From Candidatus Peribacteria bacterium (GTDB lineage: Bacteria > Patescibacteriota > Gracilibacteria > Peribacterales > Peribacteraceae): a stretch of 64,000 nt of DNA. The DNA lies in assembly GCA_028286915.1 (NCBI GenBank), contig JAQBQQ010000023.1:8005-72004 (forward strand). Direction: 5' to 3'. Below are positions 1-64,000 of the stretch, piece after piece (positions within the stretch are counted from its first letter, which is position 1; every line of letters begins with the position of its first letter). The position numbers were made by a program, and so were the translations under genes. The notes under the pieces were generated by a model. That model did no database searches. It was not told where the DNA came from and worked only from the letters and a program-made list of their open reading frames with translations.

Positions 1-166
1 CCTTTCGTATGCCGGGCAGGCCAATGGATATTCTTCTGATTCTTGGCAGCCATTTTTGCGAAAACGCCGGAATCTGGTAGACTCCACATACGACCCGGAG
101 CTTTGAATGAGTCTGCCATGGCGGACGAGGCGAGGGGTGTATCTTATTTTTTTTCTTATACTTGTT

Positions 167-508
167 ATGTTCGATCCTATGTCCGATCTCCAGAGCGGTG
201 GAGAAGCAGAGGCAGCAGCCAATAGCCATGATGATATTATCGGGCTTGCCCGTCCGCCAGCCGCACAAGGCGGTGGTTACCATGGCCATAGCGGCGGTGC
301 AGGCGGTCGCTTTGCCGATGATATTCACAGCGTCACCATCCATGCCCGCCAGCGTACGTTCTATATTGATCTTAAGCAGTCCGGTAACGGCAAGTTCTTC
401 AAGATCTCCGAGAAGTCACGCGGCGGCCAGAAGACGACTATTATGTTTGATGTCGAAGACCTCGACAAATTCATTGAGGCGCTGCAGGAAATGAAGACCA
501 AGATGTAA
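167..508 (+). CDS. PUR-alpha-like ssDNA/RNA-binding protein (DUF3276-type)
   Basis: ORF 107..508. The C-terminal RTFYIDLKQSGNGKFFKISEKSRGGQKTTIMFDVEDL fits the bacterial Pur-alpha repeat pattern. The first 20 aa of the long ORF look non-native, so the Met at 167 is preferred. A hairpin plus T-run follows. Confidence 0.6.
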   Translation: MFDPMSDLQSGGEAEAAANSHDDIIGLARPPAAQGGGYHGHSGGAGGRFADDIHSVTIHARQRTFYIDLKQSGNGKFFKISEKSRGGQKTTIMFDVEDLDKFIEALQEMKTKM

Positions 509-526
509 TAACTCAGGAATTAAAAG

Positions 527-559
527 AGTCCAAGGGGCAATTCCTTGGATTCTTTTTTT
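527..559 (+). terminator. rho-independent terminator
   Basis: Stem gtccaagg/ccttggat, loop ggcaatt, followed by a T7 run. Confidence 0.7.
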
Positions 560-578
560 ATTATAAAAATTCAAAGCG

Positions 579-956
579 TTATTTTTTTCGAAAGAAGGTC
601 ATTGTAGTCCAGAAATATATGATAATTGCCGCGAGAGGAATAACCGCAAATACATGATGCCCGGCTGTTTTTTCAGAAATTCCAGATAGAAAGCTAAACC
701 CAAGTGTGACAATAAAAAGATATTCTGTACTACGCTCAGCATTCGTATTTTGCTCTGTTTTTAAAAGCCTTTTTCGCAAAGATTGGTACGCTAATGCCCC
801 AAAAAACAAGCCATTTCCAAGCTGAGTCATATCGGCTACAACTGTTTTGCTGACTATTAATGAGTCGTAAAAATTGACGAACGATATGAAGAAAAGCAGC
901 AAAGCGCCAACGAAGGTAATACATAATGATGCGTAAGGTTTTTTTGGAAGATCCAT
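579..956 (-). CDS. hypothetical integral membrane protein
   Basis: 125-aa ORF with 3-4 hydrophobic helices. No recognisable family. Confidence 0.5.
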   Translation of the reverse strand: MDLPKKPYASLCITFVGALLLFFISFVNFYDSLIVSKTVVADMTQLGNGLFFGALAYQSLRKRLLKTEQNTNAERSTEYLFIVTLGFSFLSGISEKTAGHHVFAVIPLAAIIIYFWTTMTFFRKK

Positions 957-1066
957 GTGAAATATGAAGAATTATAAAAGAATAGTATCAAAAATATGCG
1001 CGTCTATCTATTAGGGTTTTTGGTCGAATGCTTGCCTATAAAGATATACAACGTAGTTATTGAATG

Positions 1067-1945
1067 TTACCTATTACCAAGCCACGCCTTACCACTCATC
1101 GGTTTGCCTCCCGGTACCTGCACTTCTTCCAGATATAAAATCGTATGATCGTTGCAGGGGAGGAGGGTTGAGTCTGTGGTTTCTATAAGGCTGGACCGCA
1201 GAATTTTTATTGTTTCGTCGTTGATTGTGGTTGTCACTCCCGGCCAGGGCATGAGGCCGCGCACTTTTCTGTGAATTTCTTCAGCGGTCATGGTTTGCGG
1301 ATCCACAATGCCGTCTTCACGGGTAAGTTTTTTGCAATGTGTCGCATGTGTGTGGTTTTGCTCGCGCGGGAATAGCGGCAGCAGCAAAGTTTCCATGAGC
1401 AGTTCGGACCCCATACGTGCCAGTTCATCATGCAGTCCGGGTGCCGTTTCCTCGCCCGTGAGCGGCATGCTGCGCTCGCCAAGAATGGGCCCGGCATCCA
1501 GTTCATAGATCATTTTCTGTATGGTTACTCCTGTTTCGGTGTCGCCGGCCAGAATGGCTTGCTGAATAGGGGACGCGCCGCGCCAGCGAGGCAGCAGCGA
1601 CGCATGCACATTCACCGGTGCAATCAGCGGAAAGTCTAAAACGGCCTGGGAAATGATCTGCCCGTACGAGACCACCACCAGAAAATCCGGTCGGCCAAGC
1701 GCATGTTCCCGGCTATAGGTACTAAATTCTTTATTGAGTTTTTCCGGCTGAAAGACCGAAATATGGTACTGATTCGCTACGTCTTTTACCGGCGGTGCCG
1801 TAAGAACCTGCCTGCGGCCAACCGGCCTGTCCGGCTGCGTTATCACCAGATCCACCGTAAAGCCCGGATGCGTTATAAGCGCTTCCAGCGAGGGGACGGC
1901 AAAGGCGGAAGTGCCCAGAAAAATGACATTGTAAGGAGTTGGCAT
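1067..1945 (-). CDS. fmt: methionyl-tRNA formyltransferase
   Basis: ORF 1067..1969. VIFLGTSAFAVPSLEAL, HASLLPRWRGASPIQ and VTIQKM..LDAGPIL are typical Fmt motifs. Start taken at MPTPYN. Confidence 0.9.
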   Translation of the reverse strand: MPTPYNVIFLGTSAFAVPSLEALITHPGFTVDLVITQPDRPVGRRQVLTAPPVKDVANQYHISVFQPEKLNKEFSTYSREHALGRPDFLVVVSYGQIISQAVLDFPLIAPVNVHASLLPRWRGASPIQQAILAGDTETGVTIQKMIYELDAGPILGERSMPLTGEETAPGLHDELARMGSELLMETLLLPLFPREQNHTHATHCKKLTREDGIVDPQTMTAEEIHRKVRGLMPWPGVTTTINDETIKILRSSLIETTDSTLLPCNDHTILYLEEVQVPGGKPMSGKAWLGNR

Positions 1946-2091
1946 GTATATAGTGTACACTGGACACATGTTAGCTCGTTAGCTCGTTTATTGTTATTCG
2001 TTTCGACCTATATTTCGAAACGAATACATGAGCTGACTATCAACGAATGAACGATTGCTTAATCCTGATTCTATTTCTATAAAAGAAGCGT

Positions 2092-2400
2092 ATGTCCAAA
2101 CGTCCTGCCATGCTCGGTTCCATTATTCGTGAGATTATTGCGCCGGTGCTGCGTATGTGTCCGCCGGCTTGCGGTATTGTGTCGATTATTAAAGTGGACG
2201 TGTCGCCGGATTTTTCGTATGCCACCGTGTACATTACGGCGTTGGAGGAACCCAAAAAGGCGATACATTTCCTGGAAGGCCAGATACCCAGGCTGCAGAA
2301 GAACTTAGGAAGCCTGTATCGTAAAAAAATTCCGCAATTGCGGTTCCGGTTGGATACTCAGGCGGATAGCGGAAGCAGGTTGGATGAGTTACTAAAATAA
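2092..2400 (+). CDS. rbfA: ribosome-binding factor A
   Basis: 102 aa. Pattern IIKVDVSPDFSYATVYI...IPQLRFRLD is characteristic of RbfA. Confidence 0.85.
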   Translation: MSKRPAMLGSIIREIIAPVLRMCPPACGIVSIIKVDVSPDFSYATVYITALEEPKKAIHFLEGQIPRLQKNLGSLYRKKIPQLRFRLDTQADSGSRLDELLK

Positions 2401-2687
2401 GAAAGAAGCAAAAGGGGTACAAGCGAAACAGGAGGTGCAAGAGATTCAATGATCCATAAAAATTTAGAGAAATATTGCACATCACGAGTGCAGAAATTTT
2501 GCGTATGTTGAAAATCATCCTACGGAAAATTGTGCATCAACGAAATGCTGACCTTGAGAAGATAAAAAAAGAATATAAAACTTTCCATTCATATTTCAGA
2601 AATAAACTTGTGTAAGGTGCAAGGTGAGTGCGTTGTTGAAATATGTATATCACGCTTACACTTCATCCCTTTACGCGAGACATATTT

Positions 2688-3674
2688 ATGAGCACCAACC
2701 GACAGGATGTAGCCGATGTTCAAAGCATGCTCGCGCAGGCGAAGCGGGTGCGTGTCGTGTGTCACAGAAACCCCGATGGTGATGCCATTGGTTCCATGCT
2801 TGGGTTTGGGCTTCTTGCCGAGCGCGCATTGTCAAATACGCCGGTGGATTTTTATTGCGTGGATCCGGTGCCGGAGATGTTTCATTTTCTGGGCGCCGCT
2901 TTTCGCGTGCTGCCACCGCCGCCCATAGAGCAGTGGTCGCCGGAAACCGATGTAGTGGTATTTGTTGATTGCGCCGAACCCAAACTGACGGAGTTACACA
3001 TTACACATTCGCAGTTATTTGACGGCACATTCAAAACCGTCATGTTCGATCATCATCCGAGTAATCCCTTATTCGCCACAAAAAACTTTTTGGAACCAAC
3101 GGCTGCCTCCGCCTGTGAAATTATTGTGCAGTTTGCGGACGCGGCAGGCTGGGATATGGACGCGGCAATTGCCACATGCCTGCTTACCGGTGTGTATACC
3201 GATACCGGCGGATTGCTTCATAGCAATACGACCGCGCAGGTGTACCGGACGGTTGCCAGACTGCTAAGAGCAGGCGCCAGGCGCCAGGCGATTGTGACGG
3301 CTGTGTTCCGTACGGCAAGTATCAGTACATTGCGCTTATGGGGACGGGTACTGGAAAAAATCAGTATTACGGAAGAAGGCGCTGCCATATCGGCGGTAAC
3401 AGAAGGCGATTTCCGCGCAACCGGTGCCGAGTATAGTGACCTTACCGGAGCTATTGATTACGTGAACGCCATTCCGGGCATGCGCTTTTCACTGGTTCTC
3501 TCCGAGCGCGACGGAAAGGTAAAAGGTTCGCTTCGCACGCTGCGGGATGACGTAGATGTGGCCGAAATGGCCGGCAGGTTCCAGGGTGGCGGACACAAGA
3601 AGGCCGCCGGCTTTGCCTTGCAGGGTAAATTAAAACCGGAAATGCGCTGGAAAGTAGTGGAGGACAAAGAATAA
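2688..3674 (+). CDS. DHH/DHHA1 phosphoesterase (NrnA-like oligoribonuclease/pAp phosphatase)
   Basis: ORF 2643..3674. HRNPDGDAIGS, a DHH motif (FDHHPSN) and a C-terminal GGGHKKAAGF DHHA1 motif. Confidence 0.85.
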   Translation: MSTNRQDVADVQSMLAQAKRVRVVCHRNPDGDAIGSMLGFGLLAERALSNTPVDFYCVDPVPEMFHFLGAAFRVLPPPPIEQWSPETDVVVFVDCAEPKLTELHITHSQLFDGTFKTVMFDHHPSNPLFATKNFLEPTAASACEIIVQFADAAGWDMDAAIATCLLTGVYTDTGGLLHSNTTAQVYRTVARLLRAGARRQAIVTAVFRTASISTLRLWGRVLEKISITEEGAAISAVTEGDFRATGAEYSDLTGAIDYVNAIPGMRFSLVLSERDGKVKGSLRTLRDDVDVAEMAGRFQGGGHKKAAGFALQGKLKPEMRWKVVEDKE

Positions 3675-3678
3675 AAAA

Positions 3679-3705
3679 GCCCGCCCGGTAAGGGGCGAGC
3701 GGGTT
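3679..3705. terminator. hairpin terminator between convergent genes
   Basis: GC stem gcccgc...gcgggt, preceded by A6 on the plus strand (T6 after the hairpin on the minus strand). Lies between the stop at 3674 (+) and the stop at 3729 (-). Confidence 0.6.
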
Positions 3706-3728
3706 GTCTCTGAACAATTGCTTCTGAT

Positions 3729-4331
3729 TTAAGCACTAATGGCTAGCATGACCTTCTTCCTGCCGCCAGTCAGGCCGATGAGCGGATAGCGCTGATGAAG
3801 TTCAAGCACTTTAAGCAGTTGCTTGGCCTTTTTGACATTGCTGGATACGCGGAATCGCAGGTAATACTCCAGAAGTTCCTGGTAGTGGATCCTCAGGTGC
3901 CGTGACAGTGGCGCATTTCCGTAGGTCATGGTGCCGAACATCGGGTAGGCCTGGTCCAGCAAACCTCCAAACTGATTCGCAGCATCTTCCGCGAAATTGC
4001 GAAATTGCACTGGTATGCTGGGTGTTTGATGTGGTCTTAGCACTGCATCAATCAAGTCGTAGAAGATGTAGCCTTCCGGTACCCTCTGCAGATGTGCCTG
4101 CGTCAGTTGGTCGGACGGTATGAGGTCCATGTCTGCAATTGGCTCCTTACAGAACCGTGAAAGATTTTTTGCATCCTTCAGAAGTGCTGCAAGGTGTGGG
4201 CCCAATTCCCATGTTTCGGCATCGAGCCGGTTAAGGCTGGGTGTCAGGTCTGCCATAATGGCGGCGGCCCGCTTCTTGCGGAGGTTGGTTCCGTTCAGAA
4301 TATTCCAGAGCTGCTGGGTGAACTTGGTCAT
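3729..4331 (-). CDS. hypothetical protein (last gene of the VirB4 operon)
   Basis: 200-aa ORF, same strand and closely spaced with the genes up to 8095. No recognisable motif. Confidence 0.55.
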   Translation of the reverse strand: MTKFTQQLWNILNGTNLRKKRAAAIMADLTPSLNRLDAETWELGPHLAALLKDAKNLSRFCKEPIADMDLIPSDQLTQAHLQRVPEGYIFYDLIDAVLRPHQTPSIPVQFRNFAEDAANQFGGLLDQAYPMFGTMTYGNAPLSRHLRIHYQELLEYYLRFRVSSNVKKAKQLLKVLELHQRYPLIGLTGGRKKVMLAISA

Positions 4332-4433
4332 GCTGTAGTCCTTGTGCGATGGGTTCAGAGATCGGGCATCAGAAAAAGATGCTTTACTGTATTAAAGCAA
4401 TATAATTTGATTATGTCAATAGTATGGGGCGTT

Positions 4434-4772
4434 TTATCGAATACCTGCGTGCGTCTGCAATTCCGCTATCTGCTCATCATGCAGCTTAAATTTATCCTTA
4501 GAAAAACCGATGAAATCATGCTTAAGATCTTCAATTAAAACATTGGAATGTTGAATAGCTTCTACTTTGGCTTCCGTAATTTTCTGGGTTAATTCTTCTT
4601 TTGTTTCTTCAATTTTTTGAGCCGTCTGATCATAATGATCACCCAGAAGAACCATAAACTGCTCCATCATGGATTGCTGATTTTTTAGAAGTCTTTCTTC
4701 CATAGCAGACATATCCAGCCTTAAAAGGTGTAAGTCGCCTTTTGTTGCCGCCTGCGTGTCATCAGTAGTCAT
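4434..4772 (-). CDS. hypothetical coiled-coil protein
   Basis: 112 aa, E/K/Q/L-rich heptad-like sequence. In the VirB4 operon. Confidence 0.5.
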   Translation of the reverse strand: MTTDDTQAATKGDLHLLRLDMSAMEERLLKNQQSMMEQFMVLLGDHYDQTAQKIEETKEELTQKITEAKVEAIQHSNVLIEDLKHDFIGFSKDKFKLHDEQIAELQTHAGIR

Positions 4773-4925
4773 GCGCGTACCTTACGCCGGGCAATTTTGA
4801 CCGACAAGCAGATGATGGAATTTCTTTTGAGGAAGCCTTGTCTTTTGCCTAAGGCATGAGGAAAAAACGGTTCTACAGCTGCGCGGAACATCCTATATGT
4901 CACATGAATTTTTTCCGTTCTGTTT

Positions 4926-5264
4926 TTAATTTCTTGATCCTTCTTCCTGAATAATTGTAAGAATTATATCTTCGGCAGCATCCATATCTTTGCTACTCTG
5001 ATCTCGTAAAATTGGAATAAGTTCTTGTGCTTTCATGGACATATGGGTCACTAAATCTTCCAGGTGCTTTTTCTTTTTTAGTGTTTTGACAGCAATTCGT
5101 AAGACCTCCAAATTTGTTCTTGGCTCACGAAGAGAACTTGCTACCGAGCGGGCAAGATTTTCTCGTGTTGCACCTACCCTTCTGTTTACTTCTTCAATAG
5201 CGGCTATTTCATTCATATTTGGCCAGCATTGTAATATTTGATTGGCAATTTCTTGAGGATTCAT
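4926..5264 (-). CDS. hypothetical protein
   Basis: 112-aa ORF that begins 20 nt downstream of the VirB4-like gene stop, on the same strand. Confidence 0.5.
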   Translation of the reverse strand: MNPQEIANQILQCWPNMNEIAAIEEVNRRVGATRENLARSVASSLREPRTNLEVLRIAVKTLKKKKHLEDLVTHMSMKAQELIPILRDQSSKDMDAAEDIILTIIQEEGSRN

Positions 5265-5283
5265 GCTATATAGTGGTAGATAG

Positions 5284-7206
5284 TTATAGAGGATTATTTT
5301 TAGCCGCTTCGGCTTCCGCCGCCTTTCGCTTCATAACCTCTTCAGGATTGGTGGTAATAATCTCACTCTCTTTCTGTGATGCGATAATCTGGATAGCCAC
5401 GTGCTTGTTGCCGGCAAAGAAAATGCCTTGCCCCACGCCGCAGTTAAGGAGAACGTACTTCTCGCCATCGGTTAAGTAAAAGAGTTTCTGCAGATTATCC
5501 ACAGCGGTAGGGGATTGTTTCAGTAGTACCTGCAATGCCGAGTTGGTAATAATCGGTTTGCCGTAGGGCGAATTGACGAAGTCCTCCACGTCCTGGGTAA
5601 TGGTGGTAATGCCGAGGTAATACTTGCGGGCGCGCTTTACAATGCCGAACAGGAAACGTGCACTGTCGTCGTACTGCATCAGGTTCCAGGCTTCATCTAT
5701 AACCAGGAAACGCTTCTTCAGTTCACTGCGGACGCGGTTCCAGAGGAAGTTCAAAATAATATAAATGGCAATGGGGCGGAGCTGGTCTTCCAAGTCGCGG
5801 ATTTGGAACACCACCATTTGCTTCTCCAGTTCCACGTTTGTCTGCTTGTCAAAAATACCGGCGTAGCTGCCGGACGTATATTTCTGGAGAATATTCGCCA
5901 TATTTTCACCGCCCTGTGTTGTCATCAGAACATCAACTAAATCGTGCATGGTAGGCGGTTCCAGGGTGCCCGGTTCTTCGTGGGTGAGTGTAATACCTTT
6001 AAGAGCATAGGTGTCCAAAATGGCTTTATCCAGCACACCGTCTTCCGACGGCGTAAGGCTGCCGAGCATCAGTTTAAAGAGGCCGTGCAGGTTGACGACT
6101 GCAGCGCGCAGTACTTCGCCCACGGCCGCCTCTTCACCGCGGACGGCTTTTGGCAGATCAAACGGGTTGATGCGGAAGCTGCTCTGGAGAGACATGGGGA
6201 TAAAGGAACCGCCGACAGTCTTGCAGAGTTCCACGTATTCATTTTCCGGATCAATAACCAAAACTTCCGTGCCGAACATGAGCGAGCGCAGGATTTCCAG
6301 CTTTACGGTAAAAGATTTACCGGCACCGGAGGTAGCGAACACGTTTGCATTTGCATTCGGCAAATCGAACCGGTCAAAAATTACCAGTGATTCATTATGG
6401 CGGTTAATGCCGTATAAAATACCGTGGTCGCTGGTAAGGTCGGAGCTGGAGAACGGGAAGCTGGCTGCGAGCGGGCTTGTATTCATGTTGCGGTTAATCT
6501 CCAGTTCATCCAGACACAATGGCAGCGTGGAATTCCAGGCATGTTCCATCTGGAAGAGTGCCGGTTTGGTAAGCACCAGGCGTCCGCCCAGAATGGATTC
6601 AATATCAGTTTGAATTTTCTTCAGTTTTTCTTCGTCATCGGCATAGAGCGTAATGTACATGCCGAACTGAAACAGTTTCTCACGGCCGCGGGCAAGTAAG
6701 TCGCGTAGTTCCTCGGCATCCTGCAGAGCTGCTTCCAGAGTCGGGTCACGCACAATACCGCGCTGTTCCAGCATGCGAATACTGGACCGCAACTCAGCTA
6801 CTTTCTTCCGGAGCATCTTCATAATCGCCCGGTTGGGCGTGGGGTAGATGAAGTGGGTAATATCCATGGTGGCATCAAAATTTACAGCGGGCGCCAGCCA
6901 GTTGGGGTAAATGTAGTTCGGCCAGTTGTAGACGTACAATGTCCGTGAATGCTGATCATTCAGTATCACCTCATTCGACTTAATTTCCATGGCGGCCGGC
7001 GCGATAATATCCAGAATCTTCTGCAGGCCTTCTTCGTACTGCTTAATGGCCAGGCGATCATCAGCCGTAAAAGATTCACCGGTCTCTTTTCTGGCATCGC
7101 TTAAAGCGTTTTGTGCCTTTTGATGCAGTCCGAGCAAATCGTCGATAGCGACAATAAGAGGACTTGGCAGCGCGTTCTTAAGGGAAGGGTTGTGTGTGTT
7201 AGCCAT
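5284..7206 (-). CDS. VirB4/TraC/TrbE-type type IV secretion ATPase
   Basis: 640 aa. Walker A ATSGAGKSFTVK, Walker B FLVIDEAWNLM, and VIDPENEY. Overall VirB4-like layout with an N-terminal non-ATPase domain. Confidence 0.85.
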   Translation of the reverse strand: MANTHNPSLKNALPSPLIVAIDDLLGLHQKAQNALSDARKETGESFTADDRLAIKQYEEGLQKILDIIAPAAMEIKSNEVILNDQHSRTLYVYNWPNYIYPNWLAPAVNFDATMDITHFIYPTPNRAIMKMLRKKVAELRSSIRMLEQRGIVRDPTLEAALQDAEELRDLLARGREKLFQFGMYITLYADDEEKLKKIQTDIESILGGRLVLTKPALFQMEHAWNSTLPLCLDELEINRNMNTSPLAASFPFSSSDLTSDHGILYGINRHNESLVIFDRFDLPNANANVFATSGAGKSFTVKLEILRSLMFGTEVLVIDPENEYVELCKTVGGSFIPMSLQSSFRINPFDLPKAVRGEEAAVGEVLRAAVVNLHGLFKLMLGSLTPSEDGVLDKAILDTYALKGITLTHEEPGTLEPPTMHDLVDVLMTTQGGENMANILQKYTSGSYAGIFDKQTNVELEKQMVVFQIRDLEDQLRPIAIYIILNFLWNRVRSELKKRFLVIDEAWNLMQYDDSARFLFGIVKRARKYYLGITTITQDVEDFVNSPYGKPIITNSALQVLLKQSPTAVDNLQKLFYLTDGEKYVLLNCGVGQGIFFAGNKHVAIQIIASQKESEIITTNPEEVMKRKAAEAEAAKNNPL

Positions 7207-7279
7207 AAATCATCTAATTATAGCATAAAATACAGTTTTGCTCAATATACTGAATCGGCGTTCTTTGGCGTTATTGGCT

Positions 7280-8095
7280 TTATGAGCCGAGTAGATTGCT
7301 CGCTCCTCTCCGAAAGGACGATTGGTTCTGTAGGATATTCAGACTCTCAATGCCCGGTACATCCACTACTTTTAAGCCGGCCAATAGAATTTCACGGTTT
7401 GATTCTATGGCAAGGCTGCGTCTGGCAGAAAGTGCCAGCAGGCTGTTGTAGATATTCAGCACGTCACGCAGGCGGGATACATCCGACTGTGTTTTATTCA
7501 GTGTGGCTGTTGCCTCGCTGCGATCACGTTGTAGTAGTCCGGTCGTGGCATAATCCTGCACACGCGTGGCATTGGATATTTGTCTGTTGATATCGCTGAG
7601 TGCTTTCTCGGCGGCGCGTCTGTCCAGTTCACGCGCATTTATGCCGGCCTGGATTTCTGCCACCTTCAGCTGGCTGCGTTTGGTAATATTTGCCAGGCCC
7701 GTCAGGTATTCATTGAGCGCTTTGGGTCTGTCGGGACTTCTGTTGAGTAGATCGGGAATATTTACCTGCAGCACGCTGCCGAATTCCTGGAGAAGTAAAA
7801 ATGCTTCATCAAGGTCATCGGGGCTTAAAGGTTTGACCAGTTTCATTTCCGCTATCACACCTGACAGTGCCGATGATACGCGGAAGAAGCCGCCTTGTGA
7901 CAGATAGATGCTGCTAAAAATACCCATGACGGCAGAGGGGCGGGAAGCTTCACTGCGCTGCGTCAGCAGGGACTGTGCGTACATGACACCTTCCGTGGCA
8001 GCCCGTACAGACAGGGTAGTTGTCGTTTTTGTACCGCACCCCGTAAGCAGAAGAATGCAGAGACAGGCCGGTAAGCATCGATTGAGTAGATTCAC
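7280..8095 (-). CDS. hypothetical lipoprotein
   Basis: Lipobox LLLTGC near the N-terminus, followed by a coiled-coil-rich sequence. First gene of the VirB4 operon. Confidence 0.6.
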   Translation of the reverse strand: MNLLNRCLPACLCILLLTGCGTKTTTTLSVRAATEGVMYAQSLLTQRSEASRPSAVMGIFSSIYLSQGGFFRVSSALSGVIAEMKLVKPLSPDDLDEAFLLLQEFGSVLQVNIPDLLNRSPDRPKALNEYLTGLANITKRSQLKVAEIQAGINARELDRRAAEKALSDINRQISNATRVQDYATTGLLQRDRSEATATLNKTQSDVSRLRDVLNIYNSLLALSARRSLAIESNREILLAGLKVVDVPGIESLNILQNQSSFRRGASNLLGS

Positions 8096-8349
8096 AATAT
8101 AGATTATTATACATCATTTTGTAATTTTTATCAACTATTACTAAAACGCATGATTGTCATTGTTTGTGACTGAATAAAGGTTTTGATGGTCTATTCTTGT
8201 TGGTGAACGTTTGTGCACACAAATTGTGCTCAAACATGATGAGTTGGCACGGGCAAGGTTAAATAGCGATATAAGATGTAAAAAATGCTTTTAAATGCTA
8301 TGTTGGCCATCGCACCTGAACACGACTTGTATTCAACCCGGTTTCTCTT

Positions 8350-10047
8350 ATGTTCGCATCTCTTTCACAGCAGGCAAAACGGCTTCTACAGGCAGAATTT
8401 CCGGACCTGGAAGTGGATGTGGCTTGGGAGCGCCCGTCCGCCCGTGACCACGGCGATTGTACGACAACCGTTGCCTTGCAGTTGGCAAAAAAAGTGGGCC
8501 GCTCCCCAAAAGAGATTGCCCAGTTTTTAGTCGACGGATTACAAAACATGCCCGATGTGGAGAATGTGGAATTGGCTGGCCCCGGTTATGTGAATGTCCG
8601 GCTCACCCTTCCCGCCTTGCTGAAAGAGTTGGAAGCGGCAATGAATGAGGCAAAGCCCAAAGAATCAAAGAAAGATGAAGGGCCGGTTATTATTGAGTAT
8701 TCTCAGCCGAATATTGCCAAGCCCCTGGGAGCGCACCATATTATAGGGACTGCCATTGGGCAGGCATTGGTGAATATATATCGTCATGCGGGTCATACGG
8801 TTATCGCATGGAATTATCTGGGAGATTACGGCACGCAGTTCGGTAAATTATCGGTAGCATTTTCCAAGTGGGGGACAAAGCCGGTTGAGCAATGTTCGGT
8901 TGATGACTTACTTGATTTGTACGTTAAATTTCACGAAGAGGCTGAGCAGGACAAGGCGCTTGAGGACTTGGGGCGGGCAGCTTCGCTTAGGCTTGAAGAA
9001 GGCGATGAGGAGCTACGGGCATTCTGGAAAAAAGTTGTCGCTATTACCAAGGAATCTTTGGGAGAATTATACAGGCGTCTGCACGTTTCTTTTGATCTGG
9101 ATTTGGGCGAGAGTTTTTATGAGGATAAAATGGTGCCGGTCATAGAAGAGGGGAAGGCAAAAGGTGTCTTTGTGGAGGGTGAGAAGGGATCACTCATCGT
9201 TCAATTTCCCAATGATCTCTACCCGCCCTATCTTATTCTGCGTGGAGACGGTGCCACATTGTATTCAACACGGGATTTGGCGCAGATGAAATACCGGATG
9301 GAAACATATCATCCGCAGGCTATTTTTATAGCCACTGACATTGCGCAGAAATTGCATTTCGAACAGCTTATTGAAACGTGTCGTATGCTTGGCTGGGAAC
9401 TGCCGGAGTTTGAAAATATTCTGTTTGGACGCATGAGATTTGTGGAAAAATCCATGAGTACCCGGAAGGGGAATATTCTTAAGCTGGAACACGTGCTTGA
9501 CGAAGCGGTGGAGAGGGCTCAAAAAGTAATTGCTGAGCGCGGTGACGCCATTCAGACGGATGAGCCGGCTGCACTGGCTGAAATGATGGGAGTTGGTGCG
9601 CTTGTGTACGGCATTTTAAGCCAGAACCGGAAAATGGATTTGGTGTTTGACTGGGAGAAAATGCTCAGTTTTGATGGCAACAGCGCGCCGTATTTGCAGT
9701 ACACGCACGCCCGCGCCAGATCGGTGCTGCGAAAGGCGGAACAGGAAGTGAGTGTGCAGGGTGTAACAGGTGTGACGGCAATGGCGCCGCATGACCGCCT
9801 GCTCGTGAATACTTTGCTGCAGTACCCGACGGCCTTACAGGAGGCATTGGACACGCGCATGCCGCATAAGCTGGCTAATTATTTGTATCAGCTGGCGCAG
9901 GATTTTAATGCATTTTATAACGCTGAAAGCATTTTACAGGCGGAGGAGTCCCTGAGAAAACTTCGTCTTGCTCTTACGCTTCTTACTGCCGATACATTAC
10001 GGGCGGGGACTGCCTTGCTGGCTATCCAGGTTCCCGACCGCATGTAA
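8350..10047 (+). CDS. argS: arginine--tRNA ligase
   Basis: 565 aa. Class I HIGH-type signature (GAHHIIG), MSTRKG (KMSKS-like), and a C-terminal DALR anticodon-binding region ending in M. Confidence 0.95.
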   Translation: MFASLSQQAKRLLQAEFPDLEVDVAWERPSARDHGDCTTTVALQLAKKVGRSPKEIAQFLVDGLQNMPDVENVELAGPGYVNVRLTLPALLKELEAAMNEAKPKESKKDEGPVIIEYSQPNIAKPLGAHHIIGTAIGQALVNIYRHAGHTVIAWNYLGDYGTQFGKLSVAFSKWGTKPVEQCSVDDLLDLYVKFHEEAEQDKALEDLGRAASLRLEEGDEELRAFWKKVVAITKESLGELYRRLHVSFDLDLGESFYEDKMVPVIEEGKAKGVFVEGEKGSLIVQFPNDLYPPYLILRGDGATLYSTRDLAQMKYRMETYHPQAIFIATDIAQKLHFEQLIETCRMLGWELPEFENILFGRMRFVEKSMSTRKGNILKLEHVLDEAVERAQKVIAERGDAIQTDEPAALAEMMGVGALVYGILSQNRKMDLVFDWEKMLSFDGNSAPYLQYTHARARSVLRKAEQEVSVQGVTGVTAMAPHDRLLVNTLLQYPTALQEALDTRMPHKLANYLYQLAQDFNAFYNAESILQAEESLRKLRLALTLLTADTLRAGTALLAIQVPDRM

Positions 10048-10068
10048 TTTTTTCATTCCTTTTTACGT

Positions 10069-11508
10069 ATGAAGTCCCGTTCTCATAGCCGTCGTGTAAA
10101 GTCTGCATACGCCGTTCGCTCCGGCTCAGGTGCTATTATCAGTTTTCTGATTATTGCGGGTTTTGGCATTCTTTTTACCGGTTGCAGCCCTGCCGCCAAT
10201 AAAACGGTTACGAAAGGACTGGATGACGTGTCTTTTACCGAGCAGGATCTGGCAAAAATGCGCGCCGCCGAACATACGTCGGCCAGTGGTGCCGCCATGA
10301 CGGGCGTGACGGTTACATCCCTCGCCGCGTCCGGTTCTATCAGCAGTATTCCTGCGGTGGATGTGTCCCAGATTTCTTTGTACGATGCCATTCGTTCCGT
10401 ATCGGCATCGGGCAAGAACGGACTGTATAAAGTGACGAATGAATTCGCAAACGTGCGTGCGGCGGCAGATTTGGGCTCGGCATCGGTGGGCAGGCTGGAG
10501 AATGGCAACCCGGTGAAAGTAGTGGAATTCGTGAATGCCGCCTGGGCAAAAGTGGAATTGGCTCCCGGTAAAATCGGCTACATTTCTACGCAGTATTTAA
10601 GCAAGCCCACGACCGAAGAAGCGCTGGCCAAAGACAAGCAGGCGTTTGAAGGCATGTACTTTGTGGATTTCGCATTCGTGAATATGCGCAGCCAGCCCAG
10701 CCAGCAGAGCGAGAAAATAGGACAGATTCCCGGCAAGATCATCGTAAAACCGCTCAGTATGGATGAGTCATGGGCGCGGGTTTCCTATAGTGGAAAAGAA
10801 GGTTACATTTCAACGCAATATCTATCGCCATTCGTGCCTAATTTTGTGGTGCGGCAGGATACGTATACCTTGCCGGTACTTGTGTACCAGGCTTCGCAGC
10901 CGGCTATTCTTGCGCAGCTGCCATCGCACATGCAGCAGTTGAAAAGCAGGGGTTTCACTCTTATGAATTTCCGTGATCTTCATGATCTTCTGCTGCGCCA
11001 GGAAAACGGGGACGCCCGCCTGCCGCCAAAGAGCGTGGTTGTGGCTGTAGCCGGCATTACGCCGGATACGATCCGCGGCGTATCCGATACACTGTATGCC
11101 GAAGGCGTGAAAGCAACGCTGTTTCTGGATACGAAGGACCTGGGTTTGACCGGCATTACCGAGAAAATGATGCTGACTTTGAATGCCAATGGCTTTGATA
11201 TTGAATCCGCCACCCATACGGGGCAGGATCTGCGGGCACTTACAGACGCACAGGTAAAATTTGAAGCGCAGCAGAGCAGATACCTTCTGGAAAAGATGAC
11301 GCAAAAGCCGGTTTATGCCGTGTTGTACCCGCAGGGCGGCGTAAATGACCGCGTGAAAGACGTGGTTCGCAAGGCCGGTTACCTGTTTGGCATTGTGAAT
11401 ACGTCGCAACCAACTTTTACGCGGGCCGATTTGCTTACCATGCCGAGCTATACGGTAAATGGCAGCATGACAGCTGATGATGTTATTGCTACCGTTATCG
11501 GATCATGA
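10069..11508 (+). CDS. secreted SH3b-domain / polysaccharide deacetylase (NodB) protein
   Basis: N-terminal TM or lipobox (FTGC). Two SH3b-like repeats (ANVRAA...GYISTQYL; VNMRSQ...GYISTQYL). The C-terminal half resembles NodB-type deacetylases. Confidence 0.7.
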   Translation: MKSRSHSRRVKSAYAVRSGSGAIISFLIIAGFGILFTGCSPAANKTVTKGLDDVSFTEQDLAKMRAAEHTSASGAAMTGVTVTSLAASGSISSIPAVDVSQISLYDAIRSVSASGKNGLYKVTNEFANVRAAADLGSASVGRLENGNPVKVVEFVNAAWAKVELAPGKIGYISTQYLSKPTTEEALAKDKQAFEGMYFVDFAFVNMRSQPSQQSEKIGQIPGKIIVKPLSMDESWARVSYSGKEGYISTQYLSPFVPNFVVRQDTYTLPVLVYQASQPAILAQLPSHMQQLKSRGFTLMNFRDLHDLLLRQENGDARLPPKSVVVAVAGITPDTIRGVSDTLYAEGVKATLFLDTKDLGLTGITEKMMLTLNANGFDIESATHTGQDLRALTDAQVKFEAQQSRYLLEKMTQKPVYAVLYPQGGVNDRVKDVVRKAGYLFGIVNTSQPTFTRADLLTMPSYTVNGSMTADDVIATVIGS

Positions 11509-11646
11509 TGATGCACTTTTTTCTTGGCCTGCGACTGATTCCGATTGCCATACGTCTGGCTGTGCTCATTTTATTTGTCCGCGTCGTAAAGATCATTCAA
11601 GTCGCTCATTTGTGGTATGGCGGATGAAGAGAGGAGATGGATTTTT

Positions 11647-11952
11647 TTAGTTCTGCTGTTGCTTCATGAGTTCTTCCAGTCTCTGGGTAAGGCCGGGACT
11701 CGGATTTGCAGATGAATTAATGGCCTGATCGGTTGCCATTTTGGTAATTTTACCCAGAATTTCGTTGCCGTGCGCAAAGAAGTACCAGGTGCTCCAGATA
11801 AAAATAATGACGGGAATAATACTGATGATACCCCGAAAGAAGCTACCGACAGTTCGCAGGCGATCACGCTTGTTCATCAGTTCTATCAACAGCAACATTT
11901 TGTCCATTTGCGTGCTGATCTGCGAAAGAGAGTCTGGCTCGGTATCGGGCAT
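11647..11952 (-). CDS. hypothetical membrane protein
   Basis: 101 aa with one clear TM helix (IISIIPVIIFIWSTWYFF). Confidence 0.45.
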   Translation of the reverse strand: MPDTEPDSLSQISTQMDKMLLLIELMNKRDRLRTVGSFFRGIISIIPVIIFIWSTWYFFAHGNEILGKITKMATDQAINSSANPSPGLTQRLEELMKQQQN

Positions 11953-12080
11953 GGCTCAGATGGTACCATATGATTTGTAGAAATTATAGCCGATAGATAG
12001 TTTGTAGTTTGTTTGGCTGCGTCCGTCTGGTGCGGGCTGCGGCCGACAAAAGTTTTATGTAATCTTTATGATCAACATCA

Positions 12081-13151
12081 CTAAAATCCCCGTTTCCATT
12101 TTCGCACTTTTTCTATTGTCCGGGTGACGTAATACTTGGGCGAGAGGGGAATGTCCATACAGTGAACCAGTGTGAGCAGCTTACCGCCGAAGCCGGTTTT
12201 AAAAAGTGTCACACCGCTGAAAGGATGATTTTTCTGGGTGATTTCGCCGGTGTCATTCATAGGGGCAATGCCCCAGAAATTATAAATGCCGTCGCCACGT
12301 TTGAGGGCATCGCGGATGGCTGTCCATTGCAGAAGGTAACTTGATGGTACCTTGCGGTGCGCGAAGGTGCTGGCGCCGTGATGATAGCTGGTTTCGCCGC
12401 CTGCATGCATATGAATGGAGGCCGATATAACTTCATTCCGGTAGTGCGCCAGATAGAGCGTGCACTCTTTGCGGGGAGCAAAATGCGCTACCTGTGCGCG
12501 AAAGAAGGCATTGGAATACGGTGTGAATTTATGTCGTTGGCGTGTCTCGTCGTGCAGCGTGAGGAAGTATTGCAAGTCACCAACCGGGTCACTGGATGCC
12601 GTTACTGTGACGCCGTCTTTTTCCGCACGGCGGATAAGGTTTCGCGCGGTGGAGCGCATGTGCTTTAGTAGATCTTCTTCGCTTCGCATGGCAGAGTGGA
12701 TATTTTTGTCTCCGGTTGTCCACGGATCCGTTTCTTTAAGTGGTATGTACCACAGGTGCTCGGCTAACAAATGCAGCGGGGCCGGTTTTGCCCCGACACC
12801 TTGCAGTGTTGGTTCCAGTGCTACCGGCCAGTGCGGGCTCAGGCGAATGAAGCTGCAACGGTGTTCGTGCGCGGTCTGCTTTATGGCTTCCAGCAGTTCT
12901 GGCAACACGGACGGATCGGTAATTACCGGTCCGTATGGTACCGACAAATGGCGGCCGCGGCGGGCGGGGACAATAAGCCCCATGCATATGCCTCGCACCT
13001 CGTCTCCGTCTTTTATAATCCATCGTACAGGTGTCTGATGCAGTTCCGCGTATACCTCACCCATGGTCCAGCTTTGCAGAAATGGCGAAAATTGCCGGGC
13101 AACCAGGAAATTGTCCCATTCGGCCTGGTTTGTGGCGAGCGCAATGGTCAT
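12081..13151 (-). CDS. FemAB-family peptidoglycan aminoacyl-transferase
   Basis: 356 aa. The size and the pattern (FLQSW.WGEV..., ...YHHGAS..., YNFWGI) fit lipid II:aminoacyl-tRNA transferases of the FemABX family. Confidence 0.75.
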   Translation of the reverse strand: MTIALATNQAEWDNFLVARQFSPFLQSWTMGEVYAELHQTPVRWIIKDGDEVRGICMGLIVPARRGRHLSVPYGPVITDPSVLPELLEAIKQTAHEHRCSFIRLSPHWPVALEPTLQGVGAKPAPLHLLAEHLWYIPLKETDPWTTGDKNIHSAMRSEEDLLKHMRSTARNLIRRAEKDGVTVTASSDPVGDLQYFLTLHDETRQRHKFTPYSNAFFRAQVAHFAPRKECTLYLAHYRNEVISASIHMHAGGETSYHHGASTFAHRKVPSSYLLQWTAIRDALKRGDGIYNFWGIAPMNDTGEITQKNHPFSGVTLFKTGFGGKLLTLVHCMDIPLSPKYYVTRTIEKVRKWKRGF

Positions 13152-13236
13152 GTGTAATAAGTATGAAGGAATGGATGCGAAAAATGTAGAGGATTATCCG
13201 TCCCCCTGTAGCAGCAATTTTCCTGTCGCTGCGGTT

Positions 13237-14493
13237 TTATACGTTTTTGATTTCCTTCTCCAACGCGTCCATCAGTTTTTTTGCCATCTGCACGGTCATC
13301 TGCGGATGCGTCGGGAGGCTTAGGATACTTTCGGCAGCTTGCTCTGCCTGCGGGTCGGTTCCTTTTTTGTAGCCCGTTGCTTTTAGGTCTGCAGTTTGCG
13401 GACAGACAACACACCTGGTCCAGCCATCATCCAGATAGATATCCTGCTTTTTGAGAGCCTGACGTATACGCTCGGCATTTTTCATAAAGACAGGAAATTT
13501 CTGCAGCGGCAGATGTTCCTGAATGCCCACCGGCACATAGACAGATGAGTCTTTGCGCAGCCAGCCCCGGGCAGCACATTCATCCAGATAAAATTTTGTG
13601 AGCATGCGCCGGTGATTATTGATTTGCTTCAGCTTTCGCCATTGGGCAATGGCGAAGAACGCGCAGGCATTCGGCATGGCATGCAGCATACGGGTCATGT
13701 CGCCATGTTTTTCATCGGGCGTGAGAATAGGTACCAGGTTCCCCAGCTTTTTCTGCAGGTGCAGATACACTTTGCCGAGCCTTATGTGGAATAATGGCAA
13801 CGCCCGCCGGTAAATGAGCGGATATGAAATGAGCCGCTGAATAGTGATCCACGGAAGGGGAATGACTGTTGCCTCCAGCGCGCGAATGCGTTCCATGTGT
13901 TGCGTATTTCGCTGGATAAGTGCGCCGCCCGTTACGCCGGAAATGGCCTTGTCACGCCCAAAGCTGGTTATAATAAAATCGCCCAATTTGCCGATTTCCT
14001 GCGGCCCGGTTTCATCCGGCAGAATATGCGCGCAGTCCTCAATGAGTAAAATATTGCGGTCATTGCAGATCTTGCGCAGCGTTTTTGTATCAGCCGGTAT
14101 GCCGAATGTGTGCTGACAGATAATGGCGCGGGTATGGGGCGTGATCAGCTTTTGCAGTTCCGCCGGATCCATATTCAGCGTGTCTTTATCTATATCGCAG
14201 TAGACAGCTTTGGCGCCGGCCGCGTGAATGGCATTGGGGATGACAACACAGGTATACCCTTGCACTATTATTTCATCATCAGATTCTAAATCCAGCGCCA
14301 GCAGCAATGCCAGCAATGCCTCGCGGCCGGAGGCGAACAGGGAAATGTACGATTTATAGGACGCCTGCATGTCGCTTTTCAGCTGTGCCAGGCTGTTGCC
14401 GTGAACGTATTTCCAGGGCGTGTAGGTTATGCCGAGCGCGCGCCTGACCTGTTGATCATCCGCGAGCGGGCCGAAGGTGTGGTGGATAACCAT
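13237..14493 (-). CDS. DegT/DnrJ/EryC1/StrS-family PLP aminotransferase
   Basis: 418 aa. Residues 33-396 are DegT-like, with the SFGRDKAISG PLP-lysine region. The start abuts the murF-like stop. Confidence 0.75.
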   Translation of the reverse strand: MVIHHTFGPLADDQQVRRALGITYTPWKYVHGNSLAQLKSDMQASYKSYISLFASGREALLALLLALDLESDDEIIVQGYTCVVIPNAIHAAGAKAVYCDIDKDTLNMDPAELQKLITPHTRAIICQHTFGIPADTKTLRKICNDRNILLIEDCAHILPDETGPQEIGKLGDFIITSFGRDKAISGVTGGALIQRNTQHMERIRALEATVIPLPWITIQRLISYPLIYRRALPLFHIRLGKVYLHLQKKLGNLVPILTPDEKHGDMTRMLHAMPNACAFFAIAQWRKLKQINNHRRMLTKFYLDECAARGWLRKDSSVYVPVGIQEHLPLQKFPVFMKNAERIRQALKKQDIYLDDGWTRCVVCPQTADLKATGYKKGTDPQAEQAAESILSLPTHPQMTVQMAKKLMDALEKEIKNV

Positions 14494-16149
14494 TTAGTCC
14501 GTAGTTGGTAGTGGAAGGTCCGAGCTTTTCGGGAGAATGCGTGTCATAGTCTGGTGGCTCATTCTGCCGATGCAAACTAGTAGGGAACCGGGCGGAAGAC
14601 AACCGGTTTTTTTTGACGCGACCGATACTGGCTTTCCAAATCCTTTCTCAAAATGCCGGGCTAGAATCGGATGCGTAAAAATAGCTTCCGAGAAAACATC
14701 TTTGGCCATTCTTCCCAGCTCCTCGTGAATGTTCATTTCATCGGCGCCCAGTTCAATAATACCGCTTGTCAGCAGAATTTTTGTCTGTTCCGGCTGATGC
14801 TTCGCCCAGTCGATGGCGGCCGTAAAGCTTGCTTCGCTGGCATTATGCGTGTCATCCAATAGTCTGATGCCATTTTCTTCGCGAACCTGAAAGGTTTTTG
14901 CAGGCGCCTGAAACGTTGCGAGCTTCTTTTTAATTTCGTCATTACTCATGCCGCATTCTTTACCAACGCCCATGGCCAGCAGGACATTGTTCACGTTGTG
15001 GGTACCATGGATAGGAACTTCAAATTGTTCATCGCCCACGGCAAAGCGGATGCCATCAGGTGTTTCCTGTACGGAATGAGCCTGGAGATCGGCTTTTGCA
15101 GTTGTTCCCACTTTGGTGACCGGACAACCGGCGAAGCGATCCATTGTCGCACACGGTTCACAATCGGCATTGATAAATGCGTGCCCGTCTTCAGGCAATG
15201 CCTGCAGCAACTCACCTTTGGCTTCTATCAGTTTTGCCTGTGAGCCAAAGAGCGCCAGGTGTTGCGTGCCGATGTAGGTAATAACGCCGATGGACGGCTG
15301 GACAATGTCGCAGAGGTTTTTGATTTCACCTTTGCGGTAGGCGCCCATTTCTGTAATGAGTAATTGAGTCTTGAGTTTTGAGTCTTGAGTCCTGGGCAAT
15401 ACTTTCATGAGCCACTGGGCAACACCCATTTCCGTATTCACATGTGCCGGTGTCACCAGTGGATTTTGGCCGCTCAGTATGTGTGCGATGAGTTCTTTGG
15501 TTGTGGTTTTACCGACACTTCCGGTAATGCCGATGGCTTTTAGATTATAGTGAGCACGAAGAATTTTTGCTTTGTTCAGAATCCGTTTTTTCAGGAACTG
15601 ATCAACGGGGTAGAAAAGGAGCCAGGAGAAAGTGATGACAAAAGGCTGCAAAAGTACTAAAAAAGGCAACAAAAAGATCCCACTCCCCAAAGTCATAAAA
15701 AAATTGAGCACCAGCCCGGCTCCGACTATCGCTTTGGCTTTGGTTGTCCATGTTGGATAGCGCTGTTTTTTACTTAGTATCTGAATAATGCTCAATCCAA
15801 TAACAAGAAAAGAGCAGCACAGCAGAAATATCATGAGTACTCCTAAGGATGCAGGAAAATGAATATTGTCATCTGCACCTGCCATAGGCATGGAATCAAT
15901 ATATCCATGGAATATGACTATCAAAAAGATGCCTGTTAGTTCTGCCATAAAAATGCCGGGCCGGATGACGCCAAATAATTGCTTGAACCAGCCTTCCCGT
16001 TTTAGGTGTTCCGTTAATCTATCCCATCGCCATTCTTTTAATTGCCATAAATACGCCAGTGTTAACAAGGGTGAGAGGCATGCTATAAGGCCTAAGCATG
16101 CTGTGAGGATCAGTGTTCCATACAAAATAACAGAGAGAGGGAAGTCCAT
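14494..16149 (-). CDS. murF: Mur ligase (MurF-like) fused to an N-terminal polytopic membrane domain
   Basis: 551 aa. The first ~190 aa contain 4-5 hydrophobic helices. The P-loop GITGSVGKTTTKEL follows at about residue 205, then the central and C-terminal Mur ligase domains (EMGA.RKGEI, DDTHNAS). Confidence 0.8.
   Translation of the reverse strand: MDFPLSVILYGTLILTACLGLIACLSPLLTLAYLWQLKEWRWDRLTEHLKREGWFKQLFGVIRPGIFMAELTGIFLIVIFHGYIDSMPMAGADDNIHFPASLGVLMIFLLCCSFLVIGLSIIQILSKKQRYPTWTTKAKAIVGAGLVLNFFMTLGSGIFLLPFLVLLQPFVITFSWLLFYPVDQFLKKRILNKAKILRAHYNLKAIGITGSVGKTTTKELIAHILSGQNPLVTPAHVNTEMGVAQWLMKVLPRTQDSKLKTQLLITEMGAYRKGEIKNLCDIVQPSIGVITYIGTQHLALFGSQAKLIEAKGELLQALPEDGHAFINADCEPCATMDRFAGCPVTKVGTTAKADLQAHSVQETPDGIRFAVGDEQFEVPIHGTHNVNNVLLAMGVGKECGMSNDEIKKKLATFQAPAKTFQVREENGIRLLDDTHNASEASFTAAIDWAKHQPEQTKILLTSGIIELGADEMNIHEELGRMAKDVFSEAIFTHPILARHFEKGFGKPVSVASKKTGCLPPGSLLVCIGRMSHQTMTRILPKSSDLPLPTTD
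15364..15391. repeat. 4 x heptamer TTGAGTY inside murF coding sequence
   Basis: ttgagtc ttgagtt ttgagtc ttgagtc, followed by ctggg. Read on the minus strand it encodes TQDSKLKTQL. Confidence 0.9.
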
Positions 16150-16182
16150 GCGGAGATAGTAGCCGAAAACAGATACTTTCCG

Positions 16183-16983
16183 CTACGCTCTTGCCAGCCG
16201 TCTTTCATCATCTTCGGCGGTTTTCATAATAAGGAACCCGATTTCCTGTGCTTTTTCGCGGTGCACGCGGTGGCGGACGCCCGGGTAGAGGTGCAGGCGG
16301 CTGCCTTTTATTTTTTCCTGCATGATTTTTCCGTCACTTACGGGCGTCATCTGGTCATCTATGCCCCAGAAAATATCCGTTGGCACTTTAATTTTTTCCA
16401 GCAGGTGCTGTAAATCTTCCCGCGTTACAAGTATGAGTGTTTGCCGCATAACCGGGCTGGCCTTCTCGTAGTCATGCACGCGGACCAGTTTATACAGCAG
16501 TTTCTTGCCCAGCGGTTGCAGTTGGTCCAGGCCGGGAATAGACAGAAGAGCTTTGCCGGCTTTGGCTAGCGTAAGGCCAAAAATTCGTTTGGTATGACGC
16601 GAATGGTGAATGCCGGCCGCGGCACACAGGAATAAATGGTCCACCGGAAAGTTTTTCCTGGCAGCCAGCTTAATACTGATACGGCCGCCATGTGAATGAC
16701 CGAGCAGGTAGAACGGCCGCGTATTCATGGGCGCCCATAAATCCGGCGCATGTTCTTTGAGCCAGAGTTCCACCCAGTCGGCGTAATCATCAATAGTCCA
16801 TGGCTTCTTCGGGTCCGGTTCATTTCCAAAGCCGGGCAAATCCGGTATGAGGATTTCCACCTTGGTACTGCTGATGGCGTCCCGCAATTCTGCGAAAGAT
16901 TCCCTGGAGCCGCCCCAGCCGTGCAGGCAGAGGAGAATTGGTTTCATCTGCAGTAGTGTAGAATTGTTTACGCTTCGCGACAA
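16183..16983 (-). CDS. alpha/beta-fold hydrolase
   Basis: 266 aa. HGWGGS oxyanion region, nucleophile elbow GHSHGG, C-terminal His. The start may be the internal Met at 16947. Confidence 0.8.
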   Translation of the reverse strand: MSRSVNNSTLLQMKPILLCLHGWGGSRESFAELRDAISSTKVEILIPDLPGFGNEPDPKKPWTIDDYADWVELWLKEHAPDLWAPMNTRPFYLLGHSHGGRISIKLAARKNFPVDHLFLCAAAGIHHSRHTKRIFGLTLAKAGKALLSIPGLDQLQPLGKKLLYKLVRVHDYEKASPVMRQTLILVTREDLQHLLEKIKVPTDIFWGIDDQMTPVSDGKIMQEKIKGSRLHLYPGVRHRVHREKAQEIGFLIMKTAEDDERRLARA

Positions 16984-17255
16984 ATGGAGTTTTACCTAAC
17001 GCTTTCCATGAGTGTGGACTTGTAAATATCAGCTCAGCTTTTCTGATACTGAACGAAGGTGATAATGCGCCCGCCCGGCTCCGGTTGCCATATGCCACGG
17101 TTTTTGTGTGAACATTTTATGTGCAAAGGTCTGGCTAGGCTGGCAGCAGATGAACTCCTATATGCAATGCATTAGATCACGGAATATGCTTATGCCTATT
17201 ATATATTTTCATGCTTTTCTCTATGGTGTGCTTGTCTTTCTTTCCTTTTTTTGCC

Positions 17256-18545
17256 ATGAAACGTGTTGCCTTCCCGTTGGTATTTGTTCTCTGTCTGGTT
17301 GCCTGTATTACCTGGACGAATACGCCGGTTTTGGCACAAGGAACCGATACAACCAAGCCTGTCAGCACTGTGAATAACACATTGGGTGCCAGGCAGACTT
17401 CCCTTAGCTTTCCTGTATCCGTTACCGGGTCGGACCCCGGCAGTCCGTCATCTGGTGTCAGTTCCTACGATATTTATGTAGCCGTTGGCGCTGGTGCGTT
17501 TAATTACTGGACCACTGTTTCGGCAGGCAGCCCGAGTACCACTTTTACAGCCGTTTGTGGCGTGAATGCGAATAACAGCATTTTCTTCTATAGCATTGCT
17601 CATGACAATGCCGGCAATGTGGAAGTTCATACAACAGCGGAGGCTTCCACTTTTATGCCGGACTTCTGCCCTCCTGCGTCGACTATTTCCGCTATCAACA
17701 GTTCTTCGCCGGCATTTGCTCTTACATTTTCTGCCAGCGATTTTGAGAATGACATACGGACAGTGGATTTATATGCCGGTGTCGATGGTGCGGCAGCGCA
17801 GCAGGTCACGTTTTTCTATGCCAGCGGATCAGTGGTGAATAAAGTATTTAAGTATCCGGCTCTGGCCGATGGCGTCTCGCATACGTATTCCTTTTATACT
17901 ATTTCCAAAGATACCGCCGGGAACACCCAGCTAACCCCTGCCAGCGGGACGACAGTTACCGCCACATTTGCAACTGCAACCATTCGGCCGCTCGGCATTT
18001 CTATTAATAATGGCTTCGGGACTCGTTCTTATGTGCGTTATATTAAAATTCCGTTTACCAGCCAGCAAAATCTGGGTGCCATTGCCTCCCGCGTTCGCCT
18101 CACCAAATTTACTTTAGACGGAATGGGGGCCACTATTGTACCTATTTCCAGTTACGTTTCGCAGGCAGGCCAGTCTATTGTTATTGATTTCGGTGCGACC
18201 GACATGGGAGCTGCCGTGCCTGCCGGAGGAAGCATTACTTCCAGGTGGCAGCAGTTTATTGCCAGAGACGGCTATTTTCAATTGGCTATAGATACCCGGG
18301 GAAATGGCAGATACCAGACGGTTTATTATTTTCATCATTTACTTGGTGATGTAGACGGCAACGGACAGGTGACTCAAGCCGATCAGTCGTATATTACAAA
18401 AGCTCTGTCCCGCCCCGGATCGTTTGATTCTTCTGATGTGGATCTTAGTGGAGCTATCGACACAACTGATACGGCATTTTTGACTAAATCCAAAGGCCGC
18501 CTATTGTCTTCCAGCTTAAAGCTTACTGCGCCTGCTAATTGGTAA
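17256..18545 (+). CDS. secreted surface protein with C-terminal dockerin-like repeats
   Basis: ORF 17211..18545. Signal peptide MKRVAFPLVFVLCLVAC, Ig-like repetitive T/S-rich body, and C-terminal DVDGNGQVTQAD / DVDLSGAIDTTD calcium-binding dockerin-type repeats. Confidence 0.7.
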   Translation: MKRVAFPLVFVLCLVACITWTNTPVLAQGTDTTKPVSTVNNTLGARQTSLSFPVSVTGSDPGSPSSGVSSYDIYVAVGAGAFNYWTTVSAGSPSTTFTAVCGVNANNSIFFYSIAHDNAGNVEVHTTAEASTFMPDFCPPASTISAINSSSPAFALTFSASDFENDIRTVDLYAGVDGAAAQQVTFFYASGSVVNKVFKYPALADGVSHTYSFYTISKDTAGNTQLTPASGTTVTATFATATIRPLGISINNGFGTRSYVRYIKIPFTSQQNLGAIASRVRLTKFTLDGMGATIVPISSYVSQAGQSIVIDFGATDMGAAVPAGGSITSRWQQFIARDGYFQLAIDTRGNGRYQTVYYFHHLLGDVDGNGQVTQADQSYITKALSRPGSFDSSDVDLSGAIDTTDTAFLTKSKGRLLSSSLKLTAPANW

Positions 18546-18807
18546 TCGTTTGTGTAGTACGGCTTGTTCCAGACTAAATTGTCCATCAGTCCGCATTTAT
18601 ACGGCATCGTTTAATGTAATGACGATGCCACATGATTGCGCTGTGGTAGCTATGTAAAATAGCTTTGTTGCTAGGTGGCACGTACAATCGCCTCTGTTAT
18701 TTTGATTGTTTTGATCTTTTGGCTGCGCTATATGATCGCGCCATGTCAGCCACGTAAAACGGCTGCGCCGTCACGTGGCACGTATAATCTCACTGCGCGA
18801 TTTTACG

Positions 18808-18883
18808 TGGTGCCACGAGCCGGTTTTGAACCGGCGACCCCGGGCTTATGAGTCCCGTGCTCTACCAACTGAGCTATCGTGGC
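18808..18883 (-). tRNA. tRNA-Met or tRNA-Ile2 (anticodon CAT), CCA encoded
   Basis: The reverse complement folds as a cloverleaf: gccacga/tcgtggc acceptor, gctc/gagc D stem, anticodon loop ctCATaa, T arm gccgg-ttcaaaa-ccggc. G1:C72 argues against an initiator. There is an A31/G39 mismatch. Confidence 0.85.
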
Positions 18884-18903
18884 ATTATGTAAAGGTACAA
18901 CGT

Positions 18904-18963
18904 TTACCAACTGCTTGTTCGCCGTAGTCCGCCGGGGCGGACGAAGGTGGAAGCTATCGTGGC
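18904..18963 (-). pseudogene. 5' fragment of the tRNA-Met gene interrupted by a 39-nt hairpin insert
   Basis: Minus strand reads gccacgatagct-[39 nt]-cagttggta. This equals the first 21 nt of the adjacent tRNA split by an insert that contains the palindrome gtccgccggggcggac. Confidence 0.6.
18920..18951. repeat. GC hairpin element copy 1 (GTAG + palindrome)
   Basis: cgccGTAGtccgccggggcggacgaaggtgga. 7-bp palindrome arms. Confidence 0.7.
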
Positions 18964-19007
18964 ATGTATAAATGAATATCAGACCGATTCAGAATTGTGG
19001 GCCTGCC

Positions 19008-19039
19008 CGCCGAAGTCAGCCGCGGCTGACGCAGGTGGA
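19008..19039. repeat. GC hairpin element copy 2
   Basis: cgccgaagtcagccgcggctgacgcaggtgga. Same flanks as copy 1. The stem differs by one compensated pair (C:G to A:T). Confidence 0.7.
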
Positions 19040-19153
19040 CGCGTATTATGACCTATGAACCAACAGGAAAGAAGAGAATTTCTTATCCGTAAATATTTGC
19101 CGTTTATGGCAGTTTTCTCTACTCTATAGACGATTCCTCTATTCTTTGTCTTT

Positions 19154-19576
19154 ATGAAGCAAGCTGCGATTACATTCCTTTTGGCCACTACCCTGGTTCT
19201 GGGCGCTTGTTCGTCTAAAGCTCCGCCTGCGGACACTGTTCCGGTTCCGACGCCTGTAGTGGGCACATCCAGTGCGTCATCCGTTACTGCAGATTCTACG
19301 GTGCGCATTATTCCCATGACGGTGACGACATTCAAGTTTGAGCCGAATGCTGTGACCCTCAAGAAAGGGGAGAAAGTAAAAATCCGTATAACGGGTATCG
19401 AAGGTGTTCATGGCATAGGAGTGCCGGCCCTGGGTATAAATGTGCCGGTGAACCCGGGCGAAACCGTGGATATTGATGTGCCGACCGATACGGCCGGAAC
19501 CTACGAATTTTATTGCACCATTCCCTGTGGTCCTGGTCATGACAGTATGAAAGGGACTATCGTGATTGAGGCCTAA
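19154..19576 (+). CDS. cupredoxin-fold lipoprotein (copper-binding-like)
   Basis: Lipobox LVLGAC. The C-terminal YEFYCTIPCGPGHDSMKG resembles the Cys-His-Met ligand cluster of cupredoxin / CoxII-like domains. Confidence 0.7.
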   Translation: MKQAAITFLLATTLVLGACSSKAPPADTVPVPTPVVGTSSASSVTADSTVRIIPMTVTTFKFEPNAVTLKKGEKVKIRITGIEGVHGIGVPALGINVPVNPGETVDIDVPTDTAGTYEFYCTIPCGPGHDSMKGTIVIEA

Positions 19577-19592
19577 CTTCTTCTCATTTCAT

Positions 19593-20258
19593 ATGACATT
19601 CATGCGAAAATCAGCCTTTATTCCATTGGCCGTTATTCTTCTTATGGTTGTATCGGCGGTCTATGGAACATCCAGGTTGTTGTATGCCAAAAACCCGGAT
19701 CTGAATCATAGCCATGCGGATTTTGCCATATGGGTAAACGGGAAGAAGCTTGATTTCTCGGCTGACAAATATATGTCCAGCGAAACGAAACAACCAAGCG
19801 CAGGGAAAAAAGAGCTGAGCAGATTTCTGCATCTGCATGATGGAATCGGGTACGTGATTCACAGGCATAAGGCGGGGCTGACATTCGGGGATTTTTTGGA
19901 TTCCCTTGGCCTGACGGTATCGGGTAGTTGTCTCCGGTTGGATGATTATCAGTACCAACGATTGGATCCAGCCTGGCGACAGGATTTTGCCGTTACGCCA
20001 AACCTTTGCCCAACCGGGAAATTCCACTGGCAGATGTATGTAAACGGGGTGGAGCAGCCGGCGAATTTTGCGTACTTATTTAAGGATGGAGATCATATTC
20101 TTTTTGTTTACAGTGCTGCAGATAGCCATGTAGAGGAGCTAAAGCAAATGACGAACGATGCCTGTCTCTATTCCCAGACATGTCTCTGGCGCGGCAAAGC
20201 TCCCACCGAGCATTGCATTGCAGATCCGGAGGTGCCGTGTGTGGTACCACAATCATAA
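19593..20258 (+). CDS. hypothetical membrane-anchored His-rich protein
   Basis: ORF 19566..20258. N-terminal TM helix, HSHADFAIWVNG and FLHLHDGIGYVIHRH histidine clusters, conserved Cys pairs. Sits in the copper/redox cluster. Confidence 0.55.
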   Translation: MTFMRKSAFIPLAVILLMVVSAVYGTSRLLYAKNPDLNHSHADFAIWVNGKKLDFSADKYMSSETKQPSAGKKELSRFLHLHDGIGYVIHRHKAGLTFGDFLDSLGLTVSGSCLRLDDYQYQRLDPAWRQDFAVTPNLCPTGKFHWQMYVNGVEQPANFAYLFKDGDHILFVYSAADSHVEELKQMTNDACLYSQTCLWRGKAPTEHCIADPEVPCVVPQS

Positions 20259-20299
20259 AAATTCCAAATTGGAATTTAGGATTTGGAATTTGGAATTTT
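20259..20299. repeat. heptamer array GGAATTT x4 with one inverted copy
   Basis: aaattcc-aaatt-ggaattt aggattt ggaattt ggaattt t, immediately after the stop at 20258. No cytosines in the array. Confidence 0.85.
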
Positions 20300-20350
20300 G
20301 CCTATCTGTTCTTGCTTACCGGTTCTCATGCGTAGTGCTATATTTTATGT

Positions 20351-21313
20351 ATGTCTTCCCGTCAGGAAAGTACCATTACACGTATTCTCGTCGGTTTACT
20401 TTTTACAGCCGTATTAGCCGGTAACTGGGATGTGTGGTGGCATGGGGCGGTGGGGCGCGATTCGTTCTGGGAGCCGCCGCATATACTTTTATACAGCTCG
20501 GTGACTGCAGCGGTCCTGATTGCTTTGTATGCGTGGCGAATGTTTGGTGGCCGGCAGTGGCGGAACTTCACCCTGCTTCTTCTGCTGGTGCCGTTATCAG
20601 CCCCTATTGATGATGCATGGCACCGCATGTTCGGGCTGGAGGCGGTGAATGACCCGGTGATTATCTGGAGTCCGCCGCATCTGCTGTTGGTATTCGCTCT
20701 TGCGGCTGCCTGTGTATATTTGCTGAATTTGTTAAGAAATGAGACTGATGTGCATATCCGGTGGCTTGGCAGTTGCCTGCTTTTTGCCACTATTTTCAGT
20801 TTGTTGCTTTTCCCTACCATTCCCATCCAGCCCTGTGGCGCGTTTCAATTACTTGGTTTTTACGGTGCCGGAATTATTGCGGCTATTTTTATAGGACACA
20901 TGTTCTTTATTGAGCGCTTTTTGAAACAGCCGGGAAGCATTCTTTTATCGTTCTTCATATTTCTGGTTATTCATGCCACATTGCTTACCAGGCGTTTTGC
21001 GCCCGGCGTGCTTATTGCCAAAAATGATGTTCAGCCGGAATGGCTGATCATTTTTGCGTTTTTGGTACCGGCCTTATTCATGGAGTTAACGCCAAAACTT
21101 TCTGCCTGGCTGCGCGGAGGAATTGCCGCCGGGCTCTGGGCCGGTATTCTGTACGGTTTCTCGTCACCGTTTTTATTGCCGGAGTTTCAGTATTCGAATG
21201 GCGATGCTCTAACGGCCATTGCAACAAGTATAGGGGCAGGTTTGGTGATCGGATTGATTTATATCTCTATAATCAATTTCCCAAAACTAAAAACCATAAA
21301 CCAAAAACTATAA
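20351..21313 (+). CDS. hypothetical polytopic membrane protein
   Basis: 320 aa, about 8 TM helices, conserved W/H motifs (WDVWWHG, DDAWHRMFG). The 3' end is built from AAAACYA heptamers. Confidence 0.6.
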   Translation: MSSRQESTITRILVGLLFTAVLAGNWDVWWHGAVGRDSFWEPPHILLYSSVTAAVLIALYAWRMFGGRQWRNFTLLLLLVPLSAPIDDAWHRMFGLEAVNDPVIIWSPPHLLLVFALAAACVYLLNLLRNETDVHIRWLGSCLLFATIFSLLLFPTIPIQPCGAFQLLGFYGAGIIAAIFIGHMFFIERFLKQPGSILLSFFIFLVIHATLLTRRFAPGVLIAKNDVQPEWLIIFAFLVPALFMELTPKLSAWLRGGIAAGLWAGILYGFSSPFLLPEFQYSNGDALTAIATSIGAGLVIGLIYISIINFPKLKTINQKL

Positions 21314-21316
21314 ACG
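21283..21316. repeat. heptamer tract AAAACYA/TAAACSN x5 at the gene 3' end
   Basis: aaaacta aaaacca taaacca aaaacta taaacg. Encodes PKLKTINQKL and the stop. Confidence 0.8.
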
Positions 21317-21325
21317 TATCATCAA

Positions 21326-22762
21326 CTACTCACTCACTTTCACATCCATCCGCAACATAGCCATGGAACAGAGAATCTGGAAATCTTTTGTCGGGTAGCC
21401 GATATGCATCCAGTTGCCGCCTTTTACGACCGGAGTGGAAGCGCCATACACCGGCGCCACAATGGTGCTGGCGCAACCGTAAGGTGTGGCAGCAGCGTAG
21501 GCATAGACCCAGGTATCAAAACCGGGGCGGATAGTGGCGAGTGCCGGACTAAAACCCTGGTCGCTTACGCTTATGGCCAGAATCTGTCGGTTTTGAGCGT
21601 CTGTGGAGACGTATTGGCGGGTAGGGTCGGTGGCTGTCACTTGCGCGCGGCTGCTGGAAAAAAGAATATGATCCAGAGCGCCGGCGGCATTCACTCCGGA
21701 CAGAAGTAAGCCGCTATTCAGCTGGGACATGCCAAGAATAACAGCCACGGAACCGGCAAACTGCAGGAAGATGCGGCCTTTTCTGCCATCCAGAACAGAA
21801 CTCAAAATACTGATGCCAAGCAAGGAGGGGAGCGTGCCCAGCGCAAATATAAACATAATGGCGGCGCCTTTGAAAAAGCTGCCGGAACCAAGTGCCAGCA
21901 CCTGCATGGACTGCGTAAAACCGCAGGGCACGAAAAATGTGAGTGCGCCCAGGCCAATTGGCATCAGCGGATTTTTGGATTCAGTCAGTCTGCCAATGCG
22001 ATTCTGGAAACCGCGCGGCAGGGGAATGCTGCAGTAGCGTTTGGGGAGTATATGCAGAATGTTCAGGCCCAGCATGAGCATAATGACGGCAATGACAATG
22101 GTAAGCGCTCCTTTTAAGGGTGTGGACAATGTGAACACCGTACCTATGGCACCAATAATGCCGCCGAACAGAAAATAGCCCGCCAGACGGCCGGCATTGA
22201 AAGCGAGTAGAGGCTGGAAACGTTCCAGCCGGCTTTGGGACTTGTGTGTCTCGGCCCATTTGGCCGATACAGTGAGCAGTAAACCGCCAACCATGGCCAT
22301 GCAACTGGAAAATGCCGCTACGAGCCCGATGGAGAAAATAGCACCCGTGCCAAGTACGCCCTGTACTTCTGTGGGTACAGTGAGAACATGAAAGTGCGTG
22401 AGCAATTGATACAGTGCCAGTACAAAAATAAGCATGCCGCCCACTTCTATAAGCGCAAGATGTGATTGCGGTGAGGTTGTATTACCTGCAGATGCAGTGA
22501 GTTCGTGGTTCCGGGTGGTGCCAAGTACATATGATGTATGGGCGAGCGCTTTTTGCAGAGCAGCGAGGCTGATTTTTTTTGTGGAATATACTTCCACTTC
22601 CGCCCGGCGCTCGCTGGCACGCACATCGGTAATGCCGGCGACTTTTTGTAAGTTTTGTTCAATGAGCAATTCGCAGCTGCGGCATGTCATGCCCCGGACT
22701 GAAAACAGCTGACGGATAAGTCTGGCCCCGGAAGAAAGTTCGGAAGGAGGTGCAGAAGACAT
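21326..22762 (-). CDS. HMA-domain / DsbD_2 (TauE/CcdA-like) membrane protein with C-terminal extracytoplasmic domain
   Basis: 478 aa. N-terminal heavy-metal-associated fold with a MTCRSC CxxC, then 6-8 TM helices with a FFVPCGFTQ motif typical of the DsbD_2 / cytochrome c biogenesis-like family, then a ~110-aa soluble C-terminal domain. Confidence 0.7.
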   Translation of the reverse strand: MSSAPPSELSSGARLIRQLFSVRGMTCRSCELLIEQNLQKVAGITDVRASERRAEVEVYSTKKISLAALQKALAHTSYVLGTTRNHELTASAGNTTSPQSHLALIEVGGMLIFVLALYQLLTHFHVLTVPTEVQGVLGTGAIFSIGLVAAFSSCMAMVGGLLLTVSAKWAETHKSQSRLERFQPLLAFNAGRLAGYFLFGGIIGAIGTVFTLSTPLKGALTIVIAVIMLMLGLNILHILPKRYCSIPLPRGFQNRIGRLTESKNPLMPIGLGALTFFVPCGFTQSMQVLALGSGSFFKGAAIMFIFALGTLPSLLGISILSSVLDGRKGRIFLQFAGSVAVILGMSQLNSGLLLSGVNAAGALDHILFSSSRAQVTATDPTRQYVSTDAQNRQILAISVSDQGFSPALATIRPGFDTWVYAYAAATPYGCASTIVAPVYGASTPVVKGGNWMHIGYPTKDFQILCSMAMLRMDVKVSE

Positions 22763-22865
22763 TACCTGTATAGTATAGCATAAATTGATGTTTTTGCCGG
22801 TGGACGATCTTTTAATTTTGTTAAAAATCCATTATAACCATACTGTTTCCTTTCTCATTGTTCTT

Positions 22866-23459
22866 ATGATCATTGATCCTGTTGATCCGCCCGCCCACCC
22901 TTTGCCAGATGATGCCCATGAAGCCGGCTTGGATCCCGCTACACTTACCGAGAATGATCCGTCTGCTCCAGGGCCGGGCAATGACCTTACGGCAGCCAGG
23001 ATTGCCTTACTGGAGGCAAAAATTATTGATCTGGAAGTGCAAGTACAGAAGTTTATGGAGCTGGCCGCGCGTTCGCAGGCGGAACTGCAGAATGCCAAGC
23101 TGCGCATGGATAAAGATGCCAAAGACATTCGCCAGTACGCATCAGAAGCTATTCTGTTAAAGCTGCTCCCGACTATTGATAACTTCCAACGGGCATTCCA
23201 GCACCTGCCGGAGGAGCTGAAAAGCCACGAATGGATAAAAGGCATGCTGGCTATGGAGCAGGACTTTATGAAACAGGTGACGGATTTGGGAATGAAAAAA
23301 ATAGAATCACTTGGCCAGCAGGTGGACCCGCACCGGCATGAAGTGGTGACTGTAGGCGAAGGGAAAGAAGGGGAGATCCTGGAAGTGTTTGAAGATGGTT
23401 ATGAACTCCACGGCAAAGTCATTCGCCCGGCAAAAGTGAAAGTGGGTGGCGGGGCGTAA
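22866..23459 (+). CDS. grpE: nucleotide exchange factor GrpE
   Basis: ORF 22785..23459. Coiled-coil N-terminal half and the C-terminal DPHRHEVV...GYELHGKVIRPAKVKV GrpE signature. No dnaK follows. Confidence 0.9.
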   Translation: MIIDPVDPPAHPLPDDAHEAGLDPATLTENDPSAPGPGNDLTAARIALLEAKIIDLEVQVQKFMELAARSQAELQNAKLRMDKDAKDIRQYASEAILLKLLPTIDNFQRAFQHLPEELKSHEWIKGMLAMEQDFMKQVTDLGMKKIESLGQQVDPHRHEVVTVGEGKEGEILEVFEDGYELHGKVIRPAKVKVGGGA

Positions 23460-23460
23460 G

Positions 23461-23491
23461 TTGATTGGTTACTAGTTATTTGGTTGATTGG
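23461..23491. repeat. TTGGTT/GATTGG-family low-complexity repeat
   Basis: ttgattggttactagttatttggttgattgg, directly after the grpE stop. Shares ggtt(t)actagtt and ttgattgg with the 45446-45537 copy. Confidence 0.75.
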
Positions 23492-23723
23492 AATACATAT
23501 GACATACCTTATGAAACAGGACAGCATGTATCTTGATGTGAATGATTGGGAAGAATATCTCAACTATAAAGTTCATGGATCCATAATCCGGTTGGATGTT
23601 TACCGTCGTATAGAAGTAGTTATGCAGGGAAACCACAAGATTCTGGCACTTATTGTGGAGGGAATACGCATATGCAGGCTCCTGGAAAAAGCGGCAGCCG
23701 ATTGCGTTAAAAACGAATTTTAA
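23484..23723 (+). CDS. hypothetical small protein (AT-rich island)
   Basis: 79-aa ORF in an AT-rich gap. No homology recognised. Coding status uncertain. Confidence 0.3.
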   Translation: MIGIHMTYLMKQDSMYLDVNDWEEYLNYKVHGSIIRLDVYRRIEVVMQGNHKILALIVEGIRICRLLEKAAADCVKNEF

Positions 23724-23785
23724 ACCGTAGATGTTGAGCAGAAGATGGTTTTTTGATATAATGATGACTTCATTCACATAGATAT

Positions 23786-24043
23786 ATGAAACATTCAGAT
23801 GCCAATGTATCAAACGAGGAACAGGACATACCGCCATCTATGAGCATACGGCGCATGGAATCTTCAATTTCGTCCGAAGAGTGGAGTCAATTTACTGACT
23901 ATATGGAACTGGGTACGCCCATTGATTCCAATCTTTTAGATAAATTTCGTACTATTGCAAAGGCAGATGAATACATTCAAAAACAGTGGGGCTTTACCAG
24001 GTTACAGATTGCCCGGCTGCTTGGTAATCCTCAAAATCAATAA
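23786..24043 (+). CDS. hypothetical small protein with C-terminal HTH-like segment
   Basis: 85 aa. The C-terminal WGFTRLQIARLLG resembles a helix-turn-helix recognition segment. Confidence 0.4.
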   Translation: MKHSDANVSNEEQDIPPSMSIRRMESSISSEEWSQFTDYMELGTPIDSNLLDKFRTIAKADEYIQKQWGFTRLQIARLLGNPQNQ

Positions 24044-24198
24044 CAGGTTTTAGAACTTCAGTAAGCCATTTTTTAGAAGGCCGATTATCAGATACACCGT
24101 ACTGATAATTGCCAACGGGATATTCACAAGCATGACGATAAGTCCGTCCAGTTCAATGTAAGGTTTGCCGAGGTGATACATAAAAATTGAATGTGCTA

Positions 24199-25479
24199 TT
24201 ACTGCTCAATATATTGCCTGAATTGCTCGCCTTTATCTTCGAAGTTTTTGAACATGTTATAGCTGGGCGAGGCTGTGGAAAGCAGGCACATTTTACCGGG
24301 TTTGGTGTTTGCTTTGGCGGCTTCTACGGCTGCCGGCATATCCTGTGCTTCATAAAAGCTGATGCCGATGCGGTGGGCGTCTTCAATGGCGCGCTTAATG
24401 CGGCTGCCTGTTTCCGGGAATAGAATGACATTGGCAATCATGGAATCGGCAACCATCTGGCCGAGGTCGCCAAAATCATAGCCGCGGTCCTGGCCGCCCA
24501 GAATAATAGTGTGCACTTTATTGCCCAGAGCTTTAAGGGCTGCCATGGTACTCTCCGGAGTGGTGGAAATGGCGTCATCCACCCATTCTATCCCGTGATG
24601 CATTCCCAGAAATTGCAGCCGGTGCGGCAGGCCTTCAAAATGTCTGATGGCCGCCAGAGTGATATCATCAGCAATATGAAGATGCTTTGCCACGGCACAG
24701 GCGCCGGCAATGTTGGATAAATTATGATCGCCCAGAAGTCTGGTTTCGTTTATGTGCAGCGGGGCATCTGCTCTGGAAAAAGGGATTTTCTGTCCGGCTG
24801 ATTGTCCCGCAATCTCCGTAGCTCCGCTGGAATCCTTATTATAAAAAACGATGTCATCGGGTGTCTGAAAACGGGTAATATGTTTCTTGGCCTCCATATA
24901 GGCTTCCAGCGAGCCATGGTAATCCAAATGCTCCGGGAAAAAGCTGGTAATGACGGCTATGTGCGGACTGGTGTGCAGGTCCATCAGTTGGTAGCTGCTC
25001 ATTTCCAGTACAAAGATTACCCCGGCATGGGCGTCGCCAATATGATCAATGGCGGGCAGACCGATATTTCCAACAAGGTGCACATCTTTGCCGGCTGCCT
25101 TAAGAACAGCGTAGATCAGGCTGCTGGTTGTGCTTTTTCCCTTGGAACCCGTAACGCCGATGGCGGCGGCACCCGTGTCTTTAGTGGAATCGAGGAAAAT
25201 TTGCGTGGAAGATGTGAGTTTTGAGTTTTGAGCTTTGAGTTCAGGGCCCGGAGGAATACCGGGAGATTTGATAATGACATCAAATTTCTCAAGGTTTTCC
25301 AGCCAACCGGTGCCGAGCTGTTTTGCGTATTGCTCCGGCACGGCAATGTTTTCATTTTTGTCGGCAACGGTTATTGTACAATCTGTACAATGCTTTTCAA
25401 TAGCCCGGAGCATGGCTTGTCCTTCTTTGCCAAAGCCCAGAATGCAGATTTTTTTGCGGGTCAGTTCTGTAATATGCAT
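24199..25479 (-). CDS. murD: UDP-N-acetylmuramoyl-L-alanine--glutamate ligase (MurD family)
   Basis: 426 aa. N-terminal Rossmann ILGFGKEGQA, P-loop GVTGSKGKSTTSS, and Mur ligase central and C-terminal domains. Confidence 0.9.
   Translation of the reverse strand: MHITELTRKKICILGFGKEGQAMLRAIEKHCTDCTITVADKNENIAVPEQYAKQLGTGWLENLEKFDVIIKSPGIPPGPELKAQNSKLTSSTQIFLDSTKDTGAAAIGVTGSKGKSTTSSLIYAVLKAAGKDVHLVGNIGLPAIDHIGDAHAGVIFVLEMSSYQLMDLHTSPHIAVITSFFPEHLDYHGSLEAYMEAKKHITRFQTPDDIVFYNKDSSGATEIAGQSAGQKIPFSRADAPLHINETRLLGDHNLSNIAGACAVAKHLHIADDITLAAIRHFEGLPHRLQFLGMHHGIEWVDDAISTTPESTMAALKALGNKVHTIILGGQDRGYDFGDLGQMVADSMIANVILFPETGSRIKRAIEDAHRIGISFYEAQDMPAAVEAAKANTKPGKMCLLSTASPSYNMFKNFEDKGEQFRQYIEQ
25214..25241. 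repeat. 4 x heptamer TTGAGYT inside murD coding sequence
   Basis: gtgagtt ttgagtt ttgagct ttgagtt, followed by cagggc. Encodes ELKAQNSKLT on the minus strand. Confidence 0.9.
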
Positions 25480-25481
25480 GG

Positions 25482-26966
25482 CTACAGAATAGCAGACTCG
25501 TACTTTTGCGGAATGGCATGATCGTCTGACGGTGTGAGTTCCTGCTCAATGAGCGCATGGACATCGGCAGGCAGACCTGTTTCCTCCAGTGCCATTTTCA
25601 TAACGGGTGTCTGCTCCCAGCCGCCGCGTTCGTGTGCCAGAATGAATGCCGACGCCGTTTCTTCCGGTGTACCCACGCACTCAAATGGCTTAAAGCCTTC
25701 CAGATCCAGTAACTGGCGGTACAGCGGAATAAGTGTTTCATCGTCGAAAAGATTTTTGCCGAACATAGTCACGAGCGTATCTTTTGGAAGGTACGCTGCC
25801 AGAAGTACAAAGACGAATGCGCATTTTGGACATTTGCCGCACCAGCCTCCGCGCTTTGGAGATTTTTTGCTGTCAGTCGAGGTTTGAGTATTTTCTGCTT
25901 TATCCGTATCTGCGCTCTGGCTGGCAGGCCAGGATTTTTCGAAGTTTTCTTTTAAGTATTTCCAGTTGGTATTACAGCTGGTGACATGTTCAAAGTATTG
26001 CGGGTATGTGCTGAAGAGCTTGGCGATAGCCAGTTCGCTGAGCGGCCGGAGCAGGCTGAAATACTGCACCTGCGTTTTGACGGTGGTTTCCAGGTAGTGC
26101 TGGAACATATGTTCGAATTCCAGGCCTTTGCTCCACTGGTGGTTAATATCTTTGCCCAAATACCAGACATTTCCTTCATTGGCGCTGCGCTCGTTGCTCA
26201 TGACAACGGATTCAAAGCCGTAGAGAATACTGAGGACAACGGTAACGGCGCTAAGGTATGCCGTAATCGGAACATGGCCGTTGAGCGCACCCTTGGCATT
26301 TAAATCAAACAGCGTTGGTGACAAATGGCGTTCGGCTGTGAGCATGGGAAGTTTGGCAATTTCGGCCAGCTTGTCGATAAACGGATGGCTGCCCATACGG
26401 AACAGGACAGGGTCAAACCCGGCTTTCTTTAGTAGTTCGATAGTCACCATGGAGTCTTTGCCGCCCCCGATGGGCACAAGAATCTGTTGATTGGTTGGTT
26501 CGTTTATTGGTTTATCGTTTGTACCTTGCTCACCGGAGAGCTTGCTCATACGTGCATTATTTTTTTCTACAATCCGCAGTTGTTCTTCTACGGACAGTAG
26601 GGGCTTGGTTGCCGATGGGAAATTGATGAGATCGGTAAAATCGATCTTATTCTGGTAGAAGAACTCGCCGAGACCGTTTTCGTACACGGTGTTCCAGAAT
26701 TTGGTTTCACGTTTGCTCAGGATGCCGGACCGTATTTCCATCTGTTTCGGCAGGCATGTTTTGTAGTAACTGATGCCGCCAATAAGGTGCAGCATAAAGA
26801 GTGCCCGTTCCAGTTCATCCGGGTCGTAGGCCACAAAGCCTACATGCGGCAGGATAATCTTCTCCGTAAACTTCACATGTCCGTCCAGGCTATAGTTTAA
26901 CTGAATCTCACCTTTGGCAGGCAGAAACACGTATGAATGGAAAATGAAGGTCTTAAAAGTGTCCAT
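25482..26966 (-). CDS. PP-loop (SGGxDS-like) ATP pyrophosphatase-superfamily protein, candidate MurL-like epimerase
   Basis: 494 aa. VPIGGGKDSMVT is a PP-loop-like motif, and there is a C-terminal CGKCPKC cysteine cluster. The stop lies 2 nt before the murD start. Confidence 0.6.
   Translation of the reverse strand: MDTFKTFIFHSYVFLPAKGEIQLNYSLDGHVKFTEKIILPHVGFVAYDPDELERALFMLHLIGGISYYKTCLPKQMEIRSGILSKRETKFWNTVYENGLGEFFYQNKIDFTDLINFPSATKPLLSVEEQLRIVEKNNARMSKLSGEQGTNDKPINEPTNQQILVPIGGGKDSMVTIELLKKAGFDPVLFRMGSHPFIDKLAEIAKLPMLTAERHLSPTLFDLNAKGALNGHVPITAYLSAVTVVLSILYGFESVVMSNERSANEGNVWYLGKDINHQWSKGLEFEHMFQHYLETTVKTQVQYFSLLRPLSELAIAKLFSTYPQYFEHVTSCNTNWKYLKENFEKSWPASQSADTDKAENTQTSTDSKKSPKRGGWCGKCPKCAFVFVLLAAYLPKDTLVTMFGKNLFDDETLIPLYRQLLDLEGFKPFECVGTPEETASAFILAHERGGWEQTPVMKMALEETGLPADVHALIEQELTPSDDHAIPQKYESAIL
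26486..26521. repeat. TTGGTT-family repeat inside coding sequence
   Basis: gttgattggttggttcgtttattggtttatcgtttg. Encodes TNDKPINEPTNQQ on the minus strand. Confidence 0.7.
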
Positions 26967-27142
26967 AGGGGCAGAGTGTAGCGGAAAAACAGCTTGGAAT
27001 ACACAAAATCGCTGGCTGGCGGGGTAAACCCGGTCTTGGATTGATTTACTGTATATATATTATACAATAATTATGTGGAAGGCAAAGGATGACCGCCTGC
27101 CACAGTGTCAGGATGTTCGTTCATTTCACTTCGGAGGCATTC

Positions 27143-27427
27143 ATGATGATTCATTTCATCAAAGATCAGTGGCTCGGCTCGGGCATTATTGCCATCTCTC
27201 TGGCTGTTGTAATTTTTTGGATGGTCTGGCGGTTGTTGCTGTACTTGTATGATTCCCTGGTACGACCGAAACGTGAAAGGCGACTGCTTCAGCAGGCTGT
27301 GCAGAGGGTTATGGAAAAGAAGGGTGGCCACCCCGATGATATCGAGGCGGCTATCACGATCACCACACAGCTCACGGGCTTGTCTATTGAAGAAGTTACT
27401 GAAGACTGGTTGGATCAGACATCCTGA
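27143..27427 (+). CDS. hypothetical single-pass membrane protein
   Basis: ORF 27089..27427. One TM helix (GIIAISLAVVIFWMVWRLLLYL). A strong terminator follows. Confidence 0.45.
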   Translation: MMIHFIKDQWLGSGIIAISLAVVIFWMVWRLLLYLYDSLVRPKRERRLLQQAVQRVMEKKGGHPDDIEAAITITTQLTGLSIEEVTEDWLDQTS

Positions 27428-27433
27428 TATACA

Positions 27434-27466
27434 GCCCCGCAACCAAGCGTTGCGGGGCGTTTTTTA
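27434..27466. terminator. rho-independent terminator (convergent genes)
   Basis: 10-bp stem gccccgcaac/gttgcggggc, 5-nt loop, T5 run. Overlaps the stop of the minus-strand gene at 27464. Confidence 0.8.
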
Positions 27467-27844
27467 TTTCTCATTCGTCGGCTTGCTCCGGATAATCAGC
27501 AGTAACTTGGCAATGCCCCATGCCAATAGCGGGTACACGATAAGGGCGATGATGGTTGTCGGTTCAAAGACGCGCTGTACGCTGCCGCCGGACAGCAGAC
27601 CGGGCTTGAATAGTCCTTGAAATGGCAGAACTAACACAGTGGTAGTGCCATACACCAGTGCGGCAAAGACGTTGCCGGGGTTTGCAGAGGAGAGTTTGAA
27701 AAAGAACCGGAAGACAAGCAGTACTTCTATAACACCAAGGCCGTAGTATACCAGCCGGTACGTCCGGTGGTCATTTACGGCAATTTCATACTGAGCCGGC
27801 TGCGTAATGCTGTCTTCTTTGATTTCTATTTTTTCATCTGCCAT
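27464..27844 (-). CDS. hypothetical membrane protein (YggT-like size and topology)
   Basis: 126 aa with 3 hydrophobic helices. Family assignment is uncertain. Confidence 0.5.
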   Translation of the reverse strand: MADEKIEIKEDSITQPAQYEIAVNDHRTYRLVYYGLGVIEVLLVFRFFFKLSSANPGNVFAALVYGTTTVLVLPFQGLFKPGLLSGGSVQRVFEPTTIIALIVYPLLAWGIAKLLLIIRSKPTNEK

Positions 27845-28078
27845 ATGGATAGAACCTTAACAGGCCAGGGGAAAACGCTCAATGGAGTTTTGTGATTGAG
27901 TTGCTATTGAATAGTACTTCGATTTGTCCGCCGCCGCCGCGAAGACAAAGGTAATTCGACTGAGCAGAGCCGCTATGATTAAATGAAAGAGCTCCACTCA
28001 TTGTCATTCGACTTGTTCATGTATACAGATCGTGGTTTACCATGAGCAAGCATTGCCGCATCGCGGCTGCGAGTCGAA

Positions 28079-28163
28079 TGGTGCCGAGAGTGGGAATCGA
28101 ACCCACACATCTTGCGATACACGATTTTGAGTCGTGCGCGTCTACCAATTCCGCCATCCCGGC
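28079..28163 (-). tRNA. tRNA-Leu (anticodon CAA), CCA encoded
   Basis: Class II cloverleaf: gccggga/tctcggc acceptor, anticodon loop ctCAAaa, 13-nt variable arm, T arm gtggg-ttcgatt-cccac. Confidence 0.9.
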
Positions 28164-28297
28164 ATGGGATACTTCCATAAAGTCTTACCTAAACGCTCTA
28201 TCTGCGAGCGGAGTTTATCCTGAGCCGGGCCGAAGGGCCATCCCGGCACGGGAGATTCTCATAAAGTATTACCCAAATGTTCTATTTACGAGCGGAG
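28153..28297. repeat. 61-nt direct repeat x2 (period 84 nt) covering the tRNA-Leu 5' end and upstream region
   Basis: 28153-28213 and 28237-28297 match at 50 of 61 positions. Each copy starts (minus sense) with an upstream block and ends with gccgggatggc, the first 11 nt of tRNA-Leu. Confidence 0.85.
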
Positions 28298-28729
28298 CTA
28301 TCCTAACTGCTTTGCCTTTTCTGCAAAAGCCATTTCCAGCAACGCCGGCAAATGCGGGTGTAAATAGGGGAATTGATGGATTTCTTCGCGTGTTATCCAG
28401 GCAAATCCTTTATGTTCTTTGCTCAAAATGACATTTGGGGTGGCGGTTTTACACAGAAAATACACACCATACTGCGGTTGCTGAAAGCCCATCCAGTTAT
28501 CCACGCCCAGCACCCGGCCTACTTCTACATCTGTAATTTTTGTCTCTTCCTCTATTTCCCGCAGCAGACCGTCGATCCACTTTTCCTGTACATGCAGACG
28601 GCCGCCGGGAAGCAGCCATTTGCCATCGGATTTTTGGCCTTTCGGGCCGTTCGGCAGCTGGAGAATCAGCAACTTATTGTCCGGTCCAAATAATAACGCG
28701 CCTTGGGTGACTTCTGTGAGGAGATGCAT
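28298..28729 (-). CDS. NUDIX hydrolase
   Basis: ORF 28298..28792. NUDIX box GGRLHVQEKWIDGLLREIEEETKI. Start taken at MHLLTEV. Confidence 0.85.
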   Translation of the reverse strand: MHLLTEVTQGALLFGPDNKLLILQLPNGPKGQKSDGKWLLPGGRLHVQEKWIDGLLREIEEETKITDVEVGRVLGVDNWMGFQQPQYGVYFLCKTATPNVILSKEHKGFAWITREEIHQFPYLHPHLPALLEMAFAEKAKQLG

Positions 28730-28798
28730 GGGGGTAGTATAGACAAGGAAACTTATAAATGAGAGACATTTCCTGGTCTGACAAAATTCCAATGGTCC

Positions 28799-28816
28799 GC
28801 GGCCAGGTACGGCCGC
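28799..28816. repeat. hairpin gcggcc-aggtac-ggccgc (3' flank of the Y1 transposase gene)
   Basis: Its reverse complement equals the 29408 hairpin except for one compensated base pair. Confidence 0.75.
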
Positions 28817-28822
28817 TCTGGT

Positions 28823-29230
28823 TTAGGGCAACGGATCAAGGGGCCATAATTTCCGTGCTGACGACCATGAATATTCAAAGGGCGTGTCGCATAATCCCTT
28901 TTTTACCGGATTCATATGAATATAGTTCAGTGTTGCATATAGATTATCAGGCAATGTCATATAAAACCGCGGTTGCCATAAGGTCATGAGTCCTACGGAA
29001 TGAGCCAGTCCGGATTTATATCGGTTCATGACCAGTGAAATGCGATGTGGTGATTGGATTTTTAATAAAAAGTGGCAGTGGTCAGGCATGATGACAAATC
29101 CATATAATGAAAAATGTTGTAAAGCCTGTACGCGATATAAGACATCTATAGCCTCGCGGGCGAACGCGGGATCAGTAAAAAACGGCTGTCTGTAGTTAAG
29201 TATTCGTGGTAATAAACATGACATGGCCAT
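28823..29230 (-). mobile_element. IS200/RAYT-like Y1 (HUH) transposase gene, short form
   Basis: 135 aa. HUH motif in VIMPDHCHFLL and the catalytic-Tyr motif LNYIHMNPVKKGL. The N-terminal region is shorter than in typical family members. Confidence 0.7.
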
Positions 29231-29317
29231 TTTGAATACGATGTCGTTGCGTCATGTTTCTATTGTTGATGACAGGCTTGTTGTTTTACATCTTGTTTTT
29301 ATTTTTCTTTTGGGTCG

Positions 29318-29335
29318 GCAGCCGGATATGGCTGC
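29318..29335. repeat. hairpin gcagcc-ggatat-ggctgc
   Basis: Same 6-bp stem as the 29408 hairpin with a different loop. Lies upstream of the Y1 transposase gene. Confidence 0.7.
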
Positions 29336-29407
29336 TATTAGCGGTGGAACCCGTTCCATGGTCCTGTGGAACCGATTATTTTATTTCGGTATAGTACCAC
29401 CCGCAGA

Positions 29408-29425
29408 GCAGCCGTACCTGGCTGC
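29408..29425. repeat. hairpin gcagcc-gtacct-ggctgc (5' flank of the Y1 transposase gene)
   Basis: Inverted counterpart of the 28799-28816 hairpin. Confidence 0.75.
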
Positions 29426-29676
29426 GACCTTATAATCTAAAAATCGCCAGTATTTCTTTTACAAGTCTGTAAGGAAATTGATAGAATAACGTCCATGACT
29501 ATTCTGTCATTCTGGAAAGAGCTCCTCGACGCGCTACGCAGTATTCTCCAGGGTCCCGTACCTGAATACGTTCCTGTTCGCAGCAAGAGACCGCGCTCAT
29601 GAGGAGACAACGGCATTGGAAAGGTTCTGAACTCAGTTCGGAGCAGGAGAGGATACCTATCGTTTTTGGTGAGCAT

Positions 29677-30948
29677 ATGGCACGCCTGAAGGATCGTGTT
29701 CGGCAGGTGCCCACAGATCCCGGAGTGTACCGCTGGCTCGATAGAACCGGACGGATTCTCTACATTGGCAAGGCGAAGAATCTCCGTAACCGCATGCGGA
29801 GTTACGTCACGGGTTCACATAAAGATGAGGGTGTCTTCAAGCGTTCCATGTGGGATGAAATGTGGGATTTTGAAGTGACGGTGACGAATACCGAACTGGA
29901 GGCGTTAATTTTAGAAATGCATCTTATCCGCAGCCAGAAGCCCCTGTACAACGTGGCACTTACGCGGGACCGCCACTATGTGTACGTTCGCGTGGGCCGT
30001 ACGGAATTGTACCCAAATGTGACCATTGTAGGGAAGAGAGGCATGGATGATGCGGCGTATTTCGGACCGTTTGTAGACCCGTACGGGCAAGAGCGCATGC
30101 TGGAGCTGCTCCGGAGTATTTTCCCGTTCCGGACATGTGGCATGGGAATCGGGATGAAGAATCCGGGACTATTTGATCTGGAAACAGGAGAGACAGGGGA
30201 TACAAGGGAAACAGGGGATCTGAAAAGCAGGGTGGCGTTGGATGTGGTGCTGACAAAACCGGATAGAAAAATTCCGTGTTTTGATTTTCATATCCGGCGG
30301 TGCAGTGCGCCGTGTGAGGGGCTTATTAGTCCGGCGGAGTACCAAGAGGAATGCATAGACGGCGTGATGGAATTTTATGGCGGACAATTCGGCAAAGTGG
30401 TGGATCGTCTGATTGACCGCATGAAGGCATCCAGGGGCGAGCGCAAATACCAGCGGGCGCTGGAAATTCTGCGTGCGCTGCAATTTATCCGCAGTATGCA
30501 GAAGCAGCATCTTATGATTGGCATGGCAGGAATGACGGCCGATGCCATAGGAGTCGTGTGCATGAAGAGGACAGTGCAGATTGCCGTGTTGCAAATACGC
30601 GGTGGCAATATTGTGAATGAGGTGGCGGTAAAAATCCGAGGCACAGAAGCCACTATGCATGATGTGTTGCAGACATTTTTGGCCGAATATTATTCGCAGG
30701 TTTCGGCGGTGCCGGATGTACTGTTAATGGAACACGATTTACCGCAGATGGATGTGATCAGACAGGTGTTAAACGCCGGGCGGGAGAAGCCTGTGAAAAT
30801 CGAAAAACCTAAAAAAAAGAGCGAGAAAGCGCGTTTACTTGAACTGGCAAAAGATAACGCGCTTAAAAAGCTGGAAGCGGAACGCATCAAAAGAAGCGTG
30901 GTGCAAAAACACGGCGCTCTTCGAGGCATACCAAGTATGTCAGACTGA
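29677..30948 (+). CDS. UvrC-like excinuclease, N-terminal GIY-YIG half only
   Basis: ORF 29599..30948. GVYRWLDRTGRILYIGKAKNLRNRMRSY is a GIY-YIG motif, and CFDFHIRRCSAPCEG is the UvrC Cys motif. At 424 aa it lacks the C-terminal endonuclease and (HhH)2 domains of ~600-aa UvrC. Confidence 0.75.
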   Translation: MARLKDRVRQVPTDPGVYRWLDRTGRILYIGKAKNLRNRMRSYVTGSHKDEGVFKRSMWDEMWDFEVTVTNTELEALILEMHLIRSQKPLYNVALTRDRHYVYVRVGRTELYPNVTIVGKRGMDDAAYFGPFVDPYGQERMLELLRSIFPFRTCGMGIGMKNPGLFDLETGETGDTRETGDLKSRVALDVVLTKPDRKIPCFDFHIRRCSAPCEGLISPAEYQEECIDGVMEFYGGQFGKVVDRLIDRMKASRGERKYQRALEILRALQFIRSMQKQHLMIGMAGMTADAIGVVCMKRTVQIAVLQIRGGNIVNEVAVKIRGTEATMHDVLQTFLAEYYSQVSAVPDVLLMEHDLPQMDVIRQVLNAGREKPVKIEKPKKKSEKARLLELAKDNALKKLEAERIKRSVVQKHGALRGIPSMSD

Positions 30949-30988
30949 CGGCCGTGCCTTTTAAGGTGCTCAGAATATGATCCGCGTT

Positions 30989-31618
30989 TCAGATGAGCGC
31001 CAACACATCTTCATCCTCCAGCTGTGGAAAATTCTCATACCATTCGCCAACCGAGTGAAAGGGCATGGGATTACGCAGAACAATGACGTCATCGGCTTTT
31101 TGGCGCAGGAAGGCCATGGTTTCCATGGGTGCCACGGGAAGGGCGACAATAATTTTCTCGGCGCCCGCTTTACTAATATCGCCGATTGCCGCCAGCATGC
31201 TGCCGCCGGTGGCCGCGCCGTCATCTACCAGAATGATGATCTTTCCTTCTATGTCGGGTTGGCTGCGACTGCCGAATATTTCTTTACGGCGGCGGAGCTC
31301 GGCCATTTCTTTTTCTATCACCGGTTCCAGGCTTTCCCATGTCAGGCCATACGTGCGCATTAAATTTTCATCCAGATACGTTTCGCCGCCTTCGGCAATG
31401 GCGCCGACACCATACTCCGGCTTATCCGGGTGCCCGATTTTACGGACAATGTATGGGTAGGCCGGGACATGCAGTTTATCGGCAATCACTTTTGCCACTG
31501 GCATGCCGCCGCGGATCAGACCGAATACCAGCACATTTGGCTGGCCGTTAAAACTTTCCAGCCGGTCCGAGAGAACGTAGCCGGCTTGCTCGCGATCTGT
31601 AAAAAGAGGCTCGATCAT
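30989..31618 (-). CDS. phosphoribosyltransferase-family protein
   Basis: 209 aa. PRPP-binding motif IIILVDDGAATGGSM. Confidence 0.8.
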   Translation of the reverse strand: MIEPLFTDREQAGYVLSDRLESFNGQPNVLVFGLIRGGMPVAKVIADKLHVPAYPYIVRKIGHPDKPEYGVGAIAEGGETYLDENLMRTYGLTWESLEPVIEKEMAELRRRKEIFGSRSQPDIEGKIIILVDDGAATGGSMLAAIGDISKAGAEKIIVALPVAPMETMAFLRQKADDVIVLRNPMPFHSVGEWYENFPQLEDEDVLALI

Positions 31619-31989
31619 ACATATGCAGTGTACGTATCTGGACGTTTCTGGCCAGCGATCATGACAGATATTTTCATGGCTTGCCGTACATGGATCGCAG
31701 CATTTATACGAACCGTTTCGTTTTTTGTGCAGGGAGATGATCAGAAGATTTGTAACATACAGATCAGCTCCATCTCATCGCATAATCGCAAGTGTAATCA
31801 TAAATATGTATAGCCATTCGCTCTGCTGATTTCTTCATCGCCAATTGGCGATAGTCACTGGAAGATCAGCATATCAGACATACCGGTCAATGGCTTTGTG
31901 TAAGGCAAAAAGTGGCTTACCGTCAATGAAGGCTCGCTCAATACTAACGGCTTCGGAGCATGATTTTTATTCTTTTTCCCCTCTTGTCT

Positions 31990-33375
31990 ATGCCCATAAA
32001 GTTTCTTTTATCAACCGTGTCGGCCTTGGCCATTGCAACGGCGGTGACGACGGCACCGGTGCTCGCTCAGGTAAGTAGCAGTATGTCTTCCGCATCATCA
32101 GTTAGTGCCGCCGTATCCTCCGGGACAATAACAAGCAGTGCAACACAGCCATCATCGGCTGCCAGTATATATTCTGCCCCGGCTTCGGCTGCAGGCGGTG
32201 GTGCATCATCCATCTCCGGCGGAGTATCATCCGGCGCGGCTTCTATGAGCACGGGTACTACAGGTTCTTCCAGCAGCGCCATTAGCAGCGCCATGCCGGT
32301 CAGTTCGTCCTCGCGCTCCATAATGTCCAGTGCAGGCTTGCCATCCGGTTCAATTTCCAGTGGTGCCGCATCCATGTCGGCAGGTTCTCTTAGTTCACTG
32401 TCTTCCTCCTCGCTGTCGAATGCCGGTCTGGCATCGTCGCCTGGTAGCAGTTCGGCTATGAGTAGATCATCAGTAGCAACATCATCGGTCACATCCGGGA
32501 TCAGTTCCCAGGGTGCCACTTCTTCGCGCATGTCATCCGCTTCGTCATTATCAAGCTCTTCGTTATCCGTTGCTTCGTCGTCAAAAGCTGCGACAGGCTC
32601 TTCATCTGTGCTTAAAGTGACATGGACAGATTTGCATGGCGGTCAGCCACAGGCCATGAGCGGAACATATATTGATTTTGAGAAAACGGCCGAAAAGCCG
32701 CCGCTCGGCAATGGCAGCATGAAGCTTTTGGTGTTGTCGGGTTCCAATGCCGCGCAATTCCGTTTGTCGAGTTTTAGCGGGACAAAATTATCTGATATTA
32801 CAGATATGTCTTACTACACGCATGTAGCCAGTGCATCGGGCGGCCTGGTGCCGTACATTATTTTGAATGTGGATCAGAACGGCGACGGAACGATTGATGA
32901 TCTGCTCTTTTTTGAGCCGTTCTACCAGGACGGCAGCTATGGTCCGTCTCTGCCAAGCCAGGGTGATATTATGGCCAACAGCTGGCAAAAGTGGGATGCC
33001 GCGCATGGCGGTTGGTGGTCGGCTTACGGTGATGCCGGTGCCATGCCCGGAACAGGTATTATGACGCTCTCGCAGTACGCGGTTGCGTTTCCAAAGGCCG
33101 TTATCGCCAATTCCAGTCTTGGCGGAGGCATACGTATTGCCGTAGGATTTGGTGATACCATGTGGAATAACTCCCTGGCCCATGTGGATGCGCTTACGGT
33201 AGGGACGGCCAAGAGCGGCACGGTAACATACGACTTTGAGCCGCTTCTAACAGTCAAGTCAGCCGCCGACTGCAAAAATAACGGCTGGATGCAGCTGGAC
33301 AGTCCGGCATTCAGCAGCCAGACAGAATGTGTGAATTTCGTTCTGGGAAAGATGAAAAAAAGTCTTAATCAGTAA
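31990..33375 (+). CDS. secreted serine-rich surface protein
   Basis: ORF 31960..33375. Signal peptide MPIKFLLSTVSALAIATAVTTAPVLA, about 190 aa of Ser/Ala/Gly low complexity, then a ~250-aa globular C-terminal domain. Confidence 0.65.
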   Translation: MPIKFLLSTVSALAIATAVTTAPVLAQVSSSMSSASSVSAAVSSGTITSSATQPSSAASIYSAPASAAGGGASSISGGVSSGAASMSTGTTGSSSSAISSAMPVSSSSRSIMSSAGLPSGSISSGAASMSAGSLSSLSSSSLSNAGLASSPGSSSAMSRSSVATSSVTSGISSQGATSSRMSSASSLSSSSLSVASSSKAATGSSSVLKVTWTDLHGGQPQAMSGTYIDFEKTAEKPPLGNGSMKLLVLSGSNAAQFRLSSFSGTKLSDITDMSYYTHVASASGGLVPYIILNVDQNGDGTIDDLLFFEPFYQDGSYGPSLPSQGDIMANSWQKWDAAHGGWWSAYGDAGAMPGTGIMTLSQYAVAFPKAVIANSSLGGGIRIAVGFGDTMWNNSLAHVDALTVGTAKSGTVTYDFEPLLTVKSAADCKNNGWMQLDSPAFSSQTECVNFVLGKMKKSLNQ

Positions 33376-33400
33376 AGTAGAGTTCGTACGTTCATAGCGA

Positions 33401-33432
33401 AAAATCCGCGGGCGAATGTCCGCGGATTTTTT
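33401..33432 (+). terminator. rho-independent terminator
   Basis: 11-bp stem aaaatccgcgg/ccgcggatttt with an 8-nt loop, then a T-run. Confidence 0.85.
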
Positions 33433-33580
33433 ATACTCCAGATACAGCGCCATCGGTTGTAATTTTTCGAGTCAGATTTATATCTTGGCGCTTCGCTCAC
33501 TTTTTGGATACGTGGAATGTCCCTATCCAGCGCAGGCCTGTCATATTGCCTTTTATGCCTTCAGGCTTTACTCTCGGTTC

Positions 33581-34531
33581 ATGTTTGATGTACTTGTTAT
33601 TGGCGTAGGTGCGGCTGGCTATACGGCTGCTATTTATGCCGCACGCTACAAGCTGAAGACGCTTATCGTAGGTGCGGAGGAAGGTGGTATGGGAATTACG
33701 GCAGCGGACGTAGGCAACTGGCCGGGTGAAATAGAAATCCGCGGTCCGGACCTTATGGAAAAGTTTAAAAAGCACGCAACGTCTTTTGAAGAGGTAACGC
33801 ACAAAATCGGCCGGGTGGAAATGCTGGAAAAAATGGCAGACGGTCATTTTAAGGCCACCATGCAGAACGGTGACATATACGAGGCACGGACAATTATTCT
33901 GGCTACCGGTTCCAATAAGCGTCATTTGGGCATACCGGGCGAGAAAGAATTTTCCGGAAAAGGCGTTACGTACTGCGCCACATGCGATGCGTTCTTTTAT
34001 AAGAATAAAACGGTTGCCGTGCTGGGCGGGGGAGACAGCGCTGTGGAGGGTGCCGCCATTGCCGCGCAGGTAGCGGCTAAAGTGTACCTGGTCCACCGTC
34101 GCGATACGTTTCGCGCCGAGCCATACTGGGTGGAAAAGGTAAAGTCCAAAGAAAATGTCGTGTTTGTTCTGGAGCGGAACGTCCTGGAGGTTTTGGGTGA
34201 GCAGAAAGTAGCCGGAATCAAGCTGGATAAGGCATTTGAAGGTTCGGATATTCTGGCCGTTGACGGTGTGTTTATTGAAATCGGCTCGAATCCGTCGGTG
34301 GATCTGGCAGTACAACTTGGCTGCAGGATTGATGAGAAGGGTTTTATGGATGTGGATAAAAGCATGCGGTCGTCCACGCCGGGCGTCTTTGGCGCCGGGG
34401 ATGTAACCAACGGCAGCAATTACTTTGCCCAGTTTACGACGGCAGCGGGTGAAGGAGCTACGGCTGCAAATGGTGTATTTAACTACCTGCAGGGCGACCA
34501 GCATCATGGCTGGATGCAGGGGGCATGTTAA
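33581..34531 (+). CDS. trxB: thioredoxin-disulfide reductase
   Basis: ORF 33416..34531. FAD motif VLVIGVGAAGYTAAIYAAR, redox-active CATC, NADPH motif VLGGGDSAVEGA, and GAGDV. Confidence 0.9.
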   Translation: MFDVLVIGVGAAGYTAAIYAARYKLKTLIVGAEEGGMGITAADVGNWPGEIEIRGPDLMEKFKKHATSFEEVTHKIGRVEMLEKMADGHFKATMQNGDIYEARTIILATGSNKRHLGIPGEKEFSGKGVTYCATCDAFFYKNKTVAVLGGGDSAVEGAAIAAQVAAKVYLVHRRDTFRAEPYWVEKVKSKENVVFVLERNVLEVLGEQKVAGIKLDKAFEGSDILAVDGVFIEIGSNPSVDLAVQLGCRIDEKGFMDVDKSMRSSTPGVFGAGDVTNGSNYFAQFTTAAGEGATAANGVFNYLQGDQHHGWMQGAC

Positions 34532-34674
34532 GGATGTGAATATTGAGGTTTAAGTTTTGAATTGTGATATAATTTGACGAGTGCATCAGTTTAATACGCT
34601 TGACATTATTTTATAATTTTGTATTATACAAAAAGTGTTCTTTTTGTATACCGTCTCAAGTTAGGAGTCGATTC

Positions 34675-35010
34675 ATGGCTGATGCTCTTACCAAAGATTG
34701 CCTGTCGTTCGCTGTTCGTCCCTCGATGTGGCACATCATCGGCCCGGTCGTCCGCGCGGCCGTCGATGAGTACCAAAACCATCGGCCGGGGATGTTGGAA
34801 GATATCATTATCCTGACTGGTGCTGCTACGAGGAAGGACTTCTGCGACCTGAAGTGGCCAAGAGTGGTCTCGTGTGTGGTCTACGCCCATGGTGCCGCGG
34901 TGACGGATGGGATCAATCTCCTATTGGAGGACTTTCTCAAGGCCGAGTGGCCGCACGACATCCAGTTCTTCGAGCATGCGACCTGTTCGCGCCCGACGAG
35001 GAAACGGTGA
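34675..35010 (+). CDS. hypothetical protein, high-GC3 single-gene cassette
   Basis: ORF 34600..35010. The ATG at 34675 is preceded by AGGAG. Codon third positions are visibly G/C-rich compared with neighbouring genes. It has its own terminator. Confidence 0.55.
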   Translation: MADALTKDCLSFAVRPSMWHIIGPVVRAAVDEYQNHRPGMLEDIIILTGAATRKDFCDLKWPRVVSCVVYAHGAAVTDGINLLLEDFLKAEWPHDIQFFEHATCSRPTRKR

Positions 35011-35034
35011 ATGAACACATTAAGGCGTAAGCCT

Positions 35035-35065
35035 CTGCCCGGTCATCGCGACCGGGCAGTTTTTT
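35035..35065 (+). terminator. rho-independent terminator
   Basis: 10-bp stem ctgcccggtc/gaccgggcag, loop atcgc, T6. Confidence 0.85.
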
Positions 35066-35170
35066 GCATTGGAGTTTATGATTTGTTTGGATCCTCGTAC
35101 TTAGGATTTCGTATTTTACCCATAATTTTCCCTTGCATCACTTCACAGACCTCACTAAAGTACCGGAACT

Positions 35171-35374
35171 ATGCCACGCGGTGATAGAATCGTTTTTGCC
35201 GGCACATGCAAGGGTTCAACCAATAACCCGGATTGTAACAAGCGCACTGCAACCGTGCGTTTGCACCGTCAGAAGAACGGCAAAAGCTGGAAAGACTTCA
35301 AATTGGAGAAGTATTGCTCTACGTGCCGGGTAAGGACGGAAGTAAAGTTTAAAGAAGAACGACACAGCAAGTAA
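35171..35374 (+). CDS. rpmG: ribosomal protein L33-like
   Basis: 67 aa. The Cys pairs and the C-terminal KLEKYCSTCRVRTEVKFKE resemble the L33 zinc-ribbon pattern (..KKYC..C.K.T.H.E.K). The N-terminal half is divergent. Confidence 0.5.
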   Translation: MPRGDRIVFAGTCKGSTNNPDCNKRTATVRLHRQKNGKSWKDFKLEKYCSTCRVRTEVKFKEERHSK

Positions 35375-35420
35375 TCATTCTGAAGATTAGAGTCTTTATG
35401 GAGCTTATATTTGGCGTAAG

Positions 35421-35497
35421 AAAATTCTAAATAATAAATCCTAAATTCTACTATATGGTTTTTTGTTTAGTGCTTAGAACTTAGTGCTTAGGATTTT
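35421..35497. repeat. inverted CTAA/TTAG heptamer array
   Basis: The left arm aaaattctaaataataaatcctaaattctac faces the right arm ttagtgc ttagaac ttagtgc ttaggat ttt. Same word family as 55433-55504. Confidence 0.8.
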
Positions 35498-35503
35498 ATC
35501 CTC

Positions 35504-36037
35504 TTGTATAGTGCAGCTATGACAGATAAGTACCGTCAGGCGGCTTCCATGATTGTGCTCCGGCCAAACCAGAGTGCCGGTTCAGCTGAGTCTGCGGAGC
35601 CATACGAGCTTCTGTTGCTGCATAAGCCGCGCCGGAATGATGCCTGGCAGTTGCCACAAGGCGGGTTGGAACAAGGTGAAAACGTAGAGCAGGCTGCCTT
35701 ACGGGAGCTGGAGGAAGAAGCAGGTCTTACCGGCTGCACGGTTATCGGCCAGAGTGCCAAAGTGTACTGCTACAATTTTCCATCGTCTTTCCGGCGTTTC
35801 CGGCCGGATGACATCTGCGGCCAGCAGATTGGTTATATTTTCGCATTGGCGCCGGACCATGCACGCATTCGCGTAGATGAAAAAGAAATTGACGGTCATG
35901 TGTGGATTACCCCGTCCCGTTTGCCGGAATTTGTGGAGCGGAGAGAGTATTTACAACTCATGAAGGAATTGGTGGAAGAAGCACTCGCGCTTTTGCCGGC
36001 GGGGCCGGGTCATGGATCACCGCAGGCAGCCGTCTGA
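35504..36037 (+). CDS. NUDIX hydrolase (RppH-like)
   Basis: 177 aa. NUDIX box GGLEQGENVEQAALRELEEEAGL. Confidence 0.85.
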   Translation: MYSAAMTDKYRQAASMIVLRPNQSAGSAESAEPYELLLLHKPRRNDAWQLPQGGLEQGENVEQAALRELEEEAGLTGCTVIGQSAKVYCYNFPSSFRRFRPDDICGQQIGYIFALAPDHARIRVDEKEIDGHVWITPSRLPEFVERREYLQLMKELVEEALALLPAGPGHGSPQAAV

Positions 36038-37178
36038 TAGACAGAATATTCTTGTTGCATTTCCCTCTCTTGTCGTGCGTCTCCATACCCTTTCGCTTGA
36101 GCAGTTTCGTAACTATCCGTCCCTTACGCTGGATCTGTCTTCTTCGGACAGGCATCTTTTTATCGGTTCCAATGGCAGCGGCAAGACGAATATTCTGGAA
36201 GCCATTTCCGTCTTATCACTCACTAAATCCGCTTTGGGAATAGATGAAGAACACCTTATGCAGTGGGGGAGCGCGCATTATCGCGTGAAAGGACTTAGCC
36301 GGACGGATACCGGCGAGGATGTCATGCTGGAAACGGTATCGCAACTGCAGCCGCGCAAGCAGAAAGCCTGCTTTGTGAATGATGTCCGGGTACAGGCATC
36401 TGCTGTTATTGGCCGGTTACCCATCGTGCTGTTTTTACCGCAGGATTTGCAGCTTTTTTCCGGACCGCCGGCAGAACGGCGACGGTTTGTGGATCAGTTG
36501 CTATCGCAGGTGTCATCGGAATATTTCCAGGCGTTGTCGGATTACCTAAAGTTTGTAAAGCAGCGCAATGCTTTGCTTAAATCCATTGCGCAGGGGGCAT
36601 CGGTACCGGCGGATTTGGATACCTGGGATGAGCAGCTGGCAGAGCGGGGGAGTATTGTCACACTTGCGCGCCTGGAGCTTATGGAGACCTTTAGCCTGGC
36701 GCTGGTGGATGAGTTGCGGACACTTGGCGAGCACTGGACAGACGTCAAGATTGTCTACGAGCGGTCATCCGATTCCCATACGCGTGCCGATATTGCGGCG
36801 GACATCCGCTCGGCGCTGCGTTCCACCCGGGATCGTGATATTTTGCTGCAATCCACGTCCGTCGGTCCGCATCGTGACGACTGGTATATTACAGCCGAAG
36901 GCCACCCGCTCGCCACATTCGCATCCCGCGGCCAGCAGCGGGTATCGGTTCTGGCGCTGTTATTTTTGCAGGCATCGTTTGTGGAACTTAGAAGAGGCGA
37001 ACGGCCGCTTATTCTGCTGGATGATGTGTTCTCCGAACTCGATGACTCGCATCAGGAAGGAGTGCTGAACGCCTTTGTGGATCATCAGGTGTTCATAACC
37101 GGTACGCATTTGCCGAAGAATATGGAAAAAGCACAGGTATGGAACGTAACAGAGGGCGAAGTTTTTCTGGCACAGTAA
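36012..37178 (+). CDS. recF: DNA replication and repair protein RecF
   Basis: Walker A GSNGSGKTNILEAI and the C-terminal LLDDVFSELD signature. The conserved N-terminus (RLHTLSLEQFRNY) suggests the real start may be the GTG at 36075, which would remove the overlap with the NUDIX gene. Confidence 0.9.
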   Translation: MDHRRQPSDRQNILVAFPSLVVRLHTLSLEQFRNYPSLTLDLSSSDRHLFIGSNGSGKTNILEAISVLSLTKSALGIDEEHLMQWGSAHYRVKGLSRTDTGEDVMLETVSQLQPRKQKACFVNDVRVQASAVIGRLPIVLFLPQDLQLFSGPPAERRRFVDQLLSQVSSEYFQALSDYLKFVKQRNALLKSIAQGASVPADLDTWDEQLAERGSIVTLARLELMETFSLALVDELRTLGEHWTDVKIVYERSSDSHTRADIAADIRSALRSTRDRDILLQSTSVGPHRDDWYITAEGHPLATFASRGQQRVSVLALLFLQASFVELRRGERPLILLDDVFSELDDSHQEGVLNAFVDHQVFITGTHLPKNMEKAQVWNVTEGEVFLAQ

Positions 37179-37267
37179 TTTCTATGGGCGGCGTAAGATT
37201 TATCTTCGGAAGCGTTCATAGGCAGGCACTAAAATAATGTATAGCGTCAGGCTGAGAACCAAACTTT

Positions 37268-37314
37268 ACATTCCACTATATTTTTTGGAATGTGGAATGT
37301 AGTGCCTGGAATTT
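37268..37314. repeat. heptamer array GGAATGT/GGAATTT with an inverted copy
   Basis: acattcc-actatatttttt-ggaatgt ggaatgt agtgcct ggaattt. Lies between convergent recF and ruvC. Confidence 0.8.
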
Positions 37315-37789
37315 ATATGTCTCTATGCACGGCTCCGTACACTGCCAGTGCCAGTGCATCCGCCGCATCATCCGGTTGAGGAATTTCTTTTAATTGCAAA
37401 AGCCGGACCAGCATTTCCTGCACCTGGCGCTTGTCGGCTTTGCCGTCGCCGGTAATGGCTTGTTTGAGTTGTAACGGTGTTGCCTCCAGGAGCGGAATTT
37501 TCTGCAGTTCTATCGCCAGTAAAATGATGCCGCGGGCCTGCGAAACATCCATGGCAGTCTTCACATTGGTCTCAAAATAGAGCCGCTCCACCACGGCCAG
37601 GTCCGGTTTCACTTCCTGCAGAAGCGCGGTTAGATCGGTAAAAATTTCGGCCAATCGTTCGGAAGCGGGCAAACCGGCTTTTGTCCGAATGGTCAGCCAT
37701 TCTTCGGCCTGCAGATGGTGGGGCGAATCAGATACCAGAATGCCCACGCCTACCGTAGCCAAACCCGGATCTATTCCTATAATACGCAT
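37313..37789 (-). CDS. ruvC: crossover junction endodeoxyribonuclease RuvC
   Basis: 158 aa. MRIIGIDPGLATVG and the C-terminal DAADALALA motif. Confidence 0.9.
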   Translation of the reverse strand: MRIIGIDPGLATVGVGILVSDSPHHLQAEEWLTIRTKAGLPASERLAEIFTDLTALLQEVKPDLAVVERLYFETNVKTAMDVSQARGIILLAIELQKIPLLEATPLQLKQAITGDGKADKRQVQEMLVRLLQLKEIPQPDDAADALALAVYGAVHRDI

Positions 37790-37901
37790 GGCATCAGCTT
37801 TGCGGTATCGGCTATTCCATGCAATGGCTGTGGCGTATCCAATTGTTGAAAATAATGCGTTTTTATGCTATTATAAGACGAAATATACATTTTCCCGCCG
37901 T

Positions 37902-39380
37902 ATGAAACACACACACAAACACTTTCTCGTCGCACCGCTATTTGCCGCTCTGGTTTTGGCAACCGTCATAACGCCTGCTTTTGAAGTTCAGTCTCTCACG
38001 GCATCGGTTTTACAGGGGGAGTACGTTGTCGGGCGCAATGATCAGCTTTTGTCTTTCCCGGATAGTGTCCGCTTGCTGGCTGCGAAGGATACGACTATCA
38101 GCATGAATAAAGAGCAGCTGTTTCTGGTACAGGGAACCGCACTTATATACGGAAAATCTCTGGTTCATATCCACACGGGTTCCGCCGATATAGAAGGTTT
38201 GCACGGTGGTTTTTCGGTAACGTCCGATGCCAACTCGCTCACCATTGTAGCGCTCACCACACCGGTGCTGGTGACGATTGGCCGGCAACGGACAATGGTA
38301 CCCGCCGGTCGCCAGTGGAAGACACCTGTGCAGTATTTGCCGGGAATGGATGAAGGACTCAGTCAGTGGCTGGCTGCCCGCCGGACACACCCGTTGCCCG
38401 TCTCATTTTTGGCGGAACAGCTTGTCCGTTTGCATACGTTATCCGATATGTCTGACACTCTGGCAGCTGTGTCCATGGCACAAGAGCAGCAACAGGTATT
38501 TGCGCAGCTGCAGGCGGCCCTTGGTTCCATTACAACGTTACACGAGTTGGTGCGTTCCATTGATGTGCAATCGGATATTCTAAATACGCCGTCATTTGCC
38601 GGCCATCTTGCCGCCTTGCTTCCCGTAGCCAGTGCTCCTGCACAAAAAGAATTAATCGCCGTTCTAAGCCGTCAGTCGGATTTTTGGCTTCTGGCTTCCT
38701 TTCATGCGGATTTTTACGACACGGCCTGGCTTCAGCCTGCATCGTTGGCTGCTCATAGGGAAGATGAGTTTTTGCGTCTGATTTTCTTTCCCGAAGCCGA
38801 TGCCTTCCGCAAGGAAAGTGCCCCAAGCGTGCATGCCCGTTTTGAGTCCGATCTGCAGTACTTTTTGCAGGCAGACAATGCGCCGGCCGCTATGACCCAA
38901 TTATTTACGACCGTACTCCAGGAAGCCGTTGATTCATTGCATGCCCGCGGCTACCCGTACCGGGAAGCATTGTACAATAAAGACATTGTGCAGTTGTCAT
39001 CCGGCTACCTGCCGGAGGAGGAGCATACTGTTGCGCCGGAGGTACAGGAAGAATCAGTACCTTCCGCAGGCGCTGTGTCTGCCGCATCTTCCAGTGTTCC
39101 CGTATGCGCACCGAAGAAAAGTTCAGCCGAACAATTGGCGGCTGTAAAGACTCTGCTTTCGCAGTGGAACGCGCTTCTTACCGTTCACACGGTTATTTCG
39201 GCTACAAATTTAAGCGTTATAAGTGTGCAGAGTGTCGTCATTCCATCCGCATCATCGGGCGATCATTTGTATAATTTTGACGTAGATGTGAGCTGTGGAA
39301 AAGTGCTCAGGATTCAGAAAGAAGGCGTTGATCAGCCGTATGCCTTAACAGTGGAGCAGTTTTGGGCGTGGGCGAAGTAA
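37902..39380 (+). CDS. hypothetical secreted protein
   Basis: ORF 37689..39380. The start is set at MKHTHKHFLVAPLFAALVLA (signal peptide) because the upstream part overlaps ruvC. Confidence 0.6.
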   Translation: MKHTHKHFLVAPLFAALVLATVITPAFEVQSLTASVLQGEYVVGRNDQLLSFPDSVRLLAAKDTTISMNKEQLFLVQGTALIYGKSLVHIHTGSADIEGLHGGFSVTSDANSLTIVALTTPVLVTIGRQRTMVPAGRQWKTPVQYLPGMDEGLSQWLAARRTHPLPVSFLAEQLVRLHTLSDMSDTLAAVSMAQEQQQVFAQLQAALGSITTLHELVRSIDVQSDILNTPSFAGHLAALLPVASAPAQKELIAVLSRQSDFWLLASFHADFYDTAWLQPASLAAHREDEFLRLIFFPEADAFRKESAPSVHARFESDLQYFLQADNAPAAMTQLFTTVLQEAVDSLHARGYPYREALYNKDIVQLSSGYLPEEEHTVAPEVQEESVPSAGAVSAASSSVPVCAPKKSSAEQLAAVKTLLSQWNALLTVHTVISATNLSVISVQSVVIPSASSGDHLYNFDVDVSCGKVLRIQKEGVDQPYALTVEQFWAWAK

Positions 39381-39390
39381 TCCGCGGCTA

Positions 39391-40104
39391 TCAGCGGATT
39401 ATTATTTTGTCATACTGCTCATCCATAAACGTATTCTGGTAGTGCACAATTGCCAGGTGATCAATGGTAAGCGAGCCGATGGTAAAGCCCTGCAGTGATT
39501 CACAGGTAGCTTTCACAGCCAGCCGGTCGGATGCCGACAAGCCGGGACGCAGCCTGCCGAGGGTAATTTTTTTTGTCCGGCTCCCGAATTTTTCCTGGCT
39601 AAAACCGGTAATGGAACTGATGGCATCCCGCAATTCTTCCAGCTTGGGCGAATCCGAAACCCGAATGGACACAGATCCCATCCCCAGTACGCCAATACCC
39701 TGTAAGTCCAAAGTGAATGTTCCAACGGCATGCAGCGCTTCTTCCAGGCAACTTATCTGGCTCTCGCGGAGCGGCCACGCATCGGCACCGTAGTCGCCGG
39801 GCGTGAGCAGTCCATAGACAGAAAAGTGAAATGCCTCGGGTTGTTTGCGCCATTCTATGGTTGCACTGCTGCCATGGGCGGCCAGCGTACGATCCACCGC
39901 TTTCTGGGCAATGGTCATGCTTTCTACCAGTGCCTGCGGCAGGGGACAGCCGACAATGGCGGAAATGCCGGGCCGTTGCAGCATGTCTTTCTGCTGATTC
40001 CGTTCCAGATTTTGGTTGATACGCTCAATAGGCAATGTCCAGAATTCATTGGTCCGTACCGCTGCATCAAAATGGTTAAAGGTCATGGGGCAGGATGATA
40101 GCAC
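39391..40104 (-). CDS. hypothetical protein, possible degenerate 2H phosphoesterase (LigT-like)
   Basis: 237 aa. One HxS motif (FHFSVYGL) is present. The second expected motif reads KITLGRL, with K in place of H. Confidence 0.4.
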   Translation of the reverse strand: MLSSCPMTFNHFDAAVRTNEFWTLPIERINQNLERNQQKDMLQRPGISAIVGCPLPQALVESMTIAQKAVDRTLAAHGSSATIEWRKQPEAFHFSVYGLLTPGDYGADAWPLRESQISCLEEALHAVGTFTLDLQGIGVLGMGSVSIRVSDSPKLEELRDAISSITGFSQEKFGSRTKKITLGRLRPGLSASDRLAVKATCESLQGFTIGSLTIDHLAIVHYQNTFMDEQYDKIIIR

Positions 40105-40375
40105 GAAAATAGAAAAAGAGTTTCACGATTGTGGGCAATAGCTGAGAATATTTTCAATTGATTGCTTCGAAGTGGATTTTGGAGTTCTTTATATTAGTTT
40201 TTGTGATTTCGGTAGCGCATCATGGCTGTTTACTGAGCTGCCAAACATCTATCAGGCGATTCGCGATATTCGTATTCTATGGGCACAAATCGTATAGATC
40301 AATTATATAGGGAAACCTAGTCGCTACATTGCTGCAGCGACTAGGTATGGCTTCACATGATATTGGGCTACTGAA

Positions 40376-41287
40376 TCATTTAGTGACGGGCTCCATCTTC
40401 GTATCGAACGGCTCCATATGAATTGAGCCATCAGCGTAAAAAGGCATTGCCTTCCTGAAAGCGCTTTTGACTTTTCCACTAATTTTATGAGCCTCTATTA
40501 ATGAAATATTGCCGTTCATCTGAATATGGATATCCACATAATATTGCGTGCCCCTACGGAGAACGCGTAGTTTTTCAACCGTCTGCACTTCCTTTACAGA
40601 CAAAGCTGCTTTATGGAATGTATCTACAATATCCTGAGAGGGCATGCGGTCCATGAGCTCATTAAGTGCGGGGAGCAGTAAGAGAATAGCATTAATAACA
40701 ATGACAAAAGCTGCAATGAGCGATGCCCAGTCATCCGCAGACTCCCATCCGCGTCCTCCTATGATAGCAATGGAAATACCAATAAAAGCTGCTCCCGAGC
40801 TAATTGCATCACTGCGGTGGTGCCATGCATCCGTCTTTACTACCTGGCTGCCTGTTTCCTTTCCAACGGCAGACACCCGGCGGAACATAAATTCCTTTAT
40901 CAAGATGACGATAAGCAGAACAGCAAGAGTATAAGCCGCAGGTGATTCATGAGGGATAAGTGCTTCGTGGATAGCGGAGAAGGCTGTAAATACAGCCATC
41001 CCCACAAGAGTCAGCGAAACAGCTGCAGCTGCAATGGCTTCTGCCTTACCATGGCCGAATGGATGATCGTGGTCAGGCGGGGAGGCAGAAACTTTCAAGC
41101 CTCCTAATACAAAGATGGAAGATATAATATCCGTACTTGATTCAATGCCATCGGCAATAAGCGCATAGGAATGGCCAAAGATACCAGCGGTAAATTTTCC
41201 TGCAGCCATTGCAAAGTTCACTGCCAGCCCCATCTGAGTTGAGCTAATGCTGCGGTCAGTAGTCTTCATGAATGAAGTCTGTTTCAT
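40376..41287 (-). CDS. cation diffusion facilitator (CDF) family metal efflux transporter
   Basis: 303 aa. Six TM helices with the ALIADGIESSTD and HHRSDAISS motifs, plus a C-terminal cytoplasmic domain. Confidence 0.9.
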   Translation of the reverse strand: MKQTSFMKTTDRSISSTQMGLAVNFAMAAGKFTAGIFGHSYALIADGIESSTDIISSIFVLGGLKVSASPPDHDHPFGHGKAEAIAAAAVSLTLVGMAVFTAFSAIHEALIPHESPAAYTLAVLLIVILIKEFMFRRVSAVGKETGSQVVKTDAWHHRSDAISSGAAFIGISIAIIGGRGWESADDWASLIAAFVIVINAILLLLPALNELMDRMPSQDIVDTFHKAALSVKEVQTVEKLRVLRRGTQYYVDIHIQMNGNISLIEAHKISGKVKSAFRKAMPFYADGSIHMEPFDTKMEPVTK

Positions 41288-41467
41288 ACAGGCCGGGTTT
41301 GTAAACCTTTCTTCTGGATATTTTATATCTAATATTTTTTAGCCGGCTCGTAAGAACCTTATGCGATAGCAAGAAGCGGTATAATTACTATAAAGCGACG
41401 CTTGTATGTTTTCCCAGATAAGATGTAGAAAAAACTGCTTCCAAAAAAGCGTTGATACAGGCAGGAA

Positions 41468-41800
41468 TTAGTAAATCTTTTTCTTTTGTACAAAATATAA
41501 AACAACCATAGCTACAAGAAGAGTGGCGATTGAGACAATGCTCCAAAATAGAATCGGATTATTTTCTTCCAGCTTATGACCTGCCTCTAATTTCTGATAA
41601 GCTTCGTGCCCCAGTAATTTTTCTTCGGCAGCCTCAATTTCTTTATGGGCTTGCGATGACTTTTCACTGGATACAGTATCTTGCTGAGCTTGTTCCTGTT
41701 GTTCATGTGCTTTCGTATGATCCTCTTCGGCAGATGAAGAAATTGGATGCGCAAATCCAAGTAAAAGAATAAAGAAAGTGATAGTGGTTAGTTTTTTCAT
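41468..41800 (-). CDS. hypothetical His/Glu-rich secreted, C-terminally anchored protein
   Basis: Signal peptide, an E/H/Q/K-rich middle, and a C-terminal TM helix. Lies next to the CDF transporter. Confidence 0.5.
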   Translation of the reverse strand: MKKLTTITFFILLLGFAHPISSSAEEDHTKAHEQQEQAQQDTVSSEKSSQAHKEIEAAEEKLLGHEAYQKLEAGHKLEENNPILFWSIVSIATLLVAMVVLYFVQKKKIY

Positions 41801-41903
41801 TTTAGAAAGAAAGGAGAACTATTAAACGAAAGAAAATAGCGGATAAGAAAGGGCATCAGCTGAAGGCTTATTGTCATTAAAGCTATGTCTGCATTCTCTA
41901 TTT

Positions 41904-41980
41904 TGGTGGGCGATAATGGACTTGAACCATTGACCTCGACATTATCAGTGTCGCGCTCTAACCAGCTGAGCTAATCGCCC
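41904..41980 (-). tRNA. tRNA-Ile (anticodon GAT), CCA encoded
   Basis: Cloverleaf gggcgat/atcgccc, anticodon loop ctGATaa, T arm aatgg-ttcaagt-ccatt. Confidence 0.9.
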
Positions 41981-42079
41981 TTGGTGTGTAAAATATAGTA
42001 CGGCTTGCCCAACGAAGCCCAGAGGCGAATTTGGGAGCAGAAGGAGGGTACGAATGTTTGCCGGACAGGTCAATAGTTA

Positions 42080-42424
42080 TTATTGCTGGATTCCGGACCT
42101 GGCCGCGTCCACTTTCTGCTGTACCAGTATATCAGAATGCTGCTTATAGCAGGTTTTTAGGTCTGTTAATGGCGTGCCGGCGTCCATGCATTCCTGCATT
42201 GCCTGCTTGCGTACACTGTCCACGTATCCACGAATTGCGTCCGCCTGGCGCTGGCTGACGTCTTTTTTAGCGATTTTTACGAACTTAGGCTGAACTTTTG
42301 CCACTGCTTCTTTGGCAGCCTGAGCTTTTATTTTATTCTCCTGCACCTTTTTGTAACTGGTGGCGGAAGCAAAAGAAGGTGAGAGTAAAGACAGGGAAAT
42401 AAGGAAAGAGAGCAGAATTTTCAT
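42080..42424 (-). CDS. hypothetical small secreted protein
   Basis: 114 aa with a signal peptide (MKILLSFLISLSLLSPSFASA). Lys/Ala-rich. Confidence 0.5.
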   Translation of the reverse strand: MKILLSFLISLSLLSPSFASATSYKKVQENKIKAQAAKEAVAKVQPKFVKIAKKDVSQRQADAIRGYVDSVRKQAMQECMDAGTPLTDLKTCYKQHSDILVQQKVDAARSGIQQ

Positions 42425-42522
42425 GGAGGAGAGGGGAACATGCCGATTGTACGATGAAATACTTCAAAGCCATAGGAAATACCCGGCTTCCCGGTTGCGG
42501 TTCCGGCAGAATAGTCGGCCAG

Positions 42523-43452
42523 CTACTTCTTGTAGATTTCCGTCACGCTCATGCCGCTCTCTATGTGTTTGATTACTTTGGCCAGAAGCGGAGCGATGGA
42601 CAGAACGACCAGTCCTGGAAAGGCATTTGCATCATTGGGGATACTGTCCGTTACCACAACCTCTTTAAATGCAGCCTGCGTAAGCCTTTCCGCAGCCGGG
42701 CCGGAGAAAACGCCGTGGCTGGCGGCGGCGTAGACATCCGGGTGGGCACCGCGGGCAATGAGTGCGCTTTTGGCGGAAAGGAGTGTACCGGCCGTATCGA
42801 TGATATCGTCAAACAGAATGCAGGTTTTGCCTTGTACATCACCTACCACTTCCAGTACTTCCGTCTGATGATGACCGGGGCGATTTTTATGCAGAATAGC
42901 AAGTTCGGCGCCAATGCTGTCGGCCAGACGCTTGGCCCGCTTGGCCCCGCCAACGTCCGGTGCAACTACCACTGGCGACGTAAGATTCTTGGATGCAAAG
43001 TAATCGGTAAAAATGGACCGGCCGGAAAGTGCATCTGCCGGAATGGAGAAGAAGCCCTGAATCTGATCCGAATGAAGATCCAGAATCATGACATGGTCGG
43101 CGCCCGATACTTCCAGCAAGTGAGCCATTAACTGTGCCGAAATAGGTTCGCGCGGTTCGGCTACCCGGTCCTGACGCGCGTAGGGCAGGTGCGGCATAAT
43201 GACATGTACCGTACGGGCAAAGCTGAGCTTGGCTGCCTGGCACATGAGGAATAATTCCATACTGTCTTCATTCGGATTGCGCGTGCCGGTTTGCAGAATA
43301 TAGACGTCGCGCCCGCGGATGGATTCATCAAATTTTACATAGCTTTCACCGCAGCTGAATTTTTTGATAGTCACGGCACCAAGTTCTGTGTTCAATTCCT
43401 TTGCCAGAGCTTTGGCCAGTGCCGGGTGTGATGAACCTGCAAATATGTGCAT
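42523..43452 (-). CDS. prs: ribose-phosphate pyrophosphokinase
   Basis: 309 aa. YARQDR and the PRPP-binding motif ILFDDIIDTAGT. Confidence 0.95.
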   Translation of the reverse strand: MHIFAGSSHPALAKALAKELNTELGAVTIKKFSCGESYVKFDESIRGRDVYILQTGTRNPNEDSMELFLMCQAAKLSFARTVHVIMPHLPYARQDRVAEPREPISAQLMAHLLEVSGADHVMILDLHSDQIQGFFSIPADALSGRSIFTDYFASKNLTSPVVVAPDVGGAKRAKRLADSIGAELAILHKNRPGHHQTEVLEVVGDVQGKTCILFDDIIDTAGTLLSAKSALIARGAHPDVYAAASHGVFSGPAAERLTQAAFKEVVVTDSIPNDANAFPGLVVLSIAPLLAKVIKHIESGMSVTEIYKK

Positions 43453-43608
43453 ATTGTTTCTATTATACTCTTTTTAAGCTGAATTTGCACCTGATTTACG
43501 GAGCGTGTGGAATGCATGACGCAGTATGTGTCATTTTACCATGTGCTCCTTGTCACCTGCTATATGTCTCGGTTGTATCTCCCGGCATTCCCGTGCATTA
43601 TTCATGCT

Positions 43609-44142
43609 ATGCAGCTTCGTTTTACCACGGTTCTTGGCACGGCAGTTGTAGATGAAACGACACAGGAGGAGCTGGGCGTACTGTCGGGCATTCTTATTCA
43701 CCCGGACACGGGGAAAATTGAAGGCTTTTTTGTAGCTGTAAAATCGTTTTTTCATAGCGAGTACTTGTTTCTTTCGGTGCTTGATATCCGTTCATGGGGG
43801 TTGCGCGTGCAGGTGGCGAATCATAACGCCCTCAGCCCGTTCGAGGACCGCGTCCGTCTGCAGCCATTACTGGAAGATCAGCGTACTATTTTGGGCCAGC
43901 GCATCCGGACGGAAAGCGGTGTGAATATGGGCCGCTGCAAAGATATTCAATTTGATACCAGGTTTTTCCAGATTGAATGGCTGTTCCCGAAAAAGTGGGG
44001 CCGCTGGCGCATACCGTTTCCGCTGGGTGAAATTATTGAAGTCCGGCGTGACGCTATCATTATCAAAGATCAAAAACCGGTAAAAGCCGGGACCGAACCG
44101 GTGGAGCAGCCGGCCATGTTGAAGATGCCGGATATAGCGTAG
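43609..44142 (+). CDS. PRC-barrel domain protein
   Basis: ORF 43507..44142. Two PRC-barrel-like repeats (VVDE...LGVLSGILIHPDTGKIEGFFV; GQRIRTESGVNMGRCKDIQFD). Confidence 0.55.
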   Translation: MQLRFTTVLGTAVVDETTQEELGVLSGILIHPDTGKIEGFFVAVKSFFHSEYLFLSVLDIRSWGLRVQVANHNALSPFEDRVRLQPLLEDQRTILGQRIRTESGVNMGRCKDIQFDTRFFQIEWLFPKKWGRWRIPFPLGEIIEVRRDAIIIKDQKPVKAGTEPVEQPAMLKMPDIA

Positions 44143-44267
44143 CAAGTGAGTAATTTGCCAGCCGTCGCTCTTTAAGAGCTATGGCCGGTAAATACCTGCG
44201 GGTCATATATAAAAATGAAATAAAAAAGCGCGACCGGGGCCGCGCTTTCATTGAATGCTTAACAAGA

Positions 44268-44675
44268 TTAACCAACACCCAGGAAGCCGGGGACAGTGCC
44301 GGTAACGAAACCGACAATAACACGGGCGAACAGAATGACAATGAGACCGATGACGACGTAGAGGATTGTCTTCTTGGCCTTCTCCCTCTGTTCTTCTTCG
44401 CCCTGCGATACAATGAGGCGGATACCGGCGATGATGATAAAGATGACAGCGATCAGACCCATAAGGTCCAGTACAAAGGTGAGAATTTTGACGATGGTCT
44501 CCTTGATACCTGCGGGACCTGTAGTGCTACAGGGAGGAATACCGGGGATATTTTCACCACAAGGATCCAGTGCATTGCCTCCGCCAACAGTGGCGGCAAA
44601 AACCGTAGAAACTCCGGTAAGCATGGCCGATGCAGCCATGAAGCTCCGGTAAGAAATTTTTTCTGAGAGAGTCAT
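44268..44675 (-). CDS. type IV secretion system pilin (TrbC/VirB2-like, T4SS_pilin type)
   Basis: ORF 44268..44729. Signal peptide, followed by two long hydrophobic helices separated by the charged loop SQGEEEQREKAKK. This is the pattern of VirB2/TrbC-like pilins. Confidence 0.6.
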   Translation of the reverse strand: MTLSEKISYRSFMAASAMLTGVSTVFAATVGGGNALDPCGENIPGIPPCSTTGPAGIKETIVKILTFVLDLMGLIAVIFIIIAGIRLIVSQGEEEQREKAKKTILYVVIGLIVILFARVIVGFVTGTVPGFLGVG

Positions 44676-44840
44676 GAGAAAAAGAGGGGAATTGGGACTA
44701 TTGTTACTGATAGGTAGTACTGCTCGCAAGGAATACGGGGAAAGCAGCGGGGGACTGATATGGAAAAATGTGATGCTATAGTACTATTGTGGGCTTAGTA
44801 GGTAGTAGTAAGTAGTACGATTATGTACTGTGTTTTATTT

Positions 44841-45398
44841 TTAGGATCGGTTGCTTAAAAATCCTACGCCAATGAGCAGGAAAGCGGGCAGGGCAAACCA
44901 AAGATCCTGGTTTAAGATCATGAGTTGCATGAGCTGGCTCTGTTGGATGAGCGGCGAGACAGCGGCGCTTTGAGCCAGTGCCATATCCAATAATGGCACG
45001 CCGGCTACAAAGGTGAGCAGTGTGGAAATCAGCAGGCCGGCGGTGGCAAAACCGAAAATACCGGTGAGTGCGCCATTGATAATGCTGCTTTCCTCTTTAA
45101 GGTAGACCACCTGCACGCCGCCGCGAACGGCCAGAAACAGAATAATGACAACAAAGAAGAAGAGTTTGATCATGGAAATGATCTGCGTGTTCATGATCAG
45201 GCCGAACGTAGACCAGATAATTTCCAGATCCGCATTGAAACGCAGTAGTAAACTGCCAATGCCCTGTACGGCTACAATGGCAATGTATGTGCCCAGAATA
45301 ATCTTTACCGCCTCTTTTTTCCCTATAATAAATGTATAGGTCATAATGAGGGCAAAGAACACGATGATGAACAAGTCCCAGCTAAGCGTGACGTACAT
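44841..45398 (-). CDS. hypothetical polytopic membrane protein (CvpA-like topology)
   Basis: 185 aa with 4-5 TM helices. Confidence 0.5.
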   Translation of the reverse strand: MYVTLSWDLFIIVFFALIMTYTFIIGKKEAVKIILGTYIAIVAVQGIGSLLLRFNADLEIIWSTFGLIMNTQIISMIKLFFFVVIILFLAVRGGVQVVYLKEESSIINGALTGIFGFATAGLLISTLLTFVAGVPLLDMALAQSAAVSPLIQQSQLMQLMILNQDLWFALPAFLLIGVGFLSNRS

Positions 45399-45445
45399 AT
45401 GGAGGATTTTAGTGATGTGCTTTGGTTTATGCTAATAATGGCACT

Positions 45446-45537
45446 TGTTTGGTTGTCATTTTGGTTTACTAGTTGATTGGTTAATTGGAGCTTCTCATAG
45501 CTATCCAATCAACCATTTAACCAATTAGCTAATCAAC
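45446..45537. repeat. inverted TTGGTT/GATTGG-family repeat
   Basis: tttggttgtcattttggtttactagttgattggttaattgg ... ccaatcaaccatttaaccaattagctaatcaac. The arms are imperfect reverse complements. Lies between divergent genes. Confidence 0.8.
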
Positions 45538-45588
45538 TTTATTTTATATCTGTTCACTTCCAAGGTTTTCCCCCACAATACCTCTCCT

Positions 45589-46446
45589 ATGAGACATGGT
45601 TTTCTCCTCATCGATAAGTCCGTTGGCCCTACCAGCCACGATATTGTGGGGCAGGCGCGGCGCGTATTGCACGAAAAAAGCATTGGGCACCTGGGTACGC
45701 TGGATCCGGCGGCTTCGGGTTTGATGGTTCTGGCCGTGGGCAAAAAGGCGCTTAAAGTTGTAGAGCTTTTTGTGGGTCTGGATAAAGAATACGAGGCGGC
45801 CGTGAAGCTGGGCGCCGTGAGTTCCACGTATGACCGTGACGGCATTATTGATGAATCCACTGTTCCCATGGGTTGGACTGTTCCGGAGGAGGCGATTGTG
45901 CGCCGGACGATAGCAGACCGGTTCACGGGAACAATTTCGCAGGTGCCACCGGCGCATTCGGCAGTGAAGATTGATGGCCGGCGGGCGTATGACATGGCGC
46001 GCAAAGGGCAGGAAGTCATTATTGCTCCGCGCGAGGTGACTATTCTGGAATGCAGTGTTTTGAATTACGCCTACCCGCAGTTGGATCTGCGTATTCGTTC
46101 CAGTTCCGGGACATATATCCGGTCTCTGGCGCACGACTTGGGACAGGTGCTGCACTGCGGCGGTTATCTGGCCGCTTTGCGACGGACCAAAGTGGGAGCC
46201 TGGACTGTAGCCGATGCCGTCCAGTCCGATGCCGTTACCTGGTCGGATGTTTTTCCGCTGAAAGAAGTACTGGCAGGGCTGCCGCGTTTGGATGTGTCTG
46301 ATGATGAATACCAGAATATGCAGCACGGCAAAGATCTGCCGTATACGATTGATGCACTCACTATCGCCTGGCATGCAGGCTTACCGGTTGCCGTACTGGA
46401 GCATGGTAAGCAGGAGGGGACGGTGCATGCGAGGAAAGTGTTTTAA
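45589..46446 (+). CDS. truB: tRNA pseudouridine(55) synthase
   Basis: 285 aa. GFLLIDKSVGPTSHD and the catalytic GHLGTLDPAASG. Confidence 0.95.
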   Translation: MRHGFLLIDKSVGPTSHDIVGQARRVLHEKSIGHLGTLDPAASGLMVLAVGKKALKVVELFVGLDKEYEAAVKLGAVSSTYDRDGIIDESTVPMGWTVPEEAIVRRTIADRFTGTISQVPPAHSAVKIDGRRAYDMARKGQEVIIAPREVTILECSVLNYAYPQLDLRIRSSSGTYIRSLAHDLGQVLHCGGYLAALRRTKVGAWTVADAVQSDAVTWSDVFPLKEVLAGLPRLDVSDDEYQNMQHGKDLPYTIDALTIAWHAGLPVAVLEHGKQEGTVHARKVF

Positions 46447-46495
46447 GGGAAAGAGACATAAACGATGCATGAACATTTTTCTTGTTTTGTTTGTC

Positions 46496-47131
46496 TCACT
46501 TGCTTCTCTTATGTTTGATGTACTCGTACACCGGTGGCAACAGCGACAGTGCAATAATAGCCAGAATGACGTACGAGAAATTTTTCTCCACGCTGGGGAT
46601 AGTGCCAAAGAAGTAGCCGCTGCCAAGAAATAGACCTACCCATAGGATGCCGCCGACAATATTGTATGTAATGAACGTTGTGTAATTCATGGCGCCAATA
46701 CCGGCCACGAACGGAGCGAATGTACGGATAATAGGAATGAACCGCGCAATAATAATAGTTTTGGTTCCGTATTTTGCATAAAAGTCCTGCGCTTTTTGCA
46801 GGTGATCCGCGCGCAACCACTTATGGTTCCGGGTAAAGACCTTTGGGCCGAGCGCCCGGCCGATAGCGTAGTTCATCGTGTCGCCCAGAATGGCTGCCGC
46901 TGCCAACAGAATAAAAAGAACTACAATATTGAATGATCCTTTGGCGGCAAATGTCCCGGCTGCGAATAGTAAAGAGTCACCGGGAAGAAACGGCATAATG
47001 ACCAGGCCGGTTTCTACAAGGATAATCAAAAATAACAGTGCATATGTCAGAGCCCCATATTGGGCAATGACTGTTTCCAGGTGTTTATCCAAATGCAAGA
47101 AGAGATCGACGAGAATGGAGAGGAAGTGCAT
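46496..47131 (-). CDS. DedA-family (VTT domain) membrane protein
   Basis: 211 aa. The LPGDSLLFAAG and ARFIPIIRTFAPFVAG motifs. Confidence 0.9.
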   Translation of the reverse strand: MHFLSILVDLFLHLDKHLETVIAQYGALTYALLFLIILVETGLVIMPFLPGDSLLFAAGTFAAKGSFNIVVLFILLAAAAILGDTMNYAIGRALGPKVFTRNHKWLRADHLQKAQDFYAKYGTKTIIIARFIPIIRTFAPFVAGIGAMNYTTFITYNIVGGILWVGLFLGSGYFFGTIPSVEKNFSYVILAIIALSLLPPVYEYIKHKRSK

Positions 47132-47201
47132 GGGAAATATGAAAAATAAGTGATTGCATGGTACTGGTTTACGGTAGATGCCGACAGGGTGTTTATTTGT
47201 A

Positions 47202-47453
47202 TCAAATTGATTTTTTCTTCAAAAGCTCTATTTTCTGCGCCCGCGCCCATCGCTTTACCTCATATTCCCGTTTCCGCGCCTCGGATAATGTCTCATATTC
47301 TTCTGAATAAATAATCTTCACCGGCCGGCGGCTGCGGGTGTATTTGGCGCCCGTTCCATCATTGTGTTTTGCCTCTCTGGCCGCAAGATCCAGACATGTG
47401 CCGCTATAGAGCGTTTTGTCGCGGCAACGGGCGATATAAAAGAAATGAGGCAT
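47202..47453 (-). CDS. GIY-YIG nuclease-domain protein (YhbQ/UPF0213-like)
   Basis: 83 aa. FFYIARCRDKTLYSGTCLDLAAREAKHN...KYT...E..A...E..VK is a minimal GIY-YIG core. Confidence 0.8.
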   Translation of the reverse strand: MPHFFYIARCRDKTLYSGTCLDLAAREAKHNDGTGAKYTRSRRPVKIIYSEEYETLSEARKREYEVKRWARAQKIELLKKKSI

Positions 47454-47549
47454 AACCGCATTCTACCGCACACGCATACAAAATTCTTATTGTGGAGCAG
47501 TGGCTCTGTTTGCTATTGTCTGCACCTCCACAAGGGTTATATACAAATG

Positions 47550-47623
47550 GGACAGTAGCTCAGTGGTAGAGCAGTTGCCTCTTAAGCAATTGGCCGCGGG
47601 TTCAAATCCCGCCTGTCCCACCA
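47550..47623 (+). tRNA. tRNA-Lys (anticodon CTT), CCA encoded
   Basis: Cloverleaf gggacag/ctgtccc, anticodon loop ctCTTaa, T arm gcggg-ttcaaat-cccgc. Confidence 0.9.
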
Positions 47624-47767
47624 TCCTTCGCGCAGCGAAGGATGCCGTCCGTAGTTCCTGAGCCTAAGTATATCATTCATTTCCGAAACTGCTGCGCTAC
47701 GAATGGCGAGCCATCAGGAACGATGGTTTATTTACATGCCGTTATATTACCACCTTAAAAAATAGAT

Positions 47768-47801
47768 CCCAAAACTCACAACTCAAGCTTCGAGACTCGC
47801 G
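47768..47801. repeat. GAGTYKY heptamer tract (minus sense) just downstream of a stop codon
   Basis: Minus strand reads gagtctc gaagctt gagttgt gagtttt ggg. Same word family as the murD and murF tracts. Confidence 0.7.
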
Positions 47802-47802
47802 T

Positions 47803-48399
47803 CTATTCATCCTCGTCCTCGTGCTCATCTTTCAGACAATGTTTCTGAATGGTCTTCCAGTCGTAGGGGAACTTGAAGGTTTCCACGGCGCGGACAATGG
47901 CGGCAAAGCAAAGCCAGGGATTTTCTTTGGTATAGATGAAGGAGTTTCCGCTTTCCTCGACAGGGTTATAATCTTCCAGAATTGTCTGCGGAAGTGAGAC
48001 GGGGATAACGGCATGGGTAAGACATTGCAGTATATCTTCCCTGGTTGGGTCACCGAAGAAGATGGCCATATCGGAGGCGGCCATCATTTTGCGGATACCG
48101 GTTTCATCATGCGGGACAATGTGCACGCGGTGTGATTCCTCATTTGTCAGTTTCGTAAACAGCGCGCCATAATCAGCTGTGCCTTTGCCCAGGATAAGAA
48201 GCTGAATGTTCTGGCTCAGAATTCCGGGTAAAGCCGCTTTCATCAGCTCGCCGCCAAGCGCATCTGTCATACCCAGTGGCAGACAAAGCAGTGGAACTTT
48301 CGGTTCCTTTGGCCAACCACACTCCATTTGCATGGCGAGCTTGGTTTGCATTTTCTGCTCCAACGGGCCGGGGACTTTCTTGGAAAGGGAAGCGTGCAT
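47803..48399 (-). CDS. glycogen/starch synthase C-terminal-domain-like protein (truncated, degenerate)
   Basis: 198 aa. Aligns by eye with the C-terminal Rossmann half of GlgA (VPLLC..., LLILGKGTADY...). The PSRFEPCGL catalytic region is replaced by FFGDPTREDIL, and no N-terminal half is present. Confidence 0.55.
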   Translation of the reverse strand: MHASLSKKVPGPLEQKMQTKLAMQMECGWPKEPKVPLLCLPLGMTDALGGELMKAALPGILSQNIQLLILGKGTADYGALFTKLTNEESHRVHIVPHDETGIRKMMAASDMAIFFGDPTREDILQCLTHAVIPVSLPQTILEDYNPVEESGNSFIYTKENPWLCFAAIVRAVETFKFPYDWKTIQKHCLKDEHEDEDE

Positions 48400-48577
48400 G
48401 AATGTGTGTGGGTTTTGATATGAAGATATTAGGTTATTATAGCGGAAAATTGACGGCCACGGTAGTCAGCACTTATTGACAATATATATGTATATTATTA
48501 AATATAATTGTCGTGAAAACCAGAAAAATAGACGCTCCATTCTTGTCCTTTTTCCAGAGGTAGAGCATTCTACGCCT

Positions 48578-49531
48578 ATGCGACAGCATCTTGTGCTTAT
48601 TGATGGCCACCACCTTATGTATCGGGCTTTTTTTGCCATTCCGCGCACTATGCAGACATCCGGAGGAGAGCTGACAAATGCCGTGTTCGGCGTGGCGTCC
48701 ATGCTGCTGACGATTATAAAAATGGAGCAGCCGGACAGCCTGGCCTTTTGTTTTGATGCCGGCGAGGCGACGTTTCGGCATCAGGAGAATGCAACGTATA
48801 AAGACGGCCGCGCCACGACACCGGATGAATTTTATACGCAGATCCCGCGGATTCTGGAGCTTATAGACGCCTTCGGTTTCAGGCATGTGGCCGATGCGCA
48901 GTATGAAGCCGATGATTTTTTGGGTGCCTATGCCTGTCAGGCGGCAGAAGACGGCATGCGCGCCACTATTGTAAGTGGCGACCGTGACTTGTTTCAGATG
49001 GCATCGGAGCATATTCGCATTGCCATACCGCATAAGGCGTATCAGCAGGCGGAGTACCTGGGGCCGCAGGAGATTCTGGCCAAGTATGGCGTGCGGCCGG
49101 ATCAAATTGCTTCGTATAAAGGTCTTACCGGCGACAGCTCGGATAATCTGCCCGGTGTTACGGGCATTGGTCCCAAGACTGCGTCCGGGCTTCTGCAGCA
49201 GTATGGAACATTGCAGGGTATTTATGATCACATAGAGGATGTAAAGCCGACGGTACGTGAAAAGCTGCTGCGGGATAAAGAGCAGGCATTCTTTTGTGAG
49301 CGCATGGCCACCCTGGTGTGTGATTTGCCATTGCCGTTGCCACTGGAGGAATTGGCATTGCAGACTATTCCGGTTGATGCGGCACATGCGCTGTTTGAGG
49401 AGCTGGAATTTACCATGCTTTCCCGTCGCCTGGATTCGCTGTGTAAAACGCCTTACGGACTGGCTCATTTCCAGGTGTCTGATACGGAAAAAAAGAAAGT
49501 GGAAGCGGCATCGCAGCTGTCGTTGTTTTAG
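48578..49531 (+). CDS. stand-alone 5'-3' exonuclease / flap endonuclease (Pol I N-terminal domain)
   Basis: ORF 48476..49531. LVLIDGHHLMYRAFFA, EADDFLG, SGDRDLFQ and GDSSDNLPGVTGIGPKTA motifs. No polymerase domain follows. Confidence 0.9.
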   Translation: MRQHLVLIDGHHLMYRAFFAIPRTMQTSGGELTNAVFGVASMLLTIIKMEQPDSLAFCFDAGEATFRHQENATYKDGRATTPDEFYTQIPRILELIDAFGFRHVADAQYEADDFLGAYACQAAEDGMRATIVSGDRDLFQMASEHIRIAIPHKAYQQAEYLGPQEILAKYGVRPDQIASYKGLTGDSSDNLPGVTGIGPKTASGLLQQYGTLQGIYDHIEDVKPTVREKLLRDKEQAFFCERMATLVCDLPLPLPLEELALQTIPVDAAHALFEELEFTMLSRRLDSLCKTPYGLAHFQVSDTEKKKVEAASQLSLF

Positions 49532-49943
49532 GGAGGGGCAACAGAAGCGGGAGACGCAAGAGAGGTGCAGAAAACCATTGTGTCTTCTGTGCTCCTGTTT
49601 TCTTTCTCAAGAACATACAAATCACGTGTTTTCTATTTTCTTCATAAATATTGCCAGTAAGTTTTTTTGCTGATGCGTCATGGAGTTTTTTCTTATGATC
49701 ACAAATGATGAACAGTGTTATTTTGCATGCATTCTGTTGAATACTTTTTTTGGTTTATGCTTTCGTATGGCGCTAAAAATTGAGTAGTTCTTGTGAACAT
49801 ACAATGAGTATCTGTATACCAAACGTAGTCAAAGCGCTCTTGCACACAAGTTTCTTCGGAGATTAGACTGATTCAGATTTCACTTTTTGTGATCAGCTCT
49901 CCATCCGCTCTCTTCTCTTACTTCACGATCCCATTCCATCGCC

Positions 49944-51179
49944 ATGCCAAAAGAACGCGTTCTCGCCAGTCTTGATATAGGAAGTTCTAAAATTCGGACC
50001 GTTATTGCTGTCGTTGACGGTGAAAAACAGGTGGAGCGTGTTCCAAGCGTTATTGGTGTCGGCGTATCGCCGTCACTGGGTATGCGCAAGGGGCATGTAA
50101 TTGATGTTGAAGAGCTCATCCATAATATCATCTCTTCCCTGGAAGACGCCGAGCGGATGGCTGGCGTTCCGGTGAACCATGTATTCGTGGGTATGAGCGG
50201 TTCGCATATTGAGTCATTTGACAGCCGCGGCGTCATTGCCATTTCCGGTTCGGAGATTTCCATTGAGGATATTATGCGCGTTTTGGAGGCGGCTCAGGCT
50301 GTGAGTATTCCGCAGAATCGTCGCATTTTGCATATTGAACCAAAATCATATGCTGTAGACGAACAGCGTGGTATCAAAAACCCGACCGGCATGACCGGTA
50401 TTCGTCTGGAAGTGGAGGCGCACATTGTGACCGGTCACATTCAGCATGTGAAGAATATAGAGAAGTGCATAGATCAGGCCGGCGTGGATATAGATGCGCT
50501 GGTGCCTGCCACTATTGCCGCACCGGAAGCAACGCTTACCAAGCGTCAGAAAGAATTGGGCGTGGTGTGTATAGATATTGGTGCCGGTTGTACGGGTATT
50601 ACGGTGTTTGAAGAGGGAACTATTTTGCACTCGGTCAATCTGCCAATCGGTGGCGAGAGCGTGACATCGGATATCGCTATCGGGCTCAGGACTTCTATAG
50701 ATACGGCGGAGAAGATTAAGATTGAGTACGGTTCCGTACTGCCTACCGAAATGAATGAACGTGACATGATTGATCTGTCATCGGTAAGCAAAGTGGATAC
50801 GCAGACCATCAGCCGTCGCTACATGGCGGAAATTATGCAGGCCCGTTACTACGAAATTTTCTCGCTGGCCAAAGCGGAGCTTACGCGCTTGGGCAGAGCA
50901 GGAATGTTGCCTGCAGGAGCGGTGCTTACGGGTGCTGCCGTCAAGGCGCCCGGTGTTATCGATTTAGCCCGTGATGTTCTTGGGCTGCCGGTCCAGATGG
51001 GCTTTCCGGTGGATATTGGCGGTGTCATAGAAAAGGTGGACGACCCGGCATATGCCACGGCGCTTGGAACACTTATCTGGGGTATGCGTGATGATGAGAA
51101 CGCTGTTCGCGGCAGTTCTTTCCAGATGAAGCGTGCTGTGAAACAGGTAAGTTCCTGGCTTAAAAGTTTATTCCCTTAG
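49944..51179 (+). CDS. ftsA: cell division protein FtsA
   Basis: 411 aa. Actin-like ATPase motifs LDIGSSKIR and CIDIGAGCTGI. Confidence 0.95.
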   Translation: MPKERVLASLDIGSSKIRTVIAVVDGEKQVERVPSVIGVGVSPSLGMRKGHVIDVEELIHNIISSLEDAERMAGVPVNHVFVGMSGSHIESFDSRGVIAISGSEISIEDIMRVLEAAQAVSIPQNRRILHIEPKSYAVDEQRGIKNPTGMTGIRLEVEAHIVTGHIQHVKNIEKCIDQAGVDIDALVPATIAAPEATLTKRQKELGVVCIDIGAGCTGITVFEEGTILHSVNLPIGGESVTSDIAIGLRTSIDTAEKIKIEYGSVLPTEMNERDMIDLSSVSKVDTQTISRRYMAEIMQARYYEIFSLAKAELTRLGRAGMLPAGAVLTGAAVKAPGVIDLARDVLGLPVQMGFPVDIGGVIEKVDDPAYATALGTLIWGMRDDENAVRGSSFQMKRAVKQVSSWLKSLFP

Positions 51180-51244
51180 GCGTTTTTCCGCCCTGGCGGA
51201 TAACTCCACACTATATCTTTCCCACTGATTTTCTCCCCCCTCCC

Positions 51245-52477
51245 ATGTCCGATACTTTTCGCTCTCTCTTCTCTGGCTCAAAAGGCACCGGCGCCGGTGG
51301 CACGCGCGGTGACGATACATCCGGCTCCGGCCGCGAAGTGCGCCCCGATGTTTTGCCCGGTGCGGTTATCCGCGTTTTGGGAGCCGGTGGCGGTGGAGCC
51401 AATGCTGTTGCCCGTATGATCCAAGGGAAAATTCAGGGTGTTGAGTTTATTGCCGTCAATACAGACGTGCAGGCGCTTTACAATAACCCGGCGCAGAAGA
51501 AAATCACGATTGGCCGCGGAACCACGCGCGGGCTTGGCGCCGGTGCCAACCCGGAAATAGGCAAGCGTGCCGCCGAGGAAAGTATGGAGGAAATCAAGGC
51601 TGCCATAGAAGGAACAGACCTGCTCTTTATTACGGTTGGCCTGGGTGGCGGTACGGGTACGGGCTGCGTTGCTGTTATTGCCGAAGCCGCCCGCAGCATG
51701 GGTATACTAACTGTTGCCGTCGTTACCCGTCCGTTCAGCTTTGAAGGCTTCAAGCGCAAGAAGCAGGCTGATGAGGCACTGGAGGCACTCAAAGGAAAAG
51801 TAGATACGTTGATCACTATTCCGAATGATAAGATTTTGTCCCTTATTGATAAGACGACACCGCTCACCGAGGCCTTCCAGGTGGTGGATGAAGTCTTGAA
51901 GCATGCCATTGAGGGCATTTCCACGCTCATCACCGTTCACGGTATCGTGAACGTCGACTTTGCCGACGTGAAAGCCATTATGCAGGATGCCGGTACGGCA
52001 CTCATGGGTATCGGTTACGGAACAGGCGATAACCGCGCCGCCGAGGCCGCCCGCGCAGCTATCGATAGCCCGCTTTTGGAAACCAGCATTACCGGCGCGC
52101 AGGGAATTCTGTTCAACGTTACCGGTGGAAACGATCTCTCCATGTACGAAGTGGATGAAGCAGCCCGCATTATTACGGAGGCCGCCGCACCGGAAGCGAA
52201 CATTATCTTTGGTGCCGTTATCGACGAAGCGTACACCGGCCAGGTAAAAGTGACGGTGGTAGCAACCGGGTTTGACGAAGCCGCCATGCAGAGCAGCCAA
52301 ATGGCCAGCCCCGCCCAGCGTATTGTGCAGAATAACTTCTCCCGTCCCAGTGATCAGCGTCAGGAGCCTTCCCGTTCTTCCCGCTCACAGGAAACAACAT
52401 ATAAATCTTCCGCCCTGGATTTGGACGAGCAGGAACTGGAAGTGCCGGCGTTTATGCGCAAGCCTCTTAGTAAATAA
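51245..52477 (+). CDS. ftsZ: cell division protein FtsZ
   Basis: 410 aa. Tubulin signature GGGTGTG, NTDVQAL, and the C-terminal peptide LEVPAFMRK. Confidence 0.97.
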   Translation: MSDTFRSLFSGSKGTGAGGTRGDDTSGSGREVRPDVLPGAVIRVLGAGGGGANAVARMIQGKIQGVEFIAVNTDVQALYNNPAQKKITIGRGTTRGLGAGANPEIGKRAAEESMEEIKAAIEGTDLLFITVGLGGGTGTGCVAVIAEAARSMGILTVAVVTRPFSFEGFKRKKQADEALEALKGKVDTLITIPNDKILSLIDKTTPLTEAFQVVDEVLKHAIEGISTLITVHGIVNVDFADVKAIMQDAGTALMGIGYGTGDNRAAEAARAAIDSPLLETSITGAQGILFNVTGGNDLSMYEVDEAARIITEAAAPEANIIFGAVIDEAYTGQVKVTVVATGFDEAAMQSSQMASPAQRIVQNNFSRPSDQRQEPSRSSRSQETTYKSSALDLDEQELEVPAFMRKPLSK

Positions 52478-52478
52478 T

Positions 52479-52611
52479 TACGTTAGTTCGTTGGTTGGTT
52501 TGTTCGTTTATAGTTAAGGACCGCGAGTGATTGCGGTCTTTAACTATATTTACATTTTGATCCTGGTATATTGAAACGATTAACGAGCCAACGATAAACC
52601 AATCAACTAAT
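52479..52611. repeat. TTGGTT-family arms in inverted orientation flanking a terminator hairpin
   Basis: The left arm ttacgttagttcgttggttggtttgttcgtttat and the right arm aaacgattaacgagccaacgataaaccaatcaactaat bracket the hairpin at 52511-52546. Confidence 0.7.
52511..52546. terminator. bidirectional hairpin terminator between ftsZ and eno
   Basis: 14-bp stem tagttaaggaccgc/gcggtctttaacta (one G:T pair) with an 8-nt loop. Confidence 0.7.
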
Positions 52612-53880
52612 AGTGAATGGCGACACATACGCCGCCTTCTCGCCAAGCTCTTCTTCTATGCGCAGCAGTTCGTTGTATTTGCACACGCGGTCGGTGCGGG
52701 AGAGGGAACCGGTTTTGATCTGACCGGTTTGCAGGCCTACTGCCAGGTGCGCAATGAATGTGTCTTCGGTCTCGCCACTGCGGTGGCTGACAACCGCATT
52801 CCAGCCGTTTTTCTGGGCCAGCTGAATGGCGTCCACTGTCTCGGAAATTGTGCCGATCTGGTTTACCTTGATAAGGACGGCATTGGCGGCTTTTTTCCGG
52901 AGTGCTTCTTCAATGCGTTTTACGTTTGTTACCAGTAAATCATCACCCACAATTTGCGTATGCGCCGATGCGGCCAGAAGGGAAGCGAAGCCGTCCCAGT
53001 CGTCTTCGCTGTGGCTGTCTTCCAGGCTAATGAGCGGGTACTCGCGCATGAGTTCCTGGTAGTAGGCGGTGAGTTCGGCGGAAGTCAGTTTTTTGCCGTC
53101 CACATTGTATGTTCCATCGGCATAAAATTCGGACGCGGCGGCATCGATACCGAGTTTTACACGGCCCGTGTAGCCGGCTGCATCAATGGCCTGCATAAGG
53201 AAGGCGAACGCCTCTTTGCTGTCTTTAACGTGCGGGGCGAACCCGCCTTCATCCCCTACGGCCGTACTGTGGCCGGCATCGTGCAGTAATTTTTTGAGTG
53301 TCATGAAGATTTCATCGCCGGCGCGGAGCGCTTCGGAAAAGCTGGCGAAATCCACCGGAATAATCATGCATTCCTGGAAGCTGAGGCCGCTGTCGGCGTG
53401 CTTGCCGCCATTAATGACGTTCATCATAGGCATTGGCAGTGTGATTTTCCCGGACAGTTCCACGCCATATTGTTCGGCCAGTGATTGCCAGAGGGATTTT
53501 TTATCTGACACGGACCGTGCGCGGCAAACGGCCATGGATACACCTAAAATGGCATTGGCGCCGAGTATGGATTTATTATCGGTGCCGTCCAATTGTATAA
53601 GCGCCGTATCAATAAGCCGCTGATCCGAAACGGACATTCCCTTGAGCTTGCTCAGAATAGGACCTTTCACATTCGCGACAGCTTTGTAGACGGATTTCCC
53701 CTGGTACAGCTTCTTGTCACCATCGCGCAGTTCCAGTGCTTCATGCGACCCCGTGGACGCACCGGATGGAACGGCAGCCCGGCCGAATGAGCCGTCACTA
53801 AGAAGACAATCGACTTCAATAGTAGGTGTGCCGCGGGAATCCAGAATCTGGCGGGCGGTAAGAGAAGAGATGGTTGGCAT
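52603..53880 (-). CDS. eno: enolase (phosphopyruvate hydratase)
   Basis: ORF 52603..53928. ARQILDSRGTPTIEV N-terminus and the SHRSGETEDTFIA signature. Start taken at MPTISS. Confidence 0.95.
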   Translation of the reverse strand: MPTISSLTARQILDSRGTPTIEVDCLLSDGSFGRAAVPSGASTGSHEALELRDGDKKLYQGKSVYKAVANVKGPILSKLKGMSVSDQRLIDTALIQLDGTDNKSILGANAILGVSMAVCRARSVSDKKSLWQSLAEQYGVELSGKITLPMPMMNVINGGKHADSGLSFQECMIIPVDFASFSEALRAGDEIFMTLKKLLHDAGHSTAVGDEGGFAPHVKDSKEAFAFLMQAIDAAGYTGRVKLGIDAAASEFYADGTYNVDGKKLTSAELTAYYQELMREYPLISLEDSHSEDDWDGFASLLAASAHTQIVGDDLLVTNVKRIEEALRKKAANAVLIKVNQIGTISETVDAIQLAQKNGWNAVVSHRSGETEDTFIAHLAVGLQTGQIKTGSLSRTDRVCKYNELLRIEEELGEKAAYVSPFTIS

Positions 53881-53957
53881 GGGGTGAGGAGGAAGGGCAG
53901 GTTGTAAGATACAAGTTTTAAGACTCACTATTCAAACGTAAGACTCAGCGGTACACA

Positions 53958-55370
53958 TTACGATACAGTCCGAACCTGAATAGAATTTACATTCTCGTCG
54001 TGCACGCTTACTTTGGACAGAAGGACAACCTTGTCACCCGCTTTGCGAATGCCGCGTTTCTTTAGTTCGCTGAAGGCTGCCTGAATAGTTGTTTCCGGAT
54101 CAGTGTCGTAAGGCAGAAGCAAAGGCTGGACGCCGAAAAGAATTTGCATGCGGCGCTGGAGGAGGGGATCCGCCGTAAAGGCTACAATAGGGAAGGCCGA
54201 GCGGCAGCGGCTGAGCGCGCGCGCCGTAGTACCGGTCTGGCTAAGGACAACAATAAGCGGGTTTTCCAGCGCGGTTGCCATGGTAACCGCAGCCAGGGCG
54301 CGGGCAATGGCCGGTTCTTCCTGTAAGTCTTCGTGGCAGAATATCTGTTCGGCGGTTGGCATGTGTGTTTCGGTTTCCACCAGCACGCGTGCCATCATTT
54401 CTAATGATTCCACCGGGTACTTGCCGGCAGCCATTTCGCCGGAGAGCATGGTGGTATCTGTTCCTGTTACGGCTGCGTGAGCAATATCCGTCACTTCCGC
54501 ACGCGTTGGCAGCGGGTGCAGAATCATGCTTTCCAGCATGTGCGTGGCTACGATCACCGGCTTCCCGGCTTCCCGGCAGTGCAATACGATTTCATCCTGA
54601 ATGGCCGGTACGCGTTCAATGGGAATCTCGGCACCCAGGTCGCCACGCGCCACCATAACAGCATCGGATTCCTGAATGATTTCGGCAATATTCTGTACGG
54701 CAATGTCGTTCTCTATCTTGGCGATAATCTGCATGGTTGAATTATTTTTCTTAATAAACTCGCGCACCTCGCGGATATCCTGTGCCGTGCGCACGAAAGA
54801 CAGTGCCACAAAATCCACTTGTTCCTGGCAGCCCATGGCAATGTCGGCATAGTCTTTCTCGGTAACGGATGGCAGGCTTACGTGTGCGCCAGGCAGATTT
54901 ATGTGCCGGCGGCTGCCAATGGAGCCGTCGCCCTGGGCGCGGCCATGCGCATGCGTGTCTGTTGCCTTAACTATATCGAAGAATAATTCACCGTTATCCA
55001 GCAGAATATATTTGGCCTGCTGCACGTCTTTGGCAAATTCCGGGTAATTGACCTTGATGACCTGCAGGCCTTTGGTATCTGTTATATCTTCATAGCTGAA
55101 AATAACTTCCTGGCCTTTGGTAATAGTAATCGGTGTTTCCACATCGCCGGTCCGGATTTCCGAGCCTTTGGTATCCAGCATAATCGCCATATTGATATCG
55201 CCTTTATCATTGAAGCCGCGGAGCATTTTGATAGTCTCGCGGTGGCTTTCCAGTGAGCCATGAGAGAAGTTAAGCCGCGCAATATTCATGCCGGCTTTGG
55301 CCAGCGATGTAACGCCCTCCGGTGAGTTGGATGCCGGGCCCAGTGTGCAAATAATTTTGGTAAGTCGCAT
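53958..55370 (-). CDS. pyk: pyruvate kinase
   Basis: 470 aa. TKIICTLGPAS, MVARGDLG, and the overall PK domain order. Confidence 0.95.
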   Translation of the reverse strand: MRLTKIICTLGPASNSPEGVTSLAKAGMNIARLNFSHGSLESHRETIKMLRGFNDKGDINMAIMLDTKGSEIRTGDVETPITITKGQEVIFSYEDITDTKGLQVIKVNYPEFAKDVQQAKYILLDNGELFFDIVKATDTHAHGRAQGDGSIGSRRHINLPGAHVSLPSVTEKDYADIAMGCQEQVDFVALSFVRTAQDIREVREFIKKNNSTMQIIAKIENDIAVQNIAEIIQESDAVMVARGDLGAEIPIERVPAIQDEIVLHCREAGKPVIVATHMLESMILHPLPTRAEVTDIAHAAVTGTDTTMLSGEMAAGKYPVESLEMMARVLVETETHMPTAEQIFCHEDLQEEPAIARALAAVTMATALENPLIVVLSQTGTTARALSRCRSAFPIVAFTADPLLQRRMQILFGVQPLLLPYDTDPETTIQAAFSELKKRGIRKAGDKVVLLSKVSVHDENVNSIQVRTVS

Positions 55371-55432
55371 AGTTGAGAATGAAAGAATTGATACTACTAG
55401 TCTACGTGATGGAAAAGGGAATAACAGACGAA

Positions 55433-55504
55433 ATTCTAAGCACTAAGCACTAAATTCTAAACAGAGTTCTATTCGTTTAGAATTTAGGATTTAGAGTTTA
55501 GTGT
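55433..55504. repeat. 4 + 4 inverted CTAA/TTAG heptamer array
   Basis: attctaa gcactaa gcactaa attctaa - 16 nt - ttagaat ttaggat ttagagt ttagtgt, then a T-run. The inner 11 bp (aaattctaaac/gtttagaattt) are perfectly complementary. Confidence 0.85.
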
Positions 55505-55507
55505 TTT

Positions 55508-55939
55508 TTACGTATCGGTGCTTCCAAACCCGCCTCTCGTCTCCGCGCCATGGCCCTCCACTTCCTGCCATTCTGCTTTCTCGATCCTCACAAAAATACC
55601 CTGCGCAATGCGTTCGCCGCGTTCTACGGTTACCGGGGCATTGGTAATATTCTGTACCTGTACCAATAATTCATCTTTCTCGCCGTGGTAATCCTGGTCA
55701 ATAATGCCAATGCTGTGCGGACAAATGAGGCCTTTCTTCCGCGGCAGCGACGAGCGGGGAGTAATGATGAGCATGGTACCCGCCGGCACTTTCACAATTA
55801 CATTTCCCGGCACCAGACCTATTTTCCCCGGCTCAATAATGGTTGTTTCCCGCGTAATCAGATCAAATCCTACTGCACCGGACGTCTGGTACTCGGGGAG
55901 GGGAAGAGTGAGGTCTATACGCTGAATGGAGATCTGCAT
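55508..55939 (-). CDS. dut: dUTP diphosphatase
   Basis: ORF 55508..55975. GAVGFDL, PRSSL and IGIIDQDYHGE motifs of trimeric dUTPases. Confidence 0.85.
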   Translation of the reverse strand: MQISIQRIDLTLPLPEYQTSGAVGFDLITRETTIIEPGKIGLVPGNVIVKVPAGTMLIITPRSSLPRKKGLICPHSIGIIDQDYHGEKDELLVQVQNITNAPVTVERGERIAQGIFVRIEKAEWQEVEGHGAETRGGFGSTDT

Positions 55940-55979
55940 ACGGCGAGTATGGCAGAAGCCAGCGGGCCAGTACATTTGA

Positions 55980-58583
55980 TTACGCTGCCTGCCTTCTGTC
56001 CGTAGCAGCTTCTCCTGTCATGGTAGTTGGTGATGGCGTTTCTAATATCTGCTGGTTCGCAGCTTTTTCACGTATAACGGCATTTTCATATTGCTTAATG
56101 ACTCTCGGAGGCCAGTTTTCTCTAAAGTCTTTAAATGTGCGAAGTTGCTCGATAATCTGACGAGCCAGTGATGCGCCTGCACTTTTATTTTCCTTTACCG
56201 CAGCTTTAAAAATAATCAGCGGATCCACTATTTTTGCATTTACAAGTGCTGCCAATGCCGGAGTGAATCCGTCATTCATAACGATGCTTGCCATACGCTC
56301 AACGTTACTGTCACGTAAAATACCATCTATACGGTTATTCCATCGTTTTTGCGCTTGGACAATAAAGTTTTTATATTCGTTTTCCAATCCATTGCTTTTT
56401 AATTCTTTTGCCTGATTAATGAATTTTTGCATAAATGCCGTTACGTTTTTACCTCCTTCAAACTCACGGGTTGAGCCATATGCTGTAATGGCTGTTACGA
56501 CATTTCCCAGGATTTGCTCCGTATTTTCTATGAACATATCAGAATCCTCTTCTTTATGCGGATTGGATGTAAAATGGCTTTTAAAGTAACCATTTTCTTC
56601 CAAGTCCACGTAGAATTTGTAACGCTTATCATAAAGAGTAAATTTATGTCCTTTATGGTTTACGAACTGTCCTGTCAGAATTTTTGCCACCAGATCATCG
56701 CGTTCTTTTGTCTCCATGCGTTCAAACATATCCAGACCCATTTTTTCCTGAATATCTTTTTCTATAACATTAATGACTCTTCCGAGCGTGCCGGCATTGG
56801 CAACATTCCTATCATCATTCTTCAGCCATGCCTGAATAGGCTTTCTCTCTGCCTTAAAGTAGCCGAGTGTTGGTGTGGTCTTATAAATGCTTAGTCCTCC
56901 GAATGCTTCCATCATCAAGCGGTTTTTACTGAAGTAATAGCGGGCAGCTTCGTTTTCGCGTAAATATCGGAAAAACATAACAGCCAATCGCGTTATGACT
57001 ACATCTGAAAGTCCGCGTTCTATGGCGCGTTCCATAACACCTACCGCGCCCCAATAGTTTTTATGCGCAAACTGCTGATCAATGATATCCAGGAAATCTT
57101 TGAAATTATCTTTATTCTCGCGTTCCTTGGTACCTTTTTTATTAGCCTGCTCGCCGTTTTTATTCTGGCTGCGTAACTTGATAAAATAGTTACCTACCCG
57201 ATCTTTATCCCAGCTGGGTGGCACAATTTCGGCAAGGCGGTATTTGCGTAACAATTTATCATTTAGATCCATTTCATCAATGTCGTACAGAAAGCCGGCA
57301 TCTGCCGCATATTCCAATACTGCCATGGCAAGATTCGGATCTTTCATGACTCTATCCATTTCGCCACCCTCATCGAACAAATATTCAAAGCCCGGAGCGA
57401 AGTTCTTAAGATATTTTAAGTATCCACCCTTTGCTTCTTCGTTCTTTCCATCCAGTGTTGAATCTACAATCTGCGATACTTCTTTGCCGTACGGCAGGTT
57501 TTTTGCGGCCTTTCCAAGGTTATGAGCTAATTGGGCAGTCTTCAGCTGATCACGACGCTTTATTGTTTCCTTAAAAGCATCCGTAATACTTTTTCCTGCC
57601 GCCATAATCTGATTAAAACTAAAAAGCTGAACAGACATTCTGTTAACCTTGGCCGTTTTCTCGAGTTCCATGGCGTCTCTTACCTGTTGCGTCACTTTAC
57701 TAAGCTCATCAATTTGCCTGTCGGAACCGCTCATTTTTTTTGACACTTCTTTGTAGAAGTTTGTTATTTCAGAGGCAGCTGTCCCAGCCAATACTTCTTC
57801 GGCCTTGCTCCGCGCAACAAGCCGGCTGGAAGGATTGAGTCCCTGCCATGCATTATTGCCCAGCGTGGCATCACCTCCTTCATCCGGCGGCCGGCCGGCC
57901 GTAGAGGCGATATGCTCTGATATTCGGGCCAGGATTTCCTGCCGTGTCTCATATTCTTCAGGATTTTTACCCCAATTATCAGACAGAAAACGTGCGTAAT
58001 CAGTGAGTGATATTTCACCGCTTTCCCATTTTTGCAGTAATTCTAAATCATCGATTGCCTTATGAAGGTAGGATACATCAAGGCTCAGCTGTACAAAGTT
58101 TGCCTTCCAGTCCTGTTGAACTTTCGAGCTCATGGCGGGTAGCAAAAAATCCTGTGTTTCTGCCATGTCTTTTTGTAGTTTTAGACGTTTGTTCAAATGG
58201 CTTTCCATGCTGGAAATAACATCACTTGTCTGTATAGCATCGGATCGCACTCCAGTCTCTCTTTCGCCTAAGAGATTTTCTGAGGCCGTTCCGCCTTCAG
58301 ATAATGCGTCGGCAACGTGAGTTCTGGTCGTATTACGAGCTCCATTTACGGCTTCTTCTTCATCGGTTGCGGGTGTTTCTGCATCTGGCGGCGGAGCCGT
58401 CTGTGACTGAGGCGGTACAACCTGAGGGTTGGGATTCGTAGTTGATGATGTAACTGTGTCTGTTGGATCTATAGGTGCATGTCCCGGGGTGCCGGAAGGT
58501 GCATCTGCAAAAAAAACCTCTCTCTGCTCCCGTAGGGGAGAGTGGTTAAGGGCTTCGCGCGTAACGGGTGAAAACCGCAACAT
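55980..58583 (-). CDS. large hypothetical protein (867 aa), disordered P/T-rich N-terminus
   Basis: Long uninterrupted ORF that abuts the upstream 161-aa gene and ends 4 nt before dut. No recognisable catalytic motif, signal peptide or TM helix. Confidence 0.7.
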   Translation of the reverse strand: MLRFSPVTREALNHSPLREQREVFFADAPSGTPGHAPIDPTDTVTSSTTNPNPQVVPPQSQTAPPPDAETPATDEEEAVNGARNTTRTHVADALSEGGTASENLLGERETGVRSDAIQTSDVISSMESHLNKRLKLQKDMAETQDFLLPAMSSKVQQDWKANFVQLSLDVSYLHKAIDDLELLQKWESGEISLTDYARFLSDNWGKNPEEYETRQEILARISEHIASTAGRPPDEGGDATLGNNAWQGLNPSSRLVARSKAEEVLAGTAASEITNFYKEVSKKMSGSDRQIDELSKVTQQVRDAMELEKTAKVNRMSVQLFSFNQIMAAGKSITDAFKETIKRRDQLKTAQLAHNLGKAAKNLPYGKEVSQIVDSTLDGKNEEAKGGYLKYLKNFAPGFEYLFDEGGEMDRVMKDPNLAMAVLEYAADAGFLYDIDEMDLNDKLLRKYRLAEIVPPSWDKDRVGNYFIKLRSQNKNGEQANKKGTKERENKDNFKDFLDIIDQQFAHKNYWGAVGVMERAIERGLSDVVITRLAVMFFRYLRENEAARYYFSKNRLMMEAFGGLSIYKTTPTLGYFKAERKPIQAWLKNDDRNVANAGTLGRVINVIEKDIQEKMGLDMFERMETKERDDLVAKILTGQFVNHKGHKFTLYDKRYKFYVDLEENGYFKSHFTSNPHKEEDSDMFIENTEQILGNVVTAITAYGSTREFEGGKNVTAFMQKFINQAKELKSNGLENEYKNFIVQAQKRWNNRIDGILRDSNVERMASIVMNDGFTPALAALVNAKIVDPLIIFKAAVKENKSAGASLARQIIEQLRTFKDFRENWPPRVIKQYENAVIREKAANQQILETPSPTTMTGEAATDRRQAA

Positions 58584-59069
58584 CTATAGTTTACAAATGC
58601 GGATAAAAGCGTCAAGTAGTTTCTCCTTCATATTTGACCGCTCGGGGAGCAGCTCGGAGAGTGCCTGGCGTATAAGCTGCGGGTCTACATCACCGGTTTG
58701 AATAACAGCTTCCCGGTTCCAGCCTTTTTTGCGAAGAATATGCAGCTCCATGTAATCGGGAGTCGCAATCAGCCAGAAATCCTGGCAGTCATTCCAGGCA
58801 GTGAATACATCGTTCAGCTGGAAGCCATAGTCCGTAACAGTAATTTCGCCCATAACTGCCGGCGCATTGCGCGTAAGGTAATACACGGCGCCAAGCAGCA
58901 GTATGACCAGTGCAAAACTCCAGTTACCGCTAAGAATGCCGTAGGCGGCGCCCGCCAACACAATAACAGCACCGGTTAAATACCATTTGTGGCTCCGTTC
59001 GTGTTCGGAGACTCGTGGCGCGCGCCACGAGAAACGGAGGGACGGTGCGGGAGTTGTGTTTGTTTCCAA
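58584..59069 (-). CDS. hypothetical membrane protein with soluble C-terminal domain
   Basis: 161 aa. Two TM helices (YLTGAVIVLAGAAYGIL, FALVILLLGAVYYL) followed by a ~90-aa domain. Its stop abuts the start of the 867-aa gene. Confidence 0.6.
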   Translation of the reverse strand: METNTTPAPSLRFSWRAPRVSEHERSHKWYLTGAVIVLAGAAYGILSGNWSFALVILLLGAVYYLTRNAPAVMGEITVTDYGFQLNDVFTAWNDCQDFWLIATPDYMELHILRKKGWNREAVIQTGDVDPQLIRQALSELLPERSNMKEKLLDAFIRICKL

Positions 59070-59268
59070 ATCATTAGATTATAGCAGAAAATGATGATTT
59101 TTATAAGGTCGTGGGAGTTGCAAATATATAAAAATGTTATTTTATATATTTAATAAACTGGGGATCGCTTTCAAAACTGTCTGATGGCCTGCCATCCGTA
59201 GCTCTATCCTGTTAAAAAATAATCACATAACACAAAAATACATGTGAAATAACCCAAAGAGCGAAGAA

Positions 59269-59376
59269 TGGTGGGTAATACTGGATTCGAACCAGTGGCC
59301 TCCATCCGCCGCGGCGGATCAATGTGGCGCTCTAAACCCAAAGGGTCCCCTTCGGGGCAAACTAAGCTAATTACCC
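59269..59376 (-). ncRNA. tRNA-Val-derived tRNA-like element A (no anticodon loop), CCA encoded
   Basis: Acceptor stem, T arm, A73 and CCA are identical to tRNA-Val. The D loop is enlarged by ~22 nt. The anticodon arm is replaced by the 16-nt palindrome atccgccgcggcggat (59304-59319). It could equally be a pseudogene. Confidence 0.5.
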
Positions 59377-59415
59377 GGCGATGTAAATAATTGATAATTC
59401 CGATCTTATCTTAAT

Positions 59416-59480
59416 GGTAATACTGGATTCGAACCAGTGATCAGCCGTGGCTGACGGATCAATGTGGCGCTTTCTGAGCT
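59416..59480 (-). pseudogene. tRNA-like element B (3' part only), fused to the end of the GIY-YIG ORF
   Basis: Shares ggtaatactggattcgaaccagtg and atcaatgtggcgc with the other copies. Carries the palindrome tcagccgtggctga (59441-59454). Its 5' part is replaced by the ORF. Confidence 0.55.
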
Positions 59481-59713
59481 GTATTTCGAATAAATTCACG
59501 ACCTGCACCTGTCTTAAAGAATTTTTCTCGTATCATTGCTTCTCCTCGAGTTGAATAAACTTCTTTGTAGATTAATTTCCATGGTCCTCTAGTTTTTGTA
59601 TACGTTGATTTATTGTCCGGGCTATTGTGTTCTTCAATTCGTTTCTTTAAATCCTGTGTCTGACCTTTATATAAAACACCTTCGTTATTTTGAAGGATAT
59701 AGACGTAGTACAT
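59459..59713 (-). CDS. GIY-YIG nuclease-domain protein (YhbQ/UPF0213-like)
   Basis: ORF 59459..59770 with the start at MYYVYILQNNEGVLYKGQTQDLKKRIEEHN (GIY-YIG core). The start lies 12 nt after the tRNA-Val CCA. The last 6 codons overlap element B. Confidence 0.75.
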   Translation of the reverse strand: MYYVYILQNNEGVLYKGQTQDLKKRIEEHNSPDNKSTYTKTRGPWKLIYKEVYSTRGEAMIREKFFKTGAGREFIRNTAQKAPH

Positions 59714-59725
59714 GTTATAAAAAGA

Positions 59726-59802
59726 TGGTGGGTAATACTGGATTCGAACCAGTGACCTCCACAATGTCAATGTGGCGCTCTAACCAACTGAGCTAATTAC
59801 CC
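59726..59802 (-). tRNA. tRNA-Val (anticodon GAC), CCA encoded
   Basis: Cloverleaf gggtaat/attaccc, D arm gctc-agttggtta-gagc, anticodon arm ccaca-ttGACat-tgtgg, T arm actgg-ttcgaat-ccagt. Confidence 0.9.
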
Positions 59803-59840
59803 GGAGATGTAAATAATTGATAATTCCGATCTTATCCTAA

Positions 59841-59929
59841 TGGTAATACTGGATTCGAACCAGTGATCAGCCGCGGCTGACGGATCAATGTGGCGCTTTC
59901 CTCTTCGGGGCAAACTGAGCTAATTACCC
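59841..59929 (-). ncRNA. tRNA-like element D (type 2, no CCA, no anticodon loop)
   Basis: 5' acceptor and D-stem block and T arm match tRNA-Val. Carries the D-loop insert cctcttcgggg and the palindrome tcagccgcggctga (59867-59880). It could equally be a pseudogene. Confidence 0.45.
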
Positions 59930-60035
59930 GATTATAGTATAGGACTGATGCACAACTTCAGTCGGCCTAGACTAGCAAGTGTTGCAATCTGTCACAAGCC
60001 AGCTTTGTTCATTTGTTAGGCATGAGCATAGGCAG

Positions 60036-60068
60036 GAAAAAGTCGACCTTCCCACTGGGGGAAGGTCG
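60036..60068 (-). terminator. rho-independent terminator
   Basis: 10-bp stem cgaccttccc/gggaaggtcg, 5-nt loop. An A-run on the plus strand gives a T-run after the hairpin on the minus strand. Confidence 0.8.
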
Positions 60069-60080
60069 GGAGGATGCAGT

Positions 60081-60422
60081 TTAGTTGGCGAAGTAGTACT
60101 CCACCCACACTGCATCGGGCGTGTCTGATGGCGCCAGGGTGCCGTCCGTTTTTTTGCCCCGGACTTCCCATAGAAAGATGTTGCCTACTCGCTGGAACGG
60201 GTGCGAGTTGCCGTCCCATCTTTTCATTTCGGGAGGGCGAGAGCATTTGAGTGGATGCAGGATCCATGCAAATGTCGTCAGCCTTGCAGCTGACAGGAGT
60301 GCGTCCTCGGCTTCCTTGTTCAGCAGGCCAAGCCGGACGAGCTTGGCGATTTGTTCATGTGGTGCAAGCCTCTGGGAACCCTGGATGTTCACCCGCACCG
60401 CATCGCCGGTTAGGTCGGACAT
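60081..60422 (-). CDS. hypothetical protein, high-GC3 single-gene cassette
   Basis: 113 aa. AGGAG lies 9 nt upstream of the ATG. Codon use is visibly G/C-rich. It has its own terminator. No family recognised. Confidence 0.55.
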   Translation of the reverse strand: MSDLTGDAVRVNIQGSQRLAPHEQIAKLVRLGLLNKEAEDALLSAARLTTFAWILHPLKCSRPPEMKRWDGNSHPFQRVGNIFLWEVRGKKTDGTLAPSDTPDAVWVEYYFAN

Positions 60423-60598
60423 GGTCGTGTGCTCCTGGCAGACAGACTTCGGAGATGCAAAAGATCCAACACCTGAATTATATACATTTTATAACTATGT
60501 TGTCTAATATTTTATTGTGTGTTTTTGGCATCTAAAAGCAGAAAAATTTATGCGTTAACAGGATAATGCTGTCAAAAATCTGGAATGTTTCTGCTCGT

Positions 60599-61771
60599 CT
60601 ATAAAGCCTGGGAAGCAGGCTTGTCGACGGGAACCAGGGCATGGATTCTTTCTTTTGTTGCCTCTATTTGTTCCACGGTATCCATCGGCGTTATGCTCAC
60701 GTTCATAGTCCGCGATTCACCGGCAGCCAGAACGGGTACCAATCCTTCTTTTCTTTGCTTGCTTCTGTTTGATGCGAAGCTTGTACCCGGCTCCAGCCCG
60801 GTTACGTAGCCGTCCTCCGGTGCATCAGTATTTTTCCAGAGCGTAAAGCAGGGGAGTTCGTTAATGGAAAAATCCATGCTTACAGCTTGTTTGGCATGTT
60901 CATTTGCGAGCATTACTGCTGTTTTTCCATTGGCATCTGCATGAAGATGAATATTATACACTTGTTCGATAAAGCCGGGAGTAGGCGGTTCAAAGCCGGT
61001 CATTGTGTGCATTCCTTCGGCTGCGCGCGAGTTGAAGGGATCGGCCTTTTTAATGGCGGCAATAAATTTTGTATTTTCTGAAAGCAGGGGATCGCCAAAA
61101 TTACAGTGGTATAGCATCTGCATTTCCTGCGGCTGGGATGATTTGTTGGTGACGGTATCCTGAATAGTAAACGTATGGGTTCCCAGTTCGGTATGAATTT
61201 CTGCCTGCAGATCGAGTTTTGGGCCGTGAAATACTCGTTCTTCCACGAGTCCGGCAATTACCAGAAAAATCTGACCGCGCGTGTCGCGCTCAATGCGGAG
61301 CATGGTATTTTTCCCGGGGATGTTTGCCACCTTTCCATGAAGAGTGAGCTGCATCTGTTCCTTTTTCCCGGTGTTATCAATATATTCATCCATTCCCGGG
61401 TGGCCGCTCCACTCCAGCCCGCAGCGGCACATCCATTCGGAAAAACCTTCCAGCCAGCCAAGACCGCCACGGCTTTCCAGGTTTATATATGCCGGGTTCA
61501 CCACCTCTTTAATGGGTGATTTCCATGCCAGTTCCACACCATTATAACTGGCTGAGATGATTCCGAAGCCGCGGGTAGGGGACACGGTTATACGTAACGG
61601 CCCGTTTATAAGATCAAAACAAATGACGCCTTCCTGCCTGCCGCCGCATAGCGTCCGTTTGGTAACAGACCAGTTGGCATTATCCGGCAGAACAGATCTG
61701 CCTTCCAGTGTGTGATCTTTTTTTAGGAAATCACCGTCTTCCAGAGAAATGGTATGAAGTACTTCACGCAT
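60599..61771 (-). CDS. aldose 1-epimerase-like (DUF4432-type) protein
   Basis: ORF 60599..61789. Galactose-mutarotase-like beta-sandwich pattern (LTLHGKV..., YHCNFG). Start at MREVLH gives an 8-nt overlap with the kinase gene. Confidence 0.6.
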   Translation of the reverse strand: MREVLHTISLEDGDFLKKDHTLEGRSVLPDNANWSVTKRTLCGGRQEGVICFDLINGPLRITVSPTRGFGIISASYNGVELAWKSPIKEVVNPAYINLESRGGLGWLEGFSEWMCRCGLEWSGHPGMDEYIDNTGKKEQMQLTLHGKVANIPGKNTMLRIERDTRGQIFLVIAGLVEERVFHGPKLDLQAEIHTELGTHTFTIQDTVTNKSSQPQEMQMLYHCNFGDPLLSENTKFIAAIKKADPFNSRAAEGMHTMTGFEPPTPGFIEQVYNIHLHADANGKTAVMLANEHAKQAVSMDFSINELPCFTLWKNTDAPEDGYVTGLEPGTSFASNRSKQRKEGLVPVLAAGESRTMNVSITPMDTVEQIEATKERIHALVPVDKPASQAL

Positions 61772-62678
61772 GGGCCAGGGCGGGAACAATGCAGGATTCA
61801 GGCTTCGTGTAGGTGGCGGGAGACGGCATGGCGCCGGATTGTGTGGCTACCCATGCGCCACGCCGGCTGGCTTCTTCCGCAATTTCTTCCAGCGGGCTGC
61901 CTGCCAGATAATAATGCACAAAGGCCGCGCAAAAAGCGTCACCGGCGCCGACCGTATCGGCCACTTCCACGGCGTAGCCCTGGTGTTCATACACGCGATT
62001 GTGAGTGACAAATAAGCTGCCTTCCTCGCCTTTGGTGGTACAGACGGTTTCTACCGGGTACTTTTCCAGAATTGCACGGGCAAACCCTACTTCGGAATTG
62101 GTGCCAAGTGACAGTAATTGTGCAATAACAGGTAATTCCTGATGGTTAAGTTTAAGAAGATTGCAGGAGTGAAGCAGGCGGTCCAGCAGTTCCGCGCTGT
62201 AGAATGTTCCGCGCAGATTCACATCAAATACTTTTAATGCGTTTGCCGGCAGGAGCGATAAAAACTCTCCCACTGCTTTGGAAGAAACGCTGTTGCGTTG
62301 GGCCAGTGTGCCAAAGCATATGGCATCGGTCTTGGCGGCCAGTATTTTCCACTGCTCCGTGCATTCCATATAATCCCAGGCTACATCGCTGGCGAATTCA
62401 TACTGTGCCTGTTTTTTTTCATCCAATACAATACTGACTGAGCCAGTAGGGTGTACGGCATCCCGCTGTATGTAGCCGCTGTCCAAGCCGTGATCAGCGA
62501 TAATCTGCAATGCCTCGTCGCCGAGTGCATCGGTGCCTATTCGGCTGGCGACTACTGCGTTATTTCCCAGCAGCCCGCAGTGGTAGGCAAAGTTTGCCGG
62601 TGCGCCGCCCATTTTTTTTCCTTCCGGAAGCAGGTCCCAGAGTAATTCACCAAGACCGACTATAGTATGTGTGCTCAT
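61764..62678 (-). CDS. PfkB-family carbohydrate kinase
   Basis: 304 aa. N-terminal GELLWD...GGAPANFA and the C-terminal DTVGAGDAF motif. Confidence 0.9.
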   Translation of the reverse strand: MSTHTIVGLGELLWDLLPEGKKMGGAPANFAYHCGLLGNNAVVASRIGTDALGDEALQIIADHGLDSGYIQRDAVHPTGSVSIVLDEKKQAQYEFASDVAWDYMECTEQWKILAAKTDAICFGTLAQRNSVSSKAVGEFLSLLPANALKVFDVNLRGTFYSAELLDRLLHSCNLLKLNHQELPVIAQLLSLGTNSEVGFARAILEKYPVETVCTTKGEEGSLFVTHNRVYEHQGYAVEVADTVGAGDAFCAAFVHYYLAGSPLEEIAEEASRRGAWVATQSGAMPSPATYTKPESCIVPALAHA

Positions 62679-63742
62679 GGGCGATAAGAAGGAGAAAGAA
62701 TATCATGGAAAAGTTCGTGTTGTCTTACGCGGTTCATCATATTCAAGACAGGCGCGGCATTGCCTTCGCCTATCGTTGCCACATCTGAAAGATTGATGAT
62801 GGCATTCGGTGTGTGCTTGTTGACGACCACTATCTTCAGAAGATCTTCAAGTTCAAAGGCACTCATATCGTTACTGCTGTCGCCGGCGAACCCGGATGTG
62901 TGAAGTTGCAGTTCACCTCTTCTGGCGAGCTCCAGAATGGCCGGACCTTTGCCCATGCTTCCATGATTGCGGGCCCACTCAAAAATTCCAGTCGCACTGC
63001 TGTTGAGCGGCCATGTTTCGTCGGCCACTCTTTCGGTGGCATGCGGTTTCAGGAATTCCATTATTGTTTCATGAAGCTTGTGATCCGTTATTCTTTTGCC
63101 GGTTCCAGGGATTTCTGCATCGTAAGACAGAATTGTTTTATGGCCACCACCACTCGTGGGATTAAATTCCACGTTAAACTTTTTTGCAGCTTCATCAAAG
63201 ATCGATTTCATGGCAGTGCGTATGTAGGCTACCTTTTCTTCCAATTCAGGTCCGCCAAGGAAAAATTCGGGTTCTTCTATTCCATTTGACCGATACGCGC
63301 CTTGCTCGAAAATCCATTCTTTGAGCCCCATGCCCTGCGGATGAGATCTGTGCAGTGCATCAATTTGCGCTTTATGACGACCTGTTACCGCCCGGACACT
63401 CAGATTTTTATCATATAATTCCAGTAAATAATGCAGCGCGCGCGGATCTAAGTGCTCTGTTCCAATACCTGTCAGTGTTCCATCGCAATCGGATGCAAGG
63501 CTTTCCATGTTCGTCATTCTGTATATAGCTTCTTCGAAAGTTCCTCGTAAGAGATAGACCCGGTTTCGTACATCAGGATTTTCATCGATCAATCTTTCTT
63601 TCAGAAATGCCGCCTGCTGTTGAGGCTGTAAATGACGCAGATCTTCGGTTTCATACTCATAATTTGCATTCATATCCGGATGTAATGATTTAAGGGCAGA
63701 ATTGGTTCGCATATGGAGGACAGAAAATAATGGAACATTCAT
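62675..63742 (-). CDS. HAD-IIB-type sugar-phosphate phosphatase-like protein
   Basis: 355 aa. DCDGTLTG (DxDxT) and the C-terminal GDSSNDMSAFE motif. A 4-nt overlap with the kinase gene suggests an operon. Confidence 0.75.
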   Translation of the reverse strand: MNVPLFSVLHMRTNSALKSLHPDMNANYEYETEDLRHLQPQQQAAFLKERLIDENPDVRNRVYLLRGTFEEAIYRMTNMESLASDCDGTLTGIGTEHLDPRALHYLLELYDKNLSVRAVTGRHKAQIDALHRSHPQGMGLKEWIFEQGAYRSNGIEEPEFFLGGPELEEKVAYIRTAMKSIFDEAAKKFNVEFNPTSGGGHKTILSYDAEIPGTGKRITDHKLHETIMEFLKPHATERVADETWPLNSSATGIFEWARNHGSMGKGPAILELARRGELQLHTSGFAGDSSNDMSAFELEDLLKIVVVNKHTPNAIINLSDVATIGEGNAAPVLNMMNRVRQHELFHDILSPSYRP

Positions 63743-64000
63743 TTCTAAGACAGAAACAGAATGCCAGTCTTACATTGGGGTAGCACCTGAAGAGTTTCGA
63801 AAACGTCTCTTATGCTTTTTTCTGTCTTACAGAAGGCATTTTCAGAGGTCTTCCGAAGTGACATATATTGGCAATTTGCATGTGGAGACCGCACGGAGAA
63901 GCCCGTATTTTTCATACGTCGTCCTCTTTTCATTGTGAAACAGATCAGTCATTCTATTTTCCATGCCCTTGCACCAGACATTGTTGGATTTTTTGTTTCC

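Follow-up and report, generated by a model that had tools for sequence, protein, structure and literature searches.

The window (the whole 64-kb stretch of Peribacteria DNA analysed here) carries on its minus strand an intact tRNA-Met gene that is preceded by a split copy of its own 5' end. The split is made by a hairpin element of 38 nt, hereafter element E, and a second strong copy of E lies 88 nt away in the same orientation. The features of the locus are given below in the order in which the minus strand is read, with tttatacat followed by GCCACGATAGCT, the 38-nt insert, CAGTTGGTA, the 21-nt spacer and the intact tRNA-Met.

19002-19039, minus strand: element E copy 2 (covariance model R1, 51.5 bits, E-value 1.6e-9)
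18964-18972, minus strand: -10-like motif tttatacat, immediately 5' of the split fragment (read from the sequence)
18952-18963, minus strand: copy of tRNA positions 1-12, GCCACGATAGCT, the left flank of E copy 1 (read from the sequence)
18914-18951, minus strand: element E copy 1, 38 nt (covariance model R1, 50.5 bits, E-value 2.8e-9)
18905-18913, minus strand: copy of tRNA positions 13-21, CAGTTGGTA, the right flank of E copy 1 (read from the sequence)
18884-18904, minus strand: 21-nt spacer from fragment to intact gene, with the -10-like cctttacataat (tttacataat) as its 3' end
18808-18883, minus strand: intact tRNA gene with anticodon CAT (Met, possibly Ile2) and encoded CCA (ARAGORN; Rfam RF00005, 67 bits)

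The initial annotation had placed the tRNA-Met(CAT) at exactly this position, and both ARAGORN and the Rfam tRNA model agree. The split copy of the first 21 nt is likewise real and has its own tttatacat, but the insert measures 38 nt and not 39, as set by alignment against the adjacent intact gene. All 21 of the 21 tRNA-derived bases in this unit (18884-18972) are identical to the gene, and the unit is young. Its 12-mer GCCACGATAGCT has two sites only in the window, where 4 of 100 shuffles reach two matches at no more than one mismatch. On the tRNA-sense strand, E copy 1 reads TCCACC-TTC-GTCCGCC-CC-GGCGGAC-TAC-GGCGA-ACAAG (its GTAG-bearing strand is the plus strand) and E copy 2 reads TCCACC-TGC-GTCAGCC-GC-GGCTGAC-TTC-GGCGG-GCAGG. 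The pattern CGCCGWAG-N-GMAGGTGG, by which the second insert copy had been recognised, matches exactly twice in the window and in none of 100 shuffles. The compensated C:G to A:T pair claimed for the two stems is correct, because they read GTCCGCC/GGCGGAC and GTCAGCC/GGCTGAC. The flanks of E copy 2 hold no recognisable tRNA sequence, and it therefore probably belongs to an older unit; a Logan assembly contig (L001) ends at this copy, at ~19037. Of the motifs that had been called promoter-like, the -10-like part stands, but a scan with the canonical sigma-70 consensus gave zero matches at the repeated -10-like motifs of the Met locus, that of the 21-nt spacer included, and hence no full promoter there. 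For the flanking 444-aa protein no record was found, and the cupredoxin neighbour had distant homologues only, on short contigs; the contig of the cupredoxin itself ends at E.

Among its copies, the length of E ranges from 30 to 45 nt. From the outside in, it has a 6-bp helix, a symmetric 3x3 internal loop and an inner stem-loop that varies (stem of 6-7 bp in the 38-nt form, terminal part of 8-26 nt), and a 4-nt tail follows; the consensus on the tRNA-sense strand is Y-CCNCC-TNC-G[stem-loop]C-TNC-GGNGG-R-CARG. The tail is CARG on this strand and CYTG on the other, while the internal loop reads TNC/TNC on the tRNA-sense strand and GNA/GNA on its opposite, where a GNAG stands 5' of the inner stem. 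A GTAG directly 5' of a palindrome had been noted at the Met locus. The tetranucleotide is present, but it is really GNAG (GTAG, GAAG, GGAG or GCAG), and it lies inside the 3x3 internal loop and not at a free 5' end, with its last G paired and the outer helix enclosing the motif. G1, A3 and G4 are fixed, which the search patterns partly set.

Both helices of E covary strongly. In 50 distinct copies, 87% of the cells are paired, whereas shuffling gives 71% and none of 500 shuffles attains the 87%, and the paired cells drop to 34-46% after sliding the 3' partners by 1-3 columns. Pair 1-37, which is free of search-pattern constraint, is UA in 33 copies, CG in 16, UG in one and unpaired in none; in a larger set, it is T-A in 82 and C-G in 64, against 8 cases of T.G or C.A. 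These data argue for structural constraint, or at least for maintenance as a hairpin, and the earlier proposal of selection on the hairpin stands in this form. Template-switch correction in a DNA palindrome can give compensatory changes without selection. Several features of E were pre-set by the search patterns, namely the loop T/C positions and the CCACC/GGCGG mismatch. We dropped the argument that a conserved G.T wobble marks the active strand, because the patterns themselves fixed that wobble; among 54 copies that they left free, pair 4-34 is mostly Watson-Crick.

A strict pattern with 21 specified bases returned 21 matches at 20 loci among the GTDB species representatives, where ~0.3 are expected by chance (2 x 5.96e11 / 4^21). 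Nearly all of these matches lie in Peribacteria/Peregrinibacteria MAGs, at 1-5 per MAG. With a looser pattern, at least 120 loci were found in metagenomes, and the inner stem had at least 4 bp in 98 of 178 regex matches, among the metagenome matches listed. The window itself holds two strong copies and a weak one, a further 82 kb of other Peribacteria sequence holds one moderate and one weak copy, and another 42 kb holds none. Rfam searches of 18400-19300 and 59100-60100, with E-values up to 10, gave tRNA and chance matches only, and at the gathering threshold the 20 genome loci gave rRNA, tRNA, tmRNA and RNase P only, which leaves E without an Rfam family. All-against-all clustering of 3362 ORFs from 142 loci yielded no protein family in more than five loci; in 735 kb of E-bearing loci, neither a transposase, an integrase or recombinase, nor any other protein family recurs near E. 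A full-text literature search that included the element's sequence strings found no description of E, and the literature searched gave none of small hairpin repeats in the candidate phyla radiation.

This distribution bears on the simplest reading of the Met locus, which had been offered as a caution: that the copies and fragments are leftovers of a one-off local rearrangement. Such local debris would suit the two strong copies that the window holds, only 88 nt apart, and the frameshift in the transposase gene described below. Other genomes and metagenomes, however, show E so arranged at no fewer than 18 further tRNA/tmRNA loci. Its relation to tRNA genes is thus repeated across many genomes, and we take the debris reading, extremely improbable as it now is, to be refuted.

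The insertion site is sharply defined. Element E lies between tRNA positions 12 and 13 in fragments of tRNA-Met, -Ile, -Thr, -Val, -Asn, -Lys, -Ala, -Trp and -Asp, and at positions 8-11 in fragments of tRNA-Gln, tRNA-Ser and tmRNA. Comparison of each fragment with its adjacent intact gene shows exact boundaries, with no bases lost or duplicated, and wherever the empty site can be read off the adjacent gene or an outer copy (18 or more sites), there is no target-site duplication. The identity of E as a MITE was rejected on this latter ground. In tRNA D-arms (TAGCT/CAG, the slash marking the insertion point), in tmRNA 5' ends, in older E copies and in two protein genes, recG-like and LeuRS, that carry it in frame, the element stands immediately 3' of GCT. 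Among the 163 unique copies listed, the left flank is GCT in 42 and CT in 56, and the right flank is enriched in C-A/C-G. Nesting was observed in 10 cases, where removal of the inner copy restores a consensus outer copy, and 8 of the 10 inner copies directly follow the GCT of the outer copy's 3' loop. A further site is a (TAATTCG)n array in which E lies in phase (locus L020).

The association with RNA genes is one-sided. Of the same 163 unique copies, 22 lie at most 250 nt upstream of a tRNA/tmRNA gene on the same strand, against ~0.9 expected from 36 such genes in 787 kb, and none lies downstream of one on the same strand. The defined position between 12 and 13 could suggest a disrupted but functional tRNA, with fragment and E forming a split tRNA half or a spliced, intron-containing tRNA; in archaea, non-canonical tRNA introns occur at D-arm positions. 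The E-bearing copies, however, run only to about position 20, and the anticodon arm, the T arm and the 3' acceptor strand are all missing from them. Each is followed by an intact gene for its tRNA, and the units show neither bulge-helix-bulge geometry nor an Rfam tRNA across them, so that the chance of this reading being right is next to nil.

Further units and related pieces occur around the tRNAs of the window:

18675-18789, minus strand: two pieces made of a -10-like motif and GCCAC, gattgtacgtGCCAC (GCCAC 5' end at ~18679) and gattatacgtGCCAC (GCCAC 5' end at ~18779), found as GTGGCAYGTAYAA repeats
18749-18779, minus strand: acceptor-stem minihelix GCCACGT-gacggcgcagccgtttt-ACGTGGC, downstream of tRNA-Met (sequence; inverted repeats I3 and I5)
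28219-28247, minus strand: unit upstream of tRNA-Leu(CAA), a copy of tRNA positions 1-11 (28247-28237) followed by the mini-hairpin ccttcggcccggctcagg (28236-28219)
42004-42035, minus strand: weak short-form E-like candidate, 24-55 nt upstream of tRNA-Ile (R1, 13.7 bits, E-value 0.34)
59272-59935, minus strand: tRNA-Val(GAC) array, the intact gene (59726-59802) plus three degenerate copies (Rfam tRNA, 41.3 bits for 59272-59376 with 28-nt and 20-nt inserts)

The Met locus had been described as an array of promoter-like motifs with 5' fragments. This holds for the upstream unit, whose architecture is recurrent, but the two downstream pieces are of a different nature. The repeat GTGGCAYGTAYAA has three exact occurrences (18675, 18775 and 18959; 0.29 expected at no more than one mismatch), and the tRNA-derived part of each is 5-6 nt only. 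The minihelix is what remains of a gutted tRNA-Met copy, with its pair 7:66 now T:A in place of A:T. At tRNA-Ile, the candidate reads CCCAAA-TTC-GCC-tctg-GGC-TTC-GTTGGG-CAAG and its left flank ends in gct; strong and candidate copies of E in the window are all upstream of tRNAs. The tRNA-Leu(CAA) unit is preceded by a second copy of a 50-nt leader (~80% identical), and a mini-insert similar to its own lies upstream of tRNA-Ile in locus L018. The degenerate tRNA-Val copies carry GC hairpins (TCAGCCGCGGCTGA, TCCGCCGCGGCGGA and GCCCCGAAGGGG) in the D-loop and/or anticodon arm, which are the same inner hairpins as in E; as had been noticed, the core of E copy 2, TCAGCCGCGGCTGA, recurs at 59867-59880, within one of these copies. 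In total, E-type or mini-hairpin units are found at three or four of the window's five tRNAs, with tRNA-Lys having none. Two small GIY-YIG ORFs adjoin tRNA-Val and tRNA-Lys; a tblastn search of the other loci placed no GIY-YIG near E, and these ORFs are therefore not part of E.

The fragments span positions ~-4 to +20 of the gene and lie 15-60 nt upstream of the intact copy, and each of the 14 5' fragments found carries an insert. They form a decay series, some being identical to the gene and others having 2-3 acceptor differences (L008, L061, L077, L049). For tRNA-Val(TAC), a unit is present in L018 and absent from L012 and L058, all three having a tRNA-Ile(TAT) 3-4 kb away; tRNA-His in L144 and tRNA-Gln in L146 are further tRNAs without a unit. 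The homology to the gene starts sharply at ~-4, with positions 1-7 being 91% identical versus 36% for -12 to -1, which is background. We rejected a plain tandem duplication of promoter and 5' end with uniform decay, given this stop and an upstream similarity that exceeds background in 6 of 18 loci only. Good boxes of the form TANNNT that end at -9 to -12 occur upstream of the fragment in 9 of 17 loci, whereas the intact gene is preceded by one in 7 of 17, with weaker boxes; in six loci, the box is upstream of the fragment only, and the tRNA is therefore probably transcribed through the unit.

Such data could also be read in terms of a host cis-element, where fragment and hairpin are a selected part of the tRNA/tmRNA leader and a long precursor starts from the distal -10 box. 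In it, the acceptor 5' strand copy and the stable hairpin would act on folding, on stability or on processing by RNase P, insulate the gene, or be an occupied decoy against further insertion into it. Conservation of the acceptor positions beside 12 nt at background, the better boxes upstream of the fragment, and the units at most of the window's tRNAs (three or four of five) are consistent with this, as are the tRNA-Ile(TAT) units in three different genomes and the minimum-free-energy fold of the Met precursor, in which the 3' end of the tRNA pairs with the acceptor strand of the fragment (z = -3.05). Against it, E is also nested in itself, inserted in simple repeats and carried in frame by the recG-like and LeuRS genes, and 123 of the 136 metagenome copies listed lie away from called tRNA/tmRNA genes. 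Distance to the gene, unit number and hairpin interior vary freely among loci, several fragments have decayed, and many tRNAs have no unit. Moreover, in 50 of 50 copies the hairpin formed by the tRNA-sense strand, that of the transcribed RNA, is weaker than its counterpart on the other strand, which is partly an ascertainment effect. Taken together, we consider a leader function of this kind rather unlikely.

The initial annotation had raised a resemblance to REP elements on account of the GTAG and palindrome, and the window also carries a transposase gene of the REP-associated kind:

28823-29256, minus strand: REP-associated tyrosine transposase (RAYT) gene (Pfam PF01797, 37.8 bits at a cut-off of 23; NCBIfam NF047646)
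28799-28816: hairpin GCGGCC-GTACCT-GGCCGC, directly after the RAYT stop codon (read from the sequence)
29318-29425: hairpins upstream of the RAYT gene, GCAGCC-ATATCC-GGCTGC (29318-29335) and GCAGCC-AGGTAC-GGCTGC (29408-29425) (read from the sequence)

Judged by its sequence, this ORF is a RAYT, with a predicted Y1 HUH fold, the family's motifs (HUH as DHCHF and the tyrosine motif as LNYIHMNPV) and a joined-frame score above the family threshold. It is frameshifted at ~29199, after the N-terminal 19 codons. Against NF047646 (cut-off 80), the long frame scores 74.3 bits by itself, and joining the two frames raises this to 84.2 bits (profile positions 3-146 of 146). More than 200 homologues were found at 50-60% identity, and where a source gives them a name, it is Peribacteria, Peregrinibacteria or 'RayT'. 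The hairpin at 29408-29425 is inverted relative to that at 28799-28816, with a compensated stem change, and the same hairpin class also flanks RAYT homologues in L144, L146, L151, L152 and L153. Element E, in contrast, adjoins the RAYT gene at none of nine RAYT loci (the window, L144, L146, L148, L150, L151, L152, L153 and L101), which have other hairpin classes there, and this speaks against E as the cognate REP of this RAYT. The lead was a good one in that the window encodes a RAYT with inverted flanking hairpins. It goes less far for E itself, whose sequence class is not that of those hairpins, which is low-copy and whose GNAG sits within an internal loop. That E is a REP, and that this RAYT mobilises it, are therefore matters that we infer.

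Element E has parallels with the GTAG-superfamily REPs (Nunvar 2010, PMC2817692; Messing 2012, PMC3479197; Di Nocera 2013, PMC3733652). Like these, E is a GC-rich imperfect palindrome of 20-40 nt with a GTAG-type tetranucleotide 5' of the stem, A3 and G4 fixed (in part by the search patterns) and compensatory stem variants; it inserts without target duplication at a target that ends in CT, occurs inside small palindromes, is reiterated in tandem with flanking DNA and occasionally lies in frame within genes; and a RAYT flanked by inverted hairpins is encoded in the same genome. The RAYT of E. coli requires GTAG and the hairpin (PMC3479197), and A3 and G4 of its GTAG specify cleavage at a CT dinucleotide that is possibly distant from the hairpin, the enzyme transferring strands (PMC3479197). 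In E, the A and G of GNAG are likewise fixed and the target ends in CT. There are also differences from REPs. An extra 6-bp outer helix encloses the GNAG of E in an internal loop, and E has a 4-nt tail. It is low-copy in the sequence scanned, whereas REPs number hundreds per genome (typically >100). The copies in the window do not form an inverted pair, unlike BIMEs or REPINs, and inverted pairs were seen only in a few metagenome loci (L041, L049). Cognate repeats normally flank their RAYT; here, the flanking hairpins are of another sequence class than E, and the RAYT of the window is frameshifted. Lastly, the strong, oriented association with 5' fragments of tRNA/tmRNA genes sets E apart from REPs and was absent from the REP/RAYT and other literature found.

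That E never flanks the RAYT genes examined would also suit a structure-specific recombination site, a folded single strand like the attC of integrons that serves a tyrosine recombinase or another nuclease, with tandem units being cassette-like. Its outer helix, unpaired 3x3 spacer, inner helix and terminal part of 8-26 nt resemble such a site, and the tandem units in L003, L022 and L058 have nearly identical spacers and different hairpin interiors. Yet no integrase or recombinase recurs near E, the element has no attC-like R-box (GTTRRRY), and the units hold locus-specific tRNA sequence and no cargo. HUH single-strand chemistry would account at least equally well for the nesting behind GCT and for the missing target duplication, and we judge a recombination site to be very unlikely.

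On balance, we lean towards the reading that E is a REP-like, non-autonomous transposable element, a hairpin that moves as a single strand and persists only where the 5' fragment of an essential RNA gene is redundant. It would most likely move as single-stranded DNA by a Y1 HUH tyrosine transposase acting in trans, possibly a RAYT-type enzyme such as the one encoded in this genome, and would insert precisely, immediately 3' of GCT and without target-site duplication, into the near-universal tRNA D-arm TAGCT/CAG or its equivalent 8-13 nt into tmRNA. A hit in a functional single-copy tRNA gene of a small genome would be lethal, and the visible copies would for this reason sit in redundant 5' fragments, where E would join the upstream region or leader and then decay. 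Survivorship may in this way explain the fragments. Their sharp start at ~-4 and the presence of an insert in every 5' fragment found are left unexplained by the survivorship model.

Several other systems share parts of this behavior. Akin to IS200/IS605 elements and PATEs, E would be recognised as a hairpin on one strand, with insertion 3' of a short, unduplicated target and an orientation fixed to the target strand. In these elements, however, the two subterminal hairpins differ from each other and the target, of four or five nucleotides, is paired to a guide sequence, whereas E has a single hairpin and the target GCT, and no IS200/IS605 TnpA or TnpB is nearby. RNA genes are also invaded by Rickettsia palindromic elements (RPEs). 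As with E, these are short palindromic repeats at tolerated sites of essential genes in small genomes, with in-frame copies in proteins (PMC3733652), but they measure ~100-150 nt, belong to another sequence family (CGTC-type, PMC3733652) and lie inside functional genes and not in dead, duplicated fragments. The tRNA fragments made by integrases of phages and genomic islands are similar as well, in that a partial tRNA/tmRNA copy beside the intact gene is a by-product of mobile DNA. Those are 3' parts, arise by attP x attB recombination and have kilobases of element in between, whereas the fragments with E are 5' parts (~-4 to +20) that lie upstream of the gene at a distance of tens of bases, and their 'element' measures 38 nt.

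The 5' fragments might alternatively be scars of a repair pathway and not chance duplications, a proposal to which we give a low probability. Here, E would hit a functional tRNA gene between positions 12 and 13, and its hairpin would provoke a break at about position 20; the first ~24 nt would then be recopied, the template being either a primary tRNA transcript without the interruption or the single-stranded bubble close to the promoter, and the rebuilt piece would be rejoined through a short filler. This would account for the start of the block ~4 nt before the mature 5' end, which is the transcription start expected from the -10 boxes, for its end at about position 20 and the spacer of 15-60 nt without a relative, and for the strong -10 box that is often upstream of the fragment only and the insert in every fragment. 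If true, it would amount to a natural, recurrent, transcript-templated patch repair of essential bacterial RNA genes.

Small hairpin repeats shape bacterial genomes, and the pseudo-tRNA fragments described here can mislead tRNA callers and break assemblies, as in the Logan contig that ends at E copy 2. For biochemistry, the system offers a compact RAYT family and defined candidate DNA substrates. Under the preferred reading of E as a mobile hairpin, this would be selfish DNA whose preferred target is the most conserved stretch of a tRNA gene, in genomes with one copy per tRNA. The compromise observed at many tRNA/tmRNA genes and in several lineages is an E copy lodged in a defunct duplicate of the 5' end, with the live gene directly downstream, and the sharp, transcript-like boundary of these decoy fragments points to a mechanism behind them.

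At the tRNA-Met locus (18675-19039), ARAGORN and Rfam concurred on a single intact tRNA with anticodon CAT on the minus strand, and the split copy of its 5′ end that the initial annotation had described was confirmed with small corrections. The upstream fragment is interrupted by a hairpin element, hereafter E, whose length is 38 nt and not the 39 nt first reported:

18972-18964, minus strand: -10-like tttatacat, from sequence
18963-18952, minus strand: GCCACGATAGCT, tRNA positions 1-12, from sequence
18951-18914, minus strand: E copy 1, the 38-nt insert, from sequence
18913-18905, minus strand: CAGTTGGTA, tRNA positions 13-21, from sequence
18904-18884, minus strand: 21-nt spacer with 3′ end tttacataat, from sequence
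18883-18808, minus strand: intact tRNA gene (ARAGORN, Rfam)
19002-19039, minus strand: E copy 2, second copy of the insert

The pattern given for the insert matched exactly twice in the window and never in 100 shuffles, and comparison of both copies bore out the claimed compensated pair, which is the one difference between their inner stems. The GTAG said to lie 5′ of the palindrome is really GNAG, sited within an internal loop, and the motifs called promoter-like are only -10-like. The motif GTGGCAYGTAYAA is found three times in a stretch of 300 nt (0.29 expected). Of its two downstream occurrences, one stands at the head of an acceptor-stem minihelix (GCCACGT...ACGTGGC, 18749-18779), a gutted tRNA-Met copy with pair 7:66 altered on both sides. 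A Logan short-read contig that looks like the same organism (L001, SRR13312974) ends at E copy 2 (window ~19037), 117 nt upstream of a cupredoxin gene, a break consistent with E acting as a repeat in the assembly graph.

Local duplication debris had been named as the alternative, yet E proved to be a family present in many genomes. Scanning GTDB at one genome per species (596 Gb) with the pattern CGCCGNAGTNNNCCNNGGNNNACGNAGGTGG, which specifies 21 bases, we obtained 21 matches at 20 loci, against ~0.3 chance matches expected by our own arithmetic, and a looser pattern found at least 120 loci in metagenome contigs. The GTDB hosts were nearly all Candidatus Peribacteria, Peribacteraceae or Peregrinibacteria MAGs; the others bore the labels Komeilibacteria, Falkowbacteria and Elusimicrobiota (one each), "Patescibacteria group" (one) or simply "bacterium" (two). 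These hosts, taken with the names given to homologues of a window protein, assign the window to Peregrinibacteriota. On the tRNA-sense strand the consensus is Y-CCNCC-TNC-G(8-26 nt stem-loop)C-TNC-GGNGG-R-CARG, for which Rfam has no family. A metagenome subfamily with a 23-nt interior (L024, L034, L039, L053, L070, L082, L104, L130, L131, L134, L141) always lay within the same flank hairpin, tgtCCGGCTtc-E-cAGCCGGAcc, which recalls the Thermomicrobium roseum REPs (repetitive extragenic palindromes) "inserted within small palindromes" and may alternatively belong to some larger structure that is conserved.

The fold of E is supported by covariation. In an alignment of 50 distinct copies among the matches listed, 87% of cells were paired (71% when shuffled), and sliding the partners lowered this to 34-46%. 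The outermost Y-R pair, which every search pattern left free, was UA in 33 copies, CG in 16, UG in 1 and never unpaired; a larger set among the matches listed gave 82 T-A and 64 C-G. The strand opposite the tRNA-sense strand carries GNA/GNA loops and folds more stably (50/50 copies with RNA parameters, 46/50 with DNA parameters), an asymmetry of limited weight because the patterns fixed loop bases and the CCACC/GGCGG mismatch; in 54 copies unforced by the patterns, the mismatch position is mostly Watson-Crick.

Taking the intact tRNA or tmRNA gene 3′ of each fragment as the "empty site", we found that E had entered with no bases lost and none duplicated. It sits exactly between positions 12 and 13 (TAGCT/CAG) in Met, Ile, Thr, Val, Asn, Lys, Ala, Trp and Asp fragments, and at positions 8-11 in Gln, Ser and tmRNA fragments. 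Among 163 unique copies in the matches listed, the left flank was GCT in 42 and CT in 56. Ten listed cases were nested, such that removing the inner copy restored a consensus outer one, and in 8 of these the inner copy lay directly 3′ of GCT in the outer copy's 3′ loop. E also interrupts a heptamer array in phase (L020), and the unit (split fragment plus spacer) is present at tRNA-Val(TAC) in L018 and absent in L012 and L058, with tRNA-Ile(TAT) nearby in all three. Two protein genes contain E in frame:

L101 9485-9522, in frame: E in a 713-aa recG-like helicase ORF, encoding HLRPPRADFGGQAS
L144 19237-19266, in frame: 30-nt short-form E in a LeuRS-type gene, encoding PTSAKATGGK

In these respects E seems to behave as an inserted, mobile piece of DNA. 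The LeuRS-type synthetase itself (997 aa, L144 16516-19509; also L143 and L145) has a mid-protein precomputed Pfam Y1_Tnp (RAYT/IS200-like) match.

E is strongly associated with tRNA and tmRNA 5′ ends. Among the 163 listed copies, 22 lay within 250 nt upstream of a same-strand tRNA or tmRNA gene, where the 36 such genes in 787 kb would predict ~0.9; no copy was downstream on the same strand, and 6 were on the opposite strand. The one-sidedness follows from geometry, since any tandem duplication that yields a 5′ fragment places it upstream of the intact copy. Of strict, Peribacteria-type copies, 11/25 were near such 5′ ends, as were both window copies. Beyond these two copies, both strong, a covariance model detected in the window only a weak short-form candidate, which precedes tRNA-Ile by 24-55 nt; tRNA-Leu is preceded by a unit that contains a mini-hairpin. 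Units also occur in tandem (three in L003; pairs in L022, L058 and the window), sometimes with near-identical spacers and different hairpin interiors. Some fragments have drifted from their own gene at 2-3 acceptor positions, so fragments decay. Further arrangements at tRNA genes in the window are:

59272-59935, minus strand: tRNA-Val(GAC) array, intact gene at 59726-59802 plus three degenerate copies
59459-59713, minus strand: small GIY-YIG ORF between tRNA-Val copies (Pfam PF01541, 61.7 bits)
47202-47453, minus strand: second small GIY-YIG ORF (54.6 bits, 39% identical to the first)

The loops of the degenerate tRNA-Val copies bear E's inner hairpins, GC hairpins replacing or interrupting the D-loop and/or anticodon arm; the one at 59272-59376 is tRNA-like over its full length of 105 nt, CCA included (Rfam tRNA, 41 bits). 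The last 8 codons and stop of the first GIY-YIG ORF extend into a 5′-truncated tRNA-Val copy, an arrangement that looks like insertion of the gene into a tRNA D-arm. The second is divergent from tRNA-Lys(CTT), ~95 nt upstream of it. No GIY-YIG gene was found near E elsewhere.

As an origin of the fragments, plain duplication with uniform decay is contradicted by 17 loci in which acceptor positions 1-7 were 91% identical between fragment and gene and the adjoining upstream 12 nt 36%, by an excess identity reaching only ~-4, and by upstream similarity above cross-locus background in only 6/18 loci. Candidate origins are repair by a transcript-templated or bubble-limited patch, joint cut-and-paste of E and its flanks by a RAYT, gene conversion, or selection on the fragment. 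All 14 fragments found carry an insert, perhaps because insertion stabilises an otherwise unstable short tandem repeat. TANNNT boxes ending at -9 to -12 were more frequent and of better quality in front of the fragment than in front of the gene, from which it appears that transcription of many of these tRNAs passes through the unit as a leader and that the repeated block starts at about the transcription start. Such transcription would suit the main rival reading, a leader element selected by the host, which we consider unlikely. The predicted minimum free energy fold of leader plus tRNA-Met (18808-18975, minus strand) has -58.4 kcal/mol (z = -3.05), and in it the 3′ acceptor strand pairs with the fragment's GCCACGA and not with the genuine 5′ end.

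The initial suggestion of a REP element recognised by a RAYT (REP-associated tyrosine transposase) gained real weight when annotation of the window's mid-size ORFs revealed such a gene:

28823-29230, minus strand: RAYT ORF, long frame (Pfam Y1_Tnp, 37.8 bits; NCBIfam "REP-associated tyrosine transposase", 74.3 bits)

Carrying HUH and Tyr motifs, it extends to 29256, with the first 19 codons in another frame that stops at a TAA at ~29199; joined, the frames score 84.2 bits against the NCBIfam cut-off of 80, and the frameshift could mark a pseudogene or a sequencing error. Database matches did not include the exact protein but comprised more than 200 homologues at 50-60% identity, the named ones being Peribacteria or Peregrinibacteria transposases or "RayT". 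GC hairpins lie on both sides, those at 28799-28816 and 29408-29425 being inverted copies with a compensated stem change. Also on the minus strand, a Mur ligase gene adjoins a MurL gene (N-terminal and epimerase domains; 24199-26966, precomputed Pfam, L001), resembling the alternative MurD2/MurL route to D-glutamate in peptidoglycan.

The E. coli RAYT requires GTAG plus a hairpin, cleaves at a CT dinucleotide, possibly distant, specified by A3 and G4 of GTAG, and carries out strand transfer (PMC3479197); GTAG-type REPs can lie in small palindromes or in frame within genes, and can be reiterated together with adjoining DNA (PMC3733652). The RAYT-flanking hairpins were, however, never E: at 9/9 RAYT loci they belonged to other classes (for example GCRGCC-loop-GGCYGC; GCACCC-CTTCGC-GGGTGC; a classical GTAG-CGCAGGTC repeat in L148). 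No protein family recurring next to E was found, and E has far fewer copies than classical REPs. On these three counts, that the window RAYT mobilises E is something we only infer; some other enzyme could act on E, or E could be mostly a fossil here. A RAYT-like gene in L101 (7860-8429, NF047646, 49.9 bits), 1 kb from E, has AACCTGGTTA-type palindromes of its own on its flanks. A perfect palindrome, ACCTGCCTGC-CG-GCAGGCAGGT, which looks like two E tails head to head, lies ~75 nt upstream of a RAYT gene in L144 (9906-9929) and, in L049, adjoins the E copy at 1453-1488 as its left flank.

Overall, we moderately favour E being a mobile REP-like hairpin element. Its defined insertion site matches the D-arm of tRNA genes; dead 5′ copies of these genes and of tmRNA genes preserve it in Peregrinibacteria and other uncultured lineages, and the genome studied here bears a RAYT. 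The finding is real, and more general than could be known from the sequence of one locus.

Follow-up and report, generated by a model that had tools for sequence, protein, structure and literature searches.

A stand-alone GIY-YIG nuclease gene among duplicated, palindrome-marked tRNA-Val copies, probably a partly decayed selfish element of tRNA genes

The locus described here lies in a window of 64,000 nucleotides, which is the whole stretch of DNA that was analysed. Read along the minus strand, it consists of pseudo-tRNA D, a spacer, an intact tRNA-Val(GAC), 12 nt, an ORF of the GIY-YIG type whose end lies within pseudo-tRNA B, a second copy of the spacer and pseudo-tRNA A (Table 1). The intact tRNA-Val was called by ARAGORN and scored well above copy A with the Rfam tRNA model, in agreement with the initial annotation, and the element discussed below has retained it as its functional copy. 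A direct repeat of 115 nt was found between 59360-59474 and 59786-59900, with 97% identity and a spacing of 426 nt. The 24-nt T-arm/acceptor block GGTAATACTGGATTCGAACCAGTG was counted four times at the locus, CGGATCAATGTGGCGCT was common to A, B and D at 100%, and a 32-nt block was common to A and D at 94% identity, so that the shared blocks listed in the initial annotation were all recovered. The duplicated spacer with its two mismatches was also found as described there; its length is 39 nt and not 38 nt, and since the spacer is longer by one nucleotide, copy D starts at 59842 instead of 59841. Because the long repeats were unambiguous and TCAGCCGCGGCTGA gave four matches with up to two mismatches against 0.36 expected, chance could be excluded as their source. 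An Rfam search of 59100-60100 with permissive E-values returned tRNA matches and noise only.

Table 1. Features of the tRNA-Val locus and of the marked tRNA-Met site (positions in the window).
Feature	Position	Strand	Basis or remark
Intact tRNA-Val(GAC), encoded CCA	59726-59802	-	ARAGORN; Rfam RF00005, 75.4 bits
GIY-YIG nuclease gene, 84 aa, stand-alone, UPF0213/Slx1-like type	59459-59713	-	Pfam PF01541
Copy A, full-length pseudo-tRNA-Val	59269-59376	-	Rfam tRNA 41.3 bits; two large insertions
Copy B, 3' pseudo-tRNA-Val fragment, D-type, position ~9 (AGCTCAG) to 72	59416-59480	-	Alignments to tRNA-Val
Copy D, pseudo-tRNA-Val, tRNA positions 1-72, without CCA	59842-59929	-	Local alignment score 87.8
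Spacer between D and tRNA-Val, 39 nt	59803-59841	-	Within 115-nt direct repeat
Spacer copy 2, 39 nt	59377-59415	-	2 mismatches to 59803-59841
16-nt perfect palindrome ATCCGCCGCGGCGGAT in copy A	59304-59319		Sequence, repeat analysis
14-nt perfect palindrome TCAGCCGCGGCTGA in copy D	59867-59880		Repeat analysis, mismatch search
Palindrome TCAGCCGTGGCTGA in copy B, one central mismatch	59441-59454		Repeat analysis, mismatch search
Double mini-hairpin in D loop of A, CCCC-GAA-GGGG then CCC-TTT-GGG (tRNA sense)	59337-59358	-	Sequence
D-loop mini-hairpin of D, CCCC-GAA-GAGG (tRNA sense), one mismatch	59900-59910	-	94% A/D repeat
tRNA-Met 5' pseudo-fragment	18905-18963	-	Alignment to tRNA-Met
TCAGCCGCGGCTGA, same palindrome as in copy D	19016-19029		Palindrome search

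Copy A was found to retain the 7-bp acceptor stem, the T arm, A73 and CCA, and outside its inserts only two substitutions separate it from the tRNA-Val. Its alignment with the Rfam model contained insertions of 28 nt in the D arm and 20 nt in the anticodon arm; the anticodon stem aligned over 3 bp only (RF00005), and TCCGCCGCGGCGGA stands in place of tRNA positions 36-40. Although the score of copy A lies above the gathering threshold of 29 bits, the copy lacks a 5-bp anticodon stem with a 7-nt loop and was left uncalled as a tRNA by ARAGORN, which confirmed the earlier description of a retained acceptor stem, A73 and CCA without a workable anticodon loop. The double hairpin in its D loop has the purine loop first, as in the 30-nt double hairpins of the family. 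In copy D, a hairpin homologous to hairpin 1 of this pair is inserted in the D loop, and TCAGCCGCGGCTGA replaces the 3' side of the anticodon stem together with the variable loop. Copies B and D carry a palindrome different from that of A and no CCA, as had been annotated, and in both of them the palindrome replaces tRNA positions 36-48.

The ATG of the ORF lies 12 nt past the CCA of the tRNA-Val, and its last six codons plus TGA (AQKAPH and stop) correspond to tRNA-Val positions ~9-35 of copy B, to which the ORF is fused at its 3' end; U33-G34-A35 of what had been the anticodon loop serve as the stop codon. Both ends had been placed correctly in the initial annotation. Its further statement, that the ORF had replaced the 5' part of copy B, holds for positions 1 to ~8 but no further, AGCTCAG of the D arm being kept. 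The ORF thus borrows its stop codon and appears to lack a promoter and a leader as well. All three copies A, B and D were judged non-functional by ARAGORN, and their mosaic structure agrees with local recombination; they are best read as disabled tRNA copies, the by-products of recombination.

Folding of copy A gave a cloverleaf-like structure with a minimum free energy of -43.4 kcal/mol (z=-2.6). This good fold, the retained acceptor stem, T arm, A73 and CCA and the 41-bit Rfam match would suit an expression of A and D as functional tRNA-like RNAs, for example as FemAB-type substrates, or as tRNAs with spliceable inserts, and a FemAB-family gene is indeed present in the window where it had been annotated (12081-13151; PF02388, E=4.5e-32). 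However, this gene is 46 kb distant, copy A is without an anticodon, copy D folds poorly (z=-0.5), and neither D nor B has the CCA. The identity of a tRNA for ValRS depends on the anticodon. Furthermore, removal of the inserts restores no anticodon arm in A, B or D, and the marked tRNA copies in other genomes are mostly truncated fragments; we know of no bacterial machinery for such mini-introns. Tested as a short intron of the archaeal bulge-helix-bulge type, the inserts left no canonical tRNA on removal, the anticodon-arm positions of all three copies being replaced and not merely interrupted. Expression as tRNA-like or spliced RNAs was hence considered very improbable, and the two proposals of this kind in the initial annotation, non-decoding RNAs for FemAB and small introns, were abandoned.

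The product of the ORF matched PF01541 over residues 1-68 of 84 (E=4.8e-17; 62.5 bits vs a cut-off of 22.6). In an alignment of 22 homologues, Y3, Y5, Y15, G17, R25, A59 and E63 were invariant and H29 nearly so, and the N-terminus MYYVY was found to be conserved among homologues. The AF2 model (pLDDT 82.8) gave strands at 2-8, 14-19 and 46-53 and helices at 22-30 and 56-66; the conserved residues and the model together display the motif residues and the β-β-α-β-α core of the GIY-YIG nucleases. The nearest structures in phmmer were 1zg2 (E=4e-8) and 1ywl (E=2e-6), and Foldseek placed 1zg2 (BH0048) first and then Slx1 (7cq3; TMq 0.66, rmsd 2.1 Å). With a single domain and with these nearest relatives in sequence and structure, the protein is of the UPF0213/Slx1-like type and shares its fold with UPF0213/YhbQ-YazA and eukaryotic Slx1. 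In a 2006 survey, prokaryotic stand-alone GIY-YIG proteins had been placed in the Slx1 cluster (PMC1564403). The modular Seg/I-TevI type was ruled out, as the domain fills residues 1-68 and no C-terminal DNA-binding domain follows. TIGR01453 gave 18.6 bits only with the window protein (cut-off 56), the PADLOC defence models gave no significant match (best E=0.0066 and E=0.0084), and neither a specific family nor a vehicle of spread emerged from phage, plasmid, PHROG and NCBIfam searches; homologues were rare in phages and plasmids. To our knowledge, UPF0213 is still without an assigned function since its structure was solved in 2005, and we know of no cleavage activity or target for any member of the family. 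Slx1 itself requires Slx4 and has a RING/PHD domain. Linkage to tRNA genes, duplication and palindromes, as seen here, were not reported for UPF0213 or Slx1 in the literature searched.

Relatives of the ORF were found in at least 542 of the 600 stretches listed, and 80 non-redundant loci with homologous GIY-YIG genes of ~80 aa made up the analysed set (79 out of 80 retained loci, with L001 added). A tRNA gene on the same strand, at most 130 nt away or overlapping, was observed at 63 of the 80 loci and for 18 amino-acid types, and at none of the 80 did a tRNA lie solely on the opposite strand. At ~50 loci (56 tRNA/ORF pairs), the same tRNA was present once more across the ORF, as a disabled copy. 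The hosts belonged to Bacteroidota, Ignavibacteriota, Patescibacteria, Omnitrophota, Planctomycetota, Verrucomicrobiota and others, the same design occurring in at least 10 bacterial phyla. Cultured bacteria were among the carriers, namely Zunongwangia pacifica, Mesonia oceanica, Namhaeicola litoreus, Luteirhabdus pelagi and Melioribacter roseus. The TAG or TAA at positions 8-10 or 21-23 of an intact downstream tRNA was used as stop codon by 22 ORFs; when the tRNA was upstream, the ORF at these other loci terminated within the tRNA fragment. Among the loci analysed, the closest relative of the window locus was L018 from Peregrinibacteria (ORF identity 58%), where the tRNA-Val(GAC) lies 6 nt upstream of the ORF and the same APH-stop end is read from tRNA positions 21-35; the TGA is followed by the same hairpin as in the window, and TCCGCCGCAGGCGGA is found where copy A has TCCGCCGCGGCGGA.

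In the disabled copies, GC palindromes were found at precise points of the D, anticodon or T loop; they had the form TCCGCC-N2-3-GGCGGA, were double hairpins, or consisted of CCTGCCTGCCGGCAGGCAGG. The insertions were exact (between 21 and 22 in the D loop, between TTC and GAA in the T loop), the target lost nothing, and this was seen over 18 tRNA types. As to their location, 28 of the 31 CCGCC-N2-4-GGCGG sites in 364 kb fell within 110 nt of an ORF, and GCC-N3-GGC with all three outer pairs complementary was counted 36 times in ~31 kb of flanks vs 9 times in 284 kb of distal sequence. The outer stem pairs covaried, with 26 double-sided changes, a number reached by no shuffle, and the GCC/GGC core was invariant. 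Double hairpins, with loops GAA/GGA/AAA and then TCT/TTA/TCC, occurred at eight loci (L016, L028, L041, L046, L055, L056, L061 and L068) in a single orientation relative to the ORF. Hairpins lay mostly on one side of the ORF, either directly past its stop or within the 5' leader. The palindromes of the window have counterparts in this set: the stem TCAGCC/GGCTGA also stands beside homologous ORFs in L041, L046, L055 and L056, and the 14-nt core of ATCCGCCGCGGCGGAT is identical in L013 and L064 and near-identical in L018, at the same tRNA-Val position.

It could be argued that A, B and D are plain tRNA pseudogenes which arose by local duplication and later received REP-like palindromes of the host, next to a coincidental GIY-YIG gene; their non-functional state and mosaic structure would fit. 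However, the combination of ORF, tRNA duplicate and palindrome recurs over the 80 loci and many phyla, and few of the palindromes lie outside the flanks of the ORFs, which makes this account scarcely credible. The initial annotation had offered pseudogenes with REP-like palindromes as one reading; the disabled copies stand, whereas the palindromes are not host REPs, because unrelated phyla share these cassettes, which lie almost exclusively within ~110-170 nt of the ORFs. An element of the REP/RAYT or IS200/IS605 type was also rejected, since the only ORF of the unit is the GIY-YIG gene, no Y1 (HUH) transposase is present and the hairpins are mostly on one side.

A second marked tRNA was found in the window. 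The tRNA-Met fragment lies 21 nt upstream of an intact tRNA-Met (18808-18883) and consists of positions 1-12, a 38-nt insert containing TCCGCCCCGGCGGA, and positions 13-21. No ORF was present at the site of this fragment (18905-18963). The nearby copy of TCAGCCGCGGCTGA lies inside a unit of ~38 nt that is homologous to the insert of the fragment.

Such ORF-less palindromes raise the question of an element with two components, in which the palindromes would be the cis substrates of a structure-specific, Slx1-like enzyme, in the form of extruded hairpins or cruciforms. Cuts at palindromes or tDNA stem-loops would then drive excision, amplification or insertion of the cassettes, or the palindromes themselves would be tiny mobile units targeting tRNA loops, like REP/RAYT, mitochondrial GC clusters and double-hairpin elements. 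The structural neighbours of the window protein, which are Slx1-type structure-specific nucleases, and its reduction to the catalytic domain speak for such an arrangement, as do the exact, loss-free insertions, the covarying stems around an invariant core and the fixed orientation of the double hairpins. In L032, L061 and L026, copies identical to the intact tRNA already bear palindromes. The hairpin class was also found to follow protein similarity, even between loci that differ in tRNA type (75.7 vs 73.2 bits, p=0.0025), but this effect is small and confounded with taxonomy. On the other side, hairpins usually stand on one side of the ORF, unlike the two ends of a transposon, and solo palindromes are equally explicable by deletion of the ORF between duplicated tRNA segments. 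We hold the two-component account to be possible but less likely.

Evidence for mobility came from the loci themselves. Tandem arrays of 2-5 ORFs were present at 17 loci, with copies ranging from identical to only ~60% identity, and divergent ORFs were co-resident in one array or tRNA cluster. At L008, the copies on either side come from a tRNA-Ile other than the resident one. The dN/dS was 0.06-0.21 between genomes and ~1 within arrays, and copy number and insertion side varied among related loci. The distribution is thus patchy and horizontally spread within a conserved target, with cycles of decay, as for homing genes. The tandem arrays, the divergent co-resident ORFs, the foreign tRNA copy and a dN/dS of ~0.1 indicate an invasive element.

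The same data were weighed for a host-beneficial or domesticated gene, whose protein would serve the biology of tRNA genes, e.g. by resolving R-loops or secondary structure at highly transcribed tDNA; the ORF would be co-transcribed with the tRNA, the hairpin pseudo-tRNAs would be UTR stabiliser or processing signals, and the duplications would be incidental. Strong purifying selection between genomes is in line with this, and the strict same-strand, near-zero-distance linkage suggests co-transcription and tRNA-punctuated processing, to which the hairpins directly after the stop or in the 5' leader and the stable fold of copy A may be added. But the patchiness over tRNA types and phyla, the neutral decay of array copies, the co-residence of divergent ORFs at a single tRNA cluster and the foreign tRNA copy that travels with the ORF point to selfish spread and not to housekeeping, and a host gene appears unlikely.

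No empty/filled allele pair was recovered, the organism of the window being without a close relative in the databases. Exact-sequence look-ups gave no record for either the window GIY-YIG protein or the DUF4432 protein beside it; since the best matches of the neighbour had at most 55% identity (Verrucomicrobiota and Planctomycetota MAGs), no orthologous locus was available for an empty-site comparison. A metagenome scan with the tRNA-Val/hairpin junction GCGCCACATTGATCCGYC gave 57 loci, all of them chance matches within GC-rich coding sequence, and neither a tRNA nor a GIY-YIG gene was among them.

Taken with its relatives, the window locus is probably an array of two units, now partly decayed, of a small selfish element living in tRNA genes. 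The element comprises a nuclease gene of ~80 aa, GIY-YIG catalytic domain alone; a duplicate of the invaded tRNA, one intact copy of which (here tRNA-Val GAC) would preserve the viability of the host; and short GC-rich palindromic cassettes at exact D-, anticodon- or T-loop points of the spare copy. Its ORF begins a few bases past one tRNA copy, runs into the next and borrows its stop. The ORF is best read as a nuclease gene of the homing type, free-standing, by which the invaded tRNA is restored via duplication. The nuclease would break tRNA genes, its target being either conserved sequences in the loops or the stem-loops of the tDNA itself, and repair off the occupied allele would copy the ORF with a tRNA segment. 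Renewed cutting of the intact copy and unequal exchange may then produce tandem arrays, and recombination between the duplicated tRNA segments may delete ORFs, leaving full-length copies with a 'solo' palindrome (A, D) and fragments (B).

The repair step would follow the logic of the mobile ORFs of fungal mitochondria, which carry duplicated gene termini, as in atp6 of Allomyces macrogynus and in atp6, atp9, cox2 and nad3 of Glomus (PMC3630166). Both have a free-standing endonuclease ORF inside an essential conserved gene, in phase with or reading into that gene, and horizontal spread; in both, the imported gene part fuses with the resident part so that function is kept, and the native fragment is displaced past the ORF. 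This order of functional hybrid gene, ORF and displaced native fragment was found in the window (tRNA-Val, ORF, B) and at ~50 further loci. In contrast to the mitochondrial ORFs, the host gene here is a bacterial chromosomal tRNA, the ORF is a bare catalytic domain, either the 5' or the 3' fragment is displaced (both orientations occur), tandem arrays are common, and the displaced copy bears conserved GC palindromes at loop positions.

Among bacterial systems, SegB of phage T4 recognises the TψC motif GGTTCRANTCC of tRNA genes and, with relaxed specificity, cuts many of them; it cuts the tRNA genes of its own genome less efficiently and promotes the co-inheritance of neighbouring tRNA genes (PMC2330249). 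Like the present ORF, it is a GIY-YIG nuclease gene among tRNA genes. However, SegB is a phage protein of several domains that recognises a 27-bp site, and it has no tRNA duplication, pseudo-tRNA or palindromes, whereas the window protein is nearer to UPF0213/Slx1 than to Seg/I-TevI and belongs to a family with few members in phage records. A SegB-like homing event in a tRNA cluster was the closest of the earlier proposals, except that a single event does not match an architecture fixed and recurrent across phyla. In the absence of a DNA-binding domain, site-specific homing in the style of I-TevI or SegB is not obviously possible, and since the intact tRNA beside the ORF is identical to the presumed target, no self-immunity is evident. 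Integration at tRNA genes by integrases also leaves an intact tRNA and a partial direct repeat (attL/attR) around the insert, but an att site was rejected here, the insert being ~0.3-0.45 kb without an integrase and the displaced copy 5', 3' or full length and interrupted by palindromes.

Short GC-rich palindromic or double-hairpin cassettes are known from yeast mitochondrial GC clusters, Allomyces double-hairpin elements and REP/RAYT, where they are precisely inserted, occur in many copies and often stand beside endonuclease ORFs. The present hairpins resemble these cassettes, a likeness that serves as a lead; they differ in their size of 14-30 nt, in their restriction to loop positions of tRNAs and in their link to a single nuclease family across phyla, with no Y1 transposase. 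Homing alone leaves the conservation of the palindromes across phyla and tRNA types unexplained, and also the marked tRNA fragments without ORF, as at the tRNA-Met site. It is conceivable, though not probable, that a bare Slx1-like nuclease and GC-palindrome cassettes jointly form an undescribed class of bacterial mobile elements. The nuclease would then read the shape of DNA (tDNA stem-loops, extruded palindromes) and not its sequence, so that any tRNA gene might be invaded, and the palindromes would be its cis-acting partners, whether they are sites of cleavage or of immunity or mini-mobile units at tRNA loops. No published description of the element was found in full-text searches of the literature, with the palindrome sequences included as queries.

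If confirmed, the element would be among the smallest autonomous selfish elements in bacteria (~0.3-0.45 kb) and an unusually promiscuous one, exploiting the most conserved genes in biology. Many tRNA predictions that are puzzling in being partial or 'intron-like' would be accounted for, as would many anonymous 'GIY-YIG nuclease family protein' annotations by tRNAs, above all those in Bacteroidota, Ignavibacteriota and the candidate phyla radiation, and the UPF0213 family would gain a testable biological role. How an 80-aa nuclease without a DNA-binding domain finds tRNA genes, and how palindromes of 14-30 nt recur at exact loops across phyla, is a puzzle of its own. The borrowing of stop codons and the near-leaderless placement suggest a tRNA-punctuated gene expression workable in any bacterium. 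In a strand check of the hairpins, the stems were almost always perfectly Watson-Crick paired, and the few G·U/A·C exceptions went both ways.

On the minus strand of the window, the tRNA-Val locus was composed of an intact tRNA-Val(GAC), three disabled copies of it (A, B and D) and a GIY-YIG ORF. The repeat search revealed a 115-nt direct repeat of 97% identity at a spacing of 426 nt, along with four occurrences of the T-arm/acceptor block, three of the CGGATCAATGTGGCGCT block and the palindromes. The final six codons of the ORF and its stop (AQKAPH*) were found to lie in the part of copy B that corresponds to tRNA-Val positions ~9-35. Copy A obtained 41.3 bits with the Rfam tRNA model, which skipped a 28-nt D-loop and a 20-nt anticodon insert, and no tRNA was called for this copy by ARAGORN. 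The initial annotation had described duplicated tRNA-like elements with palindrome insertions and a GIY-YIG ORF fused into one copy, and this was borne out by the repeats, the palindromes, the ORF/B fusion and the ARAGORN and Rfam results; its coordinates held overall, with one-base shifts at the spacer and D boundaries.

Features of the window, those of the tRNA-Val locus in minus-strand order
Feature	Position	Strand	Remarks
Pseudo-tRNA D	59929-59842	-	first in order
39-nt spacer		-	between D and intact tRNA-Val
Intact tRNA-Val(GAC) with CCA	59802-59726	-	ARAGORN; Rfam 75.4 bits
12-nt gap		-	between tRNA-Val CCA and GIY-YIG ORF
GIY-YIG ORF	ATG 59713 to TGA 59459	-	84 aa; Pfam E=4.8e-17
Pseudo-tRNA B	59480-59416	-	overlaps 3' end of GIY-YIG ORF
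Second 39-nt spacer		-	between B and A; 2 mismatches to first spacer
Pseudo-tRNA A	59376-59269	-	last in order
tRNA-Met 5' fragment and hairpin units	18905-19029	-	upstream of tRNA-Met 18808-18883
tRNA-Leu(CAA) 5'-end match	28237-28247		11 nt
Hairpin TTCCGCCCTGGCGGAT	51186-51201		past stop of ORF ending 51179
FemAB-family gene	12081-13151	-	PF02388 E=4.5e-32, plus GNAT domain
DUF4432 gene	60599-61789	-	aldose-epimerase-like

The same anatomy was observed for the protein homologue P0004 (Bacteroidota-like contigs), where a duplicated promoter region, a tRNA-Asn copy, the ORF and an intact tRNA-Asn were present, the copy carrying TCCGCCTTTGGCGGA in the D arm and TCCGCCTAAGGCGGA in place of the anticodon loop. 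Scanning one genome of each species with degenerate peptides yielded at least 600 stretches, at least 542 of which encoded relatives; 80 loci were kept, and the set analysed contained 80 non-redundant loci (79 of those kept plus L001). Their hosts were Bacteroidota, Ignavibacteriota/Chlorobiota, many Patescibacteria (CPR) lineages, Omnitrophota, Margulisiibacteriota, Planctomycetota, Verrucomicrobiota, Elusimicrobiota, Chloroflexota, Spirochaetota and bins labelled Gammaproteobacteria. The architecture of ORF, tRNA and hairpin was fixed. A same-strand tRNA overlapped the ORF or lay within 130 nt of it in 63 of the 80 loci, and a tRNA on the opposite strand only in none; it was downstream of the ORF in 42 loci and upstream in 21, and the linked tRNAs were of 18 amino-acid types. 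Stop codons were borrowed from the tRNA, the ORF ending at U8-A9-R10 or at positions 21-23 of the intact downstream tRNA in 22 cases among the 80 loci. A second copy of the same tRNA, whole or partial, was located across the ORF in 56 tRNA/ORF pairs (about 50 loci): upstream of the ORF, as a 5' fragment or full-length, when the intact tRNA was downstream, and downstream, as a 3' fragment or full-length, when the intact tRNA was upstream as in the window. Since the leader after the tRNA 3' end is tiny or absent and the ORF overlaps the 5' end of the next tRNA, the layout suggests that ORF expression is tRNA-punctuated, near-leaderless and probably low-level.

The spare tRNA copy was broken by short GC-rich palindromes of a few recurring kinds, namely 15-mers of the form NNNGCC-N3-GGCN'N'N' (most commonly TCCGCC…GGCGGA), 14-mers such as TCCGCCGCGGCGGA (the core of window copy A, also present in L013 and L064), directly adjoining double hairpins of 30 nt in which the first loop is rich in purines and the second in pyrimidines, and a 20-nt perfect palindrome, CCTGCCTGCCGGCAGGCAGG. 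The insertions were precise, being placed in the D loop (often exactly at 21|22), the anticodon loop or the T loop (TTC|GAA), often without loss of tRNA bases. In 364 kb, 28 of the 31 CCGCC-N2-4-GGCGG sites were within 110 nt of an ORF, and GCC-N3-GGC with all three outer pairs complementary occurred 36 times in ~31 kb of ORF flanks versus 9 times in 284 kb elsewhere; given this strong enrichment, the hairpins are part of the element's design. The three outer pairs covaried through several Watson-Crick types around an invariant GCC/GGC core, and the 26 double-sided changes were reached by no shuffle, in an alignment pre-selected for at least 2/3 complementary outer pairs, the unbiased figure being the 36 versus 9 enrichment. 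The window cassettes fit within this repertoire: the TCAGCC/GGCTGA stem of D and B was also found in L041, L046, L055 and L056, and the D-loop insert of copy A (CCCC-GAA-GGGG, then CCC-TTT-GGG) matched the family's double hairpins in order and loop types. As candidate roles, the palindromes may be sites that a structure-specific nuclease cuts or binds, may keep the spare copy from being cut and so from being deleted by single-strand annealing, or may act as recombination barriers or as RNA stabilisers. A possible lead to their role is the C-NNN-G at the dyad of class-I hairpins, the motif favoured by the I-TevI catalytic domain. In L066 (2755-3000), the intact tRNA-Lys was followed by two further tRNA-Lys-like copies, in one of which the D stem was exchanged for TCCGC…GCGGA with the D-loop CAGTTGG retained as hairpin loop, an arrangement that resembles an exchange of stems more than a plain insertion.

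The invariant residues of the ORF product agreed with the GIY-YIG active site, and its AF2 model was confident (pLDDT 82.8). The protein is a member of GIY-YIG/UPF0213, and its only solved relatives by sequence were the uncharacterised UPF0213 proteins BH0048 and EF2693; the next-best structural match was the structure-specific nuclease Slx1 (TMq 0.66, rmsd 2.1 Å). Its 84 residues leave no room for a DNA-binding domain, none of the Seg/I-TevI-type models scored above threshold, and the protein falls outside the modular Seg/I-TevI definition. No defence-system model matched it, and the family was rare in the phage and plasmid records searched.

The element's design works in the manner of a free-standing homing endonuclease gene that duplicates its target. 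The nuclease, whose activity is predicted, would break tRNA genes; with an occupied allele as the repair template, the ORF would be copied together with a tRNA segment, so that the intact gene is restored and a fragment displaced. The same logic is documented for fungal mitochondrial mORFs, mobile endonuclease ORFs that carry a duplicated gene terminus (PMC3630166), and phage T4 SegB shows that tRNA genes can serve a GIY-YIG enzyme as target through their universal TψC motif, its specificity being relaxed enough to include its own genome (PMC2330249). Re-cutting of the intact copy with misaligned repair would give rise to arrays, and ORFs would be lost where the duplicated segments recombine, with solo palindromes remaining. 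Readings of the element as a tRNA intron, an integrase att duplication or a REP/RAYT system were rejected in membership tests. No bacterial element that joins a tRNA, a GIY-YIG gene and palindromes was found described in the open full-text literature, palindrome sequences included, though an earlier description is possible, and a 2006 survey of the GIY-YIG superfamily makes no mention of tRNA-gene linkage (PMC1564403). The unexplained and potentially new part is the combination of conserved loop-targeted palindromes with a bare Slx1-like nuclease.

Tandem arrays, foreign tRNA copies, the pattern of selection and a second marked tRNA in the window speak for an invasive element. Tandem arrays of two to five ORFs were present in 17 of the 80 loci. 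Some copies within an array were identical, which indicates local amplification, and others were only ~60% identical at the DNA level (L049, L016, L065, L070 and L071), which indicates independent arrivals. In L008 (2440-2903), both copies flanking the ORF (GGGCGCATGGCTCAGTGGTAGAGCG…) were derived from a tRNA-Ile clearly unlike the resident intact tRNA-Ile (GGGCCGTTGGTTCAGCGGTAGAACG…) 85 nt downstream, so the ORF apparently arrived with its own foreign tRNA copies. The ORF was under selection, dN/dS being 0.06-0.21 between genomes versus about 1 between copies inside an array, a pattern expected if spread is confined to working copies while redundant ones decay. In L073 (2143-3810), L023, L049 and L058, the arrays comprised up to five GIY-YIG ORFs with a period of about 315-360 nt, frameshifted or stop-containing copies included. 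In L040 and L052 (about 2790-2830), a T-loop-interrupted tRNA-Leu fragment was followed by the 6-nt spacer once more and by the start of a second ORF (MYYVYV…), after which the sequence runs into a masked N stretch. L001 and L002 (3380-6237) shared an identical GIY-YIG/tRNA-Asn unit with different integrated elements directly downstream of the tRNA-Asn (HTH_17/DUF3987 genes versus rve integrase/HigB); this tRNA-Asn is therefore likely to be an active integrase attachment site as well.

The nearest protein homologues of the window GIY-YIG were 45-58% identical to it, and the best match among the 80 ORFs was that of L018, from a Peregrinibacteria genome (58% over all 84 residues). There, tRNA-Val(GAC) was 6 nt upstream of the ATG, and the ORF ended in …RAPH*, encoded by AGAGCGCCACATTGA and followed by TCCGCCGCAGGCGGA-TGGAGGTC; a second hairpin was present in the T loop and an additional 5' pseudo-fragment upstream of the intact tRNA. 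In the alignment of pseudo-copies and tRNA-Val genes, positions 36-40 were replaced by the same hairpin in copy A and L018, each pseudo-copy agreed with its own neighbouring tRNA wherever the two tRNA-Val genes differed, and copy A differed from the window tRNA-Val by two substitutions outside the inserts. From this alignment and the L018 comparison, we infer that pseudo-copies evolve in concert with the adjoining intact gene, that copy A may be the remnant of an ORF deletion in which 'GCGCCACATTGA' of an intact copy recombined with the same segment at the 3' end of an ORF, an event that would leave a full-length tRNA bearing a solo palindrome, and that D-spacer-Val-ORF-B-spacer-A would be a two-unit array with a 426-nt period whose second unit has lost its ORF. 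Different pairs of copies had blocks in common (the D-loop hairpin in A and D, TCAGCC in D and B, the 3' anticodon stem and variable region in A and Val), and this mosaic shows that exchange among the copies was repeated.

A second marked tRNA of the window was tRNA-Met. Its 5' fragment consisted of positions 1-12 and 13-21, divided by a 38-nt insert containing TCCGCCCCGGCGGA, and about 60 nt beyond it, on the upstream side, was a homologous ~38-nt unit with TCAGCCGCGGCTGA. The site, at which no GIY-YIG ORF was found, would be explained by decay of an element or else would speak for palindromes that act in trans. The match to the tRNA-Leu(CAA) 5' end (GCCGGGATGGC), ~75 nt upstream of that tRNA, is too short to be regarded as a remnant. 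The hairpin TTCCGCCCTGGCGGAT, before the next gene, had the stem type of the tRNA-linked cassettes with no tRNA homology nearby, and may be an ordinary terminator-like stem.

Among 5.8 billion proteins, no homologue of the DUF4432 neighbour exceeded 55% identity, and its best named matches were from Verrucomicrobiota and Planctomycetota MAGs; by these matches, the window would appear to come from a PVC-like lineage that is poorly sampled. The FemAB-family gene named in the initial annotation proved to be real; no link to the tRNA-Val locus, 46 kb apart, was found.
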